DNA of 64,000 nucleotides from an uncultured cyanobacterium. GTDB lineage: Bacteria > Cyanobacteriota > Cyanobacteriia > Cyanobacteriales > CAWUOF01. The notes below the pieces were generated by a model. It was not told the DNA's origin. It saw only the letters and a list, made by a program, of their open reading frames with translations, and did not search any database. A program made the position numbers and the translations under genes. The DNA lies in contig CAVUSO010000001.1 of NCBI GenBank assembly GCA_963744145.1, positions 4,128,001-4,192,000 of the forward strand, given 5' to 3'. The number at the start of each line of letters is the position of its first letter. Position 1 is the stretch's first letter. Positions 1-64,000 of the stretch are shown here, in pieces.

Positions 1-2960
1 CGCTAGATGATTTTCAGCTCGAAGCGATCGCTGCGTTAGATGCTGGTAAATCAGTAGTTGTCTGTGCCCCCACTGGTGCGGGCAAAACTTTAATTGGGGA
101 GTACACTATTTATCGTGCTTTGTCAAGAGGTCGTCGAATATTTTATACAACTCCTTTAAAAGCACTTTCTAATCAAAAACTACGTGATTTTCGGGAACGT
201 TTTGGAGCTGAAAAAGTTGGGTTAGTGACGGGGGATGTCTCGATTAACCGAGAAGCACCGATTCTAGTGATGACAACCGAGATTTTCCGTAATATGCTAT
301 ATGGTACTCCCATTGGCGAAATTGGCACGTCTTTAGTAGATGTAGAAGCTGTAGTGTTAGATGAATGTCACTACATGAATGATCGACAGAGGGGTACGGT
401 GTGGGAAGAATCAATTATTTATTGCCCCCGAGAAATTCAATTGGTCGCACTCTCCGCTACAGTAGCTAATAGTGACCAACTGACAGATTGGATCAGTAAA
501 GTTCACGGAGACACGGAATTAATTTGGTCTAATTATCGACCTGTACCTCTAGAATATCACTTCTGTACTCCTAAAGGATTGTTTCCGTTATTAGATAGCA
601 CCCAAACTAAGATTAATCCAATTTTAGCAAAAAGTAAAAAACATAGTGAAAAAGATAAAAGACCAGAAAACAAAAATTTAGCTGAGATCCGCAATCAATT
701 ACGCCAAAAAGACTATCACCCAACTATATATTTTAATTTTAGTCGCCAAAGCTGTGAACGTGCTGTGCTAGAATTAGATAACATTGTGTTAGTTAATCAG
801 GCAGAAGAAGCCCAAATTAAAGCAGAGATTCACAAATTTATCAGCCAATTACCGCGGGAGCCAGATAAACAAATTAAGCTCCTCCTCGAACCACTAATAA
901 GAGGAGTTACGACCTATCATGGACATCTGATTCCAGAATGGAGAAGTTTAGTTGCCCGTCTATTCCAGCAAGGATTAGTAAAAGCTTTATTTGTAGTAGA
1001 AACAGTTTATGCTGTTAAACATTTGCAGCAACGGGATATGTTGCCAGCAATATATTTTATATTTAGTAGAAATAATTGTGATTTAGCTGTAGCTGAATGC
1101 GATCGCGCCGTGAAAGAGTTAGGTCTTTTTTCGCTAGTTAATCAAACAGAAATCAGCCAACTAAAATTGCTCATTGATGAATTCTTAGAGCGCAATCCAG
1201 AAGCAGGACGTGCTAATCAAATTGAACCACTTTATCGGGGAATTGCTGCCCATCATGCGGGAATTTTACCCGCATGGAAGTCTTTGGTCGAAGAATTATT
1301 TCAAGCGGGATTAATTAAAGTAGTTTTTGCGACAGAAACTTTAGCCGCAGGCATTAATATGCCAGCTAGAACCACAGTAATTTCCAGTCTGTCTAAGCGT
1401 ACTGATGACGGTCATCGTCTGTTAAATGCTTCGGAATTTTTACAAATGGCTGGAAGAGCAGGTCGTCGTGGGATGGATAAAATTGGTCATGTAGTCACAG
1501 TCCAAACACCCTTTGAAGGTGCCAAAGAAGCTGCTTATTTAGCAACTTCTGAAGCTAATCGTTTAGTGAGTCAATTTACCCCAAGCTATGGAATGGTATT
1601 GAATTTACTCCAAACCCATAGTATTGAAGATGCCAAAAATTTAGTAGAAAGAAGTTTTGGTCAATACTTAGCCACGCTGTATTTGAAGCCAGAACAAGCT
1701 AAAATTAATAAGCTAAAAACCGATGTCGGACATTTAGAAGCCCAAATTGCTGGGATAGATTGGTTCCAACTCAGAAATTATGAAGAACTATACGAACGTT
1801 ATAAAACAGCTAAACGTGAATTGAAAGATTTACAAAAAGAATATGCAATTATTAAAGCTAGTGATTTAGCCGCAGCTTTACCTTTTGCGATCGCTGGCAC
1901 AATTCTGAGTTTGAAGGGCAGACATATTGCTGTACCTTTACCTTTAAGAGCAGTATTAGTCAAAAAAGTACCAGGATCTGGGCAATATCCCTATTTAGTT
2001 TGTTTAGGACAGGATAACCGCTGGTATGTAGCTACTAATATGGATGTGGTAGGATTACATGGGGAAATTCCGCGACTGAGTGCCGTTGATTATTTAACTT
2101 TACCAGAAGAATTGCCACTCAGACCCGGACCTTATATGAGGAGTACGGAAGCTACCCTGATAATTGTCAATCAAATTCCCCAGAGTAGCGAATTAGATAT
2201 TGCTCCAGAAGTAAAGGCTCAACAAGAACGGGCGATCGCGTTGCAAAAACAATTAGAAAATCATCCTATCCATGAATATGGGAATCCGAAAAGTATCCTG
2301 AAACGACTCAGACGGATTGAAGAATTACACGCAGAAATCGAGGAACGTCAAACCGAATTAGACCAGGAACTAGCTCGTCATTGGCAAGAATTTTTAGCTT
2401 TAATTGCTATTTTACAAGATGTGGGTGGTTTAGAAGGATTACAACCGACTCCGATCGGTGAAGCCGCAGCCGCAATCCGTGGTGATAATGAATTATGGTT
2501 AGGTTTAGTCTTAATGTCGAGAGAATTAGATGAACTCGATCCTCACCATTTTGCCGCAGCTTGTGCTGCGATAGCAACAGAAGTTTCTCGTCCCGATTGT
2601 TGGACTAGCTATAAACTATCAGAACAAGTGAAACAAGCTTTAGGTCGATTATGGGGGCTGAGAAAACGACTAATTAAGAATCAAAAACTTCATGGTGTGG
2701 TCATGCCCGTATGGCCCGAAAAAGAAGAACAGAGTGCAATTTTCGCTCTGGTGGAACAATGGGCACTCGGATTAGAATGGACAAAATTATGTGAAAATAC
2801 CAGTTTAGATGAAGGAGATGTAGTTAGGATTTTACGTCGAACATTGGATTTCTTATCTCAAGTACCCCATGTTCCACATCTTTCGACCGAATTACGTCGG
2901 AATGCTTTACGTGCAATTCAACTCATGGATCGATTCCCAGTTAATGAGATTATCGATTAA
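1..2960 (+). CDS. Ski2-like/HelY DExH-box RNA helicase, 5'-truncated by the window edge
   Basis: Frame is open from base 3 (LDDFQLEAI...APTGAGKT, Walker A), so the track's start at 120 is not the true start. Motifs PLKALSNQK, DECH, LSAT, TETLAAGINMPA and QMAGRAGRRG; C-terminal DSHCT-like region (DEGDVVRILRR). Confidence 0.93.
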   Translation, partial: LDDFQLEAIAALDAGKSVVVCAPTGAGKTLIGEYTIYRALSRGRRIFYTTPLKALSNQKLRDFRERFGAEKVGLVTGDVSINREAPILVMTTEIFRNMLYGTPIGEIGTSLVDVEAVVLDECHYMNDRQRGTVWEESIIYCPREIQLVALSATVANSDQLTDWISKVHGDTELIWSNYRPVPLEYHFCTPKGLFPLLDSTQTKINPILAKSKKHSEKDKRPENKNLAEIRNQLRQKDYHPTIYFNFSRQSCERAVLELDNIVLVNQAEEAQIKAEIHKFISQLPREPDKQIKLLLEPLIRGVTTYHGHLIPEWRSLVARLFQQGLVKALFVVETVYAVKHLQQRDMLPAIYFIFSRNNCDLAVAECDRAVKELGLFSLVNQTEISQLKLLIDEFLERNPEAGRANQIEPLYRGIAAHHAGILPAWKSLVEELFQAGLIKVVFATETLAAGINMPARTTVISSLSKRTDDGHRLLNASEFLQMAGRAGRRGMDKIGHVVTVQTPFEGAKEAAYLATSEANRLVSQFTPSYGMVLNLLQTHSIEDAKNLVERSFGQYLATLYLKPEQAKINKLKTDVGHLEAQIAGIDWFQLRNYEELYERYKTAKRELKDLQKEYAIIKASDLAAALPFAIAGTILSLKGRHIAVPLPLRAVLVKKVPGSGQYPYLVCLGQDNRWYVATNMDVVGLHGEIPRLSAVDYLTLPEELPLRPGPYMRSTEATLIIVNQIPQSSELDIAPEVKAQQERAIALQKQLENHPIHEYGNPKSILKRLRRIEELHAEIEERQTELDQELARHWQEFLALIAILQDVGGLEGLQPTPIGEAAAAIRGDNELWLGLVLMSRELDELDPHHFAAACAAIATEVSRPDCWTSYKLSEQVKQALGRLWGLRKRLIKNQKLHGVVMPVWPEKEEQSAIFALVEQWALGLEWTKLCENTSLDEGDVVRILRRTLDFLSQVPHVPHLSTELRRNALRAIQLMDRFPVNEIID
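24..31. repeat. HIP1 octamer GCGATCGC (representative copy; abundant across the window)
   Basis: Dozens of copies (e.g. 24, 1099, 4009, 5536). None noticed by eye inside the two IS elements or iscB. Confidence 0.95.
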
Positions 2961-3034
2961 GAGTAAAGATTCCGCTTTATCCTATCAGGTGAAGCAGTTG
3001 TCATATCTCAGTGAGGCAGAATTAACGAAATCAC

Positions 3035-3059
3035 TAGGAGCGAAAACCATTCGCTCCTA
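3035..3059. terminator. Hairpin between convergent genes (bidirectional terminator or REP-like element)
   Basis: Perfect 10-bp stem TAGGAGCGAA/TTCGCTCCTA with a 5-nt loop, between the helicase and CVNH stop codons. Confidence 0.55.
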
Positions 3060-3072
3060 ACTTTAACTCCAA

Positions 3073-3489
3073 TTACTCGTATTTGAGCGTACCATCAATG
3101 TTGGCAATGTGCGTATCCAGAGAGATCTCTGATTGGTTGAGAGTATGGCCATCAGATTTTTCACACTTAGCTGCAAGTTCTAATTGTCTGGTGCTAAGAG
3201 ATTGGGCGACACCAGCATTTGCACAGGTGAGAGAAAATTTCCGATCTCCCCAAGATAATACTCCATTTATATTGCCGATGTAAGGATCTAAGTTAATAGA
3301 AGTTGGCTGATAGGAACCATTAATTTTTTCGCACTGAGCGGAAAGAATAGCTCCATTAATTTCTACATCGTAACAAGTTTGGCTAAAATTTCCTTTTGCC
3401 ATTGCTTGATCGACGATCAAGTTAAGGGAAATAATGCCAGCAAACAAAAATGTGAAAGCAACTTTTAGCAATAGTGAGATTTTCTTCAT
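3073..3489 (-). CDS. Cyanovirin-N homologue (CVNH mannose-binding lectin) with N-terminal signal peptide
   Basis: Mature part begins GNFSQTCY and ends HIANIDGTLKYE, matching the cyanovirin-N termini as recalled. Two repeats with four Cys; hydrophobic leader ending in AMA. Confidence 0.92.
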   Translation of the reverse strand: MKKISLLLKVAFTFLFAGIISLNLIVDQAMAKGNFSQTCYDVEINGAILSAQCEKINGSYQPTSINLDPYIGNINGVLSWGDRKFSLTCANAGVAQSLSTRQLELAAKCEKSDGHTLNQSEISLDTHIANIDGTLKYE

Positions 3490-3937
3490 TTTTGATTTAC
3501 CTCAGCTAAGTTGAAGATTTGGATGTGGTTTTAAAACTAGGACAATAATATCGGTATCTAAATTGATTTCTGGCAGTGCTTAAAAAAAATTTACTGTCAA
3601 TGTTGGCAGTGGTGATCGCCATCCTAGAAAAACTAAAACAGCGGACATACTGGAATAGCGATCGCCACTCCCAAAACCTCTGTATGTTTGGCCATACCTA
3701 AAAAACTATAGACTTTTTGACCATTTCTGGGACCTGGTTACATCAACCTAGAATACCAGAGCCCGATACCTAAATTTTACTAACTTTGGAAATATTTCCG
3801 AACTTTAGAGAATTTAAGCTTAGTTAATGCTTTGATTAATTTGGGTTTAATTTGGAAGATTGGGAGCGATCGCGTCTCAAAACAAAAAACCAAGTCTTAG
3901 TGTATTCTAGCCAGAAAATACCCTAACCTAAATTACT

Positions 3938-5557
3938 ATGGAAACTAAACAATCAGACGCAGATAGTACACCAAACCTGGTTAAGGTTAAAAACCAGGAC
4001 TCCACTAAGCGATCGCCTAAATTTCGTTTAGGTGAAACATTTAATGAAATGAGTAGTCAACTGCAAGCATCTTTCTATGCCTTATCCCAAGCTAATACTG
4101 AATTAGAAAAACGAGTAGAAGAACGCACCGCAGAACTGAAACAAGCTAAACAAATAGCAGATAATGCTAATCAAGCTAAAAGTGAATTTCTTGCTAATAT
4201 GAGTCATGAACTCCGCACACCTCTAAATGGTATTTTAGGTTATGCCCAAATTATCGGACGTTCTAAAGCTATTCCAAATAAGGAAAAACATGGAGTTAAC
4301 GTTATTCATCAATGTGGTTCTCATTTACTAACTCTAATCAATGATGTTCTAGATATCTCCAAAATTGAGAGCTTCCGTAAGCTAGAACTTGCCCCTAGTG
4401 CTGTTCATTTACCTTCCTTAGTGCAAGGTGTAGTAGAAATTTCTCAAATCCGCGCTCAACAAAAGGGTATTGATTTTTACTATACACCTGACACTAATAT
4501 ACCTAATGGGGTTATCGTTGATGAAAAACGGTTAAGACAGGTATTAATTAATCTCTTAGGTAACGCCATCAAATTTACTGATCAAGGTAGTGTTACCCTG
4601 CGGGTTGAACAATTAAACTCAAATATTGACCCAAATTCCTTTGTTTACCTACGTTTTTCTGTTATAGATACGGGAGTTGGTATTAGTGAAGAAAATATTA
4701 ATAAATTATTCCAAGCTTTTCAACAAGTAGGCGATCGCGCTCGTCAAGCTGAAGGTACGGGACTAGGATTAGCTATCAGTCAGCAAATAGTGCAACTGAT
4801 GGGAGGACAGATTAAAGTTGAAAGTGAATTGGGAACAGGCAGTAAATTCTTTTTTGAAATAGAATTACCACTGAATGAAGAATGGGTGCAGCAGCAAAAA
4901 AATAATGCAGGTAATATTATTAATTATGATGGGGATAAGAAACGGATATTAATTGTAGATGATCGCTGGGAAAATAGAGCGGTAATTGTCAATCTATTAG
5001 AACCGATTGGTTTTGTGGTTATGGTCGCTGAAAATGGACAAATAGGCTTAGATAAAATCAGAGAAAATTTACCAGATTTAGTAATTACAGATTTAGCTAT
5101 GCCCGTTATGGATGGGTTTGAGTTTCTTAAACAGTTACGAAATGATGAAAAATTGAAACATTTAAAAATTCTTGTTTCTTCAGCTTCAGTAGCACAAATA
5201 GATCAACAAATGAGTCTAGACGCGGGTGGTGATGATTTTCTCGCTAAACCAGTGAATGCCCCAGACTTATTTAATCTCTTAGCCCATCATTTACAACTGA
5301 CATGGAATTATGAAGGAGTAGAAGCGGTAAACGAGCAAGAAATGATATTCCCACCAGCAGCGGAACTAAAACAAATCTATCAAGCTAGTCGAATTGGTGA
5401 TCTGGATATAATCCTAAATGAAGCTAATCGATTAGAACAGTTGAATTCTGACTATAAACCTTTTGTTACTCGCTTGATTGATTTAGCCAATGAGTTTGAT
5501 GATACTGGGATTATAAAATTTATTGAGCCGATTCTGCGATCGCAGCAAATAGTTTAG
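3938..5557 (+). CDS. Hybrid sensor histidine kinase (HisKA-HATPase-REC) lacking an input domain
   Basis: H-box [17 protein letters not shown]-box [11 protein letters not shown]1 DTGVG, G2 GTGLGL; receiver with VDD and TDLAMP. Confidence 0.9.
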
Positions 5558-6080
5558 TTAAGGTGAGAAATCGTCCAGATCGCAAGCTATTTGGATGATA
5601 GTTCGGCGTGATAGAATATCAGTCATAGCTGAAACCCAATTCTTCTCATCTTACTATTCCTTGAATTGACAGATTAGGAGTGAGCGGTAGTTTTGGGGGC
5701 GATCGCTATCTGATGGACTTGATGAGAAAGATATCGCTGCTTTAGTGGGCGGGTAGGCTGTTGACTTTGTGAGTTTTTGAGCGATATTTTTCAGGCAATC
5801 ACCATGTCCGAAAAATCCCCCTTTTTCAGGGGGATGCGATCGCGCTCGGATAGTTGGAGTCTGACATTTCTATCTAATAAAGCGAGGACTACTAGGGCAT
5901 TTTAATTTATTACAGCATAAATGCGATCGTCCTCCCAAACTCTCTCAATATCTGGCTACTCTATGATGAAGTATGTTGTCGGGTTGTTTTTTAGAAAACA
6001 TTCAGAATCAGAAACATCTGTTAGGCTAAAAGCACACTCAGATTCTTAAAAGTATCCACAAAATAGAAGGCAATGGCAAT

Positions 6081-6635
6081 ATGTACCCTGGAATAATTGC
6101 CTCAATTTTCTTAATTCTATTTGGCTTGATGGAGTTCTTTCTACGTCGTGGAGCAACTGCCAAATCTGTCAAAGCAGGCTCTGCCGATCGGGGGACAACG
6201 CTACTCATCTTTGGATCTTACACTCTGACAATATTCGTTCTGAGTATCCATATTCCAGGAATTGTCTGGATTAAAGAATTGTGTTGGCTAGGGGTTGGCT
6301 GTTCTGCACTAGGCACATTGCTCAGGATTTGGTCAATGACCACTTTAGGACGTTACTATACCCGTACTCTAGTCACAACTACAGAGCAAACAGTCGTGCA
6401 GAATGGTCCCTATCGCTATATCCGTCATCCTGGTTATCTTTCTGCGCTACTAATTTGGGTCGGTGCGACGGTGGCATCTGGTTCTGTAAGCGGGACTGTT
6501 TTAGTATTAATGTTGCTCAACATTGCCTATATATATCGGATTAAGACTGAAGAGCAGATGTTGATTGAGACATTTGGTACAGCCTATTCCGATTATCAAC
6601 AGAGAACTTGGCGGTTAATTCCATTTATCTATTGA
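6081..6635 (+). CDS. Isoprenylcysteine carboxyl methyltransferase (ICMT/Ste14)-family membrane protein
   Basis: Several hydrophobic helices, GPYRYIRHPGY, EE..L...FG..Y..Y motif, and a C-terminal RLIPF. Confidence 0.85.
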   Translation: MYPGIIASIFLILFGLMEFFLRRGATAKSVKAGSADRGTTLLIFGSYTLTIFVLSIHIPGIVWIKELCWLGVGCSALGTLLRIWSMTTLGRYYTRTLVTTTEQTVVQNGPYRYIRHPGYLSALLIWVGATVASGSVSGTVLVLMLLNIAYIYRIKTEEQMLIETFGTAYSDYQQRTWRLIPFIY

Positions 6636-6968
6636 TGGCGATTGATGACAGCGACCTTTGAAAAACTTCAAACTCTGAACAGAAAATAATCCTTCAATGC
6701 GATCGGCCACCAGAAATCTAGAAATACCTGGCCACTCCTTGAAAAATCAGCCAGATAATATTTTTTAACTGTAAGCAATAGGTATAATTATGCTGTCAAC
6801 TTTCCTCTAATCAATATGTCCTTCGACTTTTTGTTCCTACCTACTCCGAAACTCTATCTTAATTGCAGAACGGTATCCCCTAAATCAAATCTTGAATAAA
6901 GTTGCGATCGCTAATCAGTCAAATTCTGGTAAAATAGAATATTGAGTCTAAAGATTAGGAGCAAAACA

Positions 6969-7760
6969 ATGGGGAAGAACCGCAAATCTAAAAATAAAAA
7001 TATAACCAAGATACCTTTTAAAGTTCCAGAGATTGGAGACCAAATTACTATTACAGATCGTAACCATCCATATTTTGGGAAAAAAGCCTATATTAACTCA
7101 GAACTTATCCATGTCGGAGATGGATACGATCCATTAGATATAGCGATAAAAATACAGATAGATATTTCCTGTATTGATTTCGACCCGCAGAAATACCAAT
7201 ACTTATTAGAAAATCAAAAATTAAAAGATTTAATAAATGAGGTTAACGAGGATAATAAGCTTAAAGGCAAGAACACAAACTATACTCTTGAAATTACAGA
7301 TTTTGACTGGTATATTGCACAACAAGAACTCGCAATATTTACAGTACCTATTTCGTATATTTTCAATAAATCTACCAAAGGGTTTGGAACACTAGCTAAA
7401 ATTAAAGTACCTCCAACTCCTATTTTTAATATTCCTGATAAAAATATTACCGTTTCCCAAATACCAGTTCCCTCCTACATGGAAGAAGATGAAAATGGAA
7501 AAGTTGATCGAATTAATTGGGATAAAAGAGGAAGATTGGCTAATAAAAATACTGTGGAAGAAATAATAAAAGCCATGTTATTAATGTGTGAAACTAAAAA
7601 TGTACCTAGTCTACCTACACCCAACTCTATACTTGATGGCATAACCCCGAATGATGTGTTAATCCTCAGTGATGGTACGTTTTGGGTTGATACTGATTGG
7701 AAGTTACTTGATGCTGTTTTGGTTGAAATCGTAGAAAAGAACGGTGAAAAAAGAAGTTGA
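6969..7760 (+). CDS. Hypothetical protein
   Basis: Open frame of about 263 aa from the ATG at 6969; very AT-rich; no family recognised. Confidence 0.65.
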   Translation: MGKNRKSKNKNITKIPFKVPEIGDQITITDRNHPYFGKKAYINSELIHVGDGYDPLDIAIKIQIDISCIDFDPQKYQYLLENQKLKDLINEVNEDNKLKGKNTNYTLEITDFDWYIAQQELAIFTVPISYIFNKSTKGFGTLAKIKVPPTPIFNIPDKNITVSQIPVPSYMEEDENGKVDRINWDKRGRLANKNTVEEIIKAMLLMCETKNVPSLPTPNSILDGITPNDVLILSDGTFWVDTDWKLLDAVLVEIVEKNGEKRS

Positions 7761-7820
7761 TAAAAGCCTGAAGTGTCTATATGCTAAAGGTTACAAATCT
7801 GAACTGCCCCACTAACAAGT

Positions 7821-8453
7821 TCAACTACCACCCTTCTCCCCATTCAAACAACCAGCCTGCCTAGCCGTGATCGGATATTTCTCTAATAAATCCTTGCAAC
7901 AGATATGATATGGCTGCCCCCCCACACCATACTGCTCACAAAACCCTTCCCCCCTACCCAATGTTCTCAGGTTACACTCCTCCCTCCGCTCTGGATATCC
8001 AGGCGCTATGCCTTCTAAAGCTATTAGCTGTCCATTCCTGAGAGGTAACATGGCTCCCCACCCAAGTTCTCTCCAGTAGTCCTTCCTGAAGGATAACCTT
8101 ATATCATCCCTTGTTTCACTTACACTCCATGTCTTGTCTATCTTTTGAATGATACCGCAATCAACTTTCTGCCAATCTTCGGCATTAAGTTTTCCTTCAT
8201 TCTCTCGGTCAACAGCATTGATGAGCATTTGACGAGTTTTCAGACCAGCGTCCTCCACTTTACCTGCTTTCAACAACTGCTGCACGGTATCGTAGTCGCT
8301 TTGGTCTGGGGTTTGCGCTATTGATATGATTTTTTGTCTTTGTAACCCAAAATTATCAGCTACAGATGGTCTGGTGATGGAAGGAATTAGTAAGCTAGTA
8401 CCAACTATTAAAGCAACGGTTCCCGACCAAAAGAATAAAGATTTGACTTTCAT
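7821..8453 (-). CDS. Exported protein with a degenerate GUN4-like domain and Cys-rich C-terminus
   Basis: Signal-like N-terminus; DYDTVQQLLKAGKVEDAGLKTRQML...VDCGIIQKIDKTW resembles the first half of a GUN4 domain. Confidence 0.65.
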   Translation of the reverse strand: MKVKSLFFWSGTVALIVGTSLLIPSITRPSVADNFGLQRQKIISIAQTPDQSDYDTVQQLLKAGKVEDAGLKTRQMLINAVDRENEGKLNAEDWQKVDCGIIQKIDKTWSVSETRDDIRLSFRKDYWRELGWGAMLPLRNGQLIALEGIAPGYPERREECNLRTLGRGEGFCEQYGVGGQPYHICCKDLLEKYPITARQAGCLNGEKGGS

Positions 8454-8605
8454 GGTTTGGATACTTATCTGTTTTACTAAACTTGGATTTTTAGACTAAC
8501 ATCAGTTTATTTTATTTTTCCAAAAGTAATCAATACAAGTGAGCGCAGAAATCAACAGTAGGTAATAATGATAAAAACTGGTTAGAGCTGGCTGTAATAT
8601 CACAA

Positions 8606-9040
8606 TTGTCAAGTAAAATGAGACAGAGTTTAATCATTGCCTTACTGCTGGGAGCGAATATGGCGATCGCGCCCATCGCTCAAGCAGACGACCCAACAGG
8701 GGGATATTTTGATGGAACCGAGATTCAATGTCCTGGTATACCGAGAGGCGAATCAAACGTTACGCAGTGTAACGAAGTGGCCTTTCAAAAGGCCGATATC
8801 GAGTTGAATGCGGTTTATCAACAGTTGATGAAACAAGCAGATGCAAAGGAACAGGAGTATTTACAGGAGATGCAATCGGCGTGGATTAAGCTCAAGGAAT
8901 CACAATGTGGTTTGACTCAATATTATTATCGTGATGCACGCTTCAGCGATAAGTGGGAATCTTCTTGTGAAGCCGTAATGACCATTCGCCGTGTGCAGGA
9001 GTTAAAAGCTTTGGGAACGGGAATTTCCTGGCAAAAATAA
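8606..9040 (+). CDS. Lysozyme inhibitor LprI (DUF1311)-family exported protein
   Basis: Signal peptide ending AQA; pattern C...ADIELNAVYQQL...Q.AWIK.KE.QC...C...T..RV.EL. Start is probably the ATG at 8618. Confidence 0.8.
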   Translation: MSSKMRQSLIIALLLGANMAIAPIAQADDPTGGYFDGTEIQCPGIPRGESNVTQCNEVAFQKADIELNAVYQQLMKQADAKEQEYLQEMQSAWIKLKESQCGLTQYYYRDARFSDKWESSCEAVMTIRRVQELKALGTGISWQK

Positions 9041-9185
9041 GAATGAGTTGAAATCGGATTAGTTAGAAACTGGATATTATCTCAAACTATTGAGCCTATC
9101 TGGTTTCAATTTCTACTAACAAAACTTCCTATTTACTCTTCGGCGATCGCACCCACCTAATAGCAAACAACCGATAAAATTAGTA

Positions 9186-9468
9186 ATCAAAACACCTAAG
9201 TAAATGCTATCCGCTAAACACTGGACATATCTGGACAACCAGTACATAAAGTGTAGAGATGGCCAGTCTCAGTCAATCGTCAAGCGAAAGACTACGTTAC
9301 TTGGGTCATGGCACCTACGAGTGCTTTCCAGCTTGTAGCTCTGCCGTTCAGTTTTAAACATTCCTATAAAGCTCAAGAAAGTGAACTGAGCCGAACAAGC
9401 CTAAGTAACATTGACGAGGAAACAATTACCATTCGACTACGCTCACGGCGAGCCTGAGCAATCAGAGT
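9186..9468 (+). ncRNA. omegaRNA (HEARO); putative guide ~9186-9205, scaffold from ~9206
   Basis: Lies directly upstream of iscB and has HEARO-type words (CCAG..GACTACGTT, CCAG..CTCTG, AACATTGACGAGG..ATTACC). Visible stems: GCTATC/GATGGC (9206-9211/9258-9263), GTTACTTGGG/CCTAAGTAAC (9296-9305/9400-9409), CTACGAG/CTTGTAG, CTCAGTCAA/TTGACGAG, and a terminal CTGA-GCAA-TCAG hairpin. Confidence 0.82.
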
Positions 9469-9625
9469 TTTAATTATGTCTAATGCAAGTTTTCGTGATC
9501 GACACCAACAAGCGCCCAATTAATCCTGTTCATCCAGCACAAGCACGGCTGTGGTTAACTCAGGGGAAAGCTGCTGTTTTTCGTCGGTTTCCTTTTACGA
9601 TCATCTTGAAAACTGGATCAACTGA

Positions 9626-10773
9626 TACCAATTCTTGCAACTTTGACTACAGATAGTGTAGAGTATAATTTGAGTAGAGTTGAAGGAAAAATATGGCAGG
9701 AGTTTATCACCTAGACATTAAGGAAAGTGAAGCCGAGCTGAAGAAATTGCTCGCAGTGGAAAAAACTGGTCCAGGAAAAGAACGATTACAAGCATTATAT
9801 CTACTCAAGATAAACAAAGCTAAAACAGTCACAGAAGTTGCTGAAATCTTGGGCAGAAATCGAGTTACCGTTCAAGATTGGTTAGCCAAATACCGTCAAG
9901 GAGGATTGGCCAAATATCTGGGGAAAAAAGTGGGTACAGGCCGACCGAGAAAAATTCCTGACTGGGCGGTAAAAAGTTTAGAAAAACGACTAAATGAAGA
10001 GGAAGGATTTAATAGTTATGGGGAAATTTGTCAATGGCTATCATCCACCCTTGGGATAGAAGCTAAATATAAAACCGTTCATCAATTAGTGCATTATAAA
10101 CTAAAAGCCTCACCAAAAATCGCCAGGCCGAAAAGTACAGAACAGTCAAAAAAAAAGTTAGATAATTTTAGAAATCACTTGGCAGAGGACCTAGCTATGC
10201 TGAGTTGGTTTGCCATAACAGTAATGAGTTTAGGAGATAAAGTCAGATTTTTATGTCAAGATGAAACGCGGATCGGCATGAAAACGATTAGTGGGAGAAA
10301 AATTACCATTCGTGGGGTAAAACCAATTGGTAAAGTGCAGTGGAAATTTCAAGCGACTTATATTTATGGCGTAGTAGAGCCAAAGACAGGGGAACATTTC
10401 TTTTACGAGTTTACTCATCTCAATAGTCAATGCTTTCAGATATTTTTAGACTTAGTAGCCGCGCATTTTTCGGATAGTATTTTGATCATTCAGTTAGACA
10501 ATGGTGGTTTTCATAAAGCTAAAAAGTTGGTAATTCCTAAAAACGTTATTTTAATGTTTCAACCATCCCATTGTCCTGAATCAAATCCAATCGAACAGGT
10601 ATGGCAGTATCTCAAAAAGGGATTGAGATGGGAATTACCAAGAAACTTAGATGAATTAAGACTTTTAATTAGTAAAGAACTAGAAAAGATGAATTCAAAA
10701 GTAATTGCCTCAATTACGGGACGAGCCTATATATTAGAGGCACTATCTGTAGTCGGTATTTAGAGAATTGGTA
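9626..10773 (+). mobile_element. IS630-family insertion sequence, 1148 bp, with a 3-bp TGA target duplication
   Basis: Bipartite TIRs: TACCAATTCT/AGAATTGGTA plus a perfect 14-bp GACTACAGATAGTG (9645-9658)/CACTATCTGTAGTC (10741-10754). TGA at 9623-9625 and 10774-10776. Confidence 0.93.
9693..10763 (+). CDS. IS630-family transposase (single uninterrupted ORF)
   Basis: N-terminal HTH; DDE triad QDETR, LDNGGFH, PESNPIEQVW. Confidence 0.95.
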   Translation: MAGVYHLDIKESEAELKKLLAVEKTGPGKERLQALYLLKINKAKTVTEVAEILGRNRVTVQDWLAKYRQGGLAKYLGKKVGTGRPRKIPDWAVKSLEKRLNEEEGFNSYGEICQWLSSTLGIEAKYKTVHQLVHYKLKASPKIARPKSTEQSKKKLDNFRNHLAEDLAMLSWFAITVMSLGDKVRFLCQDETRIGMKTISGRKITIRGVKPIGKVQWKFQATYIYGVVEPKTGEHFFYEFTHLNSQCFQIFLDLVAAHFSDSILIIQLDNGGFHKAKKLVIPKNVILMFQPSHCPESNPIEQVWQYLKKGLRWELPRNLDELRLLISKELEKMNSKVIASITGRAYILEALSVVGI

Positions 10774-12004
10774 TGAAATAACTAAACCAGTTCAGTTAAA
10801 AATAGATCCTGGCTCCAAAACTACGGGGATCGCATTAGTATCCGAGGATGCAGTTATTTGGGGTGCTGAATTAACCCATCGTGGTCAGGCAATTAAAGCT
10901 AGTCTTGAGTCTCGACGTTCACTGCGTCGTACTCGACGGAACCGCAAAACTCGTTACGCGCCAACCACGGTTTTTGAATAGAACTCATCCCAAAGGCTGG
11001 TTAGCCCCCAGTCTTGAACACCGAGTACAAACTACCCTAACCTGGGTAAATAAATTAAAGAAATTTGCACCAATTAGTTCTATTTCCCAAGAACTGGTCA
11101 GGTTTGATCTGCAACGGTTGGAAGATCCTGAAATATCGGGCATTGAGTACCAACAAGGAGAGCTACAAGGCTACGAAATTCGCGAATACTTACTGAACAA
11201 ATGGGGCAGAAGATGTGTTTATTGTGGTGCTGAAAACACGCCTTTAGAGATTGAACATATCTTAGCTAAAAGTAAAGGTGGAACAGATAGAGTTAACAAT
11301 CTTACCCTAGCTTGTCATACTTGTAATCAGAAAAAAGGTAATCAGTCAGTTGAGAAATTTCTCCACAACAAACCAGATGTTTTGAGACGGGTTCTAGCGC
11401 AAGCAAAAGCACCATTAAAAGACGCTGCGGCGGTCAACTCTACCCGATGGGCATTATTCAACCGACTCAAGGAAACCGGATTACCAGTTGAAACCGGAAC
11501 TGGTGGCAGAACCAAATTTAACCGCGTTAAGTTTGGGATTGAAAAGCGTCACTATCTAGATGCAGCCTGTGTGGGTGTGGTTGAAAAATTAACTTTGAAA
11601 ACTACTAAGCCCTTACTGATTACTGCTAAGGGTTGGGGAATGCGCCAAATGTCTACTACCAACCAATATGGTTTTCCCATCAAACACCGCACCAGACAGA
11701 AAGCTTTTTTTGGGTTTCAAACTGGGGATATAGTCCGCGCTATCCTACCGACTGGAAAATACGCTGGAACACATATCGGACGCTTAACTGTTCGCGCCAC
11801 AGGTGTGTTTGAAATGGTGACGGTAAAGGGGAAAGTTAGCCCTGTCAGAGCTAAATACTGCAAAATCCTGCATCGAGTTGATGGATACAATTATGCCGTG
11901 TAATCCACATTTGTCCACATATTCGGCGATTAGAGGTGATCCGATCGCACCAGCAAGTACGGGCGCAAGAGCAATACGCTCCTATGCGATCGCTATGAAA
12001 ACAT

Positions 12005-12661
12005 CTAGATTTTACAAGTTACTAATCGTTGTATAAGTAATTGAGGGTCCCATTTGAACCATTCTGAGTTTTCTACTTCATAATGATTATCGATATATTC
12101 TCCATGTTCACTATATACTATTTTTTGAGAGTAAGGCAGAAATCCTTCAGGAAAATTGATATTAAATGGACGGTCTGAATAATCATTCCAGTATAAATCT
12201 TTATGCCATCCCAAACGCTCACCTAAGTATACCTCGGTTGAAGCATCATTTTTTCCACCTAGTTGTAACCAGATTTTCTTTTGAACACTAAATCCAAAGT
12301 GACCATTACTATATTTTACCCATAATTGATCAATGGTACGAAGATCGGTACAGGGAAATTTATTAATTGCATTTTCATCAAGGTTTGCATCTTGTCCTTC
12401 ATGAGCTGCTTTTAACATTACTTCTTTTGTTTCGTTATCTGCTTCTTTCCATTTCCCAGCTTTAAGAAAATTCAGTAGGTTTGTATAGTCTATTCCTACC
12501 TCTGATTCTAAATTTTCAGATGGAAAACTATCCGCTAAATAAGGTTTAGATAAGTTATCAATACTTTCTAAACTTGATACTTTTTCGCCAGAGATTAACC
12601 AGAAAAGCAATAATCCAGTACAACCTAATTTCTTCAAGGAATCCCAATTTTTTTTCAGCAT
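12005..12661 (-). CDS. GUN4-domain protein with a hydrophobic N-terminus
   Basis: SEVGIDYTNL..FLKAGKWKEADNET...FPCTDLRTIDQLWVKYSNGHFGFSVQKKIW is a canonical GUN4-domain signature. Confidence 0.88.
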   Translation of the reverse strand: MLKKNWDSLKKLGCTGLLLFWLISGEKVSSLESIDNLSKPYLADSFPSENLESEVGIDYTNLLNFLKAGKWKEADNETKEVMLKAAHEGQDANLDENAINKFPCTDLRTIDQLWVKYSNGHFGFSVQKKIWLQLGGKNDASTEVYLGERLGWHKDLYWNDYSDRPFNINFPEGFLPYSQKIVYSEHGEYIDNHYEVENSEWFKWDPQLLIQRLVTCKI

Positions 12662-12739
12662 AAATATTTGGGTTGCTCCAAAAGCGATCGCTACTAGGAA
12701 GATTATAGAGCGATCGCTGTTCTTAGCACTGACTACAAC

Positions 12740-15700
12740 CTAGTGGACAAAATAATCTTGCAAAGCTTTTACATCCAAAGGTTTTAATTTCAGAGAGTGA
12801 ATTGCTGCTGTCGTAGCTTTGGCTGCGGCTATAGTAGTAATAATTGGAATTTTGTAGGATAAAGCTGTGCGACGAATTAGTCTTCCTTCAGCACGCGCTT
12901 CTTCACCAAAGGGAGTATTAATAATTAAATTAATCCACCCATTTTTGATCCAATCCAGGACGTGAGGACGACCTTCACTTAATTTTAATACCAGTTCCAC
13001 ATCCACACCATGTTCTCGTAATACCCGACGAGTACCAGTAGTAGCTAAGATCCGAAAACCTAAATCTCTCAATTCTTCCACAATCGGAACAACTGCTTTT
13101 TTATCTTTATCACCTACTGAAACAAATACAGTTCCTGATAAAGGTAAACGAGCACCTGCTGCTAATTCTGCTTTTGCATAAGCACTTCCAAAGTCGGTAT
13201 CAATCCCCATTACTTCTCCTGTCGATCGCATTTCCGGACCAAGAATTGTATCAACTCCAGGGAATTTTTCAAAGGGAAGCACTGCTTCTTTAACAGAAAT
13301 ATGGGTAGGAATTATTTCTTTAGTAAATTGCAAAGATTCTAAACTATTGCCAGCCATTACTAAAGAAGCTATTTTAGCTAAAGGAAAACCGATCGCTTTA
13401 GACACAAAAGGTACAGTCCGAGAAGCTCGGGGATTAGCTTCGAGAATATAAACTTGTGCTTCTCCACCATTGCTATCAGGTTTAATCGCATACTGAATAT
13501 TCATCAATCCGACGACATGGAGAGCTTTAGCTAGTTTAACCGTCCAAGTACGGATGACTGCTAACAGATCAGCATTCAAGGAAGTAGAGGGGAGAGAACA
13601 AGCGGAGTCTCCTGAGTGAATTCCTGCTTCTTCAATATGTTCCATGATCCCACCAATCACGACTTGACCTGTCGTATCCGCGATCGCATCCACATCAACT
13701 TCGATCGCGTTTTCTAGGAACTTATCAATCAAAATTGGTTTTTCTGGTTCTACTTGCACAGCATAGGTCATATACCGATCAAGTTGTTGATCCGAGTAAA
13801 CAATTTCCATTGCTCTCCCTCCTAATACATAGGAAGGACGAACTACCACTGGATAACCAATTTTCTTAGCTATTTGGAGTGCTTCAGAATAGCTTCTCGC
13901 TATTCCATTGGGTGGTTGACGGATATCCAGCTCACGGAGAATTTTCTCAAACCTTTCCCGATCTTCAGCAATATCAATCGAATCGGGAGATGTCCCCCAA
14001 ATTTTGCTCGTAATTCGAGAACATTCTGTAGGAGAGCTAATTTGTTGATTCAGATATTCTTGGAGGGGTACTGCTAATTTCAGGGGAGTTTGTCCACCAA
14101 ATTGAATAATAATCCCTTCCGGATTTTCAGCTTCAATGATATTCAGAACATCTTCTTTAGTCAGAGGTTCAAAGTAGAGGCGATCGCTGGTATCATAGTC
14201 GGTGGAAACTGTTTCTGGGTTGGAATTAACCATAATTGTTTCAAATCCCGCAGCTTTCAGAGCGTAAGCAGCATGACAACAACAATAGTCAAATTCAATT
14301 CCCTGACCAATTCGGTTCGGACCACCTCCCAAAATCATGACTTTGCGCTTAGTTGAGGCAAATACTTCACTTTCACTTTCATAAGTGGAATAATAATAAG
14401 GTGTCATTGCTTCAAATTCAGCCGCGCAAGTATCTACCAGTTTATAAACTGGTAAAACTCCTAGTTGCTGTCGGTAACTCCGGACTTGATCTTCTGTCTT
14501 TTTGCTCGCATAAGCAATTTGCCGATCGCTAAATCCCTGTTGCTTGATTGCATATAATTTCTCTTTGGTCAAACTTTCTAAAGGTGTACGTTTGAGCAAT
14601 TTCTCGGTTTCCAGCAATTCTTGAAACTTATCTAAAAACCAGGGGTCAATCCCAGTCAACTCGTAGATTTCTTCCCCCGTCATTCCCATTTGAAAAGCAT
14701 GACGTACTGTAAAAATCCGTTCCGGATTGGGAGTTCTGAGTCCAGCACGAATTTGTTCTAAACTGGGTAATTTTTCCGACTTATCACAACCCCAACCAGC
14801 TCGACCAGTTTCTAAACTTCTTAAAGCTTTCTGGAATGACTCATTAAATGTCCGTCCAATCGCCATTGCTTCTCCCACTGATTTCATCTGGGTCGTCAGA
14901 GTTGTTTCCGCTCCAGGGAATTTTTCAAAAGCAAATCGGGGCACTTTGGTCACCACATAATCGATCGTTGGTTCAAAAGATGCGGGAGTTTTCTTAGTAA
15001 TATCGTTGGAAATTTCATTTAAGGTGTAGCCTACTGCTAATTTAGCGGCAAATTTCGCGATCGGAAAACCTGTTGCTTTAGAAGCAAGCGCACTAGAACG
15101 ACTCACCCGAGGATTCATTTCAATCACGATTAATTCACCAGTCACTGGGTTAATCGCAAACTGAATGTTTGAGCCACCTGTTTCTACTCCGATTTCCCGG
15201 ATAATTTTAATGGAAGCATCACGCAAGCGTTGATATTCTTTATCTGTCAGGGTTTGAGCGGGAGCAACCGTAATCGAGTCTCCCGTATGGATACCCATAG
15301 GATCAATATTTTCAATTGAGCAGATAATCACCACGTTATCTGCTAAATCGCGCATCACTTCTAGTTCGTATTCTTTCCAACCAAGTAGGGATTTTTCAAT
15401 CAGAATTTGACTAACTGGGGAAGCATCTAGACCAAATTGTGCCATTTCTTCATATTCTTCTTGGTTATAGGCAATTCCTCCACCTGTACCACCAAGAGTA
15501 AATGCGGGACGAATAATGAGGGGGTAAGCACCAATTTTTTTCGCGATTACTTTAGCTTGATCGAGAGTTTCTGCGGTTCCTCCTGGACAAACACTCACCC
15601 CAATCCGGTTCATGGCTTGCTTAAATAATTCCCGGTCTTCTGCTTTCTCGATCGCAGGTAATTTCGCGCCGATTAATTCCACACCATACTTTTCTAATAC

Positions 15701-16018
15701 ACCATTTTTGGCCAAGGCTACGGCTAGATTTAAAGCAGTTTGACCACCCATGGTTGGTAACAGAGCATCAGGACGCTCTTTAATAATGATTTTTTCGACC
15801 ATTTCCGGTGTTAACGGCTCGATGTAGGTGCGTTCAGCTGTTTCCGGATCGGTCATGATTGTGGCTGGGTTAGAATTAACCAGTACCACCTCATAACCTT
15901 CACTCCGGAGTGCTTTACAAGCTTGAGTACCAGAGTAGTCAAACTCACAAGCTTGGCCAATTACTATCGGGCCAGCACCCAGCAGCAGAATTTTGTGGAG
16001 GTCGTTGCGACGAGGCAT
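12740..16018 (-). CDS. carB: Carbamoyl-phosphate synthase large subunit
   Basis: [30 protein letters not shown], duplicated ATP-grasp halves ([18 protein letters not shown]) and a C-terminal MGS domain. Start set at MPRR. Confidence 0.98.
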
Positions 16019-16145
16019 AGTTTTTATGAGGATAGACAATTATTAAACCCAGACCATTTTAATGGTTTTCCGCCTAATCATTGCAGTTTTTAGCCGATCG
16101 ATTTAACAAGGTTTGATGACTTTTTTGGTTTCTAGTGCCCAAAGA

Positions 16146-17849
16146 TTAACTAATGAGTGAATATTCGGCAGCGGGCCATAATTGCCATTTGCCCTGTTCT
16201 TTGATTTCTAAAACTAAACTGTGATATGGGAGTAAACTGGGACGGTGTCCGACACTGACAAAGGTAGTCGTAGTGGTTTGGAGATATTGATAAAGTTGTT
16301 TTTCATTTTTGACATCTAAGGCGCTGGTTGATTCATCTAAAATGGCATACTTTGGTTTAGTGACGAGTAATCTGGCAAAAGCTAGTCGTTGTTGTTCTCC
16401 TAAAGAAAGAACTTTACTCCAGTCTTCTTCTGTATCTAGACTCCCAAATCGTTCGGTTAATTCTGGTAGGTTTACTTGTTTGAGAATCAGGAAGAGTTCT
16501 GCTTCGGAGATTTGGCTGATTTGTTGCGGATATAAAAGCTGGTCACGTAGACTTCCTAACACCAGATAAGGACGTTGCGGTAAAAATAAGATCTCTGTTA
16601 ATTTTGGTCGGACAATGGTTCCCGTTCCTGTATCCCACAATCCCGCGATCGCTCGGAGTAATGAACTTTTCCCACAACCACTCGGACCGACAATTAATAA
16701 TCCTTCTCCTGGAGAAACTTCCACGACTAGATTTTTGATTAAGGTTCTTTGATAATTTGGGGTCATTAAACTGACATTGCGGAAGGCTAAATAGTTAGCT
16801 TCGACGGTAATTATATTCAGATCCAGTTTGGCAATTTCTGCGTTGGGAGATTCTAGATATTTTTCAAAATTTTCTAATCGAGTAATTCCCGCTGTAAATT
16901 TAGTTAATAGTTCAAAATGAGTAATGATTACTTGTAAGGAAAGAAAAATTGTTAAAAAAGCCTCTCTTGCTTGTGTAAGTGTACCTATTCCGGTTTGTCC
17001 TGCTAGGATTTGTGGCCCGATAATTAGGGCTGGGACGATAAAAGTTACAAACTCAAAACCATTTTTAAACATATTCAAATCTAGTTCGCTTTTAATTAAT
17101 TTAGTAAAGTTATCCAAGATTTTTTGGAATCGTTGTTTCACCTGATCAGCTTCTCTTACTTCTCCCTGATAAAATGCGATCGATTCGGCATTTTCCCGAA
17201 TCCGGACTAACCCAAAGCGAAAGTCAGCTTCTCGTTTGATTTGTTCAAGATTTAGTTTAATAAATACTTTACCAAAGACAAAACTGGTAATTATTGTGCC
17301 ACCACAGGTATAAATAATCAGAAAAATTACCAGTTTTTTAGAAAGCAACCACAGCACTCCACTAAAAGCAATTAGCTGCATGAGTGAGCGCAATAATTTA
17401 ATCATAATATATAAAGAATTACTAGTAAATGTTTTAATATCTTCGGCAATTCTCTGATCAGGATTATCAATATCTTCGAGAAAATTAATTTGATAAAAAG
17501 AACGCTTTTGAAAATATTTATATAAAAAATAATCTGTCATCCATTGTCGCCAATAAAAAGATAATTTACTTTGCACGTAATCGTCAGCAGCAAATAAGGG
17601 AATGGCAATAATTAGCATCGCTAAATTAACAGTGAGTGCCAAAATAAATTTTTCACTATTCATTGCTACTAAAGATGAAATAATATCCGCTCTTTGATAA
17701 TTCCGAATGACATTGACAACACTGGAGCTTAATAATATGATTAAAATCAGGCTCAGTAATCCGATCGCTTTCCATTTTTCTTCAGATGACCAATAGGGTT
17801 TAGCAAGTGCCCAAAAACGCTTAAATATCTGAAAATTAAATCGATTCAT
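16146..17849 (-). CDS. ABCD/YddA-type fused ABC transporter (permease + ATPase)
   Basis: IDNPDQRIAED, EADFRFGLVRIRENAESIAFY (EAA-like), Walker A GPSGCGKS, signature LSLGEQQR, Walker B ILDE. Confidence 0.92.
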   Translation of the reverse strand: MNRFNFQIFKRFWALAKPYWSSEEKWKAIGLLSLILIILLSSSVVNVIRNYQRADIISSLVAMNSEKFILALTVNLAMLIIAIPLFAADDYVQSKLSFYWRQWMTDYFLYKYFQKRSFYQINFLEDIDNPDQRIAEDIKTFTSNSLYIMIKLLRSLMQLIAFSGVLWLLSKKLVIFLIIYTCGGTIITSFVFGKVFIKLNLEQIKREADFRFGLVRIRENAESIAFYQGEVREADQVKQRFQKILDNFTKLIKSELDLNMFKNGFEFVTFIVPALIIGPQILAGQTGIGTLTQAREAFLTIFLSLQVIITHFELLTKFTAGITRLENFEKYLESPNAEIAKLDLNIITVEANYLAFRNVSLMTPNYQRTLIKNLVVEVSPGEGLLIVGPSGCGKSSLLRAIAGLWDTGTGTIVRPKLTEILFLPQRPYLVLGSLRDQLLYPQQISQISEAELFLILKQVNLPELTERFGSLDTEEDWSKVLSLGEQQRLAFARLLVTKPKYAILDESTSALDVKNEKQLYQYLQTTTTTFVSVGHRPSLLPYHSLVLEIKEQGKWQLWPAAEYSLIS

Positions 17850-17949
17850 TGATGCTGGTGCTAGCTCTTTTTATCAAGATAGCATTGATTTTTGTTTTCT
17901 GACTGGGCAGTTTTGATTCAAAATAGGGATAATAACACTAAAAAAAAGC

Positions 17950-20790
17950 TTAACCTGATTGAACCTGAGCATTTAAAACTTTATTAATCCGATCGCGTAC
18001 TTCATCCAAATGCGCTTTGGTATAAATATCTGCACCTTTCCCATGTTTGAGTAATTTCTTGTCAATTGCTTTGCTTAATTCTCCCAACTGATAACGAGCT
18101 AAAGTTTCCGCATCAGCTGGTGCATCGATTTTTCTTAATACCAAACCAATCAAAATTTCCAAATGTTCACGCTGAATTGATCGACGAAAATTCGCGATTT
18201 GGATTACTTGGTGATTGTCTGACAAGACCTCACTCCAAATTCCCTGTTGCAGATTTGCAAATAACTCTGGTAAAGTCAATGCTTCACCAGGAGCATTCTT
18301 TAATTCTAAATCCTGTAAACGACTAAGACGTTCTGGTAACATCAATACTCGCAATATTATCCTTTGGACTAAAAAAATTCGCTCCCCAATTGGATAATCT
18401 AGCGGATTAATAGTCGGAAATTCTCCCCAATGATACCAACGTGATGGGGCTAATTTATTTAACAGATCTGGTGAAAAAACAAAAGCTTTTTCATCAAAAA
18501 TATATTTTTGTAATACTGTTAATGCTTCTCTCTGTTTGGAGAGTGACACTAACTGAAATGGTAATCTTGCATTTGGACTTCCAGCTCGATCGCGGTTAAA
18601 TAATTCTCCCCCAACATACTTAGTAATTAGCATAGCTTGGTTATAATAATAAAACAATACAAAGTCAAAAATTTCGCGCAGCTCACTATAACTTTCTTCG
18701 GTTTGGGGATAATACTGAGCCAGACGTAACCAAATTTCTTTAGCATTATCCATTTGCCATTGAGAATAAAGTAATATATTACTACTCAAGTCAAAGGTAT
18801 TCACCATCGGATCAAGAAAATCAACACTATCCTCATCTGTTGCATAAGCTAATTCTGGTTGAGATGACCGATCTGCGATCTCTTTCAATAAGCTTAACTG
18901 GGCGATCGGATTAGCTGAAGGAAATGGTTTATATCCATACTCGATCGCCCATTGATCATAAATACCAATCTGATTGGTAAAATAGTCTCCCTGGGTCACT
19001 CCGATCGGCGCTAAATTCACTCCATTATAATCCATTACTGAGCTAACTAAACCCTGAGCATGAGTGAGTTCTAGATTATTTAATTCCTCTGGTTTTAACA
19101 ATGTACTTCCATGAAAATTATGTCTTAATCCTAAGGTATGACCAACTTCATGGGCAATTAATTGACGCAAATACTGATTTATATATGTTTTCATCTCGTT
19201 GCTATCATGCGTCACATTCTGTAAAATATTTAAAGCGATCGCACTAAAAGCGAACTGATTAGTTGCATTCATGGTATAACAAATATCACCCGATTCTACC
19301 AGTTGGGAGGCAAAATTTGGATCTAAATTACTACTAGCTGCTGAACTTCCAATTCTGGTTTTATCTAGGAAGGAATCAGGAGTTGCACCGGATATAATTT
19401 GCTCTAAAGATGGTAACCCATAAAGATTACAACGATTAGCTAAGTTAGGGAATAAGAAAGAGTGTTGATTCGCTCGTTTTTGTTCAATTAATTGGTGATA
19501 TCCCTGCTTCATTAACCGGACGACATTACCATCAATAACAATATCTGCATCGACAATTTCTCCAGTGACTGGATTAACCCTAGATATACCAATTCCCAGG
19601 AAAGTCGGAGCTAAAGAGTAAGACCACCTGATCACATTATAACGCACATCAGCAGCATCCCATTTAGCATCATTGGGCATTTGTCGGGCTTCAATTGCAT
19701 TTAAAAAACCCACTTTTTCAAAAGCTTTATTCCAAGCTAATATACCCTCACGAAAAATCTCTCGATATTCTAGTGGTACAGTATTTTCAATCCAGAAGAC
19801 TATCGGTTTTTTTGGTGGAGATAGTGCTGCATTAGGGTCTTGCTTTTCTAAATCCCAACGATTAATATAGCGGACAAATGGCTCGGTGGCAGTGTCCGTC
19901 GAAAAATCTTGATAAGCTGTAATAAAATAGCCAATTCTTTCATCAGCAATCCGCGGACGATAAGCAGGATTTTGAGGAAGTTTGGATAAGCTATAATGGA
20001 CAGAAATATTGAAAGAACGAGAGTCAGCGAGAAAGGGAACTTCTACAGGAGGACTATCCCCTGAGAAACCATAAACAGATTCAATTTCTAGGTTGAGAGG
20101 AAAAGACTTGATCGTCCGAAAATAGGTTTTGTCACTATCGATATGATAGGATGAACCAAGTATAGATGCAAATCCAGGTAAATCTGTCAGTAATAGGTTT
20201 CCGAGATCGATGAGCAGACTTTTCCGTTGGGGATGAATGCTTTTAATCGGTAGAGAGGATAACACTGAATCGCTAAATGAGCTATTGATTGCTCGCGATC
20301 GCACTTCACTATTCTGAGCCCGAAAATATAAATTAGAAACGACAAATTGGACAGTTTGATTTACCCGACGGAAAGAAAACAAAAATTCGTTTACGGGTAA
20401 TCCTCTGATTAATCCTTCCCCCCCAAGACCCGATTCCATTGTCACCATATTTAGGTAACTCTGATTAAGTTGGTCTGGTTGAATTTCTAGGTAAACTTTC
20501 CCAGTTTCTTGCTGACGATATAGAGTAAATAATCCGGTTATTTTTTCAGTATTTTTAATTACTTCATCAAATGCTTGTAGTGCTGTTGGATCAGCAGTTT
20601 TATCTTTAGGATCGGTTGATAGTGATAATAGAGGTGCAGATTTCAAATCCCTTTTCAGCAGGAATTCGCTCTGTTTATGTTCGGTTGTCTGATTGCTATT
20701 TGGTTGAGCTGATAAATATTCTGGCTGAAAAGATGTACACTGAATAAAAACTAACAAAAATAGTAGTAGGAATTTTTTGATCTTTTTCAT
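17950..20790 (-). CDS. Exported zinc-dependent metalloprotease (DUF5117/DUF5118/EcxA-type)
   Basis: Signal peptide; PRIADERIGYF, KPIVFWIEN; metzincin motif HEVGHTLGLRHNF and Met-turn SSVMDY. Confidence 0.9.
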   Translation of the reverse strand: MKKIKKFLLLFLLVFIQCTSFQPEYLSAQPNSNQTTEHKQSEFLLKRDLKSAPLLSLSTDPKDKTADPTALQAFDEVIKNTEKITGLFTLYRQQETGKVYLEIQPDQLNQSYLNMVTMESGLGGEGLIRGLPVNEFLFSFRRVNQTVQFVVSNLYFRAQNSEVRSRAINSSFSDSVLSSLPIKSIHPQRKSLLIDLGNLLLTDLPGFASILGSSYHIDSDKTYFRTIKSFPLNLEIESVYGFSGDSPPVEVPFLADSRSFNISVHYSLSKLPQNPAYRPRIADERIGYFITAYQDFSTDTATEPFVRYINRWDLEKQDPNAALSPPKKPIVFWIENTVPLEYREIFREGILAWNKAFEKVGFLNAIEARQMPNDAKWDAADVRYNVIRWSYSLAPTFLGIGISRVNPVTGEIVDADIVIDGNVVRLMKQGYHQLIEQKRANQHSFLFPNLANRCNLYGLPSLEQIISGATPDSFLDKTRIGSSAASSNLDPNFASQLVESGDICYTMNATNQFAFSAIALNILQNVTHDSNEMKTYINQYLRQLIAHEVGHTLGLRHNFHGSTLLKPEELNNLELTHAQGLVSSVMDYNGVNLAPIGVTQGDYFTNQIGIYDQWAIEYGYKPFPSANPIAQLSLLKEIADRSSQPELAYATDEDSVDFLDPMVNTFDLSSNILLYSQWQMDNAKEIWLRLAQYYPQTEESYSELREIFDFVLFYYYNQAMLITKYVGGELFNRDRAGSPNARLPFQLVSLSKQREALTVLQKYIFDEKAFVFSPDLLNKLAPSRWYHWGEFPTINPLDYPIGERIFLVQRIILRVLMLPERLSRLQDLELKNAPGEALTLPELFANLQQGIWSEVLSDNHQVIQIANFRRSIQREHLEILIGLVLRKIDAPADAETLARYQLGELSKAIDKKLLKHGKGADIYTKAHLDEVRDRINKVLNAQVQSG

Positions 20791-20817
20791 CTTCGATTTA
20801 GAACATATCGGTAAGAT

Positions 20818-22578
20818 CTAGTTTACCTGAATATCAAAACCTAAAATTTGCCTAACTGGACCTACCTGATTAGGTTCAGGGAAAATATTAGGGGGATAGG
20901 AATTAATCCCAAAAGTTTTTACTGATAGAGTCTGACCATCAGCACTTACATCTAATGTAACATAGTTAAAGGTATCTGGAGAATAAAAATCGATTGGTTG
21001 TCGTAATCGATCAGCATACTGGTCATCTTCTCGGAAGACATTTTTTAACCCAGGATGTGCTGGATCTAAACCAAAGGGATTAATCCCCTTACTTTTTTGA
21101 GCAGTAATTAATTTATCTACTGTCAGTTTCAGATTACTAAAACTATGATCAAGGAACACATTAGGTCCATCAGCACCAATCGGTCCATCTACAATTGTAA
21201 ATGCTTTAGGTAAAACTCTTTTAGTACCATTGTGATCTAAATAAGTTAACTCATTAACTCGATTTTGATGATCATCAGTGGTCAGAAAAACTACATTTTC
21301 AATTCGCTGATCAGCAATATATTGGAGTAAATCATTACGTTCTGCTCGATAACCACCCATCCAAGATTTACCCCCATCATCACCAGTTTCATCAATTGGT
21401 GATGAAATCGCAATAAATTTCCAAATTACCCCTTTTGTCTGAGCATTTGTTAGGGTTTGCTTTAACCAGTTTAGTTGAGTTTTCCCTAACATAGTGCGCT
21501 GCGGATTATCTGCGCGAATACCAGTATCATCTTTATGATTTGCTGTTTTTAGTCGAATATCTCGATAGGAGCGATCGTCTACATTAATTAATATCGCATT
21601 TGCTCCCCATGGTTGAGCAAAATATAATTGTAATGTGCCATTAATGAGCGGATCATTATCGGCTTTAATGATTTTTTCCCGAATGGGTTGATAGTCGCTA
21701 TATGCTTGAACTAATAATTTAAACCCAGGTGTTTTATTGATATACTGAGCAGTATTATTAACATCATTGCTCTGATTAGCCGCATCTACACCTGCACCTT
21801 GAGGATTACCTGGGGCAGCACCTCCATTAATAAATTGTTTATTACCTAATTCATGGTTATCTAACAAAGTATAGTTACCTTGACTAGCAAAGAAACTTTG
21901 GAGACTAGGGAAACCACCTGGATTAACTGGCTGTATATTTTCTCGATATTTCCGATGGTAATCTATTAATGCTTGTTTAGGATCAGTGAAAGGATCGCTC
22001 GCAGCCGGAGACATTTTAGCATCAGTTTCATAAATTGTATCACCTAGAAAAATGAAAAAATCTAATTGCTGTTGATTAATATCTTTAGTTAAAGGATAAG
22101 GTCTCCATCTTGCATCAGTATCACCGCTAAAAGCAAAATGTAAAGGAACTTTATCGGTATCATGAGGAGCGGTTTTAAAAGTTCCGACTTGGCTCATTTC
22201 TCCCCGAGGAGCGACAAAGCGATAGTAATAGCGGGTATTACTTTGTAAACCAGTATCATCAATTTTGATAATATAGTCTCTTGCCGGTTGAGATTGAGTA
22301 TTAATTGACTGTTGAATATGCTTAAATTCAGGATCAGTAGCAACCTGGGCGATCGCTTTACTCTTGATACCTGTATTAGTTTTACTCCTGACCATCCTTG
22401 TCCATAAAATCACACTATTTTCGGTTGCATCTCCTGCTGCAACAGCGTTAAAAATTATTCGGGGATGCTTGAGCATACCCTGTGCCCGATCGATTGACCC
22501 TATGGTCCCAGGGATTAATATCAATAATAATATTATGATCTGAAACCGGAATTGCCAGAAAGTTTTTTTGCTCATCAC
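20818..22578 (-). CDS. PhoD-like alkaline phosphatase/phosphodiesterase
   Basis: VAAGD..VILWTR, FLGDTIYE, DNHE, DDRSYRD, TMLGKTQLNWLK, FLTTDDH. Confidence 0.88.
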   Translation of the reverse strand: MMSKKTFWQFRFQIIILLLILIPGTIGSIDRAQGMLKHPRIIFNAVAAGDATENSVILWTRMVRSKTNTGIKSKAIAQVATDPEFKHIQQSINTQSQPARDYIIKIDDTGLQSNTRYYYRFVAPRGEMSQVGTFKTAPHDTDKVPLHFAFSGDTDARWRPYPLTKDINQQQLDFFIFLGDTIYETDAKMSPAASDPFTDPKQALIDYHRKYRENIQPVNPGGFPSLQSFFASQGNYTLLDNHELGNKQFINGGAAPGNPQGAGVDAANQSNDVNNTAQYINKTPGFKLLVQAYSDYQPIREKIIKADNDPLINGTLQLYFAQPWGANAILINVDDRSYRDIRLKTANHKDDTGIRADNPQRTMLGKTQLNWLKQTLTNAQTKGVIWKFIAISSPIDETGDDGGKSWMGGYRAERNDLLQYIADQRIENVVFLTTDDHQNRVNELTYLDHNGTKRVLPKAFTIVDGPIGADGPNVFLDHSFSNLKLTVDKLITAQKSKGINPFGLDPAHPGLKNVFREDDQYADRLRQPIDFYSPDTFNYVTLDVSADGQTLSVKTFGINSYPPNIFPEPNQVGPVRQILGFDIQVN

Positions 22579-22603
22579 TCAACCTTACCAAAATATCATT
22601 AGT

Positions 22604-25600
22604 TCACTTTTTGAGGGGCCAAGAAATACTATTGTCTTGGGCTAAATACTGAGAAATACTATAAGCACCATAACGATTCAGGTGACTAGGATCAGTAAAA
22701 AAGTCGTTTTGATTTAGCCAGATTTGAGATAAATCTCGAAACCTAAATCCTTTTTCTAGGGCAAGTTGAAACATATATTTAGTAAACATTTTTTCATATT
22801 CCATGCGGGAAGAATCTAAGTAATCTTGAGTAAGTGGGAGGTTAATAAAAAGCACTGGAATGCGATGGGTTTGGGTGAAATCTAGAAAAGAAATAAAAGC
22901 AGATTCTTGTTTTCCTTCTAGTCGGAAAAATTGATAATCTCCATCATAGTCACCCGAAACGCGCGGGTGCATCTGATAATAAGTTGCTGGTTCAAATCTG
23001 ATGGATATTGGTAAAAATCCATTTATATCTATACTCTGATCTGATACCTGCTGCTGATTTTGCCAATTGACAGTTTCATCATTAGTTGGTATTCCTTGCC
23101 ATGAGGAAGAAATGCTCGAATCGGATTTCTCATTTTCTGGAGATAATAAGATTGGATCAGACTGATTCCACTTTGATAAATTTTCACTCAAAGCATTTTT
23201 TAGGCGATCGCGTTGAGGATAACTTTGGGAAACGGAACCAGCTAGGTTATTAATTTTCTCATTCCAATTCCGATAATTAGCCGTCATTGAACTTAAGGGA
23301 ACTTCTGCTGCTGGTTTAGCACCTGGTTCACTCAATAAATTGGTGGAATTTGCTGGTTTTGGTTCGATCGCTATTTTTTGATCTGTTCTTGAAGCCAATT
23401 CTTTATAACCGTCAGAAACTGCGATCGCATTATAAGTAACATCAATCCGACCACTATTAAATGCTCTGGCTCCATCTGCCCAAATAATCATTTTTGGTAA
23501 CTGTTCTGGTGGCAAAATTTGACGAATTAGCAAATCTACCACTTGTGCAGTCGCGCCATTAATGCCAAAGTTAAAGATATCCATATTTGGATATCCAGCT
23601 CTAGCTAAAGATGTTTGTAAAGCGACTGGATCGATCCCACGGATAGCCCGAGAACTACCAACAATTAAAATATCGGGAGGTCCACTTTGAGCGATCCGTT
23701 GTTGATACAAGGCTAATTTTTCATCTAATTGACTACTTTTAAAAGTTCGATAAGGCGATCGAGCTGCGGCTAAAATTGCGCTTTGAGTAGCACTAGGTAA
23801 TAAAGGAGAAGCTACCAATGTCGATACTTCCGGTTTAGCTAACTCCTTCGTGGTGGCAATTGGGCTTTTTTTAGCAGGATTTTGGCGCTGGGTAATGACT
23901 AATTCATTTCCTGGTTTAGCAAACTCCGAAGAATTGAAAATCCGGTGATTATCTTCTTTGAATTTTTGTAATGATCCCGGAGGCAATTCTAAATTTTGCT
24001 TAATGTTTCGGTCTTGATTAGCTAAACTTGGAGTGTTTATTGTTTTCTGAGCAAAATTTTGGTCACAATGCTCTGCTCCTAAACAAGCAGTCAGCGCTTC
24101 CTTGGGAGTCTGATTATTTTTAAAGATCATTTGGGCGATCAACCAATCAACCTGGACTGTCAGCAATACTCCGACAATTGCCCAAACAATTGCCACTTGC
24201 GGATGATTAACCATCCCCTGACCTTCTAATTTAGACTTGCTGACATGACGTGGAATAATATTTTGGTCAGCAGGAACAAACAATTGAGTTCGCAGTAACA
24301 TTACCTGAAATGCTTGCACCAGGGTAGAAGTAGGATTTTTTTTCCCTTTTTTGTCTGTGGGCGATCGCTCCGGAGTTAATACTGGGTGCATCACCAATTC
24401 CCCAGTCCGGATATGTAAAAATTCTTCTAAATCGTTAGTATGTGTCGCTGCAAATTCGGGAATTGGTTCGGTCACTTTGGTTGAGGTTCCACCAAAATCA
24501 AAACCATATTTCCAGAGCGGTTGTTTGGCTCCAGCACGACGACCATAGATCCGCACACCAGCAATTCCGGGAATTTCTAAACTCTGAAGAAATTTCGTAA
24601 TCGGAAGAGTAACTTGATCTTCGGACCGGACAAACTGGGGCTTCGCTCATGATGTGCCACAGGTTTTCTTTCCGCAGGATTAAAATGCGAATCCCACCAG
24701 TATTTAATTTGTGATCAATATTAGGATTAAGTAACCGATCTAGCAAAAATGTGAGGGCTTCCTGATGACCAGTTTTTGCTAATTGTCGGGTAGACATCGC
24801 TTTTTCCGGTTGATCAGCAGCAGGGAGATTGAGCCATTCAATCCAAGCAGGTACTTCTTCTGGAAAAGCGGAATTAGGAATTGAGAAGTTTAATTTTTTA
24901 TGAGTTGCGTTAGTTTTACCTGAGATCCCATAAATAGTAGCTGCTTGCATTCCTTGGGGCGCGATCGCCATCAAAATTGGGGTAATAATGGCGACAATTT
25001 TTTGCTGATCGGGAGTCCGAGGTAAGGATGGTAGGGCACTACAACATAAATGTAGCGTTGATTCTTTCATGACTGCCCGGACTTCTACCTGTTCAGCCGC
25101 CAACTTTTGATTGAGTAAACGGGCGATCGCCTGACCATCCCCCCAACTTGCCCAATTGTTCAACATTTGATCAGGAGGAGTCAGATCCACGCGCAGAATC
25201 CAGTCTGGGACTGTTTCTCCTGTTACCTGATATAAAATGGCTGCATCATAGAAACCTTCTAGTTTCAGATCCCGCAACCTTTGGGCAATGGGTTCAGCGA
25301 CTAACAGGGGATCAGGACTATAAGCGGAGGAACAGAAGACCCAAAGCCGATTGAGGATGGTTTTACTTTGGTGATTTTCTAATCCTTTCACCTCAGTGCG
25401 GACTTTAACCGCGACTCCGAGTTCACTGAGGACTTCACTTAAATATAAGGCGATCGCTGAGGGTATACCAGCTTGAGCTAATTTCCTCTGATCAATCTGG
25501 GGAAGATCTGGAGGATTAACTTGAGAGTGATCAACAACAACATCTGTTTCCAGTCGAGATAACTCCTGAGCAACAAACCGTGATAGAGCGGACTGATCTG

Positions 25601-26000
25601 GTTTTGCTGGTGACAATTCCGGGGAACTCATCGACAAGAATATTTTCGAGTCCGGACCTGCAACTTTCAGATTTTCTGCTACCAGATGTAATTGATTCAG
25701 GTCAATTCCCAAAGACCAATCTGGGTTTTCTTGTCCGAGCCGCCGACCATAGATAAATATCTGATAAATCACCGCGTGATCTGCTGGGAGCAGCAGCATT
25801 AAATTGGTCACCTCAAGAGCTTTAACCAGACGAGTCACTACAATCTTGCGATCGGGACATTGAACACCTTCACAGAGAATATGGAGGTTATTGCCCCGCC
25901 ACCGGACTTGGATCTGGGTATGAGGAAGTCCAATCGCTTTTTCAGTCCACTGAATCAAGCGGGAACGATTGATTGGCGGGGCATTTTCTACCTTTAACAT
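22604..26000 (-). CDS. Large membrane-anchored protein with a C-terminal SGNH-like (DUF1574-type) domain; split by a +1 indel at ~24626
   Basis: Removing one base joins ...EAPVCP to SEDQVTLPITKFLQSLEIPGIAGVRIYGRRAG. C-terminal motifs VGSSR, NFGING and DPSHLN. Confidence 0.75.
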
Positions 26001-26111
26001 CTCCAGTCCTGCTAAATGATCTTGCTGAGATAACTAATTATGTCTTTTATGGATAACATACCCTGACAATAGTTTGGCATAGTTAAGCTATTGAAATTTT
26101 TAACTGAGCCT

Positions 26112-26369
26112 ATGTCACCTTCTAGGAAAAAATTACCAGAAACCGAGTCAGAACAATTGCTGTTTGGCATCATCTCTGCGGAAATTTTGGTCAGTGTCTG
26201 TACTGCACCCTTCTTAATTTGTTGGTGTGGAAGTAATACAATTAAAGACTGGTTGCAAGAAATTGGTCAAACAAGTGAAGAATTGTTTCGAGGCAATCGT
26301 CTCCCGGTTCTGAATTTTCCCAATCAAGCCCCAGACTCTCAACCCCAAGCAAATCGAATCGATAGTTAA
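26112..26369 (+). CDS. Small hypothetical protein upstream of ppc
   Basis: 85-aa ORF from the ATG at 26112 with a protein-like C-terminal motif IGQTSEELFRGNRLPVL; co-oriented with ppc. Confidence 0.65.
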   Translation: MSPSRKKLPETESEQLLFGIISAEILVSVCTAPFLICWCGSNTIKDWLQEIGQTSEELFRGNRLPVLNFPNQAPDSQPQANRIDS

Positions 26370-26430
26370 ATAGCTAACTATCAAATTTACCCTCTAAAAT
26401 TATTCAGTATCGCCGCGAGTATGTAAAACT

Positions 26431-29400
26431 ATGAGTTCGGTACTCCAATCGTCAAATCGGGAAATCGTCACATCATCTACATCAGATTTATTTTTGCGCC
26501 ATCGACTCAAAGTTGTGGAGGACCTATGGGAATCGGTTCTCAGACAAGAGTGTGGTCAGGAATTAGTGGATCTGCTCAATCAATTGCGTGATTTAGGGTC
26601 ACCAGAAGGACAAGCTGCTCAATTTAAAGAATCTGAGGTCCGTCTAATTGTCGAAAAATTAGACCTGAATGCGGCTATCCGCGCTTCGAGGGCTTTTGCT
26701 CTATATTTCCAGCTGATCAATATTATTGAACAGCGTTACGAACAGCGTCATCAACACCAAGCCCAAACCAATATCAATAGCGCTAATTTTAATTTCTCCT
26801 CAGACAATACTTACCCAGAATTGTCGAGTCCAGGAGAAGTGGCCCAACCTGTGGTGCCTGGGGCGGATATGCTGGAAAAAACTCTGCAATCTAAACCCGC
26901 ATCGAAGCGACAGATGGGTACATTTCAATGGCTATTTCCCCACTTACGTCATCTAAATGTCCCACCACAACAAATCGAGCGGTTAATTAAAAATCTTGAT
27001 GTCCGCTTAGTGTTTACAGCTCACCCCACCGAAATTGTTCGTCATACTATTCGTGATAAGCAGCGTCGGATTGCGAAAATTTTACAGCAGCTCGATCAGG
27101 TCGAAGAAGAACTTCAGTCCGTGGGTTTGGTCTCTTCCTGGGAATCGATCGCTCTGGTTGAGCAGTTGACAGAAGAAATTCGGCTCTGGTGGCGCACTGA
27201 TGAACTCCATCAGTTTAAACCAACGGTACTCGATGAGGTAGATTATACCCTCCACTATTTCCAAGAGGTGCTGTTTGATGCTGTACCGAAGCTTTATCAG
27301 CGTCTGAAAGTGTCTCTTTACAATTCCTTTCCCTATCTCTCTCCCCCTCGCTATAATTTTTGTAAGTTTGGCTCTTGGGTTGGCTCCGATCGCGATGGTA
27401 ATCCCTCGGTTACCCCCCAAGTTACCTGGCAAACCGCTTGTTATCAACGTAATTTGGTCTTAGAAAAATACTGTCAGTCGGTGCGATCGCTGATTGAGTT
27501 GTTAAGTCTATCCCTCCACTGGAGTGATGTATTACCGGAATTGCTCGACTCCTTGGAACAAGATCGGGTCAAAATGCCTGAGATTTATGAAAAATTAGCA
27601 ATTCGTTATCGGCAAGAACCCTATCGGTTAAAGCTAGCTTACATCCTGAAGCGGTTGGAAAATACTCGCGATCGCAATTGGCGTTTTTACACGGGGGAAG
27701 TTCAGCAACGGGAACTAACAGAGACAGAACCAGTTTCGATTTATCAGACTGGCATTGAGTTTTTAACGGAGTTAGAACTAATTAAACGTACTCTGACCGA
27801 AACTGGTCTAAGTTGTAGTGATTTAGAAAATCTGATTTGTCAGGTCCAAATCTATGGTTTTAACTTAGCTCATTTAGATATTCGTCAAGAGTCTTCCCAC
27901 CATTCGGACGCTTTTAATGAAATTACTGAATACTTGCAAATTTTACCTCGTTCTTACAGTAATTTAAACGAGTCAGAGCGAGTTGAGTGGCTGGTGCAGG
28001 AACTCCAAACCAGAACGTCCTTTAATTCCGGCTGAATTACCTTTCTCGGCTAAAACTTGCGAGACGATTGAAACCTTGCGGATCGTGCGGCAGATGCAAC
28101 AAGAGTTTGGTCATGATCTCTGCCAAACTTATATTATCAGCATGAGCCATGATGTCAGTGATTTGCTGGAAGTATTGCTGTTAGCTAAGGAAGCTGGTCT
28201 TTATGATCCAGCGACAGGAGTTGGTACACTCCAAGTCGTACCTCTATTTGAAACGGTGGAAGACTTAAAACGTGCCCCAGAAGTCATGCAGGCTTTGTTT
28301 AAGTTACCTTTGTATCGGACTTTATTAGCTGGTAGCTACTCGACTGAATCTAAACCATTAACCTCTTTGTTTACTCCTAATTTACAAGAGGTGATGTTAG
28401 GTTATTCAGATAGCAATAAAGATTCTGGTTTTCTCAGTAGTAATTGGGAAATTCACAAAGCCCAAAAAGCTCTCCATGTCATTGCTGAATCTTATGGGAT
28501 CTCGTTACGCATCTTCCATGGACGTGGTGGGTCGGTGGGTCGAGGTGGCGGCCCAGCCTATGAGGCGATTTTAGCTCAACCAGGTCGCAGTATTAATGGT
28601 CGAGTCAAAATTACTGAACAGGGAGAGGTGTTGGCTTCTAAATATACTTTGCCAGATCTAGCTCTCTTTAATCTGGAAAGTATTACTACCGCAGTCATTC
28701 AAGCAAGTTTGCTGGGTAGTGGGTTTGATGATATCCAACCTTGGAATGAAATCATGGAGGAATTGTCGAACCGATCGCGTGTTCACTATCGGGCCCTGAT
28801 TTACGAACAGTCTGATTTTATCGATTTTTTCCATCAAGTTACTCCCATTGAAGAAATTAGCCAATTGCAAATTTCTTCTCGTCCGGCTCGTCGTCGTGGT
28901 GGTAAAAAAGATTTAACCAGTCTACGTGCTATTCCCTGGGTGTTTAGCTGGACCCAAACTCGCTTTTTGCTACCCGCTTGGTATGGTGTCGGTACTGCTC
29001 TCCAAGACTTTTTGGATCAGGAACCGGAAGAACACTTGAAGTTGTTACGTTATTTTTACTTAAAGTGGCCATTTTTCAAAATGGTCATTTCTAAGGTAGA
29101 AATGACTTTATCTAAGGTAGATTTGCAAATTGCTCACCACTATGTGTGCGAATTGTCCGCAGCCGAAGACCAAAACCGTTTTCAAGCTCTGTTTGAACAA
29201 ATTGCCCAAGAGTACCATCTGATCTGTGGTTTGGTCTTAAATATTACTGGGCATAAACGGCTGTTGGATGGAGACCCAGATCTACAGCGTTCTGTTCAGT
29301 TACGCAATGGGACAATTGTTCCCCTCGGATTGTTGCAGGTTTCTCTGTTAAAACGTTTGCGCTATTATGGAGCCCATGCCAATCCTGGTGGGATTAATTC

Positions 29401-29482
29401 TCGTTATAGTCGCGGCGAGTTACTCCGTGGTGCTTTGCTGACAATTAATGGGATTGCCGCCGGAATGCGTAATACGGGTTAA
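26431..29482 (+). CDS. ppc: Phosphoenolpyruvate carboxylase; split by a +1 indel at ~28014
   Basis: [45 protein letters not shown] and terminal GMRNTG. Deleting one A from AGAACGT restores ELQTRRPLIP. Confidence 0.97.
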
Positions 29483-29527
29483 TCGGACAGGCAAGGTTAA
29501 TCGGACAGGCAAGATGCCTGTCCCACA
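29477..29527. repeat. 18-bp tandem duplication followed by a REP-like palindrome
   Basis: GGTTAATCGGACAGGCAA twice (29477-29494, 29495-29512); stem GGACAGGC-AAGAT-GCCTGTCC at 29503-29523. Confidence 0.8.
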
Positions 29528-29541
29528 GCCCTAAGCTGATT

Positions 29542-29609
29542 GCTAATAGTTAGTTAATCACTAAAAATATTCAGGGTTTTTCTTTTTTAGTTGGTTATTA
29601 GCTATTAGC
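29542..29609. terminator. Long imperfect AT-rich hairpin downstream of ppc
   Basis: GCTAATAGTTAGT..ACTAAAAA pairs with TTTTTAGT..ATTAGCTATTAGC. Confidence 0.45.
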
Positions 29610-29895
29610 AATTATTTATTGATTCAGACAAGAATTTTTAGTTTCAAACCATTGATGGAATTTTGACCGGATGAGGGGCGAGTGCCTCTTTCCGATCCGC
29701 GTAAAAATGTATTAGCATATAAAAAATACCCTTTCCTTCTATTTAACATTTGGTGCATAAAGTTCTGTGTTGATTGCCTTTCATAATCCGGATGATTATG
29801 ATTTTAAAAAGGTATATCCGGATCTTAAATAATTTAGTCTGGCCGACATGGGTGTGATTACCGTTATCTGACATGAGTGTATAGAGAGACAACCT

Positions 29896-30789
29896 GTGAT
29901 GTTATTTAACGCTACTGAACTACTAATTGACGATTTTGTCAAAAAATTGAAAGAAGGTTATCACCGTACCTATGGGGGATATAAGTCTGACTATGAAGAA
30001 ATCATTGGTTGGGCTGGTGGTATGGCTTTGGAGAATATTGCCAATAGCGATGCTTTATATCATAACGTTGAGCATACGATCTTGGTGACTTTGGTGGGAC
30101 AAGAAATGTTACGGGGCAGACACATTCGTGAGGGTGGAGTGTCCTGTGATGACTGGTTACATTTTATTATTTCTTTGTTATGTCACGATATTGGCTATGT
30201 TAAAGGAGTGTGTCGTCACGATCAAGATGGTTGGTATGCTACAGGTAAAGATGGTAAAATGGTGGGTTTACCTCCCGGATCTACTGATGCTAGTTTGACT
30301 CCTTATCATGTCGATCGGGGTAAACTATTTATTGAGGAGCGTTTTGGTGGTCATAAGTTAATTGATGCGACGGTAATTAAACGCAATATTGAACTCACTC
30401 GTTTTCCTGTACCAGGAGATCAAGATCATCAAGATACAATTAATTATCCCGGGATGGTTCGTGCTGCTGATTTGATTGGACAATTAAGTGATCCTAGATA
30501 CTTAAAGAAAATTGCTGCACTGTTTTATGAGTTTGAAGAAACCGGGTTTAATCAAAGGGTCGGATATCGTCATCCAGGTGATTTACGGAAAAATTACGCT
30601 AAGTTTTACTGGAATGGTGTCTATCCTTTTGTTCAGGATGCACTTTATTATCTATCTTTGACACAGCAGGGAAAACAAATTATTGCTAATCTCTATGCTA
30701 ATGTCTTTGTGGTAGAACATGAAAAATATGAAGAATTTGATGATCTTGATGGACATTTGGAGATAACTGCGATTAGTAAAGCTGGTTAA
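29896..30789 (+). CDS. HD-domain metal-dependent phosphohydrolase (Npun_R2479-like family)
   Basis: YHNVEHT, CHDIG, HVDRG and ADLIGQ metal-binding motifs. Confidence 0.85.
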   Translation: MMLFNATELLIDDFVKKLKEGYHRTYGGYKSDYEEIIGWAGGMALENIANSDALYHNVEHTILVTLVGQEMLRGRHIREGGVSCDDWLHFIISLLCHDIGYVKGVCRHDQDGWYATGKDGKMVGLPPGSTDASLTPYHVDRGKLFIEERFGGHKLIDATVIKRNIELTRFPVPGDQDHQDTINYPGMVRAADLIGQLSDPRYLKKIAALFYEFEETGFNQRVGYRHPGDLRKNYAKFYWNGVYPFVQDALYYLSLTQQGKQIIANLYANVFVVEHEKYEEFDDLDGHLEITAISKAG

Positions 30790-30857
30790 TCTATTGAGGA
30801 TTTTTCCAGATCGTTGATGAAAATTAATTCAATCTCTAGTTAAATTACTGTAGCAGA

Positions 30858-30914
30858 TTGACCTCTCCCCCAACCCCTCTCCTCCGAGGAAAGGGGGTTG
30901 GGGGGTTAGGTCAA
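30858..30914. repeat. GC-rich palindromic repeat/hairpin between convergent genes
   Basis: TTGACCT..CCCCCAACCCCT..TCCT / AGGA..GGGGGTTGGGGG..AGGTCAA inverted repeat. Confidence 0.75.
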
Positions 30915-30981
30915 GCATTTAGTTCAAGCGCATAAAACAGTCCTGTACTTTGCTCCCGATCGGATTGATAATTAAGTTCTA

Positions 30982-31810
30982 TTAATCTAAAGTTTTTAAC
31001 ATGGTTTTTAACATATCCACAATAATTTGTTGAGGATTATTCAGAATGAAATACTTATAACTGGGATGGGAGTTTATTTCAATTAACCAATATTTTTGGT
31101 CCCGATCGATGGCAATATCTAAACCAGCATAAGGGATCGGAAGCTTGAAGAAAATTGGCTCTATAAATTTTTCAATTTCTGCAATTATCTTTTGGTCAGT
31201 GATCTGGATTGCTTTTGCACCTTCCCAGTGCAGAGGAGATAGATTACCAATAAATTGAGCTTCAGCTTTATTCTTTTCATACAGAAGCATTAATTTATTA
31301 TTAAAAACAATTGCCCGATATTCCTGGATAATATCAATATATTCCTGCACCAGTGCCACATAGTCAAAATTTTCATGATTGATATTAAAAATTTTGGTCA
31401 AAGATAGTTTGATTTGGTCTAGATGATCACAAAGAAATACATTAACTCCACATGAGCCAGAATTACTTTTAACAACTACTGGCATGGTAAAATTGTTGTT
31501 TATTTCTTCTAAAATTGCATCCAATATCTGCAAATTTTACATATTTTTTATATTTTTTTTTGGTGTCAGGGTATAAAAAAGCTAAAGTTTTTGGAATATT
31601 AACTAGATCCTTGATCACATGGTAAGCATAGTCTTTGTTCTTAAAGATTTCAGCAACTGATTTAGAAATAAAAGGTGTAGATAAATTAGTAAAATAGTAA
31701 AAATTATTATTAATCTTAATTCTCACTAAGCTTTGGTGAGAAGGAATTATTTCAAAATCGAGATTTAATTGTTGACAAGCTTCTACTAAAAGTCGAAGAT
31801 GAGTATTCAT
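30982..31810 (-). CDS. RimK-like ATP-grasp ligase; split by a +1 indel at ~31521
   Basis: PVVVKSNSGSCG, VQEYID..EYR, AGLDI, IEINSHP. Removing one base joins KFADI to DAILEEI. Confidence 0.8.
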
Positions 31811-32060
31811 TTTTGATGATTAATTGTGATTGATTTATTGGAACGGGTCTCAACATAACATAGATTGAGATTTAAGTCAATTCAATAATCAATAGAGCAG
31901 AAAATGCCTGATATATCACAACTTTTCACTAATTCCCAGCCTAACTGAAATTTTGAATTTGGCGCAGGAGAAATTTACTTTTGGCCTGAAACCAGATATG
32001 ATGGTTGGCAAGCCCCGTAAATCAATTTACGATCGATTAATCAGCCCATCCTCTGCGCTT

Positions 32061-33578
32061 ATGACCTTTAATTCAATTCTGTATGGACTCTTCCTGTTAA
32101 GTATCTTTATCGTTTACTGGTGCTTACAAGAACAAAAGTTGCGACTGTGGACACTGTTCATTGCTAGTCTAGTCTTTTACGCTTCTCTCCAAATACAATA
32201 TATTCCCCTGCTTCTGGCTAGTGTCCTGATTAATTTTTATCTGGGGCTCAGGTTGGGGGAAAATACCGGATCAGGACGTCATCGAAAAAACTGGAAACTG
32301 ACTAACGCCGAGTGGCAATTTGCCCAACAAGATTGGAATTGGCGCAGGTTAATTGTACTGATTTTCGCGATTAGCCTGAATATTTTGCTATTGCTAAGTT
32401 TTAAATATCTGCCCTTTATTTTCACATCCTTAAGTACCTATCTATCATGGCCTTATGGCTTAGAAATTGCAGAATGGTTTAGTAAACACGCGATCGCTCC
32501 GGTCGGAATCAGTTTTTTTACCTTTGAGTGTATTGCTTACTTAGTAGATATTTATCGTGGGGCACCAGCTGCAACTAAATTGAGCAAATTTGCTGCTTAT
32601 AAATTCTTTTTTCCTAAACTTCTTTCCGGTCCAATTACCCGCTATCACTACTTAGCCAACCAATTTAAAACCTTAGAATTTCCTCGCACTAACCAACTGG
32701 TAGAAGGATTATGGCTAATCGCATCTGGAGCGGTGAAAAAAAGTATAATTGCTGATAACCTGGGAATTTTCGTTGATTTATGCTTTGGCAATTTACAGCG
32801 AGCTGGTAGTGGGGATTTATGGTTAGCAACCTGTGCTTATGGACTACAACTATATCTAGATTTTAGTGGTTATGTAGATTTAGCCAGAGGTAGTGCCTTA
32901 TTACTAGGTTTACATCTCCCGCCAAATTTTGATTTTCCCTATTTTAGCACTAGCATTGCCGAATTTTGGCGACGGTGGCATATTACCCTAGGAGATTGGC
33001 TAAGAAACTACATTTATTTTCCGCTTGGTGGTTCAAGAGCAGGATTAATTCGCACTTGTTTTAATTTATTAATTGTCATGGTAATTGCGGGAATCTGGCA
33101 CGGTGCAGCTTGGGGATTTATTTTTTGGGGGTTCTTGCACGGTTTAGGTTTAGTAATTCACCGATTAACAGAAAGTATTTGTAATTACTGGTCTTGGCTG
33201 AAAAGTGGTTGGCAAAGTTTACCGGGAATCGTCATCGCTTGGTTATTAACTCAAGGAATGGTATTTGGTTCTTGGATTTTCTTCCGATTGCCTAATTTTA
33301 AAGATTCGGGCTGGGTATGGGAGCATTTTTGGGGTCATCAAGCTGACATTCAATTTGCCCAAAAAGTTTATTTGGAAGCGCTGGGTCTATCGCGATTTCA
33401 AGTTATCTCACTTATCTTAGCTTTGGTAACTTGTATGAGCATAAATTATGCTGTAACTCGCGGTTTGAAAGTAGAGTTAACCTTACCTCTCAAAGCACTA
33501 TTGGTCCCCTTGAGTCTTTATGCAGTTTTCTTATTAGCTCCTGCGGGTGGATTACCTTATATTTATTTTGACTTTTAG
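32061..33578 (+). CDS. MBOAT-family O-acyltransferase (AlgI/DltB-like)
   Basis: MTFNS start; PVGISFFTF, FFPKLLSGPI, YLDFSGY, FWRRWHITL..WLRNYIY.PLGG, catalytic GIWHG; ends YIYFDF. Confidence 0.93.
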   Translation: MTFNSILYGLFLLSIFIVYWCLQEQKLRLWTLFIASLVFYASLQIQYIPLLLASVLINFYLGLRLGENTGSGRHRKNWKLTNAEWQFAQQDWNWRRLIVLIFAISLNILLLLSFKYLPFIFTSLSTYLSWPYGLEIAEWFSKHAIAPVGISFFTFECIAYLVDIYRGAPAATKLSKFAAYKFFFPKLLSGPITRYHYLANQFKTLEFPRTNQLVEGLWLIASGAVKKSIIADNLGIFVDLCFGNLQRAGSGDLWLATCAYGLQLYLDFSGYVDLARGSALLLGLHLPPNFDFPYFSTSIAEFWRRWHITLGDWLRNYIYFPLGGSRAGLIRTCFNLLIVMVIAGIWHGAAWGFIFWGFLHGLGLVIHRLTESICNYWSWLKSGWQSLPGIVIAWLLTQGMVFGSWIFFRLPNFKDSGWVWEHFWGHQADIQFAQKVYLEALGLSRFQVISLILALVTCMSINYAVTRGLKVELTLPLKALLVPLSLYAVFLLAPAGGLPYIYFDF

Positions 33579-33680
33579 CCTGAGCATGATTCCGATGCAA
33601 CGGCAAGATGCTCACTTCACCTAAGTAATTGTATACTAAGTGAATATAGTACAATGTGTAAGCGAATGTGAAAATTCTTT

Positions 33681-34830
33681 AGACATCTCCAAAATTTAAA
33701 CTTCGTGCTAAAATAAGAAAAAATATCGTCAAGTTGGTCAAAAGGTTAGAGCTAATGAGCCTGATATTAGAATACCTGGAAAAGCATCCCAAAGAGGCCA
33801 AACGTCTAATTGGAATTACGGCTGAACAATTTCAGCAATTATGCGGTCATGCAGAAATTTTGGTCAAGCAAAAACAAGAGAAAATTGAAACTAAGAAAAT
33901 TCGGATTAATCGTCAAGGAGCTGGTTGTAAATCCAAACTTTCAATCAAAGAACAAGTATTGTTAACCTTGGTATATTTGTCCCAATTTCCGACTTTTCAA
34001 TACTTAGGTATTCAATTTGAAGTGAGCGAGTCTACCGCACATAACATTTTTCATGAGTGGGTGATTACTTTGGGAGAGTTACTACCAGCAACTCTGTTAG
34101 AACAATTGAAAAAAAAAGAGACAGATTACGAATTAGTGCAAGAAATATTGACTCAGTATGAATTAATCGTAGATAGCGCTGAACAGCCGATAGAAAGACC
34201 ATCTGACTACGAAGAGCAGAAAAAATTCTTTTCAGGAAAAAAGAAAAGGCATACCAGAAAAACTCAATTTATTGTTTTGCCTAAAGCCAAAGATATTGTC
34301 GATCTAAAAGTAGGTGACCCTGGTCCAAAAAGCGATATTAATCAATTTCGAGAACGGCAAAAAGAATTTAGGAGTGAGCAAAAATTCCGAGGAGATAAAG
34401 CTTATATAGGAGCTGAACAAATATCTACTCCCCACAAAAAACCGAAAAATCGTCAATTAACTGAACAGCAAAATGAGGAAAATCAAAAATCTGCACAGAA
34501 ACGTATTTATGTGGAACATGTAATTAGATTAGTAAAAATCTTCCGCATCGCTCAAGAAAGATTTCGACTGAGGGCGAAAAATTATGAGCAAGTTATTCGG
34601 CTGGTATGTGGGTTAGTAAGACTCCGAATTGAAGCCTTAGTTCTGTCGAGGTTATCTACTGAGTAAATAGTCTGAATATGAAGTGAATTCAATTTTCTAT
34701 ATTTTGGCAAGTTTTTAACAACAAATGCTTCAAATGCTTATAATCTCGTAATTCAACCTTGCATTAAAAAAGTAAGCAAAAACTACCAAATTATTACCCA
34801 CAAAGAACTTCCTAATTTTTGGAGATGTCT
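33681..34830 (+). mobile_element. IS5-like (DDE_Tnp_4 type) insertion sequence, 1150 bp, with a TTT target duplication
   Basis: Perfect 14-bp TIR AGACATCTCCAAAA (33681-33694)/TTTTGGAGATGTCT (34817-34830); TTT at 33678-33680 and 34831-34833. Confidence 0.92.
33755..34666 (+). CDS. IS5-family transposase (HTH_Tnp_4 + DDE_Tnp_4)
   Basis: IVDSAEQPIERP, FSGKKKRHT, GDKAYIG, RIYVEHVIR. Confidence 0.9.
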   Translation: MSLILEYLEKHPKEAKRLIGITAEQFQQLCGHAEILVKQKQEKIETKKIRINRQGAGCKSKLSIKEQVLLTLVYLSQFPTFQYLGIQFEVSESTAHNIFHEWVITLGELLPATLLEQLKKKETDYELVQEILTQYELIVDSAEQPIERPSDYEEQKKFFSGKKKRHTRKTQFIVLPKAKDIVDLKVGDPGPKSDINQFRERQKEFRSEQKFRGDKAYIGAEQISTPHKKPKNRQLTEQQNEENQKSAQKRIYVEHVIRLVKIFRIAQERFRLRAKNYEQVIRLVCGLVRLRIEALVLSRLSTE

Positions 34831-37445
34831 TTTGTGTAGAAGACGATAAATTATTGGCACAACTGCTTCAAGACACCTTAATTAAACAAAATTATCAGGT
34901 GGAACTAGCAGCAGATGGTCTAATAGGATGGCACTTAGCAGAATCCTTTACCTTCGATCTAATTTTGCTAGATTTGGTTTTACCCAAGTTAGATGGGATG
35001 TGTTTTTGTAAACAACTCCGATCCAGTCCGTCTATTCCTCTCAATCCCAATCGAGATACTCCCGTTCTCCTGATGACAGCCGTAGATACAATTACTAATA
35101 AAGTAATGGGATTGGATGCTGGAGCAGATGATTATGTGGTCAAACCTTTTGACTTAGAAGAAATATTAGCAAGAATTCGGGCATTAACGAGACGACCCCA
35201 GCAAATCCGGACACCGATATTAACCTGGGGTGAATTATGTCTCAATTCTAATAATTGTGAAGTGACCTACGGAGGACAATCTGTCTTCTTGACTTCTAAG
35301 GAGTATGGACTCCTAGAACTGTTTTTGCAAAATCCAGACCAAATTTTTAGTTCCGGTCGGTTGCTCGACCGTTTATGGGCTTTAGATGACAGTCCGACGG
35401 AAGGAACTGTTAGAACACATATCAAAAGTTTGCGTCACAAATTCCGACAGGTGGGAGCATTAGAGCTGATTGAGACTATTTATAAATTAGGATATCGATT
35501 AAAAGCACAACCACAGAAAATACATTTAGAAGTTTTTCCAGACCAGAAAAATCAACCAGAAAACCAAATTGTTGATCATCCGATTCAGCCAGCTCTTTCA
35601 TCCTTAAAAGTCTCACCAGAATTGCAAGATATCTGGTTAGAATATCGTCAATCCTATTGCGATCGCTTAACGGTGATTGAAGCAGCTATAAGTGCTTTAA
35701 AAAATGGTCAATTAATCAGTGAAAACAAACATCAAGCAGAACGGGAAGCTCATACATTAATTGGCTCATTGGGTAGCTTTGGGTTAGTTGAAGCAGCTCA
35801 GATTTCGCGAAAAATACAGCAGCTTCTCCAACAGGAACAAACCTTAGCAACAGCAGAAATTGCTCAATTAGAACAACTGATCGCAGAATTAAAACAACAT
35901 TTGCAAGATCCAAATGACCATAATCAAGAAATCAATTCAGATGAATTATTATCGCTTTCGACATCTTTACCCTACTCTTATAGTGCACTGCTGTTGATCA
36001 TCGATCGGGATGTCAATTATGCCAACAAAATTGCGATCGAAGCAATTACCTGGGGAATTCAGACAGAAATCGCGATCGAATACCACCAAGCATATACATT
36101 GCTCAATCGTCATAATTTTGATATCATTATTTTAGATTTAAACTTTTCCGATGTCTGGGAAAATGAATTAAAATTTCTGGCTAATATCCATTATGGTTAT
36201 CCCCAGAGTCCGATCATTATTTTGACTGCTGAAGAATCTTTAAGTAAAAGAATCCAAACCGCTCGATTGGGAAGTCAATGCTTTTTGCAAAAAAACCTGA
36301 TCACTTCTCATCAGATCTTAGAAACTGTTACCCAAATTCTGCAACAAACTAAAGCATCTCCTCAACGGTTATTAATTGTTGATAATGATCCAGTTCAGAT
36401 CGAACTTTTCCAGAGCTTATTCGCACCATATAATTATCAAATAACCTACCTCGAAAATCCCCAAAAATTCTGGGAAACTTTAGAGATCACTGCTCCCGAT
36501 CTCGTCATCTTGGAAACAGAATTTGCTAGGGATTCTTCTGATATCATCGAAAATCAAAAAAATCTGATCTATCCTTTAAGTGGGTTTGATTTATGTCAAG
36601 TCATCCGTCATGATCCGCTTTGGAATCGATTACCAGTTCTTTTTGTATCTGCTCATACAGATCCAGAAATAATTCAGCGTTGTTTTGCTTTTGGTGCTGA
36701 TGATTTTTTAAGTAAACCAATTGTCCAAGACGAATTACTGCTCCGGATTAAAGTCCGATTAGAACAGCGAAAATTATGGAAAGTAACGGAAATAGATGCT
36801 TTGACAGGAGTCAGTTTAAGACAAAAAGCTTTACAAAATTTAACCCGATTACTCAATTTAGCGAGAAGACAACATAAACCCTTAAGTTTAGCTCTGCTAG
36901 ATTTAGACTTATTTAAACAGGTTAATGATCAGCATGGACATGAAATGGGTGATTATGTGTTAAGTTATCTAGGAAAATTATTATCTCAGCTATTTAGACA
37001 AGAAGATGTGGTGGGAAGATGGGGGGGTGAGGAGTTTATCCTGGGTATGTACGGAGCAACTAAGGAAAATGCTATGAGTCGCTTAACTAAATTTCTTCAT
37101 CAGTTTAGACAACATCAATTTATTGGCAAAAATCACAAATTATTCCAAGTTACCTTTAGTGCTGGAATCGCTCAATTTCCAGAACATGGTCAAGATATAC
37201 ATAAACTTTACCAAGCAGCCGACATTGCACTTTATCAAGCTAAAACTTCAGGAAGAAATCAAATCTTTCTAGCAGACATGGATTAATCAGATGAATGAAC
37301 CAAACTGTATTGATTACTCAGTGGGCGCTTGAATGCTTAAAAATATGCTATAATCGTTGAAAGTGATGCACTTCAATAGTTCGAGCATTGCGCCCCTTAT
37401 TGTACTAAGGATTAGGGTAAATAAACCGAGAGCAAATCAATAATT

Positions 37446-37706
37446 ATGAGTAAACTAATCTTAGAAATTCCTGCTCAAGTAACAGAAGGATTACGCTTAC
37501 CTCCTGATGAACGTCTTCATCGAGTACGCATTGAACTAGCAATTAGACTGTATCAAAAAAGTATTCTTTCCTTTGGTAAAGCGCGTGAATTAGCCCAATT
37601 AAGTAAATGGGAATTTCACGAATTATTAGGGCAAGAAAACATTGAACGTCAATATGACTTAGAAGAATTGGAAACTGATTTAGAAACATTAGAAACCTTA
37701 CTATGA
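37446..37706 (+). CDS. UPF0175-family putative antitoxin
   Basis: ELAIRLYQ..LSFGKARELAQLS.WEF..LL pattern; ATGA overlap with the downstream PIN gene. Confidence 0.82.
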   Translation: MSKLILEIPAQVTEGLRLPPDERLHRVRIELAIRLYQKSILSFGKARELAQLSKWEFHELLGQENIERQYDLEELETDLETLETLL

Positions 37707-38191
37707 AAGCTGTCAGTAATTCATCAGTTTTAATTGCTTTAAGCAGTATTGGACAATTAGAATTGATTAAATTAAGATTTCCAAATGGTGTAATTATTCC
37801 CCAATCTGTGTGGAAAGAAGTTGTGGAAACAGGTAGAGGAAGAAACGGTGCTGAACAGGTATCAAAAACTTCCTGGTTAACTATTTCTTCGGTTACTAAT
37901 ACTTCTTTAATCTCTTTATTAAGATTAGAATTAGATGAGGGAGAATCAGAAGCGATCGCGCTTTTTATTGAACAACCAAGTCAAGCTATTTTACTTGATG
38001 AAAAAAATGCTAGACGAATCGCAAAACTGATGAATTTACCTGTATTAGGTACAGTAGGAATTTTAATTTGGGCTAAACAAAATGGATTAATCCCTAATTT
38101 AAAAGAACAACTTAATACTTTACAATCGGTTGGTAAATTTCGGTTAAGTCATTTAATTTATCAAGAAGCTCTTAAAAAAGTTGGTGAATAG
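37703..38191 (+). CDS. DUF3368-family PIN-domain putative toxin
   Basis: VSNSSVLI, V.KE, LDEGESEAI, LLDEKNAR, GTVGIL. Confidence 0.85.
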   Translation: MKAVSNSSVLIALSSIGQLELIKLRFPNGVIIPQSVWKEVVETGRGRNGAEQVSKTSWLTISSVTNTSLISLLRLELDEGESEAIALFIEQPSQAILLDEKNARRIAKLMNLPVLGTVGILIWAKQNGLIPNLKEQLNTLQSVGKFRLSHLIYQEALKKVGE

Positions 38192-38287
38192 AGTTTAGAA
38201 ACGATGCTTTTATTGACTCGCACGGAATCAAAAATATTACACACTTAACCGAACTGTATTGATTTCTACCTCTCCAGAGAAGACGTT

Positions 38288-41200
38288 ATGAATATTTGCA
38301 CTAAAACTATCGATTCAAATGGTCATCAGCACCAATTAGAAAAGGATCAATTATTAAGCCGGATCTTAGCCCAAATCAGCGATGTAATAGTCGCAATTAA
38401 TCTGGAACAGCAGATAATTTATTGGAATCAAGCTGCTGAGGAATATTATGGGATTAAAGCTGAACAAGCGATCGGCAAATCTGAGCAAGAATGTTATCAA
38501 TATTGCTGGTTAAATCCTGAAGATGAAGCGATCGCTCAGGAATCTTTAGCGATTCTGGGTTACTGGAAAGGAGAAAACATTCAGCGTAAATTAACTGGGG
38601 AAGAAATCATATTTGAATCAGCGATTAATGTCTTTAAAGATGAAACTGGTCAGATGATTGGCAAAATTATTGTCAGTCGTGATATTAGCGATCGCTGTAC
38701 GACAGAATTATCTTTACGTCAATATGAACGGATTGTAGCGACAACAGCAGATTGTATGTGTTTAATTGATGGTAACTATACTTACCGAATCGCTAATCCA
38801 GCTTACTTAAAACTATTAAAAAAAACTCATTCAGAAGTGGTTGGACATTTAATTAGTGAAGTGTTAGGAGCCGATAATTTTAGCCAGAATATAAAAAACT
38901 ATCTTGATCAAAGCTTAAATGGTCAATTAGTTGACAATCAACTCTGGATCGAAATTCCCCATATTGGTAAAAGATATATTCGTCGCACTTATACACCCTG
39001 TTTAGATCAGCAAGAGAATGTGATTGGAGCGGTTGTTAGTCTCCAAGACTTAACCCATTTGAAGCAAACAGAAGAAGCACTAGCTAAAGAAATCCTCCGC
39101 AACAAAATTCTCTTTAATATCTCTTTTGATGGGATTGTGATCCTCGATCATCAGGGTAATGTGATCGAAACTAATCATAGTTTTGCCCAAATGATTGGTT
39201 ATCCCTTAGCAGAAACAACAAAACTGAATGTAGCTGACTGGGACCCTCAATGGAGAGAAAATAGTCAAAAGTGTGCAAATAAATCCCTCAAACAACAGGA
39301 AACTTATTTCCATCGTCAAGATGGTTCTCTCTGTCATGTAGAAATTTCTGGTAATTGGGTAGAATGGGAAGGAGAAATTATTAAATTTTGCATAGTAAGG
39401 GATATTAGCGATCGCAAACGAGTGGAAGCAGTTCTCCAAGAAAGGGAAGCATTTTTACGCTCAGTTGGTGATAATTTACCTAGGGGATTTTTGTATCAGG
39501 TTTCTCGCGAATTAGATGGAAGCGATCGGTTTTACTATCTCAGTGCTGGAGTGGAAAGAGAAACTGGTTTAAAAATTGCAGATATTTTACAAAATACCGG
39601 TTTATTACATAGTCAGATTCTGCCCGAAGACTTGGAATATATGAATCAAAAAGTGGTAGAGTCATTAGCAAATATGTCCATCTTTGATGTGCAAGTACGT
39701 GAGCGATCGCCAAACGGAAAAATTCGCTGGTTACATTTGACTTCAAAACCACGTCGTTTAGAGGATGGAAGAGTAGTTTGGGATGGGATTCGACTCGATA
39801 TTACTAATCTGAAACAGACTGAAGAAAAGCTGCGTCAAAATCAAGCTAGACTAATCGAAGCTCAACAAGTAGCACATATTGGGAATTGGGAATATAATCC
39901 CAGCAATGGTAAAATCTTCTGGACTGAAGAATTATTTCGTCTATTCAACCGAGATCCAGCACTTTTAGAGCCAAATTTTCCCGAATATATCCAATTATAT
40001 CATCCCGAAGATCAAGATAAATTACAGCAAGCGATCGCTTACACAATCTCCACTGGAGAATCCTACAAACTCACCCTCCGGACCGTTACTCCCACCGGAA
40101 ATATGCGTTATATCGAAGGAATTGGACGGGCAGAATTGACGACCGATAAACAAGTGATTCGGATCTATGGAACTATCCAAGATGTCACCGAACGTATCCT
40201 CGCAGAACAGGAACTTTGGGAAAGTCAAGAACACTATAAAATCCTGGTGCAAAATGCTCCCGTTGGTATATTTAAAACTGATACTCAAGGAAATTGCTTA
40301 TATGTGAATCCGCGGTGGTTAGAAATGACTGGATTGTCAAGATCAGAAGCATTAGGAAAGGGGTGGGTTCGTGCTATTCATCCTGATGATCAAAAACGAA
40401 TCATTAATGAGTGTAAAAATGGCACAAAACAAGGTTCTTACTGGACAATGGAATATCGTTTCCTGAAACCAAATGGCAAAGAAATCTGGGTATCTGGTCA
40501 AGTTGTACCATTCCGCAATAATTTAGGAGAAATAATCAGCTATTTTGGTACGGTTATGGATATTACAGTACACAAACAAGCTGAAGAATCTCTCTACCAG
40601 GGTAAAGAATATTATCGCTCTTTAATTACAGCATTAGCTGAAGGAATTGTTTTTCAGCAAGCAGATTCAGAAATTACAGATTGTAACGAAAGTGCCCAGA
40701 GGATTTTGGGATTAAGTGCAGACCAAATTATGGGACGAACATCCATTGATTCCATTTGGAAAGCAATCCATGAAGATGGTTCCCAATTCCTTGGTGAAAA
40801 CCATCCCTCAATGGTCACATTAAGAACCGGACAACCTCAAGCAAATGTAGTGATGGGAGTGCATAAACCTGATGGTAGTTTAACCTGGATTTCGATTAAT
40901 TCTCAACCTCTGATTCAACCAGGAGAATCCCAAGCATCAGGAGTTGTTTGTTCTTTTTCTGATATTACTGAAAAAAGAAAACTCACGCAAGAATTAGCAC
41001 AGAAAACTAAACTGCTTGATTCCTTTATTAATTGCGCTCCGGTAGGAATGGCATTTTTAGATGATCAACTTCGTTTTTCGCTAGTAAATGAAGCTTTAGC
41101 AGAAATGAATGGGATCTCTGTAGCTGAACATATTGGCAAAACTCCTGGAGAAATTCTGTCGGATTTAAAAAATCAAATTGAGCCAATATTTACAGAAGTT

Positions 41201-42490
41201 CTGCAAACTGGTCAACCAATCTGCGATGTAGAAATTCATGGCAAAACTCGCAAATATTCTAGTATTGATCGAACTTGGCTTGCTTCCTATTTTCCCATCA
41301 CCTTTGCTACCGATCGCCATCCATCTCAGCTAGGAATTGGGATGATTATTGTCGAAATTACTGAGCGTAAACAAATCGAAGCTACTTTACAAGAATCTCA
41401 TCGTCGCTGGCGATCGCTACTTGATAATGTGCAATTAATTGTGATTGGTTTAGATCGACAAGGTAATATCGATTATCTCAATCCATTTTGTGAGCAACTT
41501 ACCGAATATACCCAAGCAGAAGTGATTGGTCAGTCAGGTTTTAATCTATTTGTTCCGAGTTATTTACACCTGAATTTTCAGGCTAATTTTGAACAATCTA
41601 TTTTAAAAGAAAACAATTTAAACTATCGCTATCCTTTTTTAACTAAATCTGGTGAAGAGCGGATGGTTGCTTGGAATAATACGGTGTTGCGAGATATTTC
41701 TGGTGAACCGATTGGCATGATTTGTATTGGTGAGGATATCACGGAACGCTATCATTTAGAGCGGATGAAGGGTGAATTTGTGGCGGTGGTTAGTCACGAA
41801 TTAAGAACTCCTTTAACTTCGATGCAAGCTGCTTTAAGTTTGTTGAATGAGAAAATTATTGATCCTAATTCTGCTGAAGGTGAACTCACGATTGAGATTG
41901 CGACTCAGGGAGTAGATCGTTTGGTTCGTCTAGTCAATGATATTCTAGATTTAGAACGTCTTGAATCTGGCAAAATCCGTCTGGAAAAATGTCTATGCAA
42001 TCTAGCTGATTTGCTAAATACTGCTGTGGCTCAAATGCAAGATCTGGCGAATCAGTCTGGAATTATTTTTGATGTTAAGTACCAGTCTTTGTCGATCTAT
42101 GTCGATCCGGATCGTCTGTTGCAAGTTTTAGTTAATTTACTGAGTAATGCGATTAAATTTTCTCCTAACGGTTCAACAATTTGGTTATCTACTCAATGTC
42201 AGAGTTTCCCAGATTTGCACTCCGATCGCAGTCCTAATTCCCTCCTCTTTACCATCAAAGATCAGGGACGTGGTATTCCGACAAGCTGTTTAGAAAGTAT
42301 TTTTGAGCGATTTCAGCAAGTAGACGCATCTGATTCTCGTCAAAAAGGTGGTACTGGACTGGGACTGGCAATCTGTCGTAATATTATCCAACAACATGGA
42401 GGAAAAATTTGGGTAGAAAGTATGATCGACAAAGGTAGCACTTTTTACTTTACAATTCCTATCCAAGAGTTGAATTCTGATGACCAATAA
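38288..42490 (+). CDS. Cytoplasmic multi-PAS (about 9 PAS/PAC) sensor histidine kinase
   Basis: Repeated PAC ends (RDISDR, QDLT, LDIT, QDVTER, MDIT, SDITEK, EITER, EDITER); H-box [30 protein letters not shown]; no transmembrane segment. Confidence 0.92.
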   Translation: MNICTKTIDSNGHQHQLEKDQLLSRILAQISDVIVAINLEQQIIYWNQAAEEYYGIKAEQAIGKSEQECYQYCWLNPEDEAIAQESLAILGYWKGENIQRKLTGEEIIFESAINVFKDETGQMIGKIIVSRDISDRCTTELSLRQYERIVATTADCMCLIDGNYTYRIANPAYLKLLKKTHSEVVGHLISEVLGADNFSQNIKNYLDQSLNGQLVDNQLWIEIPHIGKRYIRRTYTPCLDQQENVIGAVVSLQDLTHLKQTEEALAKEILRNKILFNISFDGIVILDHQGNVIETNHSFAQMIGYPLAETTKLNVADWDPQWRENSQKCANKSLKQQETYFHRQDGSLCHVEISGNWVEWEGEIIKFCIVRDISDRKRVEAVLQEREAFLRSVGDNLPRGFLYQVSRELDGSDRFYYLSAGVERETGLKIADILQNTGLLHSQILPEDLEYMNQKVVESLANMSIFDVQVRERSPNGKIRWLHLTSKPRRLEDGRVVWDGIRLDITNLKQTEEKLRQNQARLIEAQQVAHIGNWEYNPSNGKIFWTEELFRLFNRDPALLEPNFPEYIQLYHPEDQDKLQQAIAYTISTGESYKLTLRTVTPTGNMRYIEGIGRAELTTDKQVIRIYGTIQDVTERILAEQELWESQEHYKILVQNAPVGIFKTDTQGNCLYVNPRWLEMTGLSRSEALGKGWVRAIHPDDQKRIINECKNGTKQGSYWTMEYRFLKPNGKEIWVSGQVVPFRNNLGEIISYFGTVMDITVHKQAEESLYQGKEYYRSLITALAEGIVFQQADSEITDCNESAQRILGLSADQIMGRTSIDSIWKAIHEDGSQFLGENHPSMVTLRTGQPQANVVMGVHKPDGSLTWISINSQPLIQPGESQASGVVCSFSDITEKRKLTQELAQKTKLLDSFINCAPVGMAFLDDQLRFSLVNEALAEMNGISVAEHIGKTPGEILSDLKNQIEPIFTEVLQTGQPICDVEIHGKTRKYSSIDRTWLASYFPITFATDRHPSQLGIGMIIVEITERKQIEATLQESHRRWRSLLDNVQLIVIGLDRQGNIDYLNPFCEQLTEYTQAEVIGQSGFNLFVPSYLHLNFQANFEQSILKENNLNYRYPFLTKSGEERMVAWNNTVLRDISGEPIGMICIGEDITERYHLERMKGEFVAVVSHELRTPLTSMQAALSLLNEKIIDPNSAEGELTIEIATQGVDRLVRLVNDILDLERLESGKIRLEKCLCNLADLLNTAVAQMQDLANQSGIIFDVKYQSLSIYVDPDRLLQVLVNLLSNAIKFSPNGSTIWLSTQCQSFPDLHSDRSPNSLLFTIKDQGRGIPTSCLESIFERFQQVDASDSRQKGGTGLGLAICRNIIQQHGGKIWVESMIDKGSTFYFTIPIQELNSDDQ

Positions 42491-42857
42491 ACTGATTCTA
42501 ATTGTTGATGACGATACAGCAATTCGTCGGATTGTCCAAATTTCTCTCAAAGCACTCACTGGTTGGGAAGTTTTAGAAGCAAGTTCGGGTGAAACAGGAT
42601 TAGCGATCGCACAAGCTGAAGTTCCCGATGTCATTCTGCTGGATGTAATGATGCCCGAAATGGATGGAGTTACTACTCTTTTACTAATGAAAGCTCATCC
42701 TGTAGTTCAGTCAATTCCGGTGATTTTTCTCACAGCTAAAGCCCAATTGAGTGAACAAAAGCAATTTGCTCAACTCGCGATCGCTGGAGTGATCACTAAA
42801 CCTTTCAAAGCTACGGAACTGGTGCAACAAATGCGTTCAATTCTTAACTGGAATTAA
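42480..42857 (+). CDS. Single-domain response regulator (RcaF/CheY-like)
   Basis: IVDDD, LLDVMMPEMDG, FLTAK, ITKPF; overlaps the kinase stop codon. Confidence 0.92.
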   Translation: MTNKLILIVDDDTAIRRIVQISLKALTGWEVLEASSGETGLAIAQAEVPDVILLDVMMPEMDGVTTLLLMKAHPVVQSIPVIFLTAKAQLSEQKQFAQLAIAGVITKPFKATELVQQMRSILNWN

Positions 42858-42886
42858 TCGGATTTGTTCAGATAACTTTATGGCAA

Positions 42887-45121
42887 TTATTTGATCGGAA
42901 TTTTAATCAGAAACTCCGTACCCTGTTCCGGGGTAGAAATACATTCAATTTGACCATGATGTTTTTCAACAACTATTTGGTAGCTAATCGATAAACCTAA
43001 ACCTGTACCTTTACCAACAGGTTTGGTCGTAAAAAATGGATCAAAAAGTCGCATTCTGACTTCCTCACTCATCCCCGGACCATTATCAGCAATCCGAATC
43101 GCAATATAACCAGTTGCTAATACTTCTGTCCTAATTAAAATTGTGGGTGTGAAGTTTGGCAAATTTCCCTTTTCTGTCATCAAATCTTCTAAAGCATCAA
43201 TCCCATTAGTTAAAATATTCATAAATACCTGATTGAGTTGTCCCGCATAACATTGTATTTTTGGTAAATCTCCATATTGTTTGATAATTTCAATCGCTGG
43301 ATGATGAGGAGATGCTTTGAAACGATGTTGCAGAATCAGGAGTGTATTGTCAATACCAACATGAAGATCAACCGCTTTGATTTGGGATTCATCTAAACGG
43401 GAAAAGTTCCGTAAACTCAACACAATCTGACGAATCCGATCTGCTCCTAATTTCATTGAATCTATTAATTTCGGCAAATCTTCCCGGATAAAATCTAAAT
43501 CAATTCCTGCTGCGGCTTCCTGGATTTCAGGGCTCGGGTCAGGATACTTCATTGTATAAATTTGGAGTAGTTTAAGTAGGTCATGAGCGTATTGGTTAGC
43601 ATACCGGAGATTGCCATAAATAAAATTAACTGGATTGTTAATTTCATGGGCTACTCCTGCTACTAATTGTCCCAGACTAGACATCTTTTCGGTTTGAATT
43701 AGTTGACTTTGAGTATGTTGCAAATCCAGCAGGGTTTGTTCCAGTTTAGTAGCTTGCTCTAGCGCTCTGCTTTCTGATTGTCTCAGAGCTTCTTCTTTGA
43801 GAATTCGCTCAGTAATATCTTCGACCGTACCTAAAATACCAACTACTTTCCCCTGACTATCATGGAGCGGGATTTTATTGGTATCTAACCAGATTTGGGT
43901 GCCATCTTCTTGCTGTTTGCAAGTAATAATATGATATTCAGCTTGGTTACTTTCCATCACCTGGCGATCGCGTTGAATAATTAGCTCTGCTTCGGCTTTT
44001 TTAAAAGGTAAATCCCAATCAGTTTTGCCAATGATCTGCTCCGGAATATTAATTCCAGCAATCCGAGCAAAATTTTGATTACATCCCAAATAAACAGAAT
44101 TTTGATCTTTCCAGAAAATGTGTTGAGGGATATTATCGATCACTAATTGCAACATTGCTTGAGATTGACGCAGTTGTTCTTCGATGGATTTGCGCTCGGA
44201 AATTTGGTTTTGCAGATGGGTAATCGCATTTTTAAAAGCCATTGTCCTTGCTTCGACTTTTAATTCCAAACTCTCTTTCGCTATTTTGAGGTCTTCTTCT
44301 GTACGTTTGCGATTAGTAATGTCTTTAACTGTACCAATCATCCGGATTGGTTTTAATCGTTGATCGCGAATTACTTCAGCAGTACTCGCAATCCAATGCA
44401 GACTATGATCAGGCCAATAAATGCGATATTCTATTTGGTATTCAGCTCCTTCTTCTAGGGTACGTGCGATCGCGTACATTACCCGAGCCCGATCATCAGG
44501 ATGAATGGGATTGAGAAAAGCTTCATAATCAGTAATCACACCAGCAACTGATATACCCAAAATTGATTCTGTGGTTTTCGAGCAAGTTATTTCGTTGTTG
44601 ATAATATACCAATCCCAAGTCCCCAATTTGGCTGCTTTGAGGGCTAATTGTAACCCTTTTTCACTTTTACGCAGAGCTGTTTCCACTGCTAAGGTCTGCT
44701 CCTCATTAGGACTCAGATCACGTACCCAAACATAGATTACTTGTTCTTCTGTCGAAAATTGAGCGTTCCATAACAGCCATTTATAGACACCATCCGCAGT
44801 ACAATAACGATTTTTCCAAGTACAAATATTAAGTTCTGTGGTCAGTTTTTGCCATTGTTTACAAGTTAATTCCCGATCTTCCGGGTGAACAAATTCAATT
44901 TGGGACTGATACAATAATTTTTCTGGAGAAAACCCCAGAACTTTTGACCACATGGGGTTAATGGCCAAGAAATGGCCATTAATATCGATGATCCCAAGCA
45001 GATCCGGTGATAGCTGGAAAAAACGATCTCTCACTTCTGCTTGGTTGATAGTTACTTGGGGATGACTAGGGATTTGGGAATCTCCTATCTGAGTTGCCAT
45101 TTTCCACATCTTGTTATTCAA
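42887..45121 (-). CDS. PAS-domain sensor histidine kinase (NtrB-type)
   Basis: Three PAS/PAC units; [46 protein letters not shown]. Confidence 0.92.
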
Positions 45122-45265
45122 TGGGTGAAGGTGATCTGCATTTCTAGCAAAGGCAGAATCATGTATTATTATTTTATTAATCTAAGGAACTGACCCCTGA
45201 TCTGGAAAATCTGGTTCTTTACTATAAAGATACAACTGGAGCATGGGGTTTTCCCCAATCATTGG

Positions 45266-46927
45266 CTAATCAGCTTCAGATTCTGCTGCTTTGATACCTT
45301 CCCAATTGAGATAGGTCTCTTTAAAATGACGGAAGATTTCTTGATAAATTTGGCTACTGACGCGATCGCCCCGTTTCCCATCTTCTAGTTTAATATCATC
45401 CACAAAAAAGTCTAAAACAAATTCAATCCGCACATTGGACTCTTCATAAGTCATCCCGATGATTCTAATCTTAGGTTCTTGCCATTTTTTCCTGGGAGCT
45501 TTCAAATTCTCTTTCAACCACTGAATAAATTCGAGGACATAATCATCTAAGCGAGTTTCCTCAGCTTCCGGATTAGCAATTTTTTGTGATAAGCGTTGTG
45601 CTCTTCGGGTTAATAAATTAATCTTCCGCTCCCATTCGTCGGAAATAAAATATTGATCATCATCTAATAAATTTGGATCTTGTAGCCAAGTTCGATACCA
45701 GTCTCGGATTAATTCAATTAATCCCTCTGATTCATTACTTTCTTCAAAATTCAACGCGACTCGATTTTTATTGGGATCATCAATCAGTTTGAAACCCATA
45801 ATTTCCAACGCACCTTGATATTCCTGTTGGACATTTTCGATTTCCTCTGCGGTTAATCCTCCTTTTCCAGCAAACTGCATCGTCACTGCTAAAGCTTCTA
45901 GAGCTTGTTGTAATTCCTCTAATTTGTAATTAACAGATTGTTCACACAAAAGCCGATTTTTACCAATTTCTTGTTGTTTGAGGACATTTTCATCATAATT
46001 TTCCGCATTATAGTAGTTATCAATTACTTCAATTTTAGTGTCAATATCTCCTAAGGTATCTGGATGAGCTAAAATAATTTCTTCCATTAATTTTTGCGAT
46101 TCTTCAATATTGCACTCCGAAGGGATTTCCAGGGAAATTGAGTAATGGTAAAATGAGGTAGGACGACTTAAATTAACAATGTTTTGACCCTGCAAAACGC
46201 TGTTGGGAACATAAATTTCACAATGTTCACTAAATATATATAGTTGAGTTACTCTAATCCCAATTTTCCGCAGCATCCCAATGGAACCATCTTCCAGACG
46301 CATAATATCCCCAAATCGAAAAGGGCTATCAATCAATAAAACTATGCCACTAAAAAAATTAGCTAAGATATCTTGCAGCGCAAAACCAAGCACAAAGGTA
46401 GCACCTCCTAGTGCTACCCAAATTCCGCTCAAATCTATGCCAAATGCACTGATGACTAACACCGCAGCGAAGGTATAAATTAGGAAGGGGACAATTGCTG
46501 ATAAAATCGGTAGCAATACGTCATCCCACATCGCTTCCGTTTGTTTAGTGTATTGTTTTAAATAATAAATAAATACATCGTTAAATATTTTGCTCAACCA
46601 ATAACTAAAAATTATCGCCATCATGGCAACCAAGATATGACTGATAATGTTCGCAATATTTTCCGGTAATATTTTTTCTAAAATTAGTTTCTGACTAAAC
46701 AGAGCAAAGCCAAGTATAGCTGGATTAGCAGAAACGTTGACGGTAACAATGGCAATATCTTTTTCTAATTTGCGGAAAATTGGCCGCAATATATAATAAA
46801 ACAATACATATAAGATCAGGGTGCCAACTCCAGTAAATAGTAATCCGATCAGAAACAAACTACCCTTATTCATTTGTTCTAGTTGGGCTAATATTTCTGG
46901 TAATTGGGTCAATAAGGTTTCTAACAT
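45266..46927 (-). CDS. MscS-family mechanosensitive channel with a large cytoplasmic insertion
   Basis: N-terminal TM helices; GFALQDILANFFSG..DSPFRFGD, KIGIRVT, VPNS...IVNLS. Confidence 0.9.
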   Translation of the reverse strand: MLETLLTQLPEILAQLEQMNKGSLFLIGLLFTGVGTLILYVLFYYILRPIFRKLEKDIAIVTVNVSANPAILGFALFSQKLILEKILPENIANIISHILVAMMAIIFSYWLSKIFNDVFIYYLKQYTKQTEAMWDDVLLPILSAIVPFLIYTFAAVLVISAFGIDLSGIWVALGGATFVLGFALQDILANFFSGIVLLIDSPFRFGDIMRLEDGSIGMLRKIGIRVTQLYIFSEHCEIYVPNSVLQGQNIVNLSRPTSFYHYSISLEIPSECNIEESQKLMEEIILAHPDTLGDIDTKIEVIDNYYNAENYDENVLKQQEIGKNRLLCEQSVNYKLEELQQALEALAVTMQFAGKGGLTAEEIENVQQEYQGALEIMGFKLIDDPNKNRVALNFEESNESEGLIELIRDWYRTWLQDPNLLDDDQYFISDEWERKINLLTRRAQRLSQKIANPEAEETRLDDYVLEFIQWLKENLKAPRKKWQEPKIRIIGMTYEESNVRIEFVLDFFVDDIKLEDGKRGDRVSSQIYQEIFRHFKETYLNWEGIKAAESEAD

Positions 46928-47043
46928 AGTTTTTTCCTGTCACCAAACTTAATCATAATTTATCTCATGAGTTGGAGCAGTTAATCAACATTAACTAAAA
47001 TTTTGTTGACCATCTTGGCGATCGGCTCCAACTTCGCTTTCGC

Positions 47044-47418
47044 TTATTCTACCTGTAATTTTAATCCTGGTAGTAATCGCTCTAAATTTTTCAATGATTT
47101 ATTTTGCCAAGGCATTTTTTTCGAGCCGATCACTGTTAATTGTGCCCCCTTTTTTTTTCGCATCCCCAAAACAAATTTAGACAACATACTAATTCCCGAA
47201 CTATTCAGAAATGCTAATTCTTTCACATTTAATGTGATTATTGATTGCTTTTTAGCTACATTATTGAGCAGATCAACGATCGGAGCATAATCTTTTGGAC
47301 CACCAAGAGTTATTTGTCCCTGAAAATAAACCGTTACAGTTTCTGGTTCGTAGGTAACTTGATATCCATCACCTTTTACTTCTTGATTAGCTGTAACTTT
47401 TTCTTCTGGTTTAGCCAT
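47044..47418 (-). CDS. STAS/anti-anti-sigma-like protein (slr1659-like)
   Basis: LNVKELAFLNSSGISML carries the STAS phosphoacceptor-type (D/N)SSG; also PWQ.KSL.NL..L.P. Confidence 0.8.
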   Translation of the reverse strand: MAKPEEKVTANQEVKGDGYQVTYEPETVTVYFQGQITLGGPKDYAPIVDLLNNVAKKQSIITLNVKELAFLNSSGISMLSKFVLGMRKKKGAQLTVIGSKKMPWQNKSLKNLERLLPGLKLQVE

Positions 47419-47462
47419 AATTTTTTCCTCTGTTGTTATGTAAAATGAGCAATGAATCACAA

Positions 47463-48065
47463 TTATACAACTAATTGAGCCATAGTGATCACCATCATGA
47501 TTTTTGGATTATCTAGATTGGGCACAAATTTCCAACCTAATTTTGCCGAATAATCATTGATCATGGTCAGTAAACCCAAACCAGAAGCTTCCTCATTTTC
47601 ATCTTCAGCAGCTTTTTCTACTTGCTGGATATATAACTCATTCGGATCATTAGAAAGCAGTTCTTGAATCAAGTTTTGAAATTTATCAACTTGACTAAGT
47701 TTAATACTATTCTTAGTAAAAATTACTGCCGTAGTTTTGTTGATATCTCTCCCAAAATAAATACCAATCTGAACTGAATTTGGTTCGGGATCTACATTAA
47801 ATTTGATTGCATTTTCTAAGAGTTCGTTTCCCACATAGCTAATGGTATTTTTACTTTCCTTGATCCGCTCTTCTTGCTCCGTATCATCACCATTAATTGA
47901 CAAAAATGATGAAAAATAGTCAGCTAGAAAATAAGCTGATAACAGATTATTACCCCACAGTTTTCCCTGGGGAGTAGAACTAAAGGTAAAACTCAGTTCC
48001 ACTCCATCGTATTGATGGGGAAATACCTCAATAAATTGTCCAAATACTTCACTCATATCAGTCAC
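47463..48065 (-). CDS. GHKL-fold RsbW/SiaB-like putative Ser/Thr kinase (slr1658-like)
   Basis: N-box ELLENAIKF and G2-box SGLGLLTM, with no H-box. Confidence 0.75.
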   Translation of the reverse strand: MTDMSEVFGQFIEVFPHQYDGVELSFTFSSTPQGKLWGNNLLSAYFLADYFSSFLSINGDDTEQEERIKESKNTISYVGNELLENAIKFNVDPEPNSVQIGIYFGRDINKTTAVIFTKNSIKLSQVDKFQNLIQELLSNDPNELYIQQVEKAAEDENEEASGLGLLTMINDYSAKLGWKFVPNLDNPKIMMVITMAQLVV

Positions 48066-48097
48066 ATTTTAATTTATAAAGTTAGAAAATTTCACCT

Positions 48098-49462
48098 TTA
48101 CCGTTTCCCAAAAAAACTAAATCTTCTTCTTTCTTTAGGAGGTTCCTTAACTTCCTCAACTTCCTCTTCCTCCTCGGTATCGTCAACCTCTTCCTCCTCC
48201 TCAGTATCCTCAACTTCCTCAATTTCCTCCTCAGTATCTTCAATTTCCTCGGTATCTTCAGCTAATTCTGAGTCATCAAATTCCTTTTGTTTAATTACCA
48301 ATAAAGTAATATCATCAAAAACTCTTTGCTCACCAATAAAACCTTTAACATCAGTAATGATTGCTTGTTTAATTTCTTCAGCAGATTTCGTCCAGTTATC
48401 ACTAGCAACTTGACATAATCTCGGAATTCCATATTGTTCATTATCCATGTTATAAGCTTCCGGAATTCCATCCGTATATAGGACAATTCCATCACCCGGA
48501 TTTAATTCGATCGTCGTATGATTGATAAAATCACTAATATCTTCATCTAGTCCGATCGGAAACCCTAAATTCATGGTATTAATCCGTTCCGCTTGTCCGT
48601 TACTTCGGATCACGATCGTTTCTTCATGTTGACCACTAATCCTCACTTTACCCCGTTTATAAGTCAGAATCACTAAGGTCAAATTCTTCTCCGAGTTCAT
48701 CCGTCGGACATTCTTATAAATCGTGCGATTGAGAGCATCTAAAAATTTATTTGGGTTTAATTCACGAATTTCCTTGAGCGTCCGTACTGCGGTTTGGGTC
48801 ATGACCATTAAAATCCCACTTTCCAATCCATGTCCAGTTACATCCCCAATCCCAATGGTGACAATGCCATCCATTTCCAAAATATCATAGTAATCACCAC
48901 CTACTTCATCCGCAGGTTCCATATATCCCGCAATTTCTAAACCTGCGATCGTCTCTAATTCTTCTGGTGTTGGCAAAATCATATGTTGCATTTGGCGCAA
49001 CATATCCAATTCTTTAGCCATCCGTACATTTTCTGATTGCAGAATTGCTTCAGCTTCCTGTCGTTTGAGCAAATTTACATAAGCTTTGGAGTGATAGCGA
49101 ATCCGTGCAATTAATTCAGCTTTATCGGGCAGTTTAACTATATAATCATTAGCTCCTAATTCAAAGGCTTTTGCTTTAATCAAAGGCTCTTCTTTACTCG
49201 AAAGCACAATTAAAGGAACAAATCTAGTTGGTGAATTGTGGGAGCGCAGAAACCGAACTAAAACTAGTCCTTCTATTTCGGGCATAACTAAGTCTTGTAA
49301 AATCACAGTTGGATCACAGGACTTAGCCATTTGGAGAGCTTGGGTGGGATTGCTACAGTAATGGAAAGTTATATCTTTTTCTGCTAGTAACATCCGACGC
49401 ACAGCTTCACCGATCACGGGCTGATCGTCGATAAGCAAAACTGTAATTGGATCTTGAAACAC
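48098..49462 (-). CDS. Response regulator: WspR-type receiver fused to a SpoIIE/PP2C phosphatase, with an acidic tail
   Basis: PTVILQDLVMP..IVLSSKEEP..K..AF..GANDYIVKLPD..ELIARIRYHS matches WspR receivers. PP2C motifs GGDYYD, GDVTGHG, YTDG and DDITL. Confidence 0.9.
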   Translation of the reverse strand: MFQDPITVLLIDDQPVIGEAVRRMLLAEKDITFHYCSNPTQALQMAKSCDPTVILQDLVMPEIEGLVLVRFLRSHNSPTRFVPLIVLSSKEEPLIKAKAFELGANDYIVKLPDKAELIARIRYHSKAYVNLLKRQEAEAILQSENVRMAKELDMLRQMQHMILPTPEELETIAGLEIAGYMEPADEVGGDYYDILEMDGIVTIGIGDVTGHGLESGILMVMTQTAVRTLKEIRELNPNKFLDALNRTIYKNVRRMNSEKNLTLVILTYKRGKVRISGQHEETIVIRSNGQAERINTMNLGFPIGLDEDISDFINHTTIELNPGDGIVLYTDGIPEAYNMDNEQYGIPRLCQVASDNWTKSAEEIKQAIITDVKGFIGEQRVFDDITLLVIKQKEFDDSELAEDTEEIEDTEEEIEEVEDTEEEEEVDDTEEEEEVEEVKEPPKERRRFSFFGKR

Positions 49463-49497
49463 TATTTTAGTCTCCTTGCAAACAGATTACTCATTCA

Positions 49498-52422
49498 TTA
49501 ATGACCAATCAAATCAAACACGGCGTTTACTAAGGTGTCATCCTGAAAGCTAGATTTGGTTAAATAATAATTAGCTCCAGCTTCTAAACCGCGTAAGCGA
49601 TCTTCTTCACGGTCTTTGTATGAAACAATAATTACCGGAATTTGGCTTAATTTGGGATTAGTTTTAATATTGCTGGTCAGTTCAATCCCATTCATGCGGG
49701 GCATATCCACATCACTGACTACCAAATCATAGTGATTAGTGGAAATTGCGTGCCAACCTTCCATTCCATCTACCGCTACATCTACTTTGTAACCTTTATT
49801 TTCTAGTAACTTCCGTTCCATTTCGCGGACAGTAATCGAATCATCCACTACTAAAATACTCTTGCGTGGATCTAAATTCCTGATTTCCGTTTTCGTCGTG
49901 ACTAAACTTAGCTGTTTGTTATTCAGCATATTATCGACTGAACGGATTAAGTCCGAGGTATCCACAATCAGAATTGGTGAACCGTCTCCCATTAATGCAG
50001 CAGCACTAATGTCTTGGACTTTCCCCAATTTTGGATCTAATGGTCTTACCACTAAATCATGTTCACCTAAAAATCGATCTACTACTAGTCCGTAGAAGTC
50101 TGATTGTTCGCTGATTACCACCACAGATAAAAAGTCAGAAGTCGGTGGAGCTTGCTTTAATTCCAATACTTGATGAGCCGCTAATAAACCAATATTGCGA
50201 TTGTTCATTGTGAAGTATTGTCGGTTTTCTACTGAATAGATCTCCTCCAGATGGACATTGACTATTTGTTCAATCCGTGCTAAAGGAAAGGCATAAGGTT
50301 CGCCAGATATCTCCACTAACAGAGTCCTTACTACAGACAGGGTTAAGGGCAATTGAAAGTGAAATGACATTCCTTTGCCCATCTGGGAATTAGCTCTGAC
50401 CGTACCCCCAACTTCATGAGCCATGCTTTTGGCGATATCTAAACCGACACCACGACCAGAAATTTCGGTGACTTGTTTGGCTGTGGAAAATCCTGGTAAG
50501 AACAGGAATTCGAGCAGTTCGCTTTCGCTCAACTGAGCGGCAATTTCCGGGGTAGCTAAGTTTTTGTTAATGATTTTTTGCCGGAGAGCTTCAGGATTTA
50601 CTCCTCGACCATTGTCAGAAACCGTAATTGTCAGCATCCCTCCACGATGGGCTGCTTCTAATCGCACCAGTCCTTCAGCTGGTTTACCGGCGGCTAAACG
50701 TTCTTCGGGTAGTTCTAGCCCGTGATCAACTGAGTTGCGTAAAATGTGGGTGAGCGGCGCTTCGAGTTTTTTGATAATATCTCGATCGACTGGTGTAGCT
50801 TTACCCAGGATTTCAAATTTCACCTGCTTATTCAGTTTCCGAGCTAAATCCCGGATCATGCGGGGAAATCCTTGCACACCATCGGCAAAAGGTCGCATAT
50901 TCGAGGCAATTACTTCTCGGTACAATCGATCGGAAAGACTACCAGTGCGACGAGCATATAATTCGAGAGCAATCAGTCGATCGCTTAAAATCTGCCGACA
51001 TTCCCGTTCTTTCCCCCGAGCGTTTTCAATATAGTTCTCGTATTCGTGATTGGGGTGAAGTGCGATCACTTGCTGAAAATTATCTAAAATTTTCGATAAT
51101 TCCAGTTGGGTTTTTTTCAGCACTGCTAAGGAATCAGCAAAGGGCTGAAGCCAATTGGCTTCTATTAAGGATTCACCTGCTAATCCCATGATGCGATTTA
51201 AGTTTTCCGCACTCACTCGGACTACCCGATCGGCGCTAGCTGCATCTTCGGTTGCAGGTTGAGCTTTTTCGATTTGACCAGGTTTTGATTTAGTTAGGGA
51301 CTGAGTAGCTGGTTGGGCCGTCGCGATCGCTTGAGTTGTCTCTGTTTGAGTTTGGATCGCTGTTGGCCCCGCTACTACCATTTCTGGTTTTGGTGCTTTT
51401 CTCACTGGTGGTGCCGATCCTGGGGTGAGGAGGGCAGCAACTTGGTCTCTGGTACTTTCCACATCATCTCGGTTGGCCATTACCCAGCTTTGTCCATGCT
51501 GACTAATATTCAACAACAGATCGACTGCATGGAGAATAATATCAACTCCATCAGCTTCGAGAGTAATTTTTCCAGCTTGAGCTGCGACAAAGCAATCCTC
51601 CATCACATGGGCTAAATGCACTGCCGCATCTAGGGAGACAATCCGGGCTGCTCCTTTGACTGAATGGGCTGCTCGCATTAATGACTCTAGGACTTTAGGA
51701 GAACCCGGTTCACTTTCTAGAGCTAAAAGTCCGTCATTTAAAACCACTGCTTGAGCATCTACTTCTAGCCGGAATAAATCTAACATGGAGCTATCACCCA
51801 TGTTCCCACTATCCCCCGTTTCTAAAGCAGCAGAACTGGTAGTTATATTTATTTGAGGCTCAGATGGTGCGATCGTAGGAATCGGGGTGATTTCTGTGGT
51901 TGGTGGGGTTGGGGCTACAGTTGGGGTGATTACCTGTGGTGTTGATATTTCTGATTTTGAAGATAAACTGGGCACCTCTACCCTTGGCAAAGCAGTTGAC
52001 ACCGTTTCAGATGTCAGTAAGTTATTAATAGCGTTTGTAATAGTTTCGATATGCTGTTGATTTTCCCCGAGCCAGTTGGTTAAGTTTTCTTCTTCTACTC
52101 GACTAATGCTCAGGAGTAAATCCACCCCTTGCAATAGCACTTGAATGCGATTTCCATCGAGGTTAAATTTTTGCTTTTGAGCAGTTTCCAAGGACTTCTG
52201 GAGAGCCACAGTTAGCTGTACTGCGGCATCAACTTCTACTAGCCGAGCTACTCCTTCTACCATCCTAGCCGATTTCGCTAAAGACTCTAGCATTTGGGTA
52301 GTTTGGGGCTGACCTTCTAGGGCCTTAATTCCCTGGTTTAATATAGTTACTTGAGCTTCTACTTCCTGACGAAATACCTCAAGCAGACTGAATTCGGGCG
52401 GATCTTGTTTTTGTTCGCTCAT
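49498..52422 (-). CDS. CheA-REC hybrid kinase (WspE-like)
   Basis: Hpt MRAAHSVKGAARIV, HILRNSVDHG, ISGRGVGLD, CheW-like P5 domain, and C-terminal REC (VDDSITVRE, SDVDMP, SYKDREED). Confidence 0.93.
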   Translation of the reverse strand: MSEQKQDPPEFSLLEVFRQEVEAQVTILNQGIKALEGQPQTTQMLESLAKSARMVEGVARLVEVDAAVQLTVALQKSLETAQKQKFNLDGNRIQVLLQGVDLLLSISRVEEENLTNWLGENQQHIETITNAINNLLTSETVSTALPRVEVPSLSSKSEISTPQVITPTVAPTPPTTEITPIPTIAPSEPQINITTSSAALETGDSGNMGDSSMLDLFRLEVDAQAVVLNDGLLALESEPGSPKVLESLMRAAHSVKGAARIVSLDAAVHLAHVMEDCFVAAQAGKITLEADGVDIILHAVDLLLNISQHGQSWVMANRDDVESTRDQVAALLTPGSAPPVRKAPKPEMVVAGPTAIQTQTETTQAIATAQPATQSLTKSKPGQIEKAQPATEDAASADRVVRVSAENLNRIMGLAGESLIEANWLQPFADSLAVLKKTQLELSKILDNFQQVIALHPNHEYENYIENARGKERECRQILSDRLIALELYARRTGSLSDRLYREVIASNMRPFADGVQGFPRMIRDLARKLNKQVKFEILGKATPVDRDIIKKLEAPLTHILRNSVDHGLELPEERLAAGKPAEGLVRLEAAHRGGMLTITVSDNGRGVNPEALRQKIINKNLATPEIAAQLSESELLEFLFLPGFSTAKQVTEISGRGVGLDIAKSMAHEVGGTVRANSQMGKGMSFHFQLPLTLSVVRTLLVEISGEPYAFPLARIEQIVNVHLEEIYSVENRQYFTMNNRNIGLLAAHQVLELKQAPPTSDFLSVVVISEQSDFYGLVVDRFLGEHDLVVRPLDPKLGKVQDISAAALMGDGSPILIVDTSDLIRSVDNMLNNKQLSLVTTKTEIRNLDPRKSILVVDDSITVREMERKLLENKGYKVDVAVDGMEGWHAISTNHYDLVVSDVDMPRMNGIELTSNIKTNPKLSQIPVIIVSYKDREEDRLRGLEAGANYYLTKSSFQDDTLVNAVFDLIGH

Positions 52423-53105
52423 AATATCCTTCGGTTTAAGGTGTAAAATAGTAGATCTGAGTCTAAGTAATTTACTTTATGTCCCTGCCAGCGAAAGACA
52501 CCTTTTGTATAAGTTTCTGCCGCTTTAGCAATTACCACGGGGGTAGTTTGGAGTTCGCGTAGTTGGAAACGATGAATACCGCAGATTTCATCCACTGTAA
52601 ACACCCAGCGATTATCTTGGTTAGTCAAAACTACCATTCGTTTCGATATCACTAAACTAGTCCGATCCGCACTAGGTGCATGATCCAGATCGAGGAGATT
52701 ACCCAAAGAAATACACATCAGAATTTCTCCCCGAATGTTGACCAAACCCATAAATAAGTCGTTACTACGATGGGGTAGAGTATGAATTACACAGGGATCG
52801 GTGACTTCCTGAAGTAACCCGACTGGCACCGCTAACCATTCTCCACCCAGTAGAAATATCATAGCTGATATGGTTTCTCCCGAAGCGACTAAAGCCCCAC
52901 TAATTTGGGATTGCACATCATCGGGTGTATTTTTCGCCAGAATCTCTGTCCACTGCTTTAAATAATCTACTGGTGGTTCCCTTTCTAATAAACTACGTCC
53001 CACCGTCGAATAAACGGGACAGTTCCGACAGTGAGTTACTTTTTTCAGCTCTGGACAGGAGCGATCGCCCTCTACTCCGATCTGTTTCCAACAATCATTA
53101 CTCAT
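52419..53105 (-). CDS. CheW-like scaffold (WspD-like)
   Basis: WspD-type N-terminal Cys motif DCWKQIGVEGDRSCPEL..HCRNC; HTLPHR..GLVNIRGE. Confidence 0.9.
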   Translation of the reverse strand: MSNDCWKQIGVEGDRSCPELKKVTHCRNCPVYSTVGRSLLEREPPVDYLKQWTEILAKNTPDDVQSQISGALVASGETISAMIFLLGGEWLAVPVGLLQEVTDPCVIHTLPHRSNDLFMGLVNIRGEILMCISLGNLLDLDHAPSADRTSLVISKRMVVLTNQDNRWVFTVDEICGIHRFQLRELQTTPVVIAKAAETYTKGVFRWQGHKVNYLDSDLLFYTLNRRIL

Positions 53106-53186
53106 AATTTTTATTGCCAATTACTTGAATATAGGTCTTCAGCAACAGTATAACTAGAGATGTGCTACTAGGTTCGATCAGACCTC

Positions 53187-54596
53187 CTAACTATCCAATT
53201 GTCGTAGGGATAAATTAATCTCTCGCAAAGACTGGGAAGTTTGCAATGAAACTTCAGTTAATTGAGCCATTGCCTCACTGATTTGTTCAGCTCCTTGAGC
53301 TTGTCCTTCCATATTGTTACTCACCTGTTCAAAACGAGGAGTTAGAGTTTGTACTTGCCCAATAATCGCCTCTAATTTCATCCCGATCTTGCGAACATCC
53401 TCTACTCCAACTTCTACATTTTTGGTAAATTTATCCATTTCCATTACCCCTGTCGAAACTGAACCTTGCATTTCTTTTACCATATTTTCAATATCTAAAG
53501 TTGCCACAGCTGTTTGGTCAGCAAGACGGCGAATTTCCCGGGCAACTACTGCAAAACCTGCGCCGTATTGTCCAGCTTTTTCAGCTTCAATAGCGGCATT
53601 AAGTGATAGCAAATTTGTTTGATCTGCGACTTTAGTAATCGTAGTTATAATACTACTAATTCGGCTAGCTTTTTCACTAATCGTTCCTAATTTTGCGGAA
53701 ATGCTACTAGTAGCAATTGCTAACATTTGCATGGTCTTTTCCATTTGGATCAAGTCATTTTGACTATCTCCTGCTGCATTAGCAGTGACTTGGGATGTTT
53801 GTTTTACCTCCTCGATTGTGTTCATTAAGTATTTGGAATTTGCGGCAATCTCTTTCGAGGTAACAGCCACCTCATTAGTCGAGGATACCTGTTCGGTCAT
53901 CGTCACCTCAAGTTCTTTGCCAGCCTCAGCTATGTTGATAAATAAATTTAAGCTTTTTACTAGGTTGGATAGCAAATATGCCTCCACTAATGCCAGCGCG
54001 GTTAACGCGAGTGAGCTGAAATTTATTAACCTAATTGACCCTTGGGTTTCCTCATTCAGTGTTCTCAATAAACCTTGCTCAATTTGGTTAAATTCTTGAT
54101 TGGTTATCTCGAATTTTCCTAAATTATTTTTGGATTCTTTTAGGTAGGTATTTATGGCCTCTTTTAGTTTACCTTCATCTCTCAAATGAAAAGTTCTTTG
54201 CGCGAGTTCTTCAAATTGATTTTCCAAGTCTACCAGATTACTAAATTTTTCTTTTTCGGCAAAATCGGGATCTTTTTTAATCAGAGTTTCTAACTCTTTC
54301 TTAGCGTCTAAATAATTATTTCTTTCCTTTTCATAACGTTGGAAATCCCCATCATCATTACCCACAAGTAGATAGCCCCGAACTTGCCTACCCATGAATG
54401 CCACTCTCAAAAGCATATTATTTGCTGCTAGAGTCGTATCCTGGGTTATTCTGGTTTTCTCATTAAGTTGGAGTGAGTGGGAAGAACTTAGATATACTAT
54501 TCCATTTCCCATAATCAATAATAGGAATATTATTGCCGGAATCAAATGATTCAAGAAGATGCGCTTGCGGATGTTCATTTTGTTCATTTTGTTCAT
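53187..54596 (-). CDS. Methyl-accepting chemotaxis protein with a CHASE3-like sensor, no HAMP and a shortened C-terminus
   Basis: QVRGYLLVG (CHASE3-like); hairpin tip [19 protein letters not shown]. The start is one of three ATGs at 54596, 54587 or 54578. Confidence 0.85.
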   Translation of the reverse strand: MNKMNKMNIRKRIFLNHLIPAIIFLLLIMGNGIVYLSSSHSLQLNEKTRITQDTTLAANNMLLRVAFMGRQVRGYLLVGNDDGDFQRYEKERNNYLDAKKELETLIKKDPDFAEKEKFSNLVDLENQFEELAQRTFHLRDEGKLKEAINTYLKESKNNLGKFEITNQEFNQIEQGLLRTLNEETQGSIRLINFSSLALTALALVEAYLLSNLVKSLNLFINIAEAGKELEVTMTEQVSSTNEVAVTSKEIAANSKYLMNTIEEVKQTSQVTANAAGDSQNDLIQMEKTMQMLAIATSSISAKLGTISEKASRISSIITTITKVADQTNLLSLNAAIEAEKAGQYGAGFAVVAREIRRLADQTAVATLDIENMVKEMQGSVSTGVMEMDKFTKNVEVGVEDVRKIGMKLEAIIGQVQTLTPRFEQVSNNMEGQAQGAEQISEAMAQLTEVSLQTSQSLREINLSLRQLDS

Positions 54597-54598
54597 TT
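54572..54598. repeat. 9-bp tandem repeat (3 copies) spanning an MCP start codon
   Basis: TGTTCATTT x3, encoding MNK-MNK-MNI on the minus strand. Confidence 0.85.
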
Positions 54599-54669
54599 TG
54601 TCAAAGATAATAATTTTTCTCGGCATCGTAATGGGATAAAATATCTCAATTTCGATTAACTTTTTGAAG

Positions 54670-56421
54670 TTATGCAGTAGCAATTTTAAATTGGGCAATG
54701 GACTGACGTAGCGCTTGCGCTGCATCATTTAATTGGTTAATGGCACTATTAATTTCCCGCAATGATTGCGCGGTCTGTGCTGATGATTCACTCAATTGCA
54801 CCATCGCTTCACTAATTTGACCTGCTCCCTGGGATTGGGATTCCATACTATTACTTACCTCCGCAAATCGGGGAGTGAGGTTTTGCACTTGTTCAATAAT
54901 TGATTCTAATTTATGGCTAATTTTCCCCACATCCTCTACCCCCTGTTCCACTTCTTTGCTAAATTTATCCATCTCCATCACCCCCGTGGACACTGCCCCT
55001 TGCATCTCTCTCACCATATTTTCAATATCTAAGGTGGCTACTGCTGTCTGATCCGCTAACCGTCTGATCTCCCGCGCTACTACCGCAAAACCTGTCCCAT
55101 ATTCCCCCGCTTTCTCCGCTTCGATCGCTGCGTTCAAGGATAGTAAGTTAGTTTGATCGGCGACTTTAGTAATCGTAGTTACAATACTATTAATACTATT
55201 GGCTTTATCACTAATCACACCTAATTTCGCGGCAATACTACTAGTTGCACCCACTAAATTCTGCATGGTTGATTCCATATGCAATAGGTCTTTTTGACTA
55301 TCCCCAGCCGCAGTTCCTGTGGTTTTTGATGCTTGTTCTACTCCTCCAATGATCTTGGTTAAATGTTGGGAATTAGTCGCGATTTCCCGAGCTGTTGCTG
55401 CTACTTGATTGGTGGATGCTACTTGTTGGGCCATGGTCGCTTCTAATTCCTTACCCGAAGCCGAGATTTGAGTACCAGAGGTGGTAATTTGCAGCGCTGA
55501 TTGTTGGACTTGACGGACTAAATTATTCAGATTTTGAGTCATGGTTCGGAATGCTACCATTAATCGACCCACCTCATCTCGGTCTTCTGTAGTCTCTACA
55601 TTCGTCGTTAAATCCCCGAGAGAAACTTTTTCCGCTACTCCCACCACTCCCGCAATTTTCGCACCCATGGGTTTGGCGATCGTATTACTGAAATAAACTC
55701 CAAAAACTCCTGCTAATAATGGACCAATAATTAATCCCATCCAGATCCAGAAGCTCGTTCTCGATACATCGACTTCTGCTGCTTGTTTAGCACCTTCTGC
55801 TAATTTTCTGTTATATGATAATAGGTCTTGGATCGCATTTGATGCTGATTCATAAGCTGGTTCTAATGTGCTAAAGACGTAATCATTCATATCTGTCAAA
55901 ACCTGAGCTGCTGATTCAGCGGCAATATATTCAGGTGTATTATTTTTTCCCTGTTTTAACAAGTCAGCTTGAACTTTTTTGGGATTAGCAACACCGTATC
56001 TTAAGAATTTATTGTGCATCTCCATATAAGCTTGGTTGGTTGATTGCCATTTATCCAATTCGTTCAAAACTTTTTTGTAAATTTTATCTTCATCATCATC
56101 GTGTCGGAGCTTGTCGTAAATAGCAAATCCTTCTTTAATATTTTTCTGGGCAGTTTCTGTATTTGTGATCACTTTTTGTCTTTGTTCGTTAGTTAATGCT
56201 GTAATTACTAGGGATTGCTCTGAACCATAAAGTTTAGTAACTCCTTCCTTTACTTGCCCGATATTATCTATGCTAGGCAAAGCATTTTCAGCAAAGGTAT
56301 CAACATCATTTTTTAGACTATTATTCCCATTCCAGCCGATTAAACCCACTATTAAAACAATGAAACCTATCACTAGAAATCCTGAGATCAATTTGGTTTG
56401 CAATGACTGGTTTTTTAGCAT
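54670..56421 (-). CDS. WspA-like MCP (TM-4HB-TM-HAMP-signalling)
   Basis: Two TM helices, LPS..-type 4HB sensor, HAMP (GDLT..DEVGRL) and tip [22 protein letters not shown]. Confidence 0.93.
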
Positions 56422-56702
56422 GATTATGTCCTTATTTACTAGTTTTTGAATTATCTCCATCAGGAAAATTAAAAATTTTCATGAGTAACACTCTGACTAA
56501 TTAAGCTTGTTTTTGAGTCAATATTGAATGATGATTGACCATAATTTTATGGTACAGATGTATCTGGTGATTTTATCATATATTAGTAACCCTATATGAA
56601 CTAAATTAAATCATCACAAATAAACGGGTTAGGTGAGCACCCGGACTGATCTGAAAAATTTTTGATGATGAGACTAGGCGATCGTCATCACCAGCGTACT
56701 AG

Positions 56703-58454
56703 TTAGGGATTAGCAACTTTAAACCGAGAAATTTCCTGATGCAACCCTTGCGCTGTGTCATTTAATTCGTTAATTCCATCATTAATTGCACGTAATGACT
56801 GAGCTGTTTGGGCTGACAATTCACTCAACTGTACCATGGCATCACTAATTTGACCAGCACCCTGGGATTGGGATTCCATACTATTACTGACCTCAGTAAA
56901 TCGGGGAGTGAGGTTTTGCACCTGTTCAATAATTGACTCTAATTTGATCCTGATTTGACCGACATCCGTAACTCCCTGATCAACTACTTGAGTAAACTTC
57001 TCCATTTCGATCACTCCTGTGGAAACTGCCCCTTGCATTGCTGTTACCATATTTTCAATATCTAAAGTGGTCACTGCTGTCTGATCGGCTAAACGACGAA
57101 TTTCTCTCGCTACTACCGCAAAACCTGTCCCATATTCCCCCGCTTTTTCCGCTTCGATCGCTGCATTTAATGACAGTAAATTAGTTTGATCTGCCACTTT
57201 AGTGATGGTAATAATGATACTATTAATAGTATTAGCTTTTTCACTAATCACTTCCAGTTTAGCCGCAATACTATTGGTGGCACTAACTAAATTCCGCATA
57301 GTTATTTCCATCTGTAATAAGTCTTTTTGACTATCGGTTGCTGCGGTTCCTGTTACTTTTGATGTTTGTTCTACTTCATCAATAGTTTTGACTAAATTTT
57401 GGGAATTAGTGGCAATTTCTCTGGCTGTCGCTGTGACCTGATTCGTCGATGCTACCTGTTGGAGCATGGTGGTTTCTAATTGTTGACCTGAAGTCGAAAT
57501 GTGAATTGTTGATGTGGTAATTTGCCTAGCTGATTGCTGCACTTGACGGACTAAGGTATTCAAGTTTTCGGTCATAGTGCGGAAAGCTACCATTAATCTT
57601 CCTATCTCATCTCCTGCTTCGGTAATTTCTACTTGAGTCGTCAGATCTCCCGTCGAAACTTTTTCAGCAACTCCCACCACTCGGGAAATCTTCTTACCCA
57701 TTGGTTTAGCGATCGTATTACTAAAATAAACTCCAAAAACGCCAGCGATCGTTGGACCAAGAATTAATCCCATCAGCATGAAAAATGTAGTTTGAGATCC
57801 TTGAGCTTGGGCAGCCTGTTGAGCAGTTTCTGATAAGTTTTTGTTGTATGATAATAGTTCATCTAATGCGATCGCTGCTGTTTCATAAGTCGGCTCTAAT
57901 TTCTTAAATGCGTAATCATTCATGTCGTTGAGTAACTGTGATGCAGCTTCAGCAATTATATATTCAGGTGTATTACTTTTTCCTTGTTTTAACAGATCAG
58001 CCTGAATTTGGTTCGGATTAACTAAATCGTACCTGAGAAATTTGTTATGAAACTCCGTATACTCTTGACTGACAGCTTTCCACTTACTCCACACCAGCAA
58101 AAATTTTTGGTAAATTTTATCTTCATCTAGTTCTCTTGGGAGTTGTTCATAGGTATAAAATCCTTCCCCAATTTTTTTCCAAGCAGTCAGAATGTCGCTC
58201 GCACGTTTTTGTCTCTGCTCCCTAGTTAAAGCAGTAATAATTAGTGCTTGTTCTGAACCATAAACTTGAGTATTTCCTTCCTTAATTGTCCATAAAGCAT
58301 CTAGACTAGGAAAAGTGTTATTTGCAAAAGTATTAATATGGGTTTGGAGGTTAACATTGCCATTCCAGCCCATCAAAGCCACAATTAAGACCAATACACC
58401 TATGAATAAGAAACCCGAAATTAGCCGTGATTGCAGTGATTGGTTTTTCAGCAT
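56703..58454 (-). CDS. WspA-like MCP
   Basis: Same architecture and conserved hairpin tip as the neighbouring MCPs. Confidence 0.93.
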   Translation of the reverse strand: MLKNQSLQSRLISGFLFIGVLVLIVALMGWNGNVNLQTHINTFANNTFPSLDALWTIKEGNTQVYGSEQALIITALTREQRQKRASDILTAWKKIGEGFYTYEQLPRELDEDKIYQKFLLVWSKWKAVSQEYTEFHNKFLRYDLVNPNQIQADLLKQGKSNTPEYIIAEAASQLLNDMNDYAFKKLEPTYETAAIALDELLSYNKNLSETAQQAAQAQGSQTTFFMLMGLILGPTIAGVFGVYFSNTIAKPMGKKISRVVGVAEKVSTGDLTTQVEITEAGDEIGRLMVAFRTMTENLNTLVRQVQQSARQITTSTIHISTSGQQLETTMLQQVASTNQVTATAREIATNSQNLVKTIDEVEQTSKVTGTAATDSQKDLLQMEITMRNLVSATNSIAAKLEVISEKANTINSIIITITKVADQTNLLSLNAAIEAEKAGEYGTGFAVVAREIRRLADQTAVTTLDIENMVTAMQGAVSTGVIEMEKFTQVVDQGVTDVGQIRIKLESIIEQVQNLTPRFTEVSNSMESQSQGAGQISDAMVQLSELSAQTAQSLRAINDGINELNDTAQGLHQEISRFKVANP

Positions 58455-58667
58455 ATTTTTTTGGTGATCAATCTAGATCAGAGCGTATTTAAAAATTTTA
58501 GTAGTTTATCGTAGTTTTATTGATCATATCTAGCTATGCCTCTCCTCATCTTAGTAGAATAATAAAAAGCCTCTGGGCTAAGAGGCTGAGAGATTTTAAC
58601 CCAAACAATTTCCAATTTTTTAACTCATTGGTTTGATTGGGAAGCTATCATTATTTAGTCTTTTTGC

Positions 58668-60419
58668 TCAAGTCTTCCCAATTTTAAACTGAGCAACTGA
58701 CTGACGTAACGCTTGGGCTGCATCATTTAATTGGTTAATGGCACTATTAATTTCCCGCAATGATTGCGCGGTCTGTGCTGATGATTCACTCAATTGCACC
58801 ATCGCTTCACTAATTTGACCAGCTCCCTGGGACTGGGATTCCATACTATTGCTTACTTCCGCAAATCGGGGAGTGAGGTTTTGCACTTGTTCAATAATTG
58901 ATTCTAATTTATGGCTAATTTTCCCCACATCCTCTACCCCCTGTTCCACTTCTTTGCTAAATTTATCCATCTCCATCACCCCCGTGGACACTGCCCCTTG
59001 CATCTCTCTCACCATATTTTCAATATCTAAGGTGGCTACTGCTGTCTGATCCGCTAACCGTCTGATCTCCCGCGCTACTACGGCAAAACCTGTCCCATAT
59101 TCCCCCGCTTTCTCCGCTTCGATCGCTGCGTTCAAGGATAGTAAGTTAGTTTGATCGGCGACTTTAGTAATCGTAGTTACAATACTATTAATACTATTGG
59201 CTTTATCACTAATCACACCTAATTTCGCGGCAATACTACTAGTTGCACCCACTAAATTCTGCATGGTTGCTTCCATATGCAATAGGTCTTTTTGACTATC
59301 CCCAGCCGCAGTTCCTGTGGTTTTCGATGCTTGTTCTACTCCTCCAATGATCTTGGTTAAATGTTGGGAATTAGTCGCGATTTCCCGAGCTGTTGCTGCT
59401 ACTTGATTGGTGGATGCTACTTGCTGGGCCATGGTCGCTTCTAATTCCTTACCCGAAGCCGAGATTTGAGTACCAGAGATGGTAATTTGCAGCACTGATT
59501 GTTGGACTTGACGGACTAAATTATTCAGATTTTGAGTCATGGTTCGGAATGCTACCATTAATCGACCCACCTCATCTCGGTCTTCTGTTGTCTCTACATT
59601 CGTCGTTAAATCCCCGAGAGAAACTTTTTCCGCTACTCCCACCACTCCCGCAATTTTCGCACCTATGGGTTTAGCGATCGTATTACTGAAATAAACTCCA
59701 AAAACTCCTGCTAATAATGGACCAATAATTAATCCCATCCAGATCCAGAAGCTCGTTTTCGATACATCGACTTCTGCTGCTTGTTTAGCAATTTCCCCCA
59801 CATTTCTGTTGTGTGATAGTAAGTCTTGCAAAGTCTGATCAGCTGGTTCAAATGCTGGTTGTAATTTGGCAAATACGTAATCATTCATATCCGTGAGTGT
59901 CTGGAATGCTGCTTCGGCGTTTAAATATTCAGGAGTATTATTTTTTCCTTGTTTCAATAAATCAGCCTGTACTTGTCTCGGATCAACAATGTTATATCTG
60001 AGAAATTTGTCATGGAGTTTCAGGTAGTCTTGACTAGCTATTTTCCACTTATCCCATACCTCCGAAAAGTTTTTATAAATTTTCTCTTCATCCGAGTCTT
60101 GAGGGAGCTTTTGGTAAATCTCCAATCCTTCCCCGATCGCTTTCCAGGAATTCTGAATATCGGTGGTAATTTTTTGTCTCTGCTGGTTAGTTAGTGCTGT
60201 AATAATTAGTGCTTGTTCTGAACCATAAATCTTAGTATTTTCTTTGTTTATTTTCCACAAACTGTCTACACTAGGTAAAGCATCTCCAGCAAACTCATCA
60301 ATGTGATTTTTGAGCCGGTTATTACCATCCCAGCCAATTAATCCCACTATTAAAACTAAAATCCCAATAATCAGAAAGCCGACCAGTAACCGCGATTGCA
60401 ATGATTGTTTTTTTAGCAT
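58668..60419 (-). CDS. WspA-like MCP
   Basis: Same architecture; the cytoplasmic part is nearly identical to that of 54670-56421. Confidence 0.93.
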
Positions 60420-60568
60420 GATAGTTGGTATTAATCAAAAATTAAAAGCTCCCTAAAAAATTAACTAAAGTAGATCTTGCTAGGCTCGATTGTTTTAGCA
60501 ATTTTTCCAGCTAGAAGTATACTCTAGTTATTAGCCGAAATCCAAAAATATTGACCATTAAATTAATG

Positions 60569-61066
60569 TTATTTTTCCCTAGATTCTAAATTACTATCTA
60601 GGTTAGGGTGATGCTTGTCTGTTAGTAAAGATTGGTCTTGGGAGTCGGACAGCAAATATTCCAACCTAATTCGTTGGATCATCCCTTTATCGTCCATAAT
60701 CATTTCTCCTAAATAACTAGGTCCTTGTTCAATTGGTGTTGCTAGATCTACTAAATCACTATCTGGCTTATTTAAAGTTTCTGTGATTCGTTCTGCCATC
60801 AATCCCACACAGCGTTTAGTGTTATCTTTGCCTAGATAGTTCACCATAATGATCCTTGTACTTAAGTAGGAGCGACTAGGTTGACCTTGGATTAAATAGC
60901 AAAGATCAATCACTGGGACAATTACTGAACGATATTTAAACACACCAGCCACATAATCTGGAGACTGGGGAGTTTTTCTGAGAATCACCCTGGGAATTAC
61001 TTCAACTACATGGGAACTATCCAGCGCATATAGGTTTTCTCCTACATAAAACAGTAGCATTAACAT
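60569..61066 (-). CDS. CheW-like scaffold (WspB-like)
   Basis: MLMLLFYVG..YALD...VEVIP, P.YVAG.F.YR...VPVIDL, STRII.V, GLMAE..TET, YLGE. Confidence 0.9.
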   Translation of the reverse strand: MLMLLFYVGENLYALDSSHVVEVIPRVILRKTPQSPDYVAGVFKYRSVIVPVIDLCYLIQGQPSRSYLSTRIIMVNYLGKDNTKRCVGLMAERITETLNKPDSDLVDLATPIEQGPSYLGEMIMDDKGMIQRIRLEYLLSDSQDQSLLTDKHHPNLDSNLESREK

Positions 61067-61099
61067 GGCTGACCTCTACTCATTTTGGTAACAATAAAA

Positions 61100-62848
61100 T
61101 TAGGTATTGCGGAGAACTTTAAAGCGCGATACTTCCTGACGTAAACCTTGTGCTGCTTGGTTTAATTCGCTAATTGACTGGTTAATCTCCCGCAATGACT
61201 GTGCTGTTTGTGACGACGATTCACTTAATTGTACCATGGCTTCACTAATTTGACTCGCTCCTTGAGATTGGGATTCCATACTATTACCCACTTCTTCAAA
61301 TCGGGGAGTTAAGTTTTGCACTTGCTCAATAATTGACTCTAATTTATTACTAATCTTTTCCACCTGACTCACCCCTTGTTCCACTTCTTTGGTGAATTTA
61401 TCCATTTCCATTACCCCTGTGGATACTGCCCCTTGCATCTCTCTTACCATATTTTCAATATCTAAGGTGGCTACTGCTGTCTGATCTGCTAACCGTCTGA
61501 TTTCCCGCGCTACTACCGCAAAACCTGTCCCGTATTCTCCCGCTTTTTCTGCTTCGATCGCTGCGTTTAAGGACAGTAAATTGGTTTGATCTGCCACTTT
61601 AGTGATGGTAGTTACAATCGTATTAATACTATTTGCCTTATCACTAATTACGCCCAATTTAGTGGCAATACTACTAGTTGCACCCACTAACTTCCGCATG
61701 GTTGCTTCCATCTGTAACAGGTCTTTTTGACTATCTCCCGCCGCAATTCCAGTGATTTTTGATGTATCTTCTACTTCATCAATAGTTTTGACTAAATGTT
61801 TGGAATTAGCCGCAATTTCTCGCGCGGTTGCTGCCACCTGATTCGTGGATGCTACTTGTTGAACCATGGTGGATTCTAATTCTTTGCCCGAAGCTGAGAT
61901 ATTGGTACTAGCAGTAGTAATTTGGATTCCTGATTGCTGCACTTGACGGATTAAGGTATTTAAGTTTTCCGTCATCACTCGGAAAGACATCATTAATCTG
62001 CCAATCTCATCTTTTGCCTCGGTAGGTTCCACTTGAGTCGTTAAGTCTCCTATTGAAACTTTTTCCGCTACTCCCACAACTTGAGCAATTTTGGCTCCCA
62101 TGGGTTTAACGATCGTATTACTAAAATACACCCCAAAAACTCCAGCTACTACTGGACCGATGATTAATCCCATCAAAATTAAAAATGTAGTTTGACTCTG
62201 ATCTTGTTTGGCTATTTGGTTAGAAGTATCTGTGATTTTCAGATTATATGCTATGAGGTCGTCTAAAGCTTTATCGGCTGAGGAAAATGCTGGTTGTAAT
62301 TTTGTATAGGCATAATCATTCAGTTCGTTCAGGATTTGCACTCCTGTTTCCGCACTGGTATATTCAGGGGTATTACCTTTGCCTTTTAATAACTCTTGCA
62401 CTTTTTTGGAATCAAAAACACCATTTTTGATCAACTTATCATGGATGTCCAGATAATCTTTACTGTTACTTTTCCACTTATCCCATTCTGTCAAAAGTTT
62501 TTGGTAGAGGGCTTCTTCATCCTGCCCTCGGGAAATATCACCATACATTTTAAATCCGGTTTTTATATCTTTAAATGAATTTTCAATGTTGGTTAATTCT
62601 GCTTGTCTTTGATCGCTAGTTAATGTATTAGCTATCAGAGTCTTTTCTGAGCCATTAACAGTTCTCGCCCCTCCCTTAATTTGCCATAAACCTTGGATAC
62701 TAGGTAAGGAACCATTAATGAGAGAATTCAGATGGCCACTTAAAGTATTTGTGCCATTCCAGCCGATAATACCGACAATGAAAACTATTACTCCGATCGC
62801 TAGAAATCCAGCGATTAGACGGGTTTGCAATGACAGATTTTTTAGCAT
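61100..62848 (-). CDS. WspA-like MCP
   Basis: Same architecture; start set at MLKNLSLQ by alignment to the paralogues. Confidence 0.93.
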
Positions 62849-63340
62849 GATTTTTGATACTGTGATTGGTTGATGAAGTTTTGGCTGAAAACTCGCTCTG
62901 GAAAACGTTTTCATATTATAGCAGATCTAGCTTAATTTAAACAAATTAATTCAATCTTTGATCTTCTTACTTCGACCAAAGGGGAAATACCTAGTACATC
63001 CAGATTTTTTTTCTCAATCAGACCAGATCATTGCTATGACTCAAATTAAAAATTATCTTGTTAACAATAAAAATATAAATTAAAGACATTGTTTAATTTA
63101 ACATTCAAAAAATTTGCTAGTATAATGATTAAACAAAAAAATCAAATTGATCAGCATTAGGGCGATCGCTAAATTTCACAACAGCTTTACTTACCTTTAC
63201 CCATATCACTAATAGATAAAATTGTCAATAATGGCAACTAAATTGTGCCCGATCTTGTTGAATCTAGTTACAAACCCAATTTTTTGGATCAGTCCTACAT
63301 CTATGATGATCCAAAGCAAAATTTAATTAATTTTGACCAG

Positions 63341-64000
63341 TTAGATCCCGATAACTTTAAAGCGCGATACTTCCTGACGTAAACCTTGTGCTGCTTGGTT
63401 TAATTCGCTAATTGACTGGTTAATCTCCCGCAATGACTGTGCTGTTTGTGACGACGATTCACTCAATTGTACCATGGCTTCACTAATTTGACTCGCTCCT
63501 TGAGATTGGGATTCCATACTATTACCCACTTCTTCAAATCGGGGAGTTAAGTTTTGCACTTGCTCAATAATTGACTCTAATTTATTACTAATCTTTTCCA
63601 CCTGATTCACCCCTTGTTCCACTTCTTTGGTGAATTTATCCATTTCCATTACCCCTGTGGATACTGCCCCTTGCATCTCTCTTACCATATTTTCAATATC
63701 TAAGGTGGCTACTGCTGTCTGATCTGCTAACCGTCTGATTTCCCGCGCTACTACCGCAAAACCTGTCCCGTATTCCCCCGCTTTTTCCGCTTCGATCGCT
63801 GCGTTTAAGGACAGTAAATTGGTTTGATCTGCCACTTTAGTGATGGTAGTTACAATCGTATTAATACTATTTGCCTTATCACTAATTACGCCCAATTTAG
63901 TGGCAATACTACTAGTTGCACCCACTAACTTCCGCATGGTTGCTTCCATCTGTAACAGGTCTTTTTGACTATCTCCCGCCGCAATTCCAGTGATTTTTGA
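63341..64000 (-). CDS. WspA-like MCP, 5' part beyond the window edge
   Basis: Signalling domain nearly identical to that of 61100-62848; the frame stays open to the window end. Confidence 0.92.

Follow-up and report, generated by a model that had tools for sequence, protein, structure and literature searches.

We analysed a 64-kb stretch of cyanobacterial DNA (the window) that carries an iscB gene in pieces with a HEARO omegaRNA directly 5' of it, the arrangement that defines an IscB/HEARO (OMEGA) element. The RNA at 9206-9429 matches RF02033 over model positions 1-211 with 111.2 bits (gathering score 83, E 2.8e-23), and the gene fragments contain both RRXRR and HNH, as is expected of an IscB protein (RRXRR/RuvC with an inserted HNH domain). 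Left and right below refer to the iscB orientation unless the IS607 orientation is named. The features of the locus are the following.

9190..9205, + strand: predicted guide segment of the omegaRNA, i.e., the flank adjoining the element end (putative guide role)
9206..9207, + strand: GC junction dinucleotide, with which the outer stem of the omegaRNA opens as its first pair
9206..9429, + strand: HEARO / IscB omegaRNA scaffold (RF02033)
9208..9240, + strand: omegaRNA-side transposon end (the right end in the IS607 orientation), with TGGACA at 9222-9227 and 9232-9237, 10 bp apart
9483..9624, + strand: iscB N-terminal fragment (PF14239 RRXRR, profile positions 1-48, E 6.1e-15)
9625..10774, + strand: nested IS630-family insertion splitting iscB (transposase 9693-10763; NF033545, 211.3 bits; DDE_3)
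10775..11903, + strand: rest of iscB (RuvC, HNH and C-terminal parts; RRXRR 104-174, HNH; 1-nt frameshift near 10958)
11904..11942, + strand: iscB 3'-side transposon end (the left end in the IS607 orientation), kept in 10 copies
11943..11948, + strand: GATCGC, the rest of the HIP1 target site (GCGATCGC) according to the empty alleles of three related insertions, and predicted TAM region

The limits of the guide segment are based on an assumed length of 16 nt for IscB guides. Judging by genome copies and empty alleles, the element starts at 9206-9208 and stops at 11940-11942, so the right boundary of 11934 proposed in a first-pass annotation of this DNA was 6-14 nt too far inward. The homology of 11 copies begins exactly at 9206 and their flanks upstream are unrelated, while ten copies stay alike through ...GGTGATCCGATCGC at window position 11948; the GATCGC at 11943-11948 is target DNA, as the empty alleles of related insertions indicate, and its last two bases differ between copies (GC, GT, GA or AA). 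Within the 3'-side end we find TCCA at 11904 and 11914, GCGATTAGAGGTGAT at 11926-11940 and the junction dinucleotide CC at 11941-11942. The window copy and all 16 related loci begin with GC; since the HIP1 target itself starts with GC, the origin of the dinucleotide at 9206-9207 from target or element is ambiguous.

The window copy is a dead relic that can no longer make IscB, due to the 1.15-kb IS630 insertion (9625-10774) and the 1-nt frameshift near 10958. The limits of this insertion are common to ten further full-length IS630 copies of at least 99% identity, and the rest of iscB has 86% identity over residues 108-423 to an intact paralog (P0001; guided_IscB 469.8 bits, cut-off 175). In the public read run X1, one contig lacks one base at 10958, contigs bridge the occupied left junction of the element, and two joints with short sides, 9621/9622 to 10774/10779, represent copies free of the IS630 insertion; no X1 contig skips the element, and runs X2-X4 gave almost nothing. 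A search for the empty site of the window insertion, using its left flank in 60 relatives, returned two distant partial matches and no empty allele.

The first-pass annotation had drawn attention to a pair of CTGGACA motifs at the left end and to the same pair, inverted, immediately behind the iscB stop codon. Both are present, at 9221-9227 and 9231-9237 on the left and, following the TAA at 11901-11903, as TCCACATTTGTCCACAT at 11904-11920 on the right. The sequence TGGACAnnnnTGGA occurs twice in the window, in inverted orientation and at both ends of the IscB/HEARO element, and TGGACANNNNTGGA has exactly two window matches, 9222-9235 (+) and 11904-11917 (-), compared with a mean of 0.17 in shuffles, of which 1 in 100 reached two. 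The annotation's alignment of the left end with the reverse complement of the right end was likewise reproduced (9207-9235 versus 11904-11933, 21 identical of 29/30 positions, one gap), with a score attained by 0 of 2000 shuffles. As to whether other copies keep the repeats, this holds for the right pair (TCCA...TCCA at 10-bp spacing in 10/10 genome right ends) and fails for the first left motif, which is lost in five local copies: among the 11 copies of the subfamily the left pair is exact in five and degenerate in one, and the remaining five have GCTTTCAGA or GCCTTCATA in place of the first motif. Related loci in other genomes carry repeats at both ends, the first 5' motif being NNNACA in 15/16 and exactly TGGACA in 9/16. 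Because the left motifs lie within the omegaRNA 5' stem, RNA structure may also constrain them.

There are 15 HEARO matches in the genome, 11 belonging to the subfamily of the window element and 10 of those having both ends. Half of the two-ended copies (5 of 10) are mini-elements of 409-477 bp in which nothing is left but the omegaRNA, a run of Ts and the right end of 45 bp, thus the ends are what is retained. Further sites in the genome that resemble the right terminus (e.g., 6396238, 6095848, 2438606, 2535847 and 2620663) have no iscB, tnpB or tnpA within 3.5 kb inward and are possibly solo ends or mini-elements. An exact contig scan with the 22-nt end pattern led to a single locus, in Argonema antarcticum, where a decayed iscB copy shares this right end and gives no HEARO match.

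Twenty-nine IscB loci from other genomes fall into two types, 16 with IS607-like ends and 13 with classical hairpin ends, the latter with GTCA/GTAA at the 5' end and a conserved GC-rich hairpin at the 3' end, and a single branch of the IscB tree (support 100/100) splits the two. The mean DNA fold energy of the 3' end (90 nt) is -13.4 kcal (z -1.8) for the 13 hairpin loci versus -8.2 kcal (z -0.4) for the 16 others. Subterminal hairpins at both ends, the hallmark of IS200/IS605, are not found in the latter group, since these loci share no 3' hairpin; at the 5' end the omegaRNA stem does give a hairpin. The earlier description of the element ends as repeats rather than hairpins is therefore correct for the right end, where neither a conserved hairpin nor, at the corrected boundary, a classical one was seen, and incorrect for the left, where the 5' stem of the omegaRNA includes the hairpin CTGGACAACCAG.

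The genome of the window element (G000) also contains an IS607-type element (C1:2347616-2349540) that begins, on its tnpA side, with 23/23 bases of the reverse-complemented iscB right end; this copy is decayed, being frameshifted and having an insertion in its left end. In all of seven serine-TnpA loci from other genomes (79-88% identity), GCGATCG(G/C)....CCTCTAATC....TGGACAA...TGGACAAT stands 5' of tnpA. When a profile made from these seven foreign IS607 left ends only was run on the 7.7-Mb genome, it gave 13 hits at E up to 0.01, of which 10 are right ends of iscB elements (E 5.9e-6 for the 3' end in the window), and in G061 the IS607 left end and the iscB 3' end are alike at 40/60 positions without a gap. 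For the opposite ends, a terminus-anchored comparison of IS607 right ends (n=4, directly after the tnpB stop) with reverse-complemented iscB 5' ends gave a mean identity of 19.1 of 35, versus 7.2 for hairpin-type IscB ends, 9.0 +/- 0.6 for shuffles and 5.7-8.9 for slid alignments; the similarity on this side is short and limited to the motifs and the terminus, and a right-end profile of three sequences missed the iscB 5' ends. The inverted repeat lies 2 nt inside the left end and 9-15 nt inside the right one, and the motif pairs are 10 bp apart at both ends.

The autonomous members sharing these ends encode a serine-recombinase TnpA with an N-terminal MerR-type HTH and a resolvase domain, as is characteristic of the IS607 family (for L074, transpos_IS607 NF033518 with 190.8 bits against a cut-off of 110, PF00239 and MerR), together with TnpB (guided_TnpB 157.7 bits). 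No relative with the same ends that encodes a Y1 (HUH) TnpA was found in this genome or among the seven foreign IS607 loci. This agrees with the suggestion of the first-pass annotation that the transposase may be a non-Y1, possibly IS607-type, enzyme, an idea that the end homology largely supports, with catalysis by TnpA itself being a probable extension of it. Of the three results named in that annotation as speaking against the idea, none came about in full. Rfam returned no family above threshold for the IS607 relatives, so the RNA of their TnpB is unnamed. Other serine-TnpA elements, in this genome and at 22 foreign loci (identity <=61%), were rejected as matches: their left ends read ..TTTAATC..CCGGACA...CCGGACAAT or GGGATGATCAC... 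and have only the phased GGACA idea in common with those described here. At the level of sequence, we regard the homology of the ends to one IS607 subfamily, its confinement to one IscB clade and the HIP1 target as demonstrated.

Empty alleles in HIP1-like sites were recovered for three iscB insertions of independent origin and for one of IS607; those of the iscB insertions read ...GCGATCGC... versus ...GC|TATC... in the occupied state. L083/L084 are occupied and 18/20 loci in the genus have the empty form agtGCGATCGCgcc, and L080 and L081 have one empty counterpart each. In all three independent pairs the insertion is GC^GATCGC with no duplication, a feature common to IS200/IS605 and IS607, as Y1 TnpA also inserts precisely beside a fixed motif without duplication. 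Six empty loci of the IS607 element in G061 read GCGAnC-GG-ATATACC, with GG at both junctions when occupied. The left flank of the local IS607 copy was considered as an empty site, and is a repeat whose other copies diverge after ATGGACAATG, hence uninformative. HIP1 itself has 7,852 copies in the genome versus 41 expected.

A strict serine-recombinase crossover requires that the two junctions and the target have one dinucleotide in common. The junction dinucleotide is identical (GC/GC) in 10/14 scorable related loci, and it is GG/GG/GG, target included, in the IS607 relative. In the sub-clade of the window element, however, the 3'-side dinucleotide is CC (eight local copies and L083/L084) or CT (E7, E8 and L080), as against GC both on the 5' side and in the empty allele, and the two junctions of L080 have no base in common; a strict 2-bp crossover therefore does not fit this sub-clade. 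The alternative crossover positions CG and AT were discarded, as each requires a mismatch in target-derived bases.

The window element is thus probably, as judged from its sequence, a dead copy of a non-autonomous IscB/omegaRNA transposon from a cyanobacterial clade whose ends are those of an IS607 subfamily and not IS200/IS605 hairpins. In the IS607 orientation, iscB is antisense; the left end is the sequence behind the iscB stop, with the terminal ..CCTCTAATC.. followed by two TGGACAA 10 bp apart, and the right end is the omegaRNA 5' end, with two TTGTCCA 10 bp apart, the second beginning 23 nt from the terminus. Integration takes place inside the HIP1 palindrome, behind GC and ahead of GATCGC when read in the iscB orientation, and the target is not duplicated. 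A serine TnpA acting in trans would bind the phased motifs, pair the ends and excise or insert the element, as for IS607/IS1535; we infer this mobilisation from the shared ends. IscB and its omegaRNA, with a guide taken from the flank at the omegaRNA end, would cut the vacated site, in which the restored GCGATCGC may act as the TAM, and the cut would restore the element by homing. The predicted TAM contains (GC)GATCGC, and the occupied junction, GCTATCCG, is predicted to stay uncut. On balance we favour the view that one IscB/omegaRNA clade has moved from a Y1 (IS200/IS605) to an IS607 chassis, with HIP1 as integration site and TAM for IscB/TnpB.

It is unlikely, in our judgement, that these are classical ISC elements of the IS200/IS605 superfamily, moved as ssDNA by a Y1 (HUH) TnpA in trans and inserted 3' of GCGATC (IS607 orientation), with the IS607 resemblance being secondary. 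Such a mode is the published view for all IscB elements (PMC4810608); it would agree with the precise, site-specific and duplication-free insertion, with the dissimilar junctions of L080 and with the hairpin that the omegaRNA 5' stem supplies at one end, and the genome has 17 Y1_Tnp matches. However, each of these Y1 matches is at least 10 kb away from all 13 of the genome's best end matches, the 3' end is devoid of the conserved hairpin of the 13 sister-clade loci, both ends match elements with a serine TnpA and no Y1 gene, and the IS607 relative has moved tnpA and tnpB as a unit into the same type of site.

Improbable as well is a historical accident, in which recombination of an iscB element with an IS607 element, or insertion into one, produced a chimera that spread only by RNA-guided homing or vertical descent, with no transposase recognising its ends today. 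The decayed state of the local IS607 copy, the irregular junction dinucleotides and the rarity of a close TnpA (identity to the matching subfamily is 79% or more in 2/17 sampled genomes with this IscB type, G000 and G061, and most have no such TnpA) would be in line with it. But homing alone cannot seed new sites, and a single genome contains at least 10 insertions whose sites are unrelated, with 16 differently flanked loci in 16 other genomes; moreover, the mini-elements hold on to just the ends, the motifs and geometry of both ends persist among loci whose proteins are 66-89% identical, and three independent insertions have the same target geometry. We give still less credence to the idea that the ends are alike because IscB and TnpB have a common TAM/target requirement (HIP1) and not a common transposase: both element types do adjoin GCGATC, but the similarity extends 45-60 nt inward past the target-derived bases, with phased TGGACAA at both ends.

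To date, IS200/IS605-type elements are the only ones to which IscB, from which Cas9 descends, has been assigned, and in a large survey serine resolvase was accompanied by tnpB but not by iscB. Non-autonomous elements are invisible to such gene-neighbourhood surveys, while a comparison of ends can see them. We found no published description of an IscB with IS607-type ends; the supplements of PMC4810608, with cyanobacterial ISC end alignments, and Altae-Tran et al. 2021 lay outside the search and might show them. If a serine TnpA moves these elements, the pairing of a guide-RNA nuclease with a "scarless" transposase would have arisen at least twice for IscB as well, nature would have provided an IscB whose predicted TAM is long and palindromic, and the very abundant HIP1 motif would be tied to the life cycle of mobile elements. 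With the change of chassis favoured above, an RNA-guided nuclease module could pass between transposition systems of unrelated chemistry, and the 8-bp HIP1 palindrome would be read from opposite strands by IscB and TnpB, two nucleases that are not related.

The ISC/IscB-HEARO elements are placed in the IS200/IS605 superfamily (Kapitonov et al. 2016, PMC4810608; preprint of Meers et al., 10.1101/2023.03.14.532601). Like them, the elements described here are non-autonomous, have 5' of iscB a HEARO omegaRNA beginning at the terminus of the element, lack TIRs and target duplications, insert site-specifically, and carry iscB antisense to tnpB in elements with common termini. Unlike them, they begin with GCTATC... 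instead of GTCA..., have no conserved 3' hairpins, match serine-TnpA elements at their ends and use the target GC^GATCGC, whereas ISC targets are GT|GG, GT|RA or N|ATGA. The five mini-elements found here resemble stand-alone omegaRNA mini-elements and PATE-like derivatives of OMEGA transposons, the difference being that their ends are of the IS607 type. Chen et al. 2018 (PMC6188088) describe IS607 ends as having an imperfect inverted repeat whose distance to the terminus is not equal on the two sides, together with short direct repeats that are often spaced 10-11 bp apart. Our elements resemble IS607/IS1535 in the unequal imperfect inverted repeat, the ~10-bp direct repeats, the lack of TIRs and TSDs, the repeated junction dinucleotide of most members and autonomous relatives with a MerR-HTH/resolvase TnpA and TnpB. 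They differ from IS607 in that the cargo is iscB and a HEARO RNA on the opposite strand, not tnpA/tnpB, and in that the junction is mostly GC (G, then G or C) in a HIP1 context, as against GG, with non-identical dinucleotides in the sub-clade of the window element.

Sequence comparison shows that the iscB elements to which the window copy belongs are bounded on both sides by the termini of an IS607 subfamily, relative to which iscB is antisense, and that they lie in the cyanobacterial palindrome HIP1 (GCGATCGC). The first-pass annotation had placed inverted, 10-bp-phased TGGA(CA) repeats at the ends of an element at 9206..11934. We found its motif positions to be right: the 64 kb contain TGGACANNNNTGGA in just two places, 9222-9235 (+) and 11904-11917 (-) (shuffle mean 0.17; 1 of 100 shuffles reaches two), and its inverted-repeat alignment, with 21 identities of 29/30, has a score reached by none of 2000 shuffles. 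The features of the window copy are as follows.

9206-9429: HEARO/IscB omegaRNA (RF02033, 111.2 bits, gathering score 83)
9483 to ~9624, plus strand: N-terminal fragment of iscB (RRXRR profile 1-48)
9625-10774: IS630-family insertion of 1,150 bp inside iscB (transposase 9693-10763, NF033545, 211 bits)
up to the stop at 11901-11903, plus strand: remainder of iscB, frameshifted by 1 nt near 10958

The window copy itself is thus a relic. The IS630-family element has ten more full-length copies in the genome at ≥99% identity, and is therefore active or recently active; every copy is limited by ATA...TAT, which fits a TA target. Since a contig from public run X1 is one base shorter at 10958 and otherwise identical to the window over 10780-11177, the frameshift may reflect either variation between strains or an error in assembly. 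The element sits in intergenic space between genes for an LprI-like (lysozyme inhibitor) protein (8606-9040) and a GUN4-like protein (12005-12661), with intact HIP1 sites close by at 9143 and 11986.

Fifteen HEARO matches were detected in the genome, 13 of them above the Rfam cut-off; 11 start with GCTATCCGC... as in the window copy, and four with GTCA.... In the 11 window-type copies similarity begins exactly at the G equivalent to 9206, and in the 10 that have a right end it is conserved through ...TATTCGGCGATTAGAGGTGATCCGATCGC, i.e., window position 11948, so that the earlier right limit of 11934 was wrong. The right-end motif pair is kept in all 10 of these; on the left the expected conservation held only in part, as the pair is exact in five of the 11 copies, degenerate in one, and has its first motif replaced in five. 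Among the 10 copies with a right end, three encode an intact iscB (424 aa), two, including the window copy, are split by insertion sequences, and five are mini-elements of 409-477 bp consisting of an omegaRNA, a T-run and a 45-bp right end, without iscB; the one at 6259447-6261471 has a 1.48-kb IS within its left end. The three intact IscB copies could draw additional guides in trans from these mini-elements. The genome thus holds both HEARO types side by side, four classical GTCA... copies and the IS607-ended ones. Further sites end in ..GCGATTAGA(G/A)GTGAT(G/C)CGATCGC, resembling the iscB right end and the IS607 left end; a nuclease or transposase gene was not found within 3.5 kb inward of them, and each may be a solo end, or together they may form a family of small elements whose termini are of the IS607 type.

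Related sites on contig C1 of the window's genome
iscB-less mini-elements: 2283624-2284100, 3192622-3193097, 3491390-3491798, 5858525-5858984, 6259447-6261471
Classical GTCA...-type HEARO copies: 402391-402592, 1714392-1714593, 4092781-4093016, 1707025-1707116
Further sites ending in ..GCGATTAGA: 6396238-6396284, 6095848-6095897, 2438606-2438655, 2437786-2437811, 6094951-6094976, 2535847-2535869, 2620663-2620706

The genome has 17 matches to Y1_Tnp and six to the resolvase domain, and the resolvase gene at C1:2347813-2348382 is part of an IS607-type element with tnpB. The tnpA-side end of this element, GCGATCGGATCACCTCTAATCGC, is identical at 23 of 23 positions to the reverse-complemented iscB right terminus. 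The copy is decayed: a frameshift lies in the N-terminal part of tnpA, tnpB is spread over two frames, and the end contains a small IS630-like insert. Using its TnpA as the query against 400 genomes of the order, we identified seven loci at 79-88% identity, all of which carry GCGATCG(G/C)....CCTCTAATC....TGGACAA...TGGACAAT ~95-110 nt upstream of tnpA, with two TGGACAA motifs 10 bp apart. The elements that share these ends encode serine TnpA plus TnpB, which bears on the question of the transposase family raised earlier. Profile scores agree with the identity of the proteins, IscB included (transpos_IS607, 190.8 bits, cut-off 110; guided_TnpB, 157.7, cut-off 100; guided_IscB, 469.8, cut-off 175). 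A profile built from the seven foreign left ends only and scanned over the whole genome gave 13 hits with E up to 0.01, 10 of which are iscB/HEARO right ends (E 5.9e-6 for the window copy); the remaining three comprise the local IS607 end, a solo end and a site without explanation. At C1:1873798-1873860, beside a fructose-bisphosphatase-like gene, lies a solo left end of IS607 type, ~65 nt long and homologous to the terminus of the 2347616 element, with an unrelated tnpA of IS607 type 2.7 kb away. Remoter cyanobacterial IS607 elements (loci L051-L072, TnpA ≤61% identical) show the left-end pattern ..GATTTAATC....CCGGACA...CCGGACAAT; hence two phased GGACA-bearing motifs look like a general trait of cyanobacterial IS607 left ends, and the HIP1 context peculiar to one subfamily.

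At the other end, the IS607 right end, seen in the local copy and in three foreign elements that are intact, lies directly 3' of the tnpB stop and reads ..TTTGTyCAGrG TTGTrCAGCG TAACACCGTCAG(C/G), and the reverse complement of the window left end reads TTGTCCAGAT ATGTCCAGTG TTTAGCGGATAGC. Each has a pair of motifs spaced by 10 bp, of which the second begins 23 nt from the terminus. In an ungapped, terminus-anchored comparison, the window copy and 16 related iscB 5' ends are identical to the four IS607 right ends at a mean of 19.1 of 35 positions, versus 7.2 for hairpin-type IscB ends, 9.0 +/- 0.6 (maximum 11.3) for shuffles and 5.7-8.9 for ends slid by 1-7 nt. The similarity is short, since the iscB 5' ends went undetected by a right-end profile of three sequences run on the genome.

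Relatives of P0001, an intact IscB paralog of the window's genome, occur in 167 of the 401 genomes searched (its own counted). We fetched 29 foreign IscB loci, all with a HEARO match, and these split into two end kinds without intermediates. The first (16 loci, 66-89% identity) starts with GCTAT..C.AAACA.TGGACAA...TGGACAAC and, in the 14 loci with an intact end, finishes with ..TTGTCCA..TGTCCA..GCGATTAGAG......GATCGC. The second (13 loci, 63-66%) starts with GTCA/GTAA and finishes with conserved GC-rich hairpins and ..CGTGA or ..GATGA, which is the end pattern of ISC as published. Mean single-stranded folding of the 3' region is -8.2 kcal (z -0.4) in the first kind versus -13.4 kcal (z -1.8) in the second, and in a maximum-likelihood IscB tree with all rows kept the two kinds fall on opposite sides of one branch with support 100/100.

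Empty alleles are available for three independent iscB insertions. At one site L083/L084 carry the element, which 18 of 20 loci of the genus lack (empty ...caatagtGCGATCGCgccatc... versus occupied ...caatagt|GCTATCGG...GATTTGATCC|GATCGCgccatc); L080 is occupied versus L145 empty (...gagtaatGCGATCGCaaattgg), and L081 versus L150. Such alleles, proposed earlier as a means of defining the exact ends, place GATCGC outside the element, and indicate that the insertion point of the family is within HIP1, with GC on one side and GATCGC on the other. The terminal GATCGC that looked "conserved" belongs to the target; the window element accordingly extends from 9206/9208 to 11940/11942 and is followed by target DNA at 11943-11948. 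The host is rich in HIP1, with 7,852 occurrences in 7.7 Mb versus 41 expected from base composition. At the L081/L150 site, genome G239 has the insertion, G293 reads GCGATCGC, and G225 (L149) reads GCTATTGC, a mutated HIP1 or possibly a footprint.

In classical IS607 a single dinucleotide is repeated at both junctions. The IS607 element of genome G061 agrees with this, in the same kind of site as the iscB insertions (six empty loci GCGAnC-GG-ATATACC; occupied GCGATC-GG-[TATGCC...CCGTCA]-GG-ATATACC). The dinucleotide beside the target remainder is GC, equal to the 5' end, in 10 of the 14 scorable iscB loci, CC in three (two orthologous) and CT in one; in the local genome copies it is CC in eight and CT in two, and the L080 junctions share no base. 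Strict 2-bp crossover identity does not hold in the window's sub-clade. As CT copies sit at three unrelated sites, the CT elements have moved.

The shared ends largely bear out, on comparative evidence, the earlier suggestion of non-Y1, IS607-type mobilisation in trans. Several points count against that suggestion: duplication-free, precise insertion beside a fixed motif is also typical of Y1 TnpA, the junctions of the window's sub-clade are irregular as described, and a TnpA ≥79% identical to the matching subfamily was found only in the window's genome, where it is broken, and G061 among the 17 genomes with this IscB type (one genome per species). Some serine-TnpA match is present in 16 of 16 foreign genomes of the first kind, 9 of 13 of the second and 191 of 401 in the background, which is weak evidence because of kinship and genome size.

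If serine TnpA is the enzyme, it would be supplied in trans, bind the phased TGGACAA motifs and pair the ends, as excerpts of PMC6188088 report to be demonstrated for IS1535, and would then excise and insert the element. The omegaRNA guide would be drawn from the flank beside 9206, with the restored GCGATCGC as the putative TAM, and the occupied junction GCTATCCG would evade cutting. From the opposite strand, this flank and motif would also be read by TnpB of the partner IS607. This fits, in excerpts of both papers, the antisense rule of Kapitonov et al. (PMC4810608) and the position given to the omegaRNA by Meers et al. [quoted passage not shown]

In excerpts of Kapitonov et al. (2016, PMC4810608), ISC belongs to the IS200/IS605 superfamily, with hairpins, Y1 in trans and the targets GT|GG, GT|RA and N|ATGA. 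Excerpts of Altae-Tran et al. (2023, PMC10691335) set IscB/IsrB apart from TnpB in how they associate with transposases, and those of a 2026 review (PMC13565253) give IscB activity only under IS605. No paper was found on GCGATCGC and TnpB, and GCGATCGC is also absent from the papers listed by a broader search. Neither IS607-type IscB elements nor a HIP1 target were found described in the excerpted literature on IscB, IS607 and serine recombinases, against which the window element is a variant of two known systems, ISC and IS607.
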